Assembly: GCA_963514005.1 (NCBI GenBank)
Contig: OY740801.1
Coordinates: 4,092,001-4,156,000 of the forward strand
Length of the DNA: 64,000 bases
From: Raja brachyura
Lineage: Eukaryota
Reading direction: 5' to 3'
Every line of letters begins with the position of its first letter. Position 1 is the stretch's first letter. Under the pieces are notes generated by a model that did no database searches, had not been told where the DNA came from, and worked only from the letters and a program-made list of their open reading frames with translations. Positions 1 to 64,000 of the stretch are shown here, one piece after another. The translations under genes were made by a program, and so were the position numbers.

Positions 1-14136: not shown

Positions 14137-14447
14137 TATATCCCTCTAAACCTTTTCTAAACCTGTGGTAGGTGTCTGCTGATAAATATTGCATTACATG
14201 TAAATAAACAGTGGGAGAATGAGAGAGAGATGAATTTGGCCCAAATACAGAATCTCATGCAGCAATTTGGCAGATGTTTAACATTTAGTTTATGATTTTT
14301 TCTCCTATTGGCTTTGTATTGTGAAAGACACTAAATATACTGAACAAAGAACATTTAAAATGCAAAATTAATCAAGCTTTCCAAATTAGCAAATTGGTGG
14401 GAATTCCACAAAATGTTGTGTTATAGGAAAACAGGATTAATACTCAC

Positions 14448-14498
14448 CAGTTGTCCAATTTGGTCAAGGTTATCCAAGAAATACTTCACTGATTCACC
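14448..14498 (-). CDS. GNA12: GNA12 coding exon 3 (51 nt, GESVKYFLDNLDQIGQL); too short for the ORF track
   Basis: Minus strand reads ccaacag|GGTGAATCAGTGAAG...GGACAACTG|gtgagta. It joins exon 2 (..EFQL) to exon 4 (SYLPS..) in frame. Confidence 0.96.
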
Positions 14499-17400
14499 CT
14501 GTTGGCAGGATAAAAGTTGTTTTTTTTTTAAATCGGTTTCAACTTCCAAAATTAACTGCAACTCATCAATAATTAGATTAAAAAGTGCCATTGGGAAAAT
14601 TTCTCAAAGCAGGCCAGACATACGCTCTTCTTAATAGTTCTTAAGTCTTTTGCATTAATGAGTAAAATGAGCGCAATACCACCGGGTTCAGAAGTTAATG
14701 TTTAAAGTAAAATACAATTTTCAAACTTAATTCAGACAAAGACTAAAAATCTCAACTCCAGTATTTTTCCAACTCTGCTTTGGCCTTATTTTGCGTGCAG
14801 TAAAAAAAAAAAATCCAAAATTAAAATTAATAAAATACTTCATTTACACGTTAATCTGACCACATAAGCATTTAAAATTGTGCAATTTTAGTAAGCATTC
14901 TAGCTCATTCTCCACATTTTTAACTGAGCAGATGTATCAGTATCCATTTCGATGAGCAATCAGATATTTTTTCTCTATTCCAGTCTCTTTCAGATCAAAA
15001 TACGAAATTTAAAAAAGTATTTACTCACAGAATTAATAAAAATGGAAATACATACCCTTTATGTCCCAAGGTTTCACACTATATTTAGATCTATATTCTT
15101 CAAGAATACTTATATGCATTACATTTTAGAACGTTAGTGCATAAGGAGCAACCACCTAGCCCATCAGGTCTATGCCAACCAAAAACGGAGTTTGGAAGAA
15201 TCCCATTTCCCTGCTTTTGGTTGAAAAGTTAGAAAGCTACGACATGCAAGTACTTTCTAAATAAACAAGATTTCTGCTTCTACCACCTTTTCAGCATGAA
15301 ATTCAAAACCGTCCAGACCCAAGGAGTGAATCTTCAATTCCCCTTTAACTGTTGCACCAGTCACCCAGTTATTACCAATCCTGTTAAAGGATACAGATGT
15401 CTCCTTTTCTACAAGTCTCAATTTGATACAATCTCAAACAAATCTCCTCTCGATGTCATGTACTCGGAGAAATAACATTTCTCATCATCTCAAAAGGCTC
15501 TGGCCTTGACAATATCCTCAAATTCCTTCTGCACTCTTGCGTGCTATTACATCTTTCCCTGCGGTGTGATGATTGGAATTATGCATGGTATTCTACTTGT
15601 GACCTAATGGATGGCAGACTTCCCTGCTCTTGTAATATGTGCCTTAACCAAAGAAAGTCAATATTCTCCTTAAGCAACTTTATATCCATGCTGCTAGTTT
15701 CAAGAATCTTGGACATGTGTTCTCCAAACTTCATGGTTGAATAATTTGTTTATGCTCTTCAAACTATCTTGAGAAATAATTAAATCTACAGTATATGGCA
15801 ATTTGCAAATTCTCCACCCATCTTTCCGAGAGAATTTCAAAGGATTCCTCATGAGGCCTAGGGGCACAACAATTTTTTTTTTAAAGTCAATATTTTCCTC
15901 AATAACGTTATTATCTTCCACTTGGCATTAGCATCTACATTAATCATGTTAATTATTGTCAGTTGACAGATTCAGCTGCAGATTTAATTGCTTTTGTGCA
16001 ATATCAAGTTAAAAACTCTACAATCACTCAATTTCTTCACATCATTTGCAATCTTACCATTTTACAATTGGCTTATCATTTTGTAAAGACCATTGCAATA
16101 ATTCTTAAATGGGATAACATCTACATTTTTGCTTCAAGTCCAATGCAATCCATTTTACTGTGTAGTGAATGGCTTTTCTACTTTCAATAATGACAAGAAT
16201 TGCAATTACTTCAAGTACTTTACTATATCAACTGCTTCAGGATAAGTAGTTTGGCAGAACAAAACTCCGTTTTATTTTAGTCCAGTAACAAAACATGACG
16301 AAGTAGACATCTTGGTTATTCTTTTCATTATTTTCCTCAAAAATAAAAGCATATCGAACAATAGCTCAACAAATCAACCGACCAAGAATAAGATAAAATG
16401 ATTATTGTTTACCCTAGGTGCGTGGATAATTCACATCCAGGCAAATATTGGAGATTTCTTAGTGTCTTACTTAGTACTTATAAACGTCTTTCCAGAAATA
16501 TAGCACTAATTGAATCAGCAATAAAAAATAATTATAATATTGTGCAAAGAGCAACGGGTTACAAAACAGCATCGCTATGCCGAGAATCTGGCACAAACCA
16601 CAATCTACCCCCCCACTGCTGTACTGGGAAGATGGGTGCTGATAATCTGGCACGAATCCCACCCTCCAATGTTCTTGCAGCATTAAACCCCCTGCTGCTC
16701 AGTATTGTGCTGTTGCTTGTTAGGTGAGTTGGAACGAACAGTCTGGAAGCTCAGATCTGAGATGATTACTATCATAAGGATTCCTCAGGTAGACTGTGTT
16801 GCCAAACAAAAAGAGAGAGACAGCAGTTTCCATCACATCCAACAGGAGGGATTGGGGCCATCTACCGATACATGGAACCATTGCTGCTAATAGCAATAAT
16901 GGCCCAAATTCACATTGCTGCTCAGATTGCAATCCTGAACCCCACATATGGGTGCTGAGTGACCACATCACTACCCCCCAGTCCACCTCTCCACACCAAG
17001 TAAAAGGCAATTATTTTACTGAAAGCAGCAGAGGGCAATTCCTACCAAGCCCCCAACACAACAGCATATAGCAATAAGGACAGGTGCTACAGTCCAACAA
17101 AGCAGCACACAGCTCATGCATATTCATATTTTGGTTAATAATATAATAACAGGGACTTGTACCCACAAGTGTTTTGACTGGAAGATCAGGAGCACTTTAA
17201 TGAATCAGCACTCGACAGAATTGCTTTAAAATGGGATATTAGTGTACTCTTCACATTATAACTACCAATAAAAGTATCAAGGGCTCTATTGTGATCTGAT
17301 GTAATTCTGCAACTCATAGAACAAATTCCAATGGTCATTAATCATGTGTACTCGGGAACTGAATCACCAAACCAGTTTGAAGGTACATTAATTTATAATA

Positions 17401-18647
17401 ACCCATAAAACGCCATTTAGTCCCAGAAATTAATTTTAACTCCACTGGAAAGCAAGTTTAAACTAAAGTGACAGATATACTACTCTGATCGTGCTGGTAG
17501 TACTCTTGGATCACACTTTTAAATAGTTGTGAGAGATCACACAGGAAGTTAGTGGATTTAATCACACATGGAGAACAGTGCCAATGATGCTATTGCGTCC
17601 TGACACCGAGCCTGAAAAGGAAATACTTTGTGCATTCATCATCTACTCATCCTGTGACAAGAGGCTCGGGCAGAAAGACAAGATTCTGTTTCTTGCAAAG
17701 CAACTATTTTTTTCTGCTTCCTTGCAAGCCACAATGAGTAGGAATACACCCATATGATTTGTAAGGAGTTCCTGGGTTTCCTTTGTCACAAGATTGACTC
17801 CCTTTCCCCAAAGCCAACCATTCTCCCAGCCACCCGCCCAATCATTAACACAGTACAGGAGCCTGGTTGCCTCATAACACTTCCCACTTGGTTTTAGAGA
17901 GCGAGGTAGAAGTGCAACAGGGAATATGTCCTCAGCTTTCTGATATGCCACTGGCCAAAATCCCCCAACTGAATCAAAGCAACCACTTTAATCTCCACGA
18001 TTTAATGAAGTGCCTTTCTCAGAATGGGTTAAATTCCCAATGTCTCACTACTGTCCAAGATTGCTCATCAGGATGGTTACAATTAGAAATGAAAACAATT
18101 TCCAGCTACCTCAGAGTGGTTCATGGTTAATATTTTGTCTGTCGTTCCTCTTCCTACTATTGTTCTTGCTGTGTCCCTCAACGGTGGAGGAAATCTCATC
18201 TGAAAATTCCCCAATCAAACTCACTAATCAAACAAAGTGCGACAGAGGCATAAGGAACTGCAGATGCTGGAATCACACAGTTGAAAAGCTCAGTTCACCA
18301 CTGAATTCACATCAACCATTGCACATATCAAATCTAAATTAAATTGGTAAAATTTGCGCAAAATCAAACTGGTTCCTTTTTTTAATTACTGCAAGAGTAC
18401 ATCAACCATGCACAAGGCCACCACGATCTCCTTCCCCAACCCTTTAGTACCGACCAATAACTGCACTCAAACTACCCTACCCCCAATGAATGACAAACTG
18501 CCGAGGATTTTATTAAACCTCCTCGTGCATTGATAGAAACCCAGCTCTCAACTACCCAAAGTCATCCTACTTTGATCACCCACTCACAATAGTTCTAAGT
18601 TATCTTCCTTTCTCATCTACTCTCTGCACATTAGGTGCTTTTCTTTT

Positions 18648-18832
18648 TCCACCAATTAACTTACAAACTCGCACACCATTGGGAAGTGGGAATAAATCAG
18701 AGCACCCAGAGAAAACCCACTCAGTCACAGGGAGAACATGCAAACTCCACACAGACAGCACTCAAGGTCAGGATCGAAGACTGAATCTGTGACGCTGTGA
18801 GGCAGCAGCTCTACAAGCTATACCACTGTGTC
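18648..18832 (-). mobile_element. HE1-like SINE, diverged, lacks tail
   Basis: GGGAGAACATGCAAACTCCACACAGACAGCAC...GGATCGAA is the reverse of the head and central domain. Confidence 0.75.
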
Positions 18833-20314
18833 ATGATAAAGATTGTTAATGAGCTGGAACATTTGTGTCAGCCTAGTATTAATATCGTACTAAAAAATGA
18901 TCTAAAAAAGGCCTCATTGGTGTTATGAATTAAAATTGGATAGAGCTAAAAAAAAAAAAATGGATATTCAGGATAGAATAAACCTTTATTTGGAAAGTTA
19001 GACCATCTCAGGAACTACTGGGAATCAAAGCCTATGCAAGGGTCAGTATTACATACCAGGTTTATACAAAGTGTTTCTAATCCCCTGCTTCTCACACTGT
19101 GCCATACAGTATTTTGCTCATGATAATCTGTTTTCTTACAAACCTTCCAGCAGTTCTCATTCCTTTTATCAAAGGGAGTTGGCATCAGTAGTGCTTACGT
19201 TGTAGTTTCTAAAGATGGAAACAACCCAAAAAAAGGCAATGTCCTTGAAAAACAAGAACACAACTAGCCACATCAAAATGGCTGTAATACATGATCCCAT
19301 CAGGGTTAGTTTCTAAATATGCCAAGATTCCACCATTCTGCAGACGATTAACACAAACCAAGACTTACATTCCAGTTAGTTGAAGGAACACATTATTTTC
19401 GTACAATTTAAGTCTGTAAACCTAAAATTTCATATTCATCCAAAGCAAAATCTGTGATTTAACCTCATCCACAGACATATCAGGCAAACCAGAAAATTTG
19501 CCTGATATTACAGCCTACCCTAGCCCCTTGGTTTTTCCACATTTGGGATCATGGGATGGGTGGGGGAAGAGGATTGGTGTGGAAGAATGTAAATGAATAA
19601 AAATAAATACAATACTACTGTACTTTGGGCTAACCTTTCACTGCAGAAAAATGTGCACTGAACTGAACTTCTTTGTTTGATGCCTTAAAAAAAAACCCAT
19701 TGAATCTTCAAAGTTTGGCATTTGAAAAAAAAACATGCAGTGGTTTCTGGTAGTAATAGTTCAGAGTTGTTAAATTGGAGACTATCAAGTCTCTCACCAA
19801 ACAAAATATTGTGTCATTTATGGTTAACGGAGAGCAGCTTTTCACAAAGTTGTTTGCAAATATACAAAACAGATAATGAGCCACTAAACGATGTGGTCAC
19901 GAACATTCAATGGCCTGAATCATTCCATGGAACACCAGCAGTTCTGTACAGAACTATCAACATTTTCATTTGCTATGGTTTATTTACTGTCACATGATCA
20001 GAGAAACGGTGAAATTCTTGTTCATCATACTATACACGAGTGCAGTAGATCCTCCTCTGGGATAGCTTACGCAGAGACACCACATAACTGTGCAATCTTG
20101 TTGCTTCCAAGTCGCTAAAAAGTCCAATCTTGACCAGTTTCCTGATGTCATTGGATCGATGACGCAGGGGTTGGCCTGGCACGACGCAATGCCATTGGCT
20201 CCTTCCACGTACTCCACGCAGCTGCCACAGGCTATGCTCGATCCTCTTGATCACCTGGCTGCTATATGTAGGACATTACCGGGCCACCTCTGCCAATACC
20301 GTGACCTGCATAAG

Positions 20315-20890
20315 GTCATACATAAGTTATAGGAGTAGAATTAGGCCATTCAGCCTATCAAGTCTACTCCGCTATTCAATCATGGCGGATCTACCTCCCT
20401 CCTAACATCATTCTCTGGCCTTCTCCCCATATCCGCCGACACCCGTGCTAATCAAAAATCTATCTCTGCCTTAAAAATATCCGCCGACTTGGCCTCCACA
20501 GCGTTCTGTGGCAAAGAATTCCACAGATTCACCACCCTCTGACTTAATAAATGTTTTCACCTCCTTCCTAAAATAAATTCCTTTAATTCTGAGGCTATGA
20601 CCTCTAGCCCTAGACTCTCCCACTTGTGGAAACATCTCCTACACATCCACTCTATCCAAGTCTTTCACTATTTTGGATATCGCGTCCAAAATTGCTTTTG
20701 TAGACAAGCCCTCTTGAAATAAATGCTAGTATTGAGTTTGCTTTTTTTACTATCAATTCGACTTGCAGATTCACTTTTTGGGAATCCTGCACCAGCACTC
20801 CCAAGTCCCTATGCACCTCCGGTTTCTGGATTTGCTCTGCATTTAGAAAATAGTCGACACCTTTATTCCTACCGCAACCACCACAGACAC
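20315..20890 (-). mobile_element. CR1-type LINE 3' fragment with internal deletion
   Basis: VDYFLN...RDLGVLVQDSQKVNLQV...KKANSILAFISRG and the CR1 tail in reverse. Confidence 0.85.
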
Positions 20891-21024
20891 ACCATCTGCC
20901 TCCTTCAGCCACCGTCCCTCTGGTTTGATGGACTTGGGCCTCCATGTTGTGTTTCTCCAGATAATCACAGTAGCCCAATCTACTGTTTCAGTTCATTAAC
21001 AATCTGAAGCTAGTTCCTTTTCTC

Positions 21025-21107
21025 AGATTGTTTTATGTGAAATGTACATCAACATTGTTTTCAATTGTTTAAAACAATGTTGATGTACATTTCACATAGA
21101 ACAATCT
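21025..21107. repeat. Near-perfect inverted repeat, 37-bp arms, 9-nt loop
   Basis: AGATTGTTTTATGTGAAATGTACATCAACATTGTTTT-caattgttt-AAAACAATGTTGATGTACATTTCACATAGAACAATCT, with one mismatch. Confidence 0.95.
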
Positions 21108-22043
21108 TTACCATGTAGGAGGTTCAAGATTCCTATGTGATGGCCAGAATCTCAAATCACTGCACAACTAATCACTGGTGTTTTCTCAATTGTACTTTGA
21201 CAATGAACTCCTCACAGAGTTCAGCTGGAAAAAGAACCTTGCAGATTTCCCATGACTTGTACTTTCCTCCCCCTCTCTCATTTTATAGAAATAGTTAAGT
21301 ATTTCAAAATATGTTAACATTTTCTAATGTTTTTGAATTATTTTTAAATAATCTCTTGCTTTGGAATGTCAAGGACATCGAAAACATCCAGGCAAATCGG
21401 GGTGGTATAAATGGCAGTCAAAGACATTCCATTGGCTGGTTTTACAAAGTACAAATTGAACAAGACCTCATGAAATGAGTGGAGCCAACATCACAGAGGA
21501 AGTTGGTAACCAGTAGTCCATTCCACTTAAAACTTGGTTTAAGGTAGTGGCAGAAGTAAGGCAACTTTCACAATGCAATTTGAACATAACTTTAAATCTG
21601 AAGATTCAAGAACAGGTTTCAAAGGTCTTTTATTGTCACGTGTGCCAATTAAGGTAGTGATATTTGAATGACCAATTCAAAGGGCAAAAAAGATTAGAGT
21701 AGAGAAATAACCATGAGTATATAAAATTATAAGAAAAAATGATTGGATAGAAGGTCAGAACAGTCATAGTATTTGACATTAATTCCCAGGGTGGAAATGT
21801 CAAATACTGGAGGGCATAACTTTCAGATGAAAGGAATAAAGATTAAAGGAGATTTAAAACAAAACAGTGGTAGGTACCTGGAACACGTGGCTAGGGGCGG
21901 TAGTGAAGATCGACCTATACCATAGTGGTATTTAAGAGGCTTTTAGATATACACATGAATATTCCCCATGACCTTACCATTCACAGTGTATGCCCATGAA
22001 TTTCATTTATCAATGCATTCAAACCCATTTAAGACAAATGTTG

Positions 22044-22227
22044 CAGGAAGAAACTGCAGATGCTAGTTTATACCGAAGATAGACAAAAATACTGGAGTAA
22101 CTCATTGGGACAGGCAGCATCTCTGGATAGAAGGAATGGGTGACGTTATTGGAAAACGTCACCCATTCCTTTTATCCAGAGATGCTGCCTGCCCCAATGA
22201 GTTACTCCACTAATTTTGTCTATCTTC
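22044..22227. mobile_element. Penelope-like terminal-repeat fragment in fold-back arrangement
   Basis: Inverted arms of ~70 bp, GAAGATAGACAAAA...GGGTGACGTT / AACGTCACCC...TTTTGTCTATCTTC. Confidence 0.7.
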
Positions 22228-22965
22228 TACTTTTAAGGCTACTAATAACTTGAGTTTCTCAATGGCAACGTTTTATCCTTCATCTAATAAGCAGTTTTTA
22301 ACCAAACATTCTTTATAACTACATCACCACGGCACTATATTTATTGGTGGCAAATTGAGTGATTAACAAATAGCAAAGGGACATCACACCACTTGATAAA
22401 TGAATGCGACAAGCAGCTTTGAGTTAACTTCTAGAAAAATAACTTTTGACATCAATACCCAACACAACAGAATTTTGTTTTTCCGAACCAAAAGGACCTC
22501 GATAATGTGATACGGTATGAACACGGAGCATTTTTATTCAGGTTAACAACAGACAAGAAAAAATATGTAGGAAGGAAATGCAGATGCTCGTGTTAGACGG
22601 ACATTAAAACTGTGACTAACTCAGCGGGTCAGGCAGCTTCTCTGGAGAAAAGAAATAGATGACGTTTCAGGTCAAGACTCTTCATTAGACTGGGAGTCAG
22701 GGGAAGAAAAAAAGAGAGAGCAATTGTACTTGGGACAAATAAATGGAAAACATGCAATATTGATTCTTGCATATTTAAAAAGGAATTACATTTATTTCAA
22801 TTACTTCTCAGGAAGTGCAATTTTAAAACAAAAATGTTCATGCCGTGAGTGCACATGTGATCTGGTGAGCAAGCACAATTGCTCCTGGACTACACAAAGC
22901 ATTTAAAAAAGTACTATAAATCACCAATTCTGAAATTAATATTTACAGTCTACCCAAGAGCTATT

Positions 22966-23920
22966 CATAGAATCATAGAAAATAGGTGCAGGAGTAGGCC
23001 ATTCGGCCCTTCGAGCTTGCACCGCCATTCAATATGATCATGGTTGATCATCCAAATCAGTATCCTGTACCCGCCTTCTCTCCATACCCCCTGATCCCTT
23101 CAGCCACAAGGGCCACATCTAACTCCCTCGTAAATATAGCCAATGAACTGGCCTCAACTACCTTCTGTGGCAGAGAATTCCACAGACTCACCACTCTGTG
23201 AAAAATGATCTTCTCATCTCGGTCCTAAAAGACTTCCCCCTTATCCTTGAACTGTGACGCCTTGTTCTGGAGTTCCCCAACATCGGGAACAATCTTCCTG
23301 CATCTAGCCTGTCCAACCCCTTAAGAATTTTGTAAGTCTCTATAAGATCCCCCCTCAATCTCCTAAATTCCAGCGAGTACAAGCCGAGTCTATCCAGTCT
23401 TTCTTCATATGGAAGTCCTGCCATCCCAGGAATCAGTCTAGTGGACCTTCTCTGTACTCACTCTATGGCAAGAATGTCTTTCCTCAGATTAGGAGACCAA
23501 AACTGTACGCAATACTCCAGGTGTGGCCTCACCAAGACCCTGTACAACTGCAGTAGAACCTCCCTGCTCTTGTACTCAAATCCTTTTGCTATGAATGCCA
23601 ACATACCATTCGCTTTCTTCACAGCCTGCTGCACCTGCATGCCTACTTTCAATGTCTGGTGTACCATGACACCCAGGTCTCGTTGCATCTCCCCTTTTCC
23701 TAATCGGCCACCATTCAGATAATAATCTACACTCCTGTTTTTGCCACCAAAGTGGATAACCTCACATTTATCCACATTATACTGCATCTGCCATGCATTT
23801 GCCCACTCACCCAACCTATCCAAGTCACCTTGCAGCCTCCTAGCATCCTCCTCACAGATAACACTGCCCCCAGCTTCGTGTCAAGAGCAAACTTGGAGAT
23901 GTTGCATTCAATTCCCTCAT
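22966..23920 (-). mobile_element. Young 5'-truncated CR1-type LINE (ORF2 C-terminus)
   Basis: Near-open frames WQMQYNVDKCEVIHFG...RPHLEYCVQFWSP and YEERLDRLGLYSLEFRRLRGDLIETYKI, with a (TTCTATGA)n tail. Confidence 0.92.
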
Positions 23921-23989
23921 CGATACATTTACAGCTTTTTGGAAGCTATCAATTTATTAAAAAATATTCAAGGTCAAGAATACCAAAGT

Positions 23990-25100
23990 ATTCAGAGTAG
24001 ACTTCTAACATGCATCAAGGAGGGCCCTGTAAATCAGACAATCCTATTTGGGACGGGGCTGCACCTGACCTAATCCTACAGAATAGGATACGACCTGGCT
24101 AAGGCAGGTAGTGGAGGTATCAGTGGGGGAGCGATTTGGAAACAGTGATCACAACTCGAGATTTAAGGCCGTTGTGGAAAGGAATAAAGACAGTCCAGAT
24201 ATTAAGTGTCTATTTTAATATAATTAGTCTGGCAAAGACTGGGAGCATCTCCTTGCGGGAAATATCTATTATATCCATAAACAGTCAGTCAAAAAGTAGA
24301 ATAGTGAAAGTTCAGTACCAACATGTTCCAAAAAGGATGAATGACAAGGATGACAATCCCAAGAAACTCTGGATGTCAAGGGATATAGAAGGTTTGATTG
24401 AATAAACAAAAAGTGGTAAGTTGGTTAGTTTAGTGTACTGAAAACCAGGGAGGACCTTCAGAGGTATTCAGAGTCTAACATGGTCCTAAAACATTATAAG
24501 GACCAAAGAATCTCACAAGCAGTCAAGATTTAAGAAAGGTTTACAGCATTTTATGTATATAATAAAGAGCAAGAATGTAGATGGTCCACTAGGGACCAAA
24601 GTGGTAACCAGTGTATAGAGCCAGGGGACTTAAATGAATACTTTTCATCCATGGTAGACAAAAATGCTGGAGAAACTCGAGCATTTTTGTCTACCTTCGA
24701 TTTTTCCAGCATCTGCAGATCTTTCTTAAACTTTTCATCCATATTCACTTTGGAGAAAGACTTTGTAGTTGGAGACTTCAGTAATGCTAGTATTAGAGAT
24801 AGCTGGCAGGTAATTGTACATATCCAAAAATTATGAGAAATTATGAGAAACATATGTTAAGCAGAGTGTAGGTCACTTTTCCCACATGGCAAAGGTTTAA
24901 GGCGATTAGTTATAGATTTAGAGAGGATTGGAGATATAATTTTTTCACCCTGAATGGGGTTGCAATTTCATATTGCCCAGCACTTGCATTGCCAAAACAT
25001 AAAAGGCTAAGGATCAAGTGCAGGTAAATGGGATTAGAATAGCTAGATAGTTGTTGGTTGGTATGGTAGTCCAAAGGGCCAGTTTCTGCATTTTCACATT
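23990..25100 (+). mobile_element. Old, heavily deleted CR1-type LINE (endonuclease end to tail)
   Basis: ...QVVEVSVGE.FGNSDHNS endonuclease motif at ~24105-24158 and a degenerate tail at ~25080. Confidence 0.6.
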
Positions 25101-25665
25101 GGGAAAGCAACCAAAGAGCTTCGACCCATCTTTTTAAGCATTCAAGGAAATAAAAATACTGCTTGGTGAGCCTGTTAGAGTCTTGTAGTAAGGGGATACA
25201 CAATGCAACAAAAGAGAGCACATAACACCCAAGAAAGTAGTTTTCAGGCAAAAGGGACAAATTTATTACATTTACGAAATATAATTAACTCCAGAGAAAA
25301 CATTTAAAAAATACCACAAATATCTATCTAACATATTTTCCAAAACAGTTAGCAAAACTCAAAATGCTGAATAAATTAGATATAACCAGAGCACAACACT
25401 TTAGAAAATTATAGGGTTGCAGTACTTGAGAGTTTGAGATCAAGGGCATTCATATGGTCATTAACATTTATGTATTAGCTCGAACAAATCTACTTTATCT
25501 ATTTTGAGAGCCAGTGTTGCAATGGGTTAATGCCACCAGTTCCTCACGCATGCAGTTTCAAGCAGTTAACAACAAACCAAAATGTAATTTAACATTTTTA
25601 GAATGACTTTATAAAGGTGGTGCAAGAAAAATTACAATAATTGGTACCGTCAGGATTTTGATCAT

Positions 25666-25765
25666 GAAGATAGACACAAAAAGTTGGAGTAACTCAGCGG
25701 GGACAGGAGGCATCTCTGGAGATAAGGAATGGATGACGTTTCGGGTCAAGACCCTTCTTCAGACT
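25666..25765 (-). mobile_element. Penelope-like terminal repeat with minimal hammerhead-like core
   Basis: Minus strand AGT-CTGAAGA-A-GGGTCTTGACCC-GAAA-CGTC, followed by the family body (CCAGAGATGC...CTGAGTTACTCCA). Confidence 0.65.
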
Positions 25766-28700
25766 TTGATCATACCGGACGGGCAGATTTTCTAGGCTAT
25801 TGGATATTATTCCTCGTAAAATATGGCATTTCCAAATTAAGATGTTAAATGGTGATATAATAAATTTTCCATTAATTAAGCAATTTAAAAGGAACAGGGA
25901 AATGGGGCCCAAGTAACCAAGTTGTTGAACCATAAAATAGAGGATTATCAGAGATGGATGATCAAGATTCAATTTGTCACATGTACCAATTAAGGTACAG
26001 TGAAATTTGAAAAAAATAATGCTGCTGCAATCATGATTTTCCTACTACATTCAAGTATCCAAACATTATGTATTATTAAAATACATAAACATTTTTGTTT
26101 AGCCTATGAAAATATTCTTTATTCTCCACTACTATTGGTTTTGACAACAAAAAAAAATCAGAGAACTTGGAGCGGTGACCTTAAAAATGGAAGAGAAAAA
26201 AAAAACTATCTGAAGATATATTTACACCATGGAATCTGTCAACCCAGAATAAATTTGTTACAATGTATTAAATTAATTATTGAATTATTCTAAAACGGCT
26301 ATAGCTATAGACTAGAGATACCACTGGACTAGAGATGCTTCTGTTTTGGGATTCCAAACAATAGAAAGTAAAATGGCATGCTCAACAAAAATATTGCACA
26401 TCAAAAGATAAACACTATATTAAAAATCAGAGTAATTGACAAAATCCAAGGCTTTCTAACCCCAAAATTGGTTATGCTGATGTTAGAAGCAAAACACAGG
26501 CAAGTAAATTCATTGTTTTAGCTTAAGCATCAGTTTGCCATTTCACATGATCTTAAAATTAATAAGCTGAACTGGGAGAGGATGGATTACTGAAAAACAG
26601 GGCTGAATGTATACAACCCAACATGGATGTAGTTATATGCCCTCCTTGCAGTCCTTATAGCTACACTAAAAATTCTGCAGGATTCATTCCACTCCACAGC
26701 ACTTTCATGAGGCAGAACAGGCGATGAATGAAAACATGCTCATGCAAGCAGTGGAACCAAAAAACTAGGAAATTTAGAGATACTTCAAAAATCTTTCACA
26801 TTTATTTAAATAAAACACAAAATTTTGTTAAAATCCATTAAACAGTGAATTAAGAAACCGATGTATGATGGAGACACTTAATTGTATATCAGCCCTAGAT
26901 GGCATGAAGTAGAAGCACCAGATACCCAGTATATCTAACTCCTCAGGTCATTAGTACAGATCTAGTGAACTTGGAGTTCAGCAAGGTAGAGGGGAAGGAC
27001 AAATGTATGAAAGTTGAAGACATGCTGAGCTTCAGAGTTTGGGGGTTTGGGGGGGGGGGGGGGGAGGAATGGATGGAGACACGAAAACCAACAATATCTT
27101 TTGAATAACTGTTTGAACGCCATGATTACAGGAAAAAAGTTCAAAATACAATAACTAAATGAACATTGGGCATCAGCAAAAACCCATCTGGTTTATTAGA
27201 TTCCTTCAAGTAAGGAAATCTGCCACTGTAGCCACTGAATTGTATTCAACTCCGAATGCAACTCCTGAAATGGCCAACTCGGTTCAAGCAGAAACAGATC
27301 CTGTTAAAATAAATGTTTTTACGCATTTGGCCTTTTTTCTCAGGGGTTGAAGTATATTCATGATAGCTCATTCACAATGGCCTGACTAACGTTTGTATTA
27401 CGTCTCAGCGCCTTGAATTAGCAAAGATATTTCCCCTCTGCTCTATCAGATCCCCTTAACATCTTAAGCTTCCCGACTCATCCCACTACAGATTATTGTC
27501 CATATCAGATCTCAATATTTGGCTTTGAGCTTGCTCCCACACAGTAGCAAATGTTTATATTTGTGGTTGTCTTATTTACTCCAACCTTTCAATTAATATC
27601 GATGCAAGCGACTCCAGTTCTAAAAACTTATAAACAGAATCCAAAATACAAAGACAAGACCATGGAAAATATAAATAAATAGCAATATAAAAATCAAAAT
27701 TCAAGGTTCCTCTCCTCGACTATCCGACTTTTCTCTCCAATTAAAACTAATGGTTAGATTCCTAAAAAAAAAGTTGGCAAGCCCTGAAATAACTGTTCAT
27801 CAAACTCACGAGGGAAGCAAGAGGAAGTACAGATATGGTAATGTCTCACTGACCAATTCACTGATTCCAAGCTGACTGTAAAAGGACAGCTATCTCCAAA
27901 AAAATGAACGTGCCAAAAGCTGACTCAGAATGAGGTTCATTTTAATGATCAGAAAATTTATAATAGTTCTGGGATAGAACATCCTTAGATGAGTTGGAGA
28001 GTTGCTCTCTGCTTGATGCTCCACAAACTTTATTAAAAAGGGAAAATCCCAGTTCAGAAATGTATTTGAACAATCAAAAATGTAAAAATACATTAAGCTG
28101 CAAGTTAAAAACAAACCAACCAAACTAATAAATATATGGCTTCCTCCATTACTGTAGTCTTCACAACTGGTCTCTTAGTTTCAAATCTGTGTACCGAATC
28201 AGGATATCATACACTCACATTGAAGTTAAGAATATTTATAAATAATTGCATAAATTTAACAAAAATGGTGCACGCTTTAAAAATAGTTTCTCACACACTT
28301 GCTGGGAGTTGATAATAATCCTTCAACGCCTTACAAATCTGTAGAATGTGCTAATTACCAAGTTATCACGTCAAGAAAAAAATCTGATTACTTTAACTGA
28401 AACCCCTTGGCCCAAAGCACTCTAGTTAAATAAAATGAAAAAAGGAAAACACTGCAGTCAAAAGCTACATATGCCTAGGTTAACAGCTCTTCTACAACTA
28501 AAAATACCTTGATATCAGATAACATGGGTAGAATGGCAAAAAGCATGGGGAAGGGTTGCCAACCAGTGTTAACTGTCCATTTCCCTCCAGACTGTAAAAG
28601 GGGCCCAAACCAAGACTTTGCCTACCCATGTTCTCCAGAGATGAGTAGGCCTGATCCGAGTTACTCTAGCACTTTGGATCATCTTTTTTGTAAGCCAGCA

Positions 28701-29799
28701 TCTGCACTTCCCTGTTCTCCAGCATTTTGTTTCCACGGCAACACCCACATGATATGTACAGAACGGATCTGAATAATGAATAATTGTCAACACTAATTTT
28801 AAAAGATTTAAGTGCCTTGAAAACACAAGGCAGGGCAATTCAAAGGTTCATAACTTGAAGCTTTCTGAAAAGTGGGAATAACGATCGAATTTAATGTTCA
28901 AACTTTTACTTTATTTTGGCAAATTCATGAAGCAAACACACATTTCAACTCAACTGCAGTGTTAGCTCTGGCTCCATGGATAATGTTGTGAGCAGAGTTA
29001 GAAGGTTGTGGGCAAAGTTGGACTCAAGGGACCATTAGTGAGAAAGTGCTGCATTGCATGTCTGACCATCATTTGAGCTTACGCCTTCAGTCCTCGGGTG
29101 GATGTAAATGCTCCAGTGATGCCACTTCAAGAGTGGCAATACCACAGATGTGCTGGCCAATATTTATCTTTCATTTGGTCACCACTCTCGAACAAGAGTC
29201 GCTTATTTGGATCTTTAATTTGCTCTGCCAATCAACAGGATCATGCCTAGAGTGACCTGGACATTTGTACCCATCTCAGAGAAATAGTTAATATTTCAAG
29301 TTGATGACCTTTTTAAATCAAAACTGAATATTTCAAGCATTTTCAAGTTTTATTTCAGATTGCAACTTTAACTTTTCTATTATCGTGCTTGTCATAAAAT
29401 GAATTGTCTTTCCGACATGGGTTAGATAGAAACATAGATATTAGGTGCAGGAGTAGGCCATTCGGCCCTTCGAGCCAGCACCGCCATTCAATATGATCAT
29501 GGCTGATCATCCAACTTGGTATCCTGGACCTGCCTTCTCTCCATACCCTCTGATCCCCTTAGCCACAAGGGCTAAGAATATGAACACAAACTGCTGGAGT
29601 AACTCAGTAGGCCAGGCAGCATCTCTGCAGAGAAAGGAAAGGTTTATCTGTTATTTTAAATCAATGCCGTTAAAATTCCCCATTAAAGAACTCTGCTAAC
29701 ACTCTTAATTCACCATCTCAACATTTTCTTCCTATCCTTACAGAGTTTATAACTTGACACATTTAGTCCCAATCAATCAATTTGCTGCAATATTTTAAA

Positions 29800-30310
29800 A
29801 AAACTGCAGATGCTGGTTTACAAACAAAAAAATCCCAAAGTGCTGGAGTAACACAGCTAATCAAGGATGCAGCCTGACCCACTGAGTTACTCCAGCAATG
29901 TGTTTTATTTAAGATTCCAGCATCTGTAGTTACTTGTGTCATCTCCTCCGATGTAGTTCTTTTCTGTCTATTAACTGGCACAGCAGGTCAGGCAGCATCT
30001 CTGGAGAACATGGATACGGGACATTTCAGGCCAGTACCCTTCCTCAGACAGATTGTAATTGGAGGGGGTGAGAGAAGAAAGCTAGAAAACTAGAAGAAGG
30101 ATGGGACAAAATCAGGCACGTGCAGGTGGATGTGAGGGGGTTGATTGGCAGATGGTTAGACATAGGCCAGAGATGAAAAGACAAATAGTTTGAAAGGAGG
30201 AGGCAAGGATAGAAGTGCAAATGTGAAGCCAGAGGAAGGAATATAGGCATAAGGGGACTGGATGTGGGGGACGAGGGGAAAGGGAGAAATGGGTGTGCAT
30301 CCATCCATCA
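29800..30310 (-). mobile_element. Penelope-like repeat cluster, including a longer pyrimidine-rich (minus strand) segment
   Basis: Same GCTGGAGTAAC/GCAGCATCTCTGGAG family motifs, with a degenerate CTGAGGAAGGG...GAAATGTC core at ~30020-30049. Confidence 0.6.
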
Positions 30311-31482
30311 GGAGGAGAAATGGCAACAAGTTGTGCTGCCTCTATTATTAAACAGTTCTCACAAAAATAATCTCAACCCTATCAGCAAAAGAAAACATGT
30401 ATCAAGCAAGGAATGTATTTGAAACAAATTAAGACACTTATGCACCTATTAAATTGATCAAAATACATGGTCTTGTGCTCTATATTTTGACTAGACCATG
30501 CCAGTTTCATCATCAGTTCTTTACAATGAAGTCTCATTCCAAAGGGACTTTTTCTTTCCAAGAGTTGAAATTAATTTCTGTTTTTGTAAATCCTAAGAGG
30601 ATGCAAACTATTCCCATTAGTTACTAGGTACAAAATAAAATGTTAAACCTAAATTGCTATCAGCTGGCAAGTTATTATCCAAGTCTTCTATGCACTGCCA
30701 ACTCAAACTCAACAAGAGATTAATTCACGAGTTCTAGACCCAAGAAAAGCAGCTTGAATTATATTATATAGTGGAAAAAAATCAAGTACAAGATCAATGA
30801 CTACTGTATTGTCGATGCCAAACTTTGAGACTGTATACACAATATATTCACAAGTTGCAACGACTTTATGTACAATAAGAATTGACCATTTTGTAACTTG
30901 TACGCAACAGAGATGATTTTCTGGTAGTTTGGAATGTAGAAAAAATATTTTGGGTACAACTCTGAGTTCAGGGACAGGTTAAAAAGATATCGCATAGTGC
31001 CTCATATGGTATTTAATAACAACATCTGACATTCACAGCCTAAAGCAGCAGTGGAAAATATGATTAGAATTATACATTGGGAAGGGACAGTCAGTATTAG
31101 CAAATGTATCGCTGAGGCTCCTACCTCCGCTTATTATCCATGAATCTTGCTGGAAACATGCTAACAGATACGAGTTGTTAAGAATTGGTATTAAACAATT
31201 GTAAATATATTTGTATTGTCACTGCCAATTGGGAGGTAGCGCCTTATCTACATTATTCAGAGCTAAATTATTTTCTACATTGAATTCTAATATATTCTTA
31301 TGAACAGACTTTTTCTTAAATTTTGATCCCAAATCTAATTAAAAATCTATCAACTTAAAGACCATGTCAGATCAAGTTTATTGTCATATGCACAAGTACG
31401 CAGAGGTACAGATACACCAGAACATTTTCTGGCAGCAGAATCACAGGCACATAGACTCAAACACACAATTTTAACTATACAC

Positions 31483-31673
31483 TAGACACAAAAAGCTGGA
31501 ATAACTCAGCGGGACAAGCAACTGAGTTGCTGACAGGCTTCTTAAGAATGAAGAAGGGCCTCGATCTGAAACGTCACCCATTCCTTCTCTCCAGAGATGC
31601 TGTCTGTCCCACTGAGCTATAGCTTTTTGTGGCTATCATCGGTTTAAACCAACATCTGCAGTTCCTTTCTACA
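31483..31673 (+). mobile_element. Penelope-like repeat with inverted 5' segment
   Basis: Inverted AGACACAAAAAGCTGGA...CTCAGCGGGACA segment, then TGAAGAAGGGCCTCGATCTGAAACGTCACCC...GCAGTTCCTTTCTACA. Confidence 0.65.
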
Positions 31674-33386
31674 GATTAATTATACACAAGTCACACACGA
31701 TAATGCAAGACAATAGAAGGAATGAAGTCTGCAAAATAAAAACACATTTAGAAAGAAAAACAAGTCCATGGTAGTGGAAGGGGTAGTCTTTTGTTGAGGT
31801 TGGATTACGGTTGTGCAGGTTGGCTGAAGAACCTGATGGCTTTAGGAAAATAACTGTTCTAGGACTTCAGGCTTCTGTACTTCCTGCCTAACAGAAGCAG
31901 TGGGAAGATGGTATAGCCCAGATGGTGGGTATCCTCGATGATAGATCTTGGGGCAACTGCACCAGGTCATGTTGCAATCAGTCAGGAAAACCTCATCAGT
32001 AGAAATTTGTTAGAATTCAGTAATGTACCGAATTCCTGTAGACTTCTAATAAAGTAGAGGCCATGACAGACCTTCTTCATGATTACACCTGTCCTGGGCC
32101 CAGGAAAATGCAGCTGTTAACTTATTTCTCATAGATTTCCCACAAAATTAACCAGTTTCTTGTTGGACTAGAAGTATACACATGAAAGAAATGTCCTGCT
32201 TTGACCACACTCATCAACTTGATCTCAAAAAGCAACTAACAGTATGTTCACTTCAACTGCTGATAGATCTCCCTAACCCTCTAACCTCCCATATTTCAAC
32301 GACTCATGCATAATTTCCACATTTTACCATGCATTAGGACACCTTAAGTCCAAATAGAACTATTAGTAATAGATGTGTGATAGAATTCCACTATCACCCT
32401 ATTTTCCTGTCCCCCCCCCATCAGCTAGCCTTCAGTCCTATAGTTTTTCTCATTGAACAGCCTTTGTAACCTTTGACCTTGATCTTCTCTTTGATATAGT
32501 GCTCAACTTAATCTTGTACTATTTCTCAACTTTTAACCCTCAAAATTCCTCCACACCCACATTTCTTGCAAAATCAAAGGAGGCATCTGCTCATGTTGCA
32601 ACTAGAAACATACTAGTTTATATTTTGATACATAACACCATATATTTTAAATTGGTTTTTATTGGCTAAGCATCAAATTACTTCAAAATCAAAGCAATCT
32701 ATTTTTCCAAGAAAACCAATAAAAGTCTGAAATAAGTTTCCCTATCTTAGTCAAAATGAAGCCACATATCTATCAATGATTCCAAATCACAACGCTCCAC
32801 TTTTATTGATTTAAAAAAATATTCTTAATTCCTCCTTATTCTTAATTATTTTCATCTTTCCACTCTTTTATTTAAATATTTCTGCATTGTTACTTTCATA
32901 ATATTGCTGCTACAATATTAGTTTATGATTTTTGCTGAGCTATTTTTCACTGCTCTAATAATTGTTAGACTATTCTGAAATTCTCTGAATGCTGCAATGT
33001 AATACATCGACCAGGTGTCTGGTCGAAGTGAGAAAATAATTTAGTAATTCAGATTATCGTCTTTAAGCATCTGCCTTTTTCAATCCTTGCCAACGACCAT
33101 CTGATACATAATTTCATCCTTCCGTGTTATCCTGGGCCAGTTAGTTAGCATCAAAGACTTATTTGCTGCTTCAGCAGCTGCAGATTCTCACATCACCACC
33201 CAGCATACGTGCCTACTTGGATCGACATTAAATATCCCTTAGAATTCCTGGTTCCCACATATCTGCTGCTCTCAATACTTGGTAGAGATCATGGTATGAG
33301 AGATTTTGAGAGCTGCTTTTACAGTTCAGCAAATAGAAATATGCATTTTTCCTGTTTTCAAGTTGAAACATGAATTTATTTCCTTA

Positions 33387-33594
33387 CTAGACCAAGGGGG
33401 ACCCGTTTGGTCCCGTCCCCTCAATGCGGGGTGGGGGGGGGGGGGGGGTGAGATGGGTGGCCTTTGGCATCACACACACTAACCACCACACACTAACCCC
33501 GCCCCCCCCCCATATTATATTAATACTATTAATTCGCTCCTTTTACCCCATCCCCACCCTGTCCCCACACACACAAGTTTTAAAAGTATATAGA
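33387..33594 (-). mobile_element. Non-autonomous Helitron (208 bp)
   Basis: Minus strand A|TCTATATAC ... GGGACC-aaacg-GGTCCC hairpin ... CTTGGTCTAG|T. This gives a 5' TC, 3' CTAG, subterminal hairpin, insertion between A and T, and no TSD. Confidence 0.75.
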
Positions 33595-36484
33595 TATGAT
33601 AACTGCAGTGCATGTTATAGATAGCACATGTAGCAGCCACACTACACCCCAAGAGGTGGAAGTGAATGTTTATGATGGTTCGGCTGATAACCATGCAGGA
33701 TGTTTACCGTAAGGAAACTCTGCAGTAGTAATGCCATTGCAAAATAAGGTGGTTTAATCATAATGAATCCAAAATAGTCATAAGTGTTTACCTTCAAATT
33801 GACAAGCAGAAAAGATGCAAGTTTCTTTCTTCACTATAAATTCATAATGCTGCCCCCAGAATGAGTGACAGGATTGGGGGGCACTGTTGAATGGTATGAA
33901 GGGGAGATGAGATAATCTAGAAGTCAATAGTAACATTGAATCTCAAGAAGTCTACCAACAGAATAAATGGCCATTTTCAAGGCAGCTTAGACAAGATTCA
34001 CCAGCAGAATGAAATAATGCTGGTATTGTAAGTCGCCCACTCAGAAAGAGAACGTTGAATAGGAAAAAGAACAAGCAAAGTTTTTTACAGAGTACGAGTT
34101 TACAGCAGACTAAAACTGAATACTGATAGAAAAAGTCTGATCTCAGTAGTTTCGAAAACTAGAGGTCAACTTCCACCACATGTGACTCTCAGATACCATA
34201 TATCAAACCAGTTTAATTTGTAATCCTGGTGTGTATTCGTTTGCTTCAAAGGCAAGTTACTTCCAGATTCTCTTAATATTTCAGTTAAAGCACATCTTCA
34301 AAGATGGTACATGAAGTTATCGTGGAATAGGTCATTTACAAATCTATCCATATTGTGCAGACAGGCTGGAATATTAACACAAAATGTGATAGAGACTGGA
34401 AGTGCAAAATGGAAACATTACATAGCAATGCAGACAATGGCAGAGAGGGGAACAGTTAAGATAACAGGTCCATGACCATTTATCCAAACTGGAAACGTAT
34501 TTGAATAGAAAAATAAACAAACTAGAGGAAGTTGAGATTGGAGGAACCAAGAAAAGAGAACAAAAAGAGCTACGATATGTTGGACGATTGGAGAAATTAA
34601 AAGTTAGGTGATAACATGGATAATAACATGGATAATAAAAGCTATAAGTGCAAACCGATTATTTGAAATTAGTGAAAGAATTAAGGAATAGTGAATCTGG
34701 AATATCTGAAATTCTGAACTAGATATCAGAAATGCTCATTTTATGGAATTGTGCTCAGGAAGCTAGATGGATGCAGTGCTAATCCTTAAACCAGTTTTTA
34801 AGCTTTGTTGATTGTGGGAGAGAAGTGAGATAGAGAAAATTATGAAAATATTCTAATGAATTTTCAAATAAATAACGTAATGTTTCTGTTAGCGTAGACA
34901 GACCAGGCAGCAACTAGACAGACTGAATCAGTACTGACTTTTGTAAACGGGACATACCAGAGACAATATTCTCTATCATGTGCTAATGACAGTGCTGTAA
35001 CTGTTCTGGAACAGTTTATCCAGAATGATACCCTCTTTTAGGTTGCTAACCAACAGCACTACAGCCAAGAGTCTGATCGCCTTTGCTGAATCCCATGCTC
35101 AACCATTAACTTATATCATGTGAACAAATCAAATTTGCTGGAGACAGATTTCTAAAATGGTGGGTATCTCAGGAACAAGCTGTAGTGGATTATCTATTCA
35201 GCGCTTCTGGCTGAATACGATTGAAATTTTACTCAAACTATCATTCTCAAAGTCTCAGCAAAGTCTACCATTCCAAATTAAAATCCACAGGAAGTAAAAT
35301 TATATATAAGATGGCTGAACCAACTAATATGCATCCACTTTATAACAGTTTTCTCTAAGGATTATAACCAGTTCAGTGCCACCCCTGAATATACTCAGAA
35401 CTCAGAATACTCAGGCCAAGTGAAAAAAAACATGGCAGTGAATAGGTTAAAATACAAGTTCCAATCCCATTTGGAATTTTGCAAGGTATTTGCAACTTTT
35501 GGGCTTGCATAAGAAAATTAAATAGATTGTGACTTTAAAAAAAAACCCGTTGGCTCTCTAACACCATTTAAAGGAGGAAATTATTAGTTCTGTCCCAAAT
35601 GACGTCTGTTAAAACGGTCAGTACAAATGAAATTGGACAATTAGAGAGATATATACCAGGTACCAATAAATAGAAAAATCAACCCTATATCAATTTCTGA
35701 GTGCACTTGCAGGCTGAACTAAATAAAAACAGATGGATATAATGAGAATCAATAGCCTGCATTTTGCCCTGAACTGGCCTAGGAAATTCATTTCAGGTTC
35801 AAATCAAAGTGTGATGACTACATTGACCCGAGGTTGATCAACATCCAACACGACTTTGACATGTCATTGCATCAACCTCAAATAAATACAATCCATTTAA
35901 CTTTTAACACTCACAGCAAAAACTCAACCCAACAATGCCTTCCAAAATTTGATGACCCACTGAAAAGAAAAAGCACCTGACAATTAAACTATTTAAAAAC
36001 GTTGGTAATATATGCAAATGTTGTTCAACCACAAGGATAAATACTTAGAAGGAGGAAGAATGTAGACATTAACATCAACTTTAAGGCAGAAAATGCACCG
36101 CTGGTGTCATGGTGGTTGTGATGGGAGGGGAGTAAGTGGCATCTTATTTTAAGATAATGCTGAATCTCACAGAATATCAATAAACATTGCAACAAGATTA
36201 GGATTCCTCAAGAATGGCACCCAGATGGTAGAAGGAACAGCCAAAGTTGTGGTGAAGAGTAATGCACAAGTTTGGGTTCTGGATGATTTGAGGGCTAAGT
36301 TGAGGTTTGTGGTAATAGGGTGTGGAGAAAAGGGCGAAGACTTTTAAATTATAAATGCCAGCAGTTACACATGGAAATTCCACAAATTCCCTTTGTACAC
36401 ATCAGGAAATTGCGAATTCTCCCGTGAGCAAGTTGAAATGCACAAGTTCACAGCTTCCTCTACATTGCAATTTTACTCGTTGGT

Positions 36485-36759
36485 GATACGGCATGGAAAC
36501 AGGTCCACTAAGTCTGCGCAGACCAGCAATCACCCTGTAAGCCTGCACTATCCTACACACTAGGACAATTCACAATGTCCAGAAGCAAACTAACCTACAA
36601 ACCTGCATGTCTTTGGTGGGGTGGGGAGAACCTGAGCACCTAAAGAAAATCCAGAGTCACAGGGAGAACATATAAATTCCATACAGACAGCACCTGTATT
36701 CAGGATTGAACCTGGGTCTCTGGTGCTGTAAGGATGCAACTCTACCGCTGCACCACTGT
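36485..36759 (-). mobile_element. HE1-like SINE, full length
   Basis: Reverse complement of tail, central domain and tRNA head (CTCTACCGCTGCACCAC). Confidence 0.8.
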
Positions 36760-36908
36760 TTTTGACAGTGTGCATTGAGACAATGGGCTGAAGGACCCAT
36801 TTCCATGCTGCACCCCTTGGACTCAGTCTCTCAAAGTTACAAACCATTTAATAGAAATTGGATATCAGTTTGGTTTGAATATAGACACAAAATGCTGGAG
36901 TAACTCAA

Positions 36909-37560
36909 CCTATATTTCCCAACTTTTTAATGCTTTAAAATTTTAAAAACAGTCCGAAAACTCACCCATTTCGGAGAAAAAAACCCAAGTGATGTCACAA
37001 TCGACTCCAAGGCAGGATGGGTGGGAGGGGGCACTCCAGCGCTCGTGTGTAGACATTAACATCAACTTCAAGGCAGAAAATGTGCCGCTGGTGTCATGGT
37101 GGTTGTGACAGGAGCGGTGCAAGGTGGGAATGCAACAGGAAGCCGTTTATCGTCTCGAGGGGAAAAATTAGGCAGTGGGGGAGGTCAGGAGGGACAGTGG
37201 GATAGGGAGGGGAGAGGGGTTATGGAGGAAGTGACTGAGGGTAGGAGAAAGGAGAGGGAGGGAGAGGTGAAGGAGGGTGTTGGGGAGGGGAGGAGGAGAG
37301 GGGAAACAAGAAAGAGGGTGAAGAGCAGGGGAAGGGAGTGCTGGGGATGAGGGGGAATGGAGGAGGATAGGGGTAGGAAGAGGGATGGTGAGGGTATAGA
37401 AATATTAAACGCAAAATTATTAACAAACTTAATTTCTGCCGTTATTGAGGAGCCGTCTGCCGAGCATGCGTAGTTGGGGCTATGGGTCAGTGGTGAAATA
37501 TTGCGTTGGGGGACCAGACCTCCCGTGTGACACAGACCCAACGGGTGCCACTTGGTCTAG
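36909..37560 (+). mobile_element. Non-autonomous Helitron (~650 bp) sharing the same 3' end
   Basis: The 3' end ACCCAACGGGTGCCACTTGGTCTAG|T is near-identical to the 33.4-kb element. The 5' end A|CCTATATTT is a variant of TCTATA. There is an internal purine-rich tract at 37170-37400. Confidence 0.65.
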
Positions 37561-38983
37561 TACACTTTAAAACACTCCATAATTATGTCCATGCACATCA
37601 CAAAAAATAACAACTCTACCCTGATTATGCAAAATGGATTTTCTTCCTCATTTTATAAAAACAGAAATATTGCTACTAATTTACAGCAAAGGTGAAAATG
37701 CCAAAAGTCTAAGGCTGTGTGTTACAAGAACTCACTCACCAATTTTGCACCGCTCGCGTAGAAAACCACTAAGCACCTGATTAAGCAAAGCGTTACATGC
37801 ACCGAAAACATTTTTTATTTATATTTGCAAGAAAGGATAAATGGTCAATTGTGACAGAGGATAAAATCACCTCTCACCAAAGTATAGTGCTGGACTTCAC
37901 TGTATCATGTGGTACCAAGCCAAACACAAACCAGGAAGGTCCCAAGTTGTTCTGTGCCAAGTTATAAATGAAGTCTCCTGCTTGCTGCGGTACAGCTGGC
38001 AGAAATCCCCACAGCCCATCAATGCCTCAACTTAAGACAAGCCACAAGGAGGCATCGTTGGTGTGTGGGAAGCAACTTAGTCTAGACAGTTTCCCTTCCC
38101 TCAGGTTTATTAATAGAGAAGGCTTAGTGCAAGGATCTGAGAAGACTTGGAACCTACCCCTGGTCCTTTGTCCAGGATCCAACATTCTAGAAGACCAAGG
38201 CAGAGTATTTGTACTTGGCATCACGCAGGGCTACAGTTTATTATTCCTTCAACACTGGCACTTTTGAATTCAAAAGATTAAAAAGAAAAGTAACATAACC
38301 TAGAATCTATTGCAGTTTTAACCCATTGTTAAAATTTGGCGAACCAAGAGACCAAAAGCATTCATCAACTCTATATGCACTTGATGTCATTATCAGAACA
38401 TTCTGCTCCTCACCAGAATACAATAACATCCACAGAAATAAAAACAAAAATCATGGAAAATAGCCTGGTCTTAATTTTCTACTGTTATTGATAAATATCT
38501 ATCATAGATATTTATTATTAACAGTAGAAAATTACAGTCATTTTTATCGTGGAAAGAACATATTCAAAAATAGACTTGCACTTTCAGCTGCCTTAACGTT
38601 AGTTCACGTCTATTCAATGCCAGTGCCTCTCACCATCAGTCTCTTACAGCCAGCTGCATCCCAGAGTTCACTAAAAGCTATTCCAATGCAAACCCATTAA
38701 TTTCTACTTCTCCATTGAAAACTTCAGCAAACCCAGAATGTCAATTTAAGGAAATCTAAGCATTATGAGCCCAAAAAAGCCACCTCAATAAATAGAAACA
38801 AAAGTATTTTAGTGAAAGAATTAGTCTGCCTTATCAGTTGGCAAATTTATTTGGCAAGGATACTGGAAGACATTTAATCTAACACTTTAAAATTGTTAAG
38901 CTCACGGAAATATCAGTCAACAACATCTCCCGCTCAAATATCTATCATCTTCAATTAATTCATCACATTAGGATCAGTCTTAC

Positions 38984-39199
38984 CAGCTGAAACTCTCGTC
39001 TTCTGTTGTATGCCTCCTGGATTCCTGAATCTTGCCAGAGGGCTCGCAGTGCTGGCACATACAATTGAAATGTGGCTGGTTCGACTGGCATTCCACATTT
39101 GTTTTCAAATGCCATTACAAACATTCCATGCTTCTCATTTTCAGTGTTTTCCCAAGGAATGCCCAGCTTGTTTCTTGCATCCACCAAAACCTTCATACC
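38984..39199 (-). CDS. GNA12: GNA12 coding exon 2 (216 nt, helical domain)
   Basis: ttttacag|GGTATGAAG...TTTCAGCTG|gtaaga. Encodes [72 protein letters not shown]; the EKHGMF and [13 protein letters not shown] segments are Galpha12-type. Confidence 0.96.
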
Positions 39200-39829
39200 C
39201 TGTAAAACAAGGGAATTAAAAGATGGACCATCATTTAAGTCTTTGCCATCTCCATATTGTTTTTCTTTAAATCAAGACTAGAATTCAGTCTGCCTTTAAG
39301 ATGATCAACATATGATCAGATTGGCCGGTGAAGGCGAGGGCTGGAGTGAGAGACACACTTGATGGTGGTGTATCAGTGATCAAGTGTATTAATGCCGCCT
39401 GGGGTAGGGGATATGATGATGATATTTGGGGAATATATTTCGGACCTTAACCTCATTGAAGTCAATGCTAAACAGGGAGATAACGACTGAATATAATTTG
39501 TTCAGTGCCATCTTGGCATTGGTTTAGAATGGCATGCAGACCACTAGCAAGGTGGCAGAGATGAATTAGCTTTGTAGATAAGTGGACAGTATTTTGCAAA
39601 CAGGTATTCCAGGTCAGGGAAGCAGAATTGAGCTATGACCATCACATCAATGCACCATGAAGCATTGACCAACAAAAAAGATGATGCCTGTATGTCACCC
39701 TTGTCGAAGGATTCTGTACGGTCCATGGAATAAATGTTTAAAAAACCCAGGTTGTATAGCAGGGTCAGGTGAACTAGGGACAAGTAATGTTTCAGTGAAA
39801 CAAGAACACAGTAGTCCCTGATGTTTGGG

Positions 39830-40165
39830 TTCGGTGGTGGCACAGCAGTTAAATATCGCAGAGGCCCTGACCTATCCAGACAACAGTGTTCAAATCCCAG
39901 CTGTGAAATATAAATTCAACCAATAATGTAGAATTTCAAGAAAACAAGTGAAAAAAAAATCACAAAAAAAAATCAGCTTGTTGCCCCAAAAAAAATTGTT
40001 CACTCCAGGGGAGAAATTCTGCCACTTGTACCAGGTCTGGTAACTCCTGAAGCAGACAAAGATGGCTGCTTCTTTAAAAAGAATCTCCTCTGAAGTGCCT
40101 AACAAATCAGTCAATTAAGGCATTCGGGAAATGGACAATAAATGCTCCCCTTGTCAGTCATGACT
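39830..40165 (+). mobile_element. Degenerate ancient SINE-like repeat (similar remnants near 27160-27300 and 35545-35670)
   Basis: GTTCAAATCCCA B-box-like motif and a 3' CAATTAAGG...GGACAATAAATGCT tail. Confidence 0.45.
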
Positions 40166-40385
40166 GATCCGATAAAGAAAAATAGTAAAAAAGATAAATA
40201 ACACCATAGTTACTAGATAGTTATAGAAATGAGCAAAAAAAGAACTGTCGCTCAAATGAAAGAAATAATTTACTATACCTTTATCTGACAAAATCAACCA
40301 GAAAGGTTATTTTAGATGTTACTATGGTTATCTAATCAGCTATCTGGATTAACAGAAGGATTTCCCCGACAACAATACATTCACT

Positions 40386-41059
40386 CAGAACTGCCAAGTT
40401 TTGTCAGAGCATTTCAGTATTCTAGTACCTGAAAATCAGTATTTTTACGCGCTGCCATTTTGCCCATGTAAGAGTACAAGAATGCATAACTTTGTAACCA
40501 ATTGACATGTCTTCTACGCACCTTACTTGACAGTGAATTCATTGCCATCTCTTTGCATACTTCTGTTTGAATGGCTGCTTCCTGCTTTTAGCACCAGATG
40601 ATGTAGAAGCCATTTGGAAGCCTCCCTCCCTCGCTCTCTCTCCCTCTCCTTCCTCTTTCCCTCCCTCGCCTTCCTTTTTTTCTCCCTCCCTCTCTTATTC
40701 TCTCTCTCCCTCTCTGAACAGTCTGTGACCCATAGCGCTGTGGCCATAGCGTTATTTGTAAAACCCACAGTGCTATGTGTAAAGGCAATAGAGCTCCACC
40801 TGGGAGCGCTATAATTAGAACCCATAGCGCTGTTCATCATCCAGATCTTGAAATTTAAAATACTAATAGATTTAATCTGCCATAATTTTTAGAATTACAG
40901 TATGACTTTTTATATCCTTGCATTTTTTAAGCAGCAAGATGAAACAGGAAGTCGGGCCGATTTTAAAAAAATCCTTATTTTACAAAGCAAATCCGTAATC
41001 CGTATTCTTATTGCATTTCCGTACCAAATACGAAAAATTCGTACTACTTGGCAGCTATG
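40386..41059. mobile_element. Non-autonomous TIR DNA transposon with 6-bp TSD (hAT-related by inference)
   Basis: Imperfect TIRs CAGAACTGCCAAGT / ACTTGGCAGCTATG. TTCACT is duplicated directly on both flanks (40380-40385, 41060-41065). Internal CT-rich tract and repeated CATAGCGCT motifs. Confidence 0.7.
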
Positions 41060-42945
41060 TTCACTGAGTTAACTGCAAAGGCAAAAATAACCACGTGGCC
41101 TTTGATTCCTAGTTATTCACTTGCACATTCCGGTTACTCTGATAGCACTGCCTGACACAGACATTTCTGTAAGTTGGTCAGCAGATATTTAATTTTATTT
41201 AAATCAGGTTCTGCTCCGAGTTCTTAAGAAGCAAACTTAAATATGCTAATTTGCTGTCAATAATCCTGGTAAGGTATAGAAGCTGGAAGCATCAGCAAAG
41301 ATGAACATTTTAGATAGATTTTAGCTACAGGTTGTGTTTCTGGTCTATTCAATTCATGCTTCAAACAAAATATAACTAATGTATTAGTAACATGTAGTCA
41401 TCTGTGAACTACGATGCTCTCATGATTCATTGTACAGTATAAACAAATGAAACTAGAGATCACGGGGCAGATTTTAACCACAGGAAGAGTAACTATTAAG
41501 CTCCCACTGTTTTTGGTGAGATGCCAAGCCATTTAGAAGCCTGGACTGCAGCTTTAATTCCTCCAAAAAGTATTGTTGGCAATAGACACGTTTCCACGCT
41601 GAACTGCAAAGTTCTTGGTAGCTTAGGCACTCATGCTCCTATTGAACATTATAAAATATATTTAAAAAACCCAACTTTCACATAATTTAGAATGTCAGAT
41701 TTTCAGTGTGGTTGGTTAAATTAAAAAAACCCCACCAGTTTCCATGATACCAACTGTATACACACAGTGGCTTTACTCCCTGGAGCGAGTTCATACTTCT
41801 TGAAACTATATAGATTTTCTTTTCTAATATGCAGCCTTTCAGAAAGCAGCAAGTTAGATTATTCTCACAAGCCAGGCTGTAAATTTAGAAATACATTGTC
41901 TGAAAGAGCAATTGTTGATTTGTTTTCTCAAACCTGCAGAAAAAGTATATTATTCCTCAACCCCACATAAGCTAATACGATTCCCTTTCCACTAACATTT
42001 GGATATGGAATTTCATATCACAATAATCCTCCATGGAAATAGAACCTCTTCCATTATTTTTTCGGTAATTATCTTAGTCCAGACTTCCAGTCGATTACTC
42101 ATTGACTAATGGATATAGTTTTTACATTGATAAGTCTGTGGGGACCAAGGTTCAACTTTGAACAATAGCAGGTCAGGGGGAGTTCCCCCTGCCACGGGTA
42201 CCATGTAATCCTATGCTACCTGCTCCATACATTTTCAGAGTTGCCGATCTGTTTCCAGGAGTTAAATTGAAGCATCAAATTCATTTTCTCGCCTTCCAAC
42301 TTCAACTCTTCCATTTCGACAAAACACACAAAAAGAGAGAAAATTGTCCTGGCTCGAATTTTCTGCAGGCATTACTGTAAACTTAATTGCAATAATTTAG
42401 TTTCTGTACAACTGGCCTGATCTGCAAATTACTGGAAAACAAAGAGTTTATTCATTCATTAGTTTTAAAATCATTTGCACAGGTTCAAAAATTGAACTGC
42501 AAATTAATGGGAAATGAAACAACAAAAACAAGCTTTTGTTTGGAAATAAAAACCTTTGTCATACTAATCCTATGACACATACAGAGCCATGTATCCGTGC
42601 ATGATCTAAAAGTAATAATTTGCAGCTGCAGACTTTACTCATGTCAATTATGACTTGACGTCAATAAAGCTATTGTAAACAGGCTGGGTTAGTTCATCCG
42701 GCAGAAATCTCTTAAAATTTAATATATTAACTAGTTAAATACTCTGCAAATCACATACATCTTCAGATAAAAATAATTGACTAAATGGTTAAAAGCAAAC
42801 TATTAAAAAACTTTATGAATAAACATTTGACAGTTTCCAGGAGAAATTCAATTAAAATTTGCTTTGAAACTAAACTTTAACATTACAGACTTACTGTGGA
42901 TATGGTAAATGCCTTCTCCCTTATCGCAAGTATGTCTTATCATAC

Positions 42946-43310
42946 TTACGATACAATAGAACTTCATTTATCCCAGGAGGGAAATTGATCTGCCAACAGG
43001 CATAAAAACACAAAATACATAATACATGAAATTAAAGTGACGAGTGGAAAGGCTTGGAGGATGTGCAAAGATTGGGGAGGGGAGTCAGTCTACCCCACGA
43101 CAGAAGGGAAAGTTGTTGTAAAGTTTGATAGCGACAGGGATCTCCTGTGGCGTTCTGTGCTGCATCTTGGTGGAACCAGTCTGTTGCTGAAGGTGCTCAT
43201 CAGGTTGACCAGTGTGTCATGGAGGGGGTATGCTGTATTGTCCAGCATCCTCCCCTCCAAGACCACCTCCCATGAATCCAACTCCACCACCAGGAGCCAG
43301 TCTTCCTGAT
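42946..43310 (-). mobile_element. Rex1/Babar-type LINE 3' end
   Basis: ELDSWEVVLEGRM..LDNTAYPLHDTLV..STFSNRLVPPRCSTERHRRS resembles the Rex1-type ORF C-terminus. Confidence 0.75.
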
Positions 43311-43564
43311 TAGTATTGTCTCACAGGTCCTATAGTACATTTTCACCTTCTACAAGTATATTGATATTACCCCTTTATTTTTGGTGCAGTGTGAGAGAGC
43401 TGAGAGTTGGGTTGGAAAGCTATTTCACTGAGTATCAGGCCAATAGTTTGGACTATTAAGTCTCAAAAAATACAAAATATTAAATATACATATATAAAAT
43501 CCCAGAAAAAATGGAACAAAACTGGTGGTAAGGTAACAAATATTTGAGGAGGAAAAGAACCGAC

Positions 43565-44740
43565 TGCATTAGTTAAACAGTCAAATGAAGAGTGTGGGAA
43601 ATGCATGGAGTAACACCAGGCATACCCCAGAATGAGGAATCAACTTGATGAAGCTATAAGGCAGGCCTACCCACATACCAAACAACGTAAGCAGCATGCA
43701 ATAAACAGAACTAAGCAATCCCACATCCAACAGATCAGATTTAAGCTCTACAGTCCTGCATATCCAGTTGTGAATGATGGTGGACAATTAAACACTCACT
43801 GGAGGAGTGGGCTCTACAAATATCCCCATTCTCAATAATGGGGGTACCCAGCACATCAGTGCCAAATAGAAAGCTGAAGCATTTGTGCTGACCTTCAACC
43901 CAAAGTGCTGTGTGGCCTGATAGCATGATAGATGGAATCTTCAGCCAATTCTTGATATCACGTGGAATGAATCAAAACGGTGAAAAGCAAACACTATAGG
44001 ACCCAACAACATTCTGGCGATAGTACAAATGACATGCTCCAGAACTTGCTGCAGCCTTATCTAAGCTGTCCAGTACAGCTACAACATTGGCATCAAGAGG
44101 GCATGACATGAGAATTAAGGGACAGATGTTTAGGGGTAACATGAGGGGGAACTTCTTTACTCAGAGAGTGGTGGCTGTGTGGAATGAGCTTCCAGCAGAA
44201 GTGGTGGAGGCAGGATCAATTTTAACATTTAAAAGTAAAGTGGATAGTTATATGGACGGGAAGGGAATGGAGAAGTATGGTCTGCATGCAGGTAGATGGG
44301 ACTAGGGGAAAATAAATGTTTGGCACGGACTGGAAGGGCCTGTTTCCGTGCTGTAATTGTTATATGGTTATATATGGTTATATGGCATCCATCTGACCAC
44401 GTGGAAAATTGCCCAGATATGTCCTGGCCACAAAAAGCAGGACAATTCTAACCCAGTCAGTTACAATCCTCTAGTCTACTCTCGATCAGGAGCAAAGTGA
44501 TGGAAGGGATAATCTATAACACTATCAAGCCATACTTCCTTAACAACCTATCCACAGAAACTCAGTTTGGATTCCGCCAAAGTCACCCAGTTTCTGACCT
44601 CCAGCGTCCAAACATGGACAAAAGAACTGCGCTACAGTGATGAAATGAGAATAACCACCCTTTAGACCAAATCAGAATTTGATCAAGTATCAACAAGGAG
44701 AACTGGCTAAACTGGAGTCAATGGGAATCAAGGGGTAAAG
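43565..44740 (+). mobile_element. Old LINE reverse-transcriptase fragment (CR1/L2 group) interrupted by a younger CR1 tail
   Basis: APELAAALSKL..YSYNIGI....WKIAQICPGHKKQDNSNP.SY.P..LLSIRSKVMEG...QFGFRQ. Confidence 0.75.
44095..44382 (+). mobile_element. CR1-type LINE 3' end with (GTTATATG)n tail and 7-bp TSD
   Basis: RGHDMRIKG...FFTQRVVAVWNELP. TGGCATC is present on both flanks (44088-44094, 44383-44389). Confidence 0.85.
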
Positions 44741-45999
44741 AGAGTTTGTAGTATCGTTTCAAGAAAACAGTCTCTCCCTCAATGTTAGCAAAACAAGGGA
44801 GGTGGACATCGACTTCAGGAAGCGGAGTGGAGTACATGTTGTAATCTGCATCAAAGATTTACTGCAGCTCCACAATTCTTTGTTGTCAACCCAATTATTC
44901 CATCTAAAATGTTCCACACAAGTACATTTGTCTACACTGTACATCATGAACTGACTGCTTTCCTTTCTAGCTCCTTTCCATATCGCCAGTTGCAACAATT
45001 CACATTGATATGGTGCCTTGGGCAAAAGCAGGCAAAAAAGGAGGAAAAAATGGAACAAGTACCATTTGTGGAGCTGCGAGAATTACATAGAAAGATGTTA
45101 AACATCTGTTCACATCGTAATAACAACCCTCAGTTGACGACTCCAAGACAAATATAAAAAGGTCATAGGAGTAGGAGCATCCATCCACATTTATTTCTAA
45201 TCCTATTTTGCCAGCTTTTTAAAATAGAAAATTGCACTTTATGATTAACACATAACAATGCTATGCTAATTGAAACATTTCAAAGTTTCCTGGGCACTGC
45301 TTTATAAAATGCTTTTGGAATAATCACAACTTGCATTTAAATATTCCCCTTTATGTAATCAGAACCATCCACTACATCACAAAAACTGGTAGGCAATCTT
45401 CTCAGAAACTTTTATTTTATATACAATGATTATGTGTTAATTATAAGAAAAAGATGCAGTTACTTTGGAATAATTATTTAAAAAATCCAATCCCTGGGGT
45501 TCTTTAATTATATCAATTTGGAATAATTTTACACCAGAAACAGGCTGCATTTGTAATTAATCAACTGATAAAACAGATAGTTAATGTTTTAATTCCTGTT
45601 TCATCATTTATCCGTTACAAAATAAAGACCGTGTTATTTTAACTGCATCAAAGAGAAAAACTACTAGATGTTGCTCAAAGACAATTAAAAAGGTCCCCTT
45701 GGCTTAGAAACAAGGCTTGCATGCTCAGAATATTCAATCTTGCTGCAAATTGGGTTATTTATACACATTCGGGACAAAAACAGTATGCTGAAAATGGATG
45801 ACACCGATTAAGCGATGATCTCTGCCGAGAATATGGACTCAAAACAGGATCTATGTACTTTCCAGGCTACACCTTTTCAGGCGATACAATTCCACATTGG
45901 AAAATACCACTAGAGCCAGTCGCATTTCAGGACATTTTTTTGTAAAGAAAATGTTTGCCCAGCAAGGATTCTGATGCTAGGGGCAAAGGAGTATTTATC

Positions 46000-47546
46000 T
46001 TTATTGAAGTGATTAACATGCTGCTGATTTACAATTATATTTTTGTGTAGATTGTAAATAATAAATGACTGTCCAAAGATGGCAAAAATGAAATATTCAC
46101 ACTTACACGCAGACACCAAGTCTAAATCAACCTGGTAAATGACAACTTTTCTTGTGGTTTGTGTTAAATACAATATAGGAACCACAATCAGATTGTGTTA
46201 AGGGATACAACAATCAACATTAACTTACCAACCTAGAAAAATGCACCTCCAACAGCAACTCCACAACCATACACTGTTTGTAAAAACTGAGAAATTTAAA
46301 ACCAATTCTATATATGATATGAGCAGATATTCCACATCACATTCAGCAAATTAAAAGTCTCAGTGAACATAATATAACAATCAAATAGATTGTTGCTCAA
46401 ACACTAATTATACCTAAACATTTCAAACTTTAATTTTATATTGCAAGTTGAAGTATTATAAATTGAAGTCGATCGAAAAACTATTTCCATCCTTACAACT
46501 ATTAATTGGTATTCTCACTCTGGAATAACATTAGCCTTGACTGAATTATCTATGCAGGTTATTGATCTAAACGTGGACCAACAGCCGCAGGTCTCCAACC
46601 AACTTCAGGTTTAATCAATAAAACCATTTCCTTTGATTGAAGTACTTGGGTTTCACTAAGTGACAATATTGTATTTGAAAGTAGACTTCTCTTAAGAGCA
46701 GTGGTCTCAAAATTATACACTTCAATTTTTCAAGAAAAGCTACATACGGCTTTCTATTAGAAATCTGCTGTGCCCCATCTGGAAAACTCACTAGCTTAAG
46801 AATTTTGATACAAAATAAGGATCAATACATAATAAATGTGCCAATGTTTACGGCACAAAAGAATGCCACCCTTAATTTGAATTAATGTAGTTAAAATCCT
46901 ATAGAAACATTTCCTTGTTTAAAGTCTTATTCAATTATGTGGCAAAAATATTAACTCTGGCAAATAACAAAATGGTACAAGCTACAGTTCTAATTTTGTA
47001 AACTTGGGTACATATATTCCCACAAATGGGCTGATTGTCACGTTTTTTAACCCAGCTGTTGAAATGCGATAGGAAAATGTTCCCTGGATAATTAAAACTC
47101 ATTATAAATTGATAAGTTACATTCTAAAAGTAATGATATTCAATAGCAAAAAGAAAAATGAAGCTTCCATTATAGGAAGAGCCTCAGCATTCCAAATAGA
47201 CAATAGACGGAAAGATACAATATAGGAACAATACAAGATTTTTTTTTGTTTTTATTGAAGTGATAAAAAATGGTTCTGATTTACACTGATATTTTTACTT
47301 AGACTGCAAATAATAAATAACTTGTCCAGAGGTGGCAAAAATTAAATATTCATACTTGCACGCAGACACCAAATCTAAACCAATCTGGTAAGAGTGACAG
47401 GCAGCATCTCTGGAAGAAGGGTCTCGGTCCGAAAGGTCACAAATTTCTTCTCTCCAGATGTTGCCCGACCCACTGAGTTACTCCAGCTTTTTATATCTTT
47501 GGTAAGTGTGACAACTATTCTTGCTGTTTGTGTGAAGTACAATCAA
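46000..47546. repeat. Diverged ~200-bp direct duplication (46000-46210 and 47251-47546)
   Basis: Both copies share TTTATTGAAGTGAT...CTGATTTACA...AAATAATAAAT...TGGCAAAAAT.AAATATTCA.ACTT.CACGCAGACACCAA.TCTAAA...TTGTGTTAAG.GATACAA. Confidence 0.85.
47400..47499 (+). mobile_element. 100-bp Penelope-like insertion with 14-bp TSD
   Basis: TGGTAAG(A/T)GTGACA occurs at 47386-47399 and 47500-47513. A short inverted GGCAGCATCTCTGG precedes the forward copy. Confidence 0.75.
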
Positions 47547-48439
47547 TTTGTGTTAAGTGATACAAGTCTTATTTTTTTACATAATTACATCCTCACATCC
47601 AGCCTCATCTAGGTGCAGATATCTGAACAAATACATGTATCAATCCAATGGCCATTTAAAAGAGCAAGTGAGGAAACTCAACAAAAGAGGATATGTAATC
47701 AATAAGTTTCCCTCAAAATCGTTAAAGTGTATTGACTGCCATTGGTTAAGTAAGCAGACCAAACAGTGACACTGATCTTCAAAACCATGATTATGGAAGA
47801 AGCAGGACAGGAAAGAAAGAGGAATCATCTTTTTAACAAAGTGCAGAGAACTGGAAACAGATATTCCAAGATAAAATTCATGTGGCACAGATTAATAGTC
47901 TCAATTAGCACGTTCATTTGCATTACAAATAGACAAACCAGGAATTATTCGTTAATAAGCCAACACTCTGGAAAGAACACTTAACAACTCCCAATGCAAG
48001 TGTAGCAAATGCAGGAAGTTTAGACTTACTGGGCAAGTGCCATCAACAATTTGCTTGTGTTTTACTTCACGTTTATCCAAGGAAACTAGCAGCTTGCTGC
48101 TCTCAACATAGGATCTGAAAGCCCATTCAGTTGAATGGGAATTGTAGTGTCACATGGATGGGGTGTAGTTTGGACGGCAAAATCACCGTAGAATAGAATC
48201 AACATCTTCAAAGGGTTAAACGGTTGTGGAAACTTTAAAAAAATCTATATACACGTATCCTGCGATTCACAAAAAGGGTTAAATTACGAAAACATATTTT
48301 ATTACTTAAGAATTTGCAAATCCTAAAAGCATGTTGTATTATTTTCAATGTAAAATCTCAAGTTGCATGCCAAGGCTCACAAGCTACAGTCAGTCCAAAT
48401 AAACTCAAAATAAGGCTGGGCAAACAACTGAAGTATTAT

Positions 48440-49150
48440 TGGGAAAGCACTTGGGGACCACTCACCATAATTATTATTAGTTTTTAAATAGTCATGGAAA
48501 AGATGATGTCCTAAATTGCTGCAAGGCCAATTTTGATGGTATTGGACTGGAACTTTCAGAAGTGATTGGGGGTGAAGATAAAGGAACTTCTGATATGTAA
48601 AAGGCCTAGTGAGGGTTCAGGGCCAACATGTTCCTGTTATAGCGAAGGGCAAGACTGGCAGGAGTGGGGAGCCCTGGATGACAGGAGATAGAGGGAAAAC
48701 CCCAACGTTTAACGTGTTAACCTGCAATTACAATGGAACGAGAAATGTCATGTGTAGTTTAATTTGTATTATTATGGGACAAATCATGGCAGGATTTTCA
48801 CAGTAAATGGTAGGGTTCTAAGGAATGTTATAGAACGGAGACCTCAGGATGCAAGTACATGGTTCATAAAGATGGAGATATAGGTGGACAGCGATGAAGT
48901 CAGCATTTGGCACTAAAAGCCTTCATTGGTCAGAGTATGGTGTACAGGAGTTGGAACATCATGGTACAACTGTTCAAGACATTGGTAAAGCTGCATTTGG
49001 AGTACTGCGTACAGTTCTGGTAACCTTGCTATAGGAAGGATGCCATTAAGCTGGGAAGGGAAAAAAAAGGGGAACAAACAGGTTTGGAGAATGTTACTGG
49101 GTCTGGAGGGTTTGAGTTGTAAGGAGAGGCTGGACAGGCTGATTTTTTTC
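48440..49150 (+). mobile_element. Old CR1-type LINE fragments
   Basis: Degenerate HLEYCVQFW and LEGLSCKERLDRL motifs. Confidence 0.65.
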
Positions 49151-49494
49151 CCTAGCCATGATAGATACGTGTTCAATACCATGTACACAAATCCTCTGAT
49201 AATAAATGTAGTCCATATCAGCATCTGGTAACACCCAGATCTAAGCAGACAAATAAATAACAGGCAGCATATGTCACACAAGCACCAGATAACATGCATC
49301 TCAGAGCACAGCCTCCTCTTTATCACCAAATCCCCTAAAACAACAACCTGCCAGTCTGAGCAAGGGCGCTGGCAGGGCGCAACACAACAATCAAGTGGGT
49401 CTGTGGCTGATTTTTCACTTCAAAACGCAAGAATATTTGGAGGAAAAAAGGAATTCTACCCATTTTCCTCACCTACATCTGCCACACAAACCAG

Positions 49495-49926
49495 CCTCTC
49501 TTTTATTGACTCCATTTGTACCTAACACTGCCTTGGCAAGGCCAACAGCATAATCAAAGACGAGTCGCACACTGGCCACTCCCTTTTCTCCCCTCTCCCA
49601 TCAGGTAAAAGTTATGGAAGTGTGAAAACGCACACCACTGGATTCAGGGACAGTTTCTTCCCAGCTGTTATAAGCAACTGAATCATCCTACCACAACCAG
49701 AGACTAGGCCTGAACTATTATCTACCTCTTTGGTGACCCTTGGACTATCCTTGATCGGACTTTGCTGGCTTTACCTTGCAGTAAATGCTATTCCCTTATC
49801 ATGTATCTATGCACTGTAAAAGGATCGATTGTAATCATGTCTTGTCTTTCTGTTGACTGGTTAGTACGCAACAAAAAGTTTTCACTGTATCTCAGTACAC
49901 GTGACAATAAACTGAACTGAACTGAA
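49495..49926 (+). mobile_element. Rex1-type LINE 3' end
   Basis: CLGKANSIIKDESHTGHSLFSPLPSGKSY..VKTHT..FRDSFFPAVI, then a 3' UTR ending GTGACAATAAA(CTGAA)n. Confidence 0.8.
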
Positions 49927-50346
49927 TGCGGAGACCAGGTATTTAGCATGAGAAAGAACACACTAGACATGTCAATAATTTACATTGTTCAATGTCTTTA
50001 CTGTTTAACATTCTAAGGTGGTACACAGGAACTCAGTATAATTTTGTCGCATTAAGGGATACATTAGAATCTAATGATTAGATCAGATAAGTAAATGCTT
50101 GGTCAAAGAAACAGTTTTTAAATAACATCTTAAAAACGATGGGCAAGACGTTTGAGGCACAAATTAAACACAACACAAAGAAACAGCATTAATAGTGAAG
50201 CAATGGAAAAGAGGACAAGAGAAGTAGTCATTAAGGTACAGAGATGTGGGAAGAATTTAAGATTGTTAAGAATCAGAGGAATAGAAAGACCAGAGATTCA
50301 AACAACAGAGGCATGATTTTCAACACAGAAGTGTCCACGACCTATA

Positions 50347-50617
50347 GGGTGGCACAGCGGTTGAGCTGCTGCCTCAGTTCCAGGGACCCTGGTTTGTTCC
50401 TAAATACGCATGCTCTCCGTGCGGGGTTTGAACATCCTCCTTGTGAGTTTTCTCCGGGTGCTCCGATTTCCTCCCGCATTCCATGGTAGTGCTAGTTTAA
50501 AGGTTAATTGTTCATGTAATTGTCCCTAGCGTGTAAGACATTGAACTGGTACACAAGTGATCGATGGGCCGAAGGGCTTGTTTCCACATTGTATCTCTAA
50601 AGTGAACTCTAAACTAA
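50347..50617 (+). mobile_element. HE1-like SINE
   Basis: Runs from the GGTGGCACAGCGG head to the GGGCTTGTTTCCACATTGTATCTCTAAA tail. Confidence 0.8.
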
Positions 50618-51451
50618 ATTTGGAACCAATGCGTTTCAGCAACTAAGGGACCATGGTAGAATTGACAAGTTGCTGGTTAGGTTATAGGCAGCTGATTGTG
50701 GGGAAGCTCAATGGAGGGACACATGGTCTTAGGCCAGCTCAAAGAGCATTCAAATTTGTCAGAGATAACAGACATGAGGTAATAACATCGAAAAAAAGTG
50801 ATATGGAAGTTGAAAGTAAAGCTTTTTTTAAAATAAATACTAATGAACAAAATGTACCCCCTCTGGACTTTCTTCACCTTTTATGAGCTCAGCCTCAATA
50901 AGTCTAGAATTTTGCCTTTGTTCTTGATGCAGCTGTTTGGCACAGTAAACAATAGATTATTCCTTTCCAGTGACATCTAGCACAAACCCAAGATATTTTC
51001 ACTGAGCAAGTTTCTATGATTCATCTGTTTGTGCATCTACTTCACAGATCAAAATATTTTTGCAGCATGTCTGGTCTTTTATTTAAATGTCTAAGAGTAA
51101 TACCAACACAAAGCTTTTTGCTGTACCCAGCAAATGTAACAATAATAAACTTTGAACTGACTTTATTCTTAGGTCTTTACATTTTTTGTCTCGCCTTTTA
51201 TTTTCAATTTCAATGGAACCTCCAATTTGTATTCACACCAAAGCCTCCTGCTAAATGTTTATTCTTGTCTTTTTAAACAAATTAAGTTGTCGAAGAGTAA
51301 CAATATTATTGCAAATGTGAAAGCTTCTACCTTTCACAAACTCATGCAAAGATTAAAAATATGAATCACTTTATGAAACAATTATACCAATGAAAGAATG
51401 TCTTGGTCTGGAAAATGTAAAAGACTAATGCCACAAATCAGGATTGAGCAT

Positions 51452-51590
51452 GGAGTGGGAGATTTGAACCTTCATGAGGTCTGCCCTGTTTCGACTAATG
51501 CAATCAACGTGGCGTACACAATCAAATAAGATCAAATAGAACAAGTTATCCTACAACTTTAGGCTGTGCACGCCATATGCAACAAGAAGA
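51452..51590 (+). mobile_element. Short non-LTR retroelement 3' end with (AAG)n tail and 12-bp TSD
   Basis: AGGATTGAGCAT occurs at 51440-51451 and 51591-51602. The insert ends CGCCATATGCAACAAGAAGA. Confidence 0.8.
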
Positions 51591-52429
51591 AGGATTGAGC
51601 ATTATCTGGAACTAGTACAGATATTGGGGGTATCCTTTTAATCTTCTCTGAAATTACATTCATCAACAATTTTGGAGATACTGTTTGTCCAGTAGAAAGA
51701 TAAGTAACACCAACTCGGAAAGCTTCACTCTGTGTCATTGTGACATTAAAATAGTTCTTAAGAAGCAGAAAACGCCTAGAATTTCAAATGTACAAATACA
51801 GCAGAAACTAATTCAGAGATTTTCAAAAGGGAACCTGATAAAAAGAATTGGAAGGGGCATATTTTTCTGGTCTTTGAAGAAAGAGGATGGGAGTGGAACC
51901 ATTGCAAATGCTCTTTGGAGGGCAGCAGGGCATAAATCAGTAAAATGCCCACCTCCCCATGCTGCATCATTGCACAAAGTTCAAAGATAGAATTTTGAAA
52001 ATATAAATATCAATCTGCAAACATCACTAAAATCACAGAATCCCATTTAGCTCACACAGATTTAATCATCTTGTGACCACAAATAAGTGGTTCCAGTGAT
52101 TGTTTCTGGTGGTATTTATGCTTCCTGAACTGTGCTTCATGCAGGTCTTTCCTGCAACTCAAAGATTTGTATCGCTAACACTTGCAAGATCTCAACAAAT
52201 TCACTTCCTTAAAAAAAATTAAGAATTTTTAAAAAAGCCTTGAAATCTAGCAACTTAATATCTCTTCATCAGTCTGAAGGGCTCCAACCCGTAATGTTGT
52301 CTGTCAACTTCCCTCCACAGTTGTTGACTGACCCAGAGTTCCTCCAGCAGCTTTTTTTTTTCTCTAACATTTTTCAATCTACTTTGTCTTTTCTTATGAT
52401 TTATTTTCACCAAAGATTTCACCTGCTTA

Positions 52430-52622
52430 AGGGCCTGTCCCACTTTCACGCCCTATTTTACTCGTGGGCATTTTTCATCGGGCTAAAAAAACGGCCCGAC
52501 CTACTTGATGCCACGAGCACCTACGACTAGCATCACGACCTACCTACGACCTCGTGGCAACCATGCTGCGAGTATGAGTAAAGGACAAACTCGGCAGAGG
52601 TCATGAAAGTGGGACAGACCCT
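52430..52622. mobile_element. PIF/Harbinger-type MITE (193 bp)
   Basis: TIRs AGGGCCTGTCCCACTTTCA / TGAAAGTGGGACAGACCCT, TTA on both flanks, and internal CCTACGAC repeats. Confidence 0.8.
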
Positions 52623-53573
52623 TTAATGGCGTAGTCTTTCAGCAGCTGGAGTAATTCAGTGGGACAGGCACCGTCTCTGGAGAGAAGGAATGGGCGACGT
52701 TTGGGTCGAGACCCTTCTTCAGACTGATAAAATTAAAACAATAAAAAGTAGATGTGCATATTTAGCCAGCTGTTTTATGGACATCAAACACGCAACCAAG
52801 CTAACAAAGATTTAAAAGTGTCACTAATGAATTGTATCATTGGTGTAATTCACTTTTGGTCATTTAGTTTAGTTTAGTTTATTCCCACATAAAATCAAAT
52901 TGTTCCTTTGATATCATAAAGATAATTACTGAATATGTGAATTGTAAGTTTTGCCACAGATTAAATTTTACATAATGATGTTAGTAGGGAATTAGGTTGA
53001 ATTAAATTAGGTAATTGAAAGTGGAAATTTATAATAGGGATACACCCACATACATCATAATTGCAGTGTCCCAAAATCTTTGGTTTCTTAAGCACTTACT
53101 TAACTCAAAACTAGAAGGTTTACAATTCTAAATGAAGCACTCTTCCCTTCAATTAAATGTTCAATTAAAACATTCCAAGATTCTAATGTACGCAGTCTTT
53201 TGAGATGGAGATTTAATTGCCACCCTACAGGATGCATCAAGGAACACATACACACAGTATTTTATCTTCAACTTAAAGTACAACAAAAGTGCTACAGTGC
53301 CAACAGAGGCCTACAGTATATTAAACACATTTACTTTCGTTTCAGCTGATATTGAGGCAACTTTGTTAAATAAGCAGGGCAAGGTACAGTTTATGGTTTT
53401 AACTCAGCCCTTGGGAGCAGTTTTGTTCCAGTGGCGTAATCATCACAAAGAAAGCAGAGTTAAGATTCCTGTTAGTGGGGATGTCAAAGGAAAACACTGA
53501 AAAAATTTGCTTCAGAAACAGCATGGTGGGGGGGGGGGGGGGGTTTAATGGCATTGCTGACTTTTTCCAGATA

Positions 53574-55114
53574 CAGTGTGCTTCATAATGTTTGGGACAA
53601 AGACCCACCATGTATACATTTTAGTTTCACCATGCAGAAATTACAGCAGTTTATATATATATACCCCCCATTTCAGGGCACCATAATCTTTGGGACACAG
53701 TTATGCCATGTAAACAAAAGTAGTCATGTTTAGTATTATGATGCATATCCTTTTTCATGCAATGACTGCTTGAAGTTTGCGATTCGTGGACATCACCAGT
53801 TGCATCTTCTCTGGTGATGCTCTGCCAGCCATCTTTAGCTTATGCTTGTTTTGGGGACTAGTCCCCTCAGTTTTATTTTCAGCATAAAAGGCATGCTCAA
53901 TTGGGTTCAGATCGGGTGATTGACTTGGCCACTCAAGAATTTACAATTTTTTAGCTTTGAAAAACTCCTTTGCTGCTTTAGCCGTATGTTCGGGATCATT
54001 GTCTTGCTGTAGAATGAACCGGCGGACAATGAGTTTTCAGGAATTTGTTTGAACTTGTGCAGATAGGGTGTGTCTATACGCTACAGAATTCATTATAGTA
54101 TGACCATCAGCAGTTGTATCATCAATGAAGATAAGTGAGCCAGTACCTTCCGCAGCCATACATGCACAGGTCATAACACCCCCACCACCGTGTTTCACAG
54201 ATGAGGTGGTATGCTTTGGATCTTGGGCAGTTAATTCTCTCCTCCATACTTTGCTCTTGCCATTACTTTGATATTAGTTCATTTTCATCTCATCTGTCCA
54301 CAAGGCCTTTTTTCAGAACTGTGGTTGCTCTTTTAAGTATTTCTTGGCAAACTGTAAACTGGCCATCCTATTTTTGCTGCTAACCAGTGGTTTGCATCTA
54401 GCTCTCTATTGCTCTCTGTATTTCTGTTCATGAAGTCTTCTGCGGACAGTGGTCATTGACATAACCGCACCTGACTCCTGAAGAGTGTTTCTGATCTGTC
54501 GGACAGGTGTTTGGCGATTTTACTTTATTATAGAGAAAATTCTTCTTTCACCAGCTGTGGAGATCTTCCTTGGCCTGCCAGTCCGTTTGCGATTAGTAAG
54601 CTCATCAATGCTCTCTTTCTTCTTAATGATGTTCCAAACAGCTGATTTTGGTAAGCCTAAGGTTTGGCTGATGTCTCTAACAGTTTTATTCTTCTTTCTC
54701 AGTCTCGTAATGGCTTCTTTGACTTTCATTGGCACAACTTTGGTCCTCATGTTGATAAACAGCAATAAAGGTTTCCAAATGTGATGGAAAGACTGGATCA
54801 AAGACTAGGTTCTGAGAGCTTTCTTATACCTGCTTTAAGGAGGCATTTAAACACACCTGAGCAATTACAAACACCTGTGAAGCCATGTGTCCCAAACATA
54901 TGGTGCCCTGAAATGGGGGGACCATCTATGAACACAGCTGCAATTTCTCTGTGGTAAAACCAAAATGTATAAAAAACACCCTTTATTAAAATCTGACAAT
55001 GTGCACTTTAACCACATGTGATTTTTTTTCTCCAATTACAAATCTCAAATTGTGGAGTAAAGAGGCAAATAAATAAATGATGCGTCTTTGTCCGAAACAT
55101 TGTGGAGGGCACCG
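53574..55114 (-). mobile_element. Second copy of the same Tc1 (DD34E) transposon, defective
   Basis: TA flanks and the same TIRs, the lower-coordinate one with an internal deletion. N-terminal MRTKVVPMKVKEAITRL...RKRTGRPRK (paired-like HTH + GRPR). Catalytic QQDNDPEH...WPSQSPDLNPIE has 34 codons between D and E, including one in-frame stop. Confidence 0.93.
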
Positions 55115-55517
55115 TACACACACTCTCCCCTAAGAGTAAACTAGATCCACAAAATAATGATTTATTTCACCGAGCAAAACACAAAGTGCTGGAGGAACCC
55201 AGTGGACGAGGCAGCATCTCTAGAGGGCAATGGACAGGCAATGTTTCGGGTCGGGGCCCTTCTGCAGACTGGTCATAAAGATAATCACTGAAGATACAGA
55301 TTTGGGAGGTTTTGTCACTGCATTAACATTTTTGAAAGATGATTTTAGTAGGGATTTACAGTTTGAATTAAATCAACCAATGTTTTAATCGAAAGCACAC
55401 TGTACACACGCACTATAGGGAGGTTGCACGGCAGTCCAGGTCACGACCCGCGACCCGTACTGTTGCCACGCAACGCCAACTGGAGTACACGCGATGAACT
55501 GCAGGTAAGCACTTACC

Positions 55518-55826
55518 ATGGCTTCCAATGTCACAGACCTGTTAAAAACTGCCAAAATCGTCAATACTTGCGCTGTAAATAATTATGGAAATTGGGGTAA
55601 CTGTGAGAGAAATTTATCCTACTTCAGAATTCCAAAAGTGAGGAGAAATGAGGGTACAGAGAAGCGACAGCTGAAGGGACAACAACAGCTAAAGTGGTTG
55701 GCGAACATTGGCCCTGCAGATATCAAGATTGAAAATATTTGGAATGATCACTTTTGCTCACTGCATTTCATCACAAGTAAGGCATTATTTGTGATTTCTT
55801 TGGTATCTAAAAAGTTTCAAAAGTGA
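55518..55826 (+). pseudogene. THAP zinc-finger domain remnant (left arm)
   Basis: IVNTCAVNNYGN...SYFRIPKV...KWLANIG...FCSLHFI. The second Cys is replaced by Tyr. A GTAAG donor-like site follows the HF motif. Confidence 0.7.
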
Positions 55827-56425
55827 TAAAGCTGGCTGTAAAATTTAAAAATCGCCCATGGTTCTCAAGTGGGTTTTTACATGCAAAAATAAAATGTTTC
55901 TGAAGATAAATTTATCATTTTAAATCACAAACCATACGTGGGTTTTGAATTACATTTTACTCAGATGCAAGCCAAGGAATGGATTAATTGTTAGTTGTTA
56001 ATTGGACATAATCAACCTCAGATATTGACAATATCTTTGAAAGGGAGTGGGTGTTCAAGCTGTCAGGACATTTTATTATTTGCCAAAATATACATCACAA
56101 TAACTTAATGACAGAAAACTTACTTTTCCACACACCACTCGTTAAGTCTGATAAATTTAGCTCCAGAAGGATTTTCTTTTTCTAAATTGTCAATTTATTG
56201 AGGTTGATTATGTCCAATTAACAGCTAACAATTATGCCATTCCTTCGCTTGCATCCGAGTAAAATGTAATTCAAAACCACATATTGTTTACGATTTTTTT
56301 TCTTTTTGCATGTAAAAACCCACTTGAGAACCATGGGCGATTAAAAAAATTTACAGCCAGATTTATCACTACTGAAACTTTTTGGATACCCAAGGAATTA
56401 AGAAAAAACACAAATAATGCCTTAC

Positions 56426-56645
56426 TTTTGATGAAATGCAGTGAGCAAACGCAATAATTCCCAATATTTTCAATGTTGATATCTATACGGCCAATGTTCG
56501 CCAACCACTTTAGCTGTTGTTGTTCCTTCAGCTGTCACTTCTCTCTACCATCATTTCACCTCACGTTTGGAATTCTGAAGTAGGATAGATGTCTCTCACG
56601 GTTACCCCGATTTCCACAATTATTTACAACGCAAAATTGACCGTT
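56426..56645 (-). pseudogene. THAP zinc-finger domain remnant (right arm)
   Basis: CVVNNCGNRGNRERHLSYFRIPNVR*NDGREK*QLKEQQQLKWLANIGRIDINIENIGNYCVCSLHFIK, followed by gtaagg. It has two in-frame TGA stops and no intact start. Confidence 0.7.
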
Positions 56646-56785
56646 TCGGCAGTTTTAAACAGGTAAGAAAGTACGTGTTTCGTGTATTAACAGTGTAGGC
56701 CGGAAGCTGCCATGTCCTCCACATGGATCGAGTCGTTCAATGCGTCGTGCCCTTTGACCCGATTACCTTATGTGCAACCCCTTAT

Positions 56786-57375
56786 ACACATGTACACACG
56801 CACAATGCACACGTACACACACAACACACAGTATACACACACAATTTACATGTAGACGCAATGAACACACACGCAATGTACACACAATACACATTACACA
56901 TGTATACACACACACAATGTACACACACAATTTACATGTACACGCAATGAACACACACACAATGTACACACACGATACACATGTACACACAATTTACATG
57001 TACACGCAATGAACACACACAATACACATGTACACACACAATGTACATACAATTTACATGAACACACAATGAACACACACACGATGTACACGCAAAATAC
57101 ACACACAACGTACACAGACGCAATGTACACACACGCAATGTACATGTAAACACACACAATAGACATGTACCTGTATACACACACAATATACACACACAAT
57201 GTACATACAATTTACATGAACACGCAATGAACACACACACATGATGTACATGCAATGAACACACACACACACGATGTACACGCAAAATACACACACAACG
57301 TACACACACGCAATGTACATGTAAACAAACACAATAGACATGTACCTATATACACACACACACACACACTATACA
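56786..57375. repeat. Compound (CA)n-rich minisatellite with AATGTAC/AATGAAC units
   Basis: About 590 bp of mostly alternating CA/TG/TA, with higher-order re-duplicated blocks (e.g. GATGTACACGCAAAATACACACACAACGTACAC at ~57083 and ~57273). Confidence 0.95.
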
Positions 57376-57384
57376 CGTATGTAC

Positions 57385-57657
57385 CTTAATGACATTTTCG
57401 AAGATAGTGTCCCTGAACTCCTCCAGTGCCTTGCTGTCGAAGTCCTTGCCGTGGATGATCCTCATCTGCTTGAGGAAGGTGCTCTTGCCGCTCTCGCCGG
57501 CGCCGAGCAGCAGGATCTTGACCAGGCGCCTCACGTAGCGCCGTTCGCGGGCCAGCGACGCGTCGATCTGTCGGCTGCGGCGGCGCTGCGCCCGCTCACT
57601 CTGGCTGGAGCGGCAGGCGGGGAAACAGGCGCCGAGGCGCTGCACCAGCTCCGCCAT
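57385..57657 (-). CDS. GNA12: GNA12 coding exon 1 (91 aa, N-terminal helix and P-loop)
   Basis: ATG at 57657 is in strong Kozak context (gagATGG). Encodes [15 protein letters not shown]...[27 protein letters not shown]...[11 protein letters not shown], then the donor AAG|gtacat. The ORF-track start at 57774 is a TTG. Confidence 0.95.
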
Positions 57658-58530
57658 CTCCCTCTCCGTCTCCCCTAGCCTCCAAACAATGGCGAACGAA
57701 GCCTCGCCGAAAACCCCGCTCGGGGACAGATGACAGATTACAAATTCAGACCCAGTCAGGGGGGGGAAAAACAATATTTTAAGTTTTAAACTTTAAAAGT
57801 GTGGTGTTCGCCTCAAGGGGAAACCCTGCCGCCTCCTCCCCATTCATTCGCCAACTGACGGACGAAAACTTCACTGGAAGTGGGCGGGATCTTCTCTCCA
57901 CCCGCCCCGCCTCTGATTGGTCGCCCCGCCCCATCCGCCTCCGCCAACACCCACGTCCATTGGTCAGTCATCCCGCCCGTCAAACAGGTGGGCGGGCCTT
58001 CTGCCGTCCGTCCGAACTTCCCATTGGTCGCGACCGCCGTCAATCATCAGAGGAGGGCGGGTGCACACGGCATCGGGAACGTCCCCCCGGTCCGATTGGT
58101 GAAACTCGCCGTCAATCACCCTCCTCAGTCGCCGATTGGACGAGTCGACAGTCAATCAGCCCCCCTAAAGCTGCTGTGATTTATAAACGTATCAACCGTC
58201 AAAACTATTAAGTTTTCTGCTCGAGAGTAGGTTCATACGGTGCATCGACGATGTTTGCTTCGTAGTTTCAGTAGGGTGTTGGTCGAAAATCCGAGTTTAA
58301 CTCTAGTTTTGGAGCTGCCACACCCTTAGTCTGAAGGGAGGGAGGGGGGCGGGACCCCCGCAATCACCGTTTCCCATTGGCCAAGAGCTCGTGGCAGCGT
58401 AGCCAATGGGCCGATCGTTCACATCAAATTGACTCAATCATCTTACAACGCCGCTACACATTGGACGTTAGCACTGCCCATCGTTCAGCCTCCTCCAATG
58501 GTGAGATGGCAGGGGGGCGGGACCTATGCA
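57400..58530 (-). promoter_or_regulatory. GNA12: CpG-island promoter / 5' region of GNA12
   Basis: Sharp rise in GC and CpG content over exon 1 and upstream. Contains multiple GC boxes (CCCCGCCC/GGGCGGG at ~57881, 57903, 57924, 58346, 58513), at least eight CCAAT/ATTGG boxes and TGACTCA at 58430-58436. No TATA box near the likely start. Confidence 0.85.
58023..58158 (-). promoter_or_regulatory. Three composite TGATTGAC-N11-CCAAT modules (PBX/PKNOX-type site + NF-Y site)
   Basis: Plus strand ATTGG-N11-GTCAATCA at 58023-58046, 58095-58118 and 58135-58158. The spacer is exactly 11 nt each time, with different spacer sequences. Confidence 0.75.
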
Positions 58531-58736
58531 GGAGGCCAAGTTGCACCTGAAGTCATCCCAACAAAAGTGCCAAACTCATCACCTGGCCAGTGCCTGGCAT
58601 TCCTGGCATTGCTCAGAGGAAGATAGTAGGGGCTCTCAATAATGGTCCCAGTTTTTAATCAGTCCTTTACATTCCAGGTTTTACCTGGCTCATCTCCTCT
58701 CCCATTTGCTTTCAACTAAGGGCAAGGGTTAATATA

Positions 58737-58921
58737 TTTAAGAAGGAACTGCAGATGCTGGAAAATCGATGGTAGACAAAAATGTTGGAGAAACTCAGCG
58801 GGTGAGGCAGCATCTATGGAGCAAATGAAATAGGCAACGTTTTGACACGAAACGTTGCCTATTTCCTTCGCTCCATAGATGCTGCCTCACCCGCTGAGTT
58901 TCTCCAGCATTTTTGCCTACC
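58737..58921. mobile_element. Penelope-like terminal-repeat fragment, fold-back
   Basis: Arms 58771-58842 and 58850-58921 are reverse complements with few mismatches. Confidence 0.7.
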
Positions 58922-59206
58922 AATGGTTAATGTATATCTGTTACACAGAAACATAGAAAATAGGTGCAGGAGGAGGCCATTTGGCCCTTCGAAGCTTCAC
59001 CGCCATTCATTGTGGTCACGGCTAATCAAGCAATTACAAGCAGTAACCCGTGCTTGCCTTCTTCCCATATCGCTTGATTCTGCTAGCCTCTAGAGCTTTA
59101 TCTGTGCTGCTGCAAGTAAGAATGTAATTGCTCTATCTGGGACATGTGACAATAGAACACTCTTGACCTCTTTGGTGACCCTCGGACTATACTTGATTGG
59201 ACTTTG

Positions 59207-59344
59207 TGTAGGAAGGAACTGCAGATACTGGATTACAATTTGGGCCGAGGGTAGTCACAAATTGCTGGAGTAACTCAGCGAGACAGGCAGCATCTCTGGA
59301 TAGAAGGAATGGGTGATGTTTCGGGTCGAGACCCATCTTCAGAC
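59207..59344 (-). mobile_element. Penelope-like repeat nested in a Rex1-type 3' UTR
   Basis: Interrupts GGACTTTG|CTGGCTTTACC, which is intact at ~49757. Minus-strand core is CTGAAGA-T-GGGTCTCGACCC-GAAA-CATC. Confidence 0.7.
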
Positions 59345-61074
59345 GTTGCTGGCTTTACCTTGCACTAAACGTTATTCCCTTATTATGTATCTATACACTG
59401 AAAATGGCTTGATACACATGACAATAAACTAAACTGGACTGAAATCAAGAAAGTTATGATGAATAAGTTTATCGGCCAAGTATATTCACATACAAGGAAT
59501 TTGCCTTGGTGCTCCGCCCGCAAGTGACAACATGACATACAGTGACAACATGGCATACATATGTACATTAGAGTATGAAGAACAGTCTCGGCTGAGCAGA
59601 GCCTGCCCTGTTGAGGCACTTTGTGTCCTTTTGTGTATTAGCCAGCATCTGCAGTCCTTCTCTACAAGTTACATTTATATAGTGCCTGTTGTTGAAGCAA
59701 ATACCAACAGGCACATCAGTAAGGGGTTGGTGGGTGAGAAGCAGTACAGATGGAGATGTTATCTTCAGATCACAGAACAGGTCATATAATTGCTCCAGCT
59801 CTACCCTCTCCTCTTCCCTCAGCCCCACCAAGATTTGCACCCATTTCTCCCCTTCCCCTTCCCTCCATCCCCTTCCACCTATATTCCTTCCCCTGGCTTA
59901 ACAAATCTCACACTTTTTGTGCCTTGGGACTTTGTTTTTTGCACTGTTGTTTTTATTATTTATTGAACTTTTTTATGTTTATAGGTCCATTATGCTACAA
60001 CAAGTAAGAATTTAGTTGTTCTATTGTCAGTACCTATGACAATTAAACACTCTTGAATTCTCTTGTCTAAATGACTGCAGTAAGGACTATTTCCGCTAGT
60101 ATTGGGGTTATTAATTTATAGATTACTGTGTCTATACTGGGTAGATCGACCCCTTCAACCAAAATTCAACCCCACTGTGGACGGCTTGATTGTAATCGTT
60201 TATAGTAATTTCACTGACTGGTTAGCACGCAACAGAAGCTTTTCACTCACTGTGCCTCGGTACACGTGACAATAATAAACAAAGTTAAACTAAACTCTTG
60301 CGTGCTGCTCCCAGAAGAGGATTTACTATCATCTACTACAATCGTTCCACTCTTTTAAATCTCCAATCTCTTTGCACTACATGTTGTACTTGCATATGGC
60401 CTGATTAAGTAATTTTATAGTTCTGTTTTTCCCTTCTCTGAGAGGCTGGATAAGTTTGATATCAATGGCCTGTGCTTTGAGACACTTTGCTCTGCAGGTA
60501 ATTTTGGTGGGTAATTGAGCAGGTCTGATTTTCCACTTGTTGAAGAGACTCAATTATTTGGCCACAAAGGTCATTTTTTCTCAAATTACTTATCTGCACA
60601 AGACTGAAGCATACGTCAGTAAATAATGATTAGTAGAACAATTCAGTTTGGGCATATTTTAGATGCCCGTGACCATTTAACTTGGCCATGCTTGTAACTT
60701 AGGAGATAATAAAACTGCTGCCCTAAGTTTCCAGCTCATTTCACCTTTTCAGAGTCCAATAGTGACATCACTTGCATGTATGAGGTTCTTATTTTTAAAT
60801 CTACCAAATAAGGCAATAAAGAGAGAACGAGATAGAACAGAACAAGATTTTTCTTAAATAGAGACACAAGGAACGTCAGATGTCATCCTCCCACAGGGGT
60901 CAAGGAAAGAGCGTTCATGTCGCGGCCCTGTTTCTACTAATCTTTCCACCACCACGCACAAGAAGCAACAAGACAGACACCATTGTATGCAGATGCCGAA
61001 AAGTGTGTTCAGCTCTGGCTGAACCACTTCTAAACTTGTGTGTGGACTCAATAAGAAGATCCTCTCACAACCTA

Positions 61075-61330
61075 CCACATTAATCATCCTACCACTAACA
61101 GAGACCAGTCCTGAACTACTATCTACCTCATAGGTGACCCTCGGACTATCCTTGATCAGACTTTGCTGGCTTTACCTTGCACTAAATGTTATTCCCTTAT
61201 CATGTGTACCCATACCCTATAAATGGATCAATTGTAATAATGTATAGACTTTCCACTGACTGGATAGCACGCAACAAAAGCTTTTCACTGTACCTCGGTA
61301 CACGTGACAATAAACCAAATGGACTGACTG
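61075..61330 (+). mobile_element. Rex1-type 3' UTR copy (same family as 49680-49926; further pieces at 59165-59440 and 60170-60295)
   Basis: Directly visible similarity to 49680-49926. Confidence 0.8.
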
Positions 61331-61682
61331 ATGTTGTAACCTTCAGCAAAATGCAAAGTGCTAGAGGAATTCAGAGAGTCAGGCAACATCTGTGGAGGGA
61401 AATGGTCAGGTGAAATTTTGGGTCGGGACTCTAGATTTTTCTTAATGTTCATGCTGTTTCAACTGATTTTAAATAACTTATGAGATTTATATTACTTTCA
61501 TATTTCATATTTGGTCTCTAAATAATGTGGTAATAACTTCAACATCTCTAACGGTCTAAGGAAAGAGATCTTGGTGAATAGTGATGGGTTTCATTTTGTT
61601 TGCTAGACTATTATTCAGGTGAATGGAGCGCAGAAAATGTGGGGTGATCTTATAGAGGTGTATAAAATGATGTAGAGTGAAT

Positions 61683-61840
61683 GGGCAGCACGGTGGCACA
61701 GCGGTAGAGTTACTGCCTTATAGCGCTTATAGTGCCAGAGACCCGGGTTCGATCCCGACTACGGCTGCTGTCTATAAGGAGTTTGTACGTTCTCCCCGTG
61801 ACCGTGTGGGTTTCCTCCCATACTGCAAAGACATACAAGT
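61683..61840 (+). mobile_element. HE1-like SINE 5' part, nested in a CR1 remnant
   Basis: GGTGGCACAGCGGTAGAG...CCGGGTTCGATCCCG...GGAGTTTGTACGTTCTCCCCGTG. Confidence 0.8.
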
Positions 61841-62959
61841 CCAGAGCGCAGTGTATACTTTCTCACCAATGTAGTTCCACAGGAGAAGTTCAATATCTGC
61901 AATGATGTGGGTTGGGAATTTGGGACTGTGCTTGCATCCTAGTTATGGAATGACACTGATAACAGAGGAGATGTTCTCAAGTCTAGTGGGTGTGCTTTCA
62001 AGCTTCTGCACCTTCTGCCCAACGGGAATGCGGAGAAGAAGGAATGTCCGGGATGGTATAATGCCAATTATTTATGGCATATAGGAAACGGACATTTTAA
62101 TCTGTTGCTGTCAGAGATTTATGTAAGGAACTAGGAACCAAAGGAAACAATTGTTGAATATGTCAGTAAATTCTTGAAGGAACTGGTTAAAATGGTGCAT
62201 TTTCCACATCTTACTCAATCAGCAGGTAGTGAGTTTGGAGAATGCATGCAAAGCTATTTGATGGACTGGATTTAACATTAAGCAGAACATATGCATATAT
62301 ATCTACCATAATGGAAATGGTGCATGAAATGTGACACCTTTTGCTGAGTTGTTGCACCAGACATCAACATTACCTGTTCTTTACGGCCTTCAATAATATT
62401 CTGTTGATAGCTTTATTATCTGTTATTTGCAAGCAGCAACAACAGCAGAGTATGCAGACACCACAAGGTTCAATAAAATTATCCTTTGACTTGCAATTAG
62501 TTATTTTTATGGTTTGCGACCACTCTCTTGCATGGATGAAAAATATTTCATCCATTAACTAACTGAGTTGATATAACTTCTCTGATGTGGCATTTTTCCA
62601 TAAAACTGCTTTTCACAGGCAATTGGAAAAGACTTTGAGGCGTGTGTGCATGATCGAATTAACGAGGGTTAGAAATCCAAGAAAGACTGAGTGCTTGCAA
62701 ATACCCAGGACTCTCTGCACGCCTGAACTGTCAGAGGTAATTTAATCGCGTCTTTTACTTCGTTATAGGCATTTTACCAAATGTATTGATTTTAGTAAAT
62801 GAATATGAGGTCGATAACAGTTTACCAAATCGTGAGAATGGACTTCTGTTCATTTTGAAGTGGATTTTTTCCATGACAAATGTTACGAAATGAGCACATT
62901 CCAAATTTTGCTTTTACTATTTTTTTTAATTTGGGGGAGAAAAAGTAACACCATCATCA

Positions 62960-64000
62960 GAGCTTTGATCTTAATCCAGAGGTAAGGTGAATGTAACTAC
63001 ACTTGACGTTAAGGCGGTGTTTGACCCAGTGTGGCATTAATGAGGCATGGTAAACCTGAAGTCAAAGGGCATCAAGGGACCTCCAATGATCCGTTATAAC
63101 TTGACCAAAGGCAGATAGTTGTATTTGTCAAGGATAAATCATTGGAACATGGAAAATAGGTTCAGGAGTAGGCCATTCAGCCATTCGAGCCACCACCATT
63201 CAATATGATCATGGCTGATCATTCAAAATCAGCACCCCGTTCCTGCTTTCTCCTTTCATTCCGTTAGCCCCAAGAGCTAAATCTAACTCTGTCTTGAAAA
63301 CATCCAGTGAATTGGCCTCCATAGCCTTCTGTGACAGAGAATTTCACAAACTTTCTGGATGAAAAGGTTTTCCTCATGAAAACCCAACATCAGGGGGGTA
63401 TCGTAGACCTAACCATCATCAGCTCCTCCGTCATTCCATTTCTTTGTTCCGTCATGCCGCGAGATAGACGGAAGTTCACTGATGATTGTGTCATGTTCAA
63501 TTCCTTTAGCAACTCCTCAGCAAATGAAGCAGTCCGCTCATCAAAACCGAGACAATATTCTGACCATTGGTTGCCCTGCGTCAAGTAGGATTCATATCAT
63601 AAAAGTGCTATTGGTTGATCATTTCCAACAAGAAAGATCCAAACCACGTATTCTCATTATTAATAAGCATTGCACTATTATTGTTTATTAATTTGTCTGT
63701 TTTATTAAATCTATATATACTGTACTTTTGTTGTTGTTTATAATAGGTCTTACAGAGCACAATGTTTACAAATCTGTTGTGCTGCTGCAATTTTATTGTT
63801 CCGTTTTGGGACATATGACAATATAACACTCTTGACTTGACTTGACTTGACGAGTCATTCACCATCAACATTCTTGGGGGAGAGAGGATGGGGGTGGTCA
63901 CCATTGATTAGAAACTCAACTGGATCAACCATGTCAATAGGGTTTCCCCAGAAGTATTCAGAGGCTGGATGTCCTGCTGTAAATATCGCCTCCTGATACA
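62960..64000 (+). mobile_element. Old LINE RT fragment (same family as 43565-44740) with nested inserts at ~63146-63852
   Basis: TTLDVKAVFDPVWH...LKSKGIKG RT motif. A CR1 tail (minus) lies at 63146-63377 and a Rex-type (TTGAC)n tail ends at ~63851. Confidence 0.6.

Follow-up and report, generated by a model that had tools for sequence, protein, structure and literature searches.

Foldback (FB) elements carry long terminal arms composed of modular tandem repeats. In Galileo, a member of the P superfamily, more than 500 bp of the transposase ORF were recruited into both terminal inverted repeats (TIRs) in Drosophila willistoni, a feature that the excerpted text of that study called unique to Galileo in 2014 (PMC4168063). 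In maize, Mu killer and the Ac composite insertions are single loci for which the excerpted accounts report demonstrated siRNA and silencing (PMC3440606; bioRxiv 10.1101/2020.01.07.897926).

ISL2EU transposons, of the PHIS superfamily, are described in excerpts of two papers as duplicating AT on insertion, measuring about 4.1–4.3 kb and encoding a THAP–HTH–DDE transposase together with a second, YqaJ gene (PMC4122938, PMC4482050); their TIRs usually start with GG, and their target is A|AT|T (PMC4482050). The excerpted text of these two papers describes no non-autonomous ISL2EU form with an inverted THAP exon, and that of a third reports that vertebrates outside the teleosts, among them elephant shark, gar and coelacanth, yielded no ISL2EU (PMC9179366). 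We found no literature on ISL2EU in skate and none on palindromic non-autonomous ISL2EU; the family described below may already be catalogued in Repbase, Dfam or species libraries.

The window, the whole 64,000-nucleotide stretch of Raja brachyura DNA that was analysed, holds an element of 1367 bp (55417–56783) with an AT duplication and two inverted arms. We read it, with a probability of about 0.8, as a decayed copy of a multicopy ISL2EU derivative whose second arm is an inverted duplicate of transposase exon 1, likely produced by template switching; it would have been mobilised by its parent, and its hairpin is likely incidental.

The 5′ target-site duplication (55415–55416), placed by family flanks and the empty-site test described below, is followed by the left TIR, AGGGAGGTTGCAC (55417–55429, plus strand), which was read off the sequence and whose first 20 bases have matches across the genome. 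This TIR begins a piece of the parent’s left end (55417–55542, plus strand) that includes the start codon of the parent’s YqaJ gene at 55518. At junction 1 (55538–55542), with a microhomology CCYGT read by eye, the left end meets an inverted copy of the N-terminal THAP part of transposase exon 1 (55557–55776, plus strand; donor GT at 55777) and a copy of transposase intron 1 that ends before the acceptor (55777–56101, plus strand). Junction 2 (56099–56101; AAT, again by eye) leads into an inverted scrap of about 50 bases from the 5′ part of the parent’s YqaJ gene (56099–56150, minus strand). The beginning of the standard right arm, and then a fourth junction that lengthens this arm, occupy 56151–56185, an arrangement common to loci L002 and L099. 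The right arm (56186–56664, minus strand) is transposase intron 1 and exon 1 in the parent’s own position and orientation, with the right THAP pseudo-exon at 56426–56644 (minus strand; donor GT at 56425). The parent’s right end (56665–56783, plus strand) closes with the right TIR, GTGCAACCCCTT (56772–56783, read off the sequence), and the 3′ AT duplication (56784–56785).

The initial annotation had outlined exactly this 1367-bp unit, with its coordinates, short TIRs and AT flanks. Its estimate of 80–85% identity between the arms approximates the value that counts gaps (83%) but falls short for aligned bases, of which 421/467 (90%) are identical between 55537–56032 and 56186–56664. Its term ‘fold-back transposon’ does not hold in the sense of the Foldback family, as the arms are non-terminal and lack modular tandem repeats, the only tandem repeat in them being one 21-base array of 7-mers. 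Rfam gave no match for the element.

A DNA search of the 2.7-Gb genome yielded 2365 first-look candidates, 40 of which were scored. The palindromic layout, whose recurrence the annotation had left to be checked, is found genome-wide: a 28-base pattern across the central junction (junction 2) occurs, with up to two mismatches, at at least 304 places (control 0). With the same tolerance the first 20 bases of the left end have 1100 matches (control 2), and a right-end 20-mer has 1267 (control 4). Among the first 40 exact left-end matches, taken whatever their interior, an inverted arm follows directly in 14, and both THAP arms lie within 2.4 kb in nine of these; the palindromic form thus makes up roughly a third of elements with these ends, and we infer several hundred palindromic copies. 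At 79 junction-bearing loci, which include ones chosen for their likeness to the window copy, the left end lies upstream in 41 and the right end in five, two are flipped (L099 and L113) and the upstream side is unassigned in 31. The window copy, L002 and L099 share the fourth junction, their right arm being longer by about 115–125 bases.

Other interiors occur between the same ends. In 20 of the 40 sampled left ends the interior is GC-rich filler unrelated to the element; these copies form a sister non-autonomous family, in which 300–1000 bases of foreign, GC-rich DNA containing G-rich repeats separate the two ends (L146, L151–L154, L156, L157, L160, L163–L165, L167, L169–L173, L175, L180 and L183). 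This filler is possibly a captured CpG-island fragment of Pack type; a Pfam scan of one example (L164) gave no match in six frames. L180 (479–1598, oriented coordinates) and L137 are hybrids of the filler and palindromic families within one element. A further, single-armed deletion family of about 1.5 kb (L074, L077, L078 and L086) retains parent pieces 34–184, 1724–2537 and 3531–4094.

AT precedes 43–44 of 47 left ends and follows 37–38 of 55 right ends; a T precedes the AT in 34 of the 47, and GGG comes after one A in 43, an A that the empty-site count puts inside the element. Of 37 full elements, eight besides the window copy sit in repeats with empty paralogues. Six of the eight are consistent with four bases in excess of a GGG..CCC core (A, T and AT), two of these six with one further terminal C or G; of the exceptions, L004 gave six extra bases and L010 was mixed. 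By this test the termini therefore read AGGG...CCCT with an AT duplication, so the boundaries first drawn were right. A TA duplication at ATAT would make the empty sites two bases shorter; as they are four bases shorter, this reading was rejected. The 2-bp AT duplication is common to parent and derivative. With both termini of the parent, no coding capacity and many copies, the palindromic elements bear out the proposal of a non-autonomous ISL2EU derivative.

The annotation had also suggested looking for an autonomous partner with a YqaJ gene, and one of that type was found. A YqaJ search returned 17 matches, four of them inside elements with the same ends (L048, L049, L054 and L058). The parent layout, about 4.1 kb long in L049, comprises the left end, a SWIM–YqaJ–PHD gene, a convergent THAP–HTH_Tnp_4–DDE_Tnp_4 transposase gene and the right end. 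In L049 the transposase domains lie on one strand (THAP, E 4e-11; HTH_Tnp_4, E 3e-14; DDE_Tnp_4, E 3e-41); in L054 the gene on the opposite strand has YqaJ (E 4e-14), PHD and a weak SWIM match. The assignment goes by domain content, two-gene layout and AT duplication, relatives carrying the same Pfam set, and as judged by these features the parent fits the two-gene definition of ISL2EU. It has a single THAP exon, at its right end. None of the four parent-type loci shows a THAP arm behind the left end, and none has more than one arm; the palindrome therefore arose secondarily, by rearrangement.

In L049, position 1747 is joined to 2119 across a GT..AG gap in contigs of runs X8 (guessed to be RNA) and X3 (flagged as probably DNA), and database gene models of the little skate splice at this same point. 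The arms’ GTAAG, previously called donor-like, is therefore the true transposase donor. The best relatives of the transposase are Leucoraja erinacea proteins (87, 80 and 75%), followed by two other records at 71 and 68% and by matches of about 40–59% in marine invertebrates, teleosts and further records, a ranking that by itself makes a skate the most likely host. Three L. erinacea transposases (P0003, P0127 and P0128) are near-identical, have an intact D-D-E and lie on different chromosomes, which suggests that an ISL2EU subfamily was active in little skate until recently.

The spliced transposase frame of L049 (1528–1747 and 2119–3386, plus strand; G000:C19, about 10822528–10824386) is open over 495 aa, the only full-length stop-free transposase among 46 listed matches; the YqaJ gene and termini of this copy are broken. 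It has a 7-residue deletion and several unusual substitutions in common with LOC129707898 (Leucoraja, little skate) and LOC116985328 (Amblyraja, thorny skate), in both of which the catalytic Glu is Lys, and near-identical contigs occur in the RNA-guessed runs X1, X3 and X5. L049 may be a domesticated ISL2EU gene, a candidacy against which its dN/dS from the family majority (1.07) speaks.

Several other insertions and frames were seen around these loci. In L048 (1500–6000) a DIRS-like retrotransposon stands in place of the transposase gene, with reverse transcriptase, RNase H and tyrosine-recombinase-like frames recognised by eye. A repeat of about 1 kb lies between the parent’s two genes in L054 (5962–6985), with two more copies near another parent (L058, 1368–2401 and 2610–3640). 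Long open YqaJ frames of 316–389 aa in L031, L032, L045 and L033 show no match to the window element; the first three are clustered on one contig (G000:C14:29.04-29.09 Mb) and may be host genes or belong to another family.

Laid out in parent coordinates, the window copy consists of pieces 34–129, 3989 to 3441 reversed, 481 to 439 reversed, and 3509–4094. Microhomologies of 5, 3 and 2 bases (CCYGT, AAT and GA; by eye) recur family-wide at the junctions, although 2–3-base matches can be chance. Repair synthesis in an excision gap could have started from the left end and switched strands close to the right end, copying exon 1 and intron 1 backwards; from there it would have jumped to the YqaJ gene and rejoined the right arm. 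Products of this kind are usually explained by template switching during gap repair, according to the excerpted text of PMC4168063, and we infer the same here. The single-armed deletion precursor through which a stepwise route would pass was not seen at any of the first 30 exact junction matches (30/30), a point against this derivation. In a tree of arms, 47 left arms and the deleted parent L080 fall on one side and five other parents on the opposite side (support 99/91); with a midpoint root and bootstrap values that had not settled, this is consistent with a single origin. Later exchange between arms may have flipped the centre in some copies, and the form with two right ends could have come first, through one fold-back, or later, by conversion, the tree giving no order. 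To judge from the shared ends, the family was likely spread by the parent’s transposase.

That the arms encode a THAP domain was checked against Pfam, where both exceed the 23.9-bit cut-off (left, 24.3 bits, E 5.4e-05; right, 41.1 bits, E 3.1e-10). They do derive from the transposase’s own THAP exon and its true donor, as proposed, but the domain is truncated: both arms cover profile positions 1–60 of 87, where the spliced parent protein covers 1–87, and the last Pro of the complete pattern (C2CH with invariant P, W, F and P) lies in exon 2 and is absent from both. In the left arm the second Cys has become Tyr and the THAP ATG has decayed to ATC; in the right arm the start codon has decayed to ACG, with a 1-base loss just after it and two TGA stops. 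The 102-codon open frame of the left arm with its lost Cys, and the two TGA stops of the right, had been noted correctly, but the ATG of that frame (55518) is the start of the YqaJ gene and not of THAP.

The host gene is GNA12, on the minus strand: its last exon reaches 313 bits with the Galpha12 chain 1zca, whereas Galpha13 chains give no more than 249. Exon 1 by itself could not tell GNA12 from GNA13 and was rejected as an identifier; the last exon separated them. The element lies in intron 1 (39200–57384, minus strand), as had been proposed, and ends 601 nt from the donor of coding exon 1 (57385–57657, minus strand), close to the 600 nt first estimated. A CA-rich minisatellite at the start of this intron (55396–55416 and 56786–57369) is split by the insertion; with this satellite as flank, the search for the window copy’s own empty site gave ambiguous alignments. 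A Tc1/mariner-like transposase remnant, recognised by eye from ORFs, adjoins the element (54037–54804, minus strand). Contigs of run X13 (organism E) bridge both insertion junctions, and those of run X11 (organism D, possibly the source species) bridge the right one, so the insertion is older than at least one divergence between close relatives; a contig of run X15 (organism F) enters the element by only 26 bases.

For the pre-mRNA strand the predicted folding energy is −756 kcal/mol, compared with −334 ± 11 in 20 dinucleotide shuffles, and the fold contains 469 long-range pairs and uninterrupted helices of 40, 35, 30, 26 and 25 bp counting G-U; the duplex of about 480 bp suggested earlier for GNA12 pre-mRNA thus has a predicted counterpart of 469 bp. 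In 22 two-armed copies, arm identity within a copy (89.1%) is close to that between copies (88.6%); homogenisation of arms at single loci was not seen overall in this set, and pairing between the arms, on this comparison, appears not to be maintained. Some exchange did nevertheless occur in a few copies, as the arms of L026, L006 and L097/L098 group together in a rough tree. At non-CpG sites the two arms of the window copy differ from the family majority by 5.5% and 6.0%, sufficient to explain why they are 10% apart; the copy would thus have entered GNA12 intron 1 while its arms were still almost identical, and drifted afterwards.

Two alternatives would deny the element its family or its non-coding nature. 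That two single-armed elements were inserted tail to tail in a single event, or that the assembly is at fault, is hard to square with the single pair of termini and single AT duplication, or with the same junctions at at least 304 places; the junction also occurs in contigs of 4/4 runs under three organism labels. Contigs over the element derive from many paralogous copies. Nothing was found in favour of this reading, and the multicopy junctions and the contigs of these runs refute it. The arms might instead encode a THAP-only repressor or a THAP–Galpha12 fusion exon, since the left frame is open over 102 codons from the YqaJ ATG, which stands in frame 13 codons upstream of the THAP exon, and the donor is the one used by the transposase. 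Against a protein stand the truncated profile, the missing fourth invariant Pro and the lost Cys; in THAP1, the excerpted text of PMC3479173 reports, DNA binding disappears when any one of the Zn ligands or invariant residues is lost. The upstream ATG is kept in only 10 of the 38 left arms scored, the exon frame is open in 26 of 105 arms, and dN/dS is ~1.0 over these 105 (left 1.25, right 0.92), with no purifying selection on the exon seen in them: the arms decay neutrally. A THAP–Galpha12 splice would be out of frame, as the THAP donor is in phase 1 and GNA12 exon 2 begins in phase 0. A protein product is largely refuted and, in our estimate, highly improbable.

Two further alternatives give the hairpin a function. 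The GNA12 copy might be co-opted as an intronic duplex that is ADAR-edited or affects exon-1 splicing, as its 601-nt distance from the donor, the fold predicted on the pre-mRNA strand and an insertion that is not private (bridged in organisms D and E) could suggest; but the copy ranks only 9/16 in identity among comparable arms, it is one among at least 304 similar copies, and neutral intron DNA is also expected to persist across close relatives. We consider co-option improbable; a role in GNA12 is unsupported by the sequence, and the element is probably immaterial for GNA12 biology. Inverted Alu pairs undergo editing, and editing of this hairpin is by analogy plausible. An unlikely possibility is that hairpin RNA of transposase exon 1 gives rise to small RNAs that silence the parent family, as with Mu killer in maize. 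Transcription is possible from a promoter retained in the left end or by read-through from host genes such as GNA12; the 469-bp predicted duplex has helices of up to 40 bp counting G-U, the start region of the YqaJ gene is kept in the left end, and of the 327 21-mers in the right end and exon 1 of L049, 33 are present without mismatch in the window element. L049, with its still open 495-aa frame and apparent orthologues in two other skates, could be a present-day target, and the excerpted accounts of the maize loci supply precedents (PMC3440606; bioRxiv 10.1101/2020.01.07.897926). On this account, which we doubt to the same degree, the element would be a self-spreading ‘transposon killer’ that retained its two ends, was multiplied to hundreds of sites by the very enzyme it is able to silence, ended its family’s burst and may still tune L049; whichever way round it sat in a host transcript, it would supply a hairpin. 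The arms, however, have not been kept complementary, and hundreds of copies were amplified, so the family’s own spread was not stopped at once. Long-dsRNA RNAi is also weak in most vertebrate somatic cells, which speaks against such silencing. We therefore retain the reading of a parent-mobilised derivative, in which the predicted hairpin of GNA12 pre-mRNA is probably incidental, might be edited and would have no selected role.

Set beside the described systems, the parent resembles ISL2EU in its AT duplication, size and two genes, and may differ in its termini, which read AGGG...CCCT by the empty-site test where a GG start is usual, and in its target, with T rather than A before the AT at 34 of 47 left ends. 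It would place ISL2EU in a cartilaginous fish, contrary to the teleost-only view among vertebrates in the excerpted text of PMC9179366. Foldback elements share long inverted arms able to pair, but the arms here are non-terminal, come from coding sequence and lack modular tandem repeats. The nearest functional precedents are Mu killer and the Ac composite insertions which, in the excerpted accounts, also have an inverted transposase duplication beside a terminus, forming a hairpin transcribable from a host or element promoter. An inverted duplication of transposase sequence, the mark of killer-type alleles, is present here too, but in a vertebrate element that has two working-type ends and hundreds of copies and is known from DNA alone. 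If the hairpins yield small RNAs, these hundreds of natural copies would test whether animal DNA transposons spawn mobile silencers. Galileo is the nearest structural precedent, with transposase sequence in both arms there as here. It belongs to another superfamily and duplicated the final part of its ORF, whereas the skate element duplicated the 5′ THAP exon and intron; the arms here are subterminal, behind about 120 unlike bases, and one rearrangement appears to have founded hundreds of copies. After Galileo, the palindromic family is the second example, this time from a vertebrate and a different superfamily, of a non-autonomous element with transposase coding sequence in both arms, and its parent, breakpoints, flipped isomers and two-right-end form all lie within one genome.
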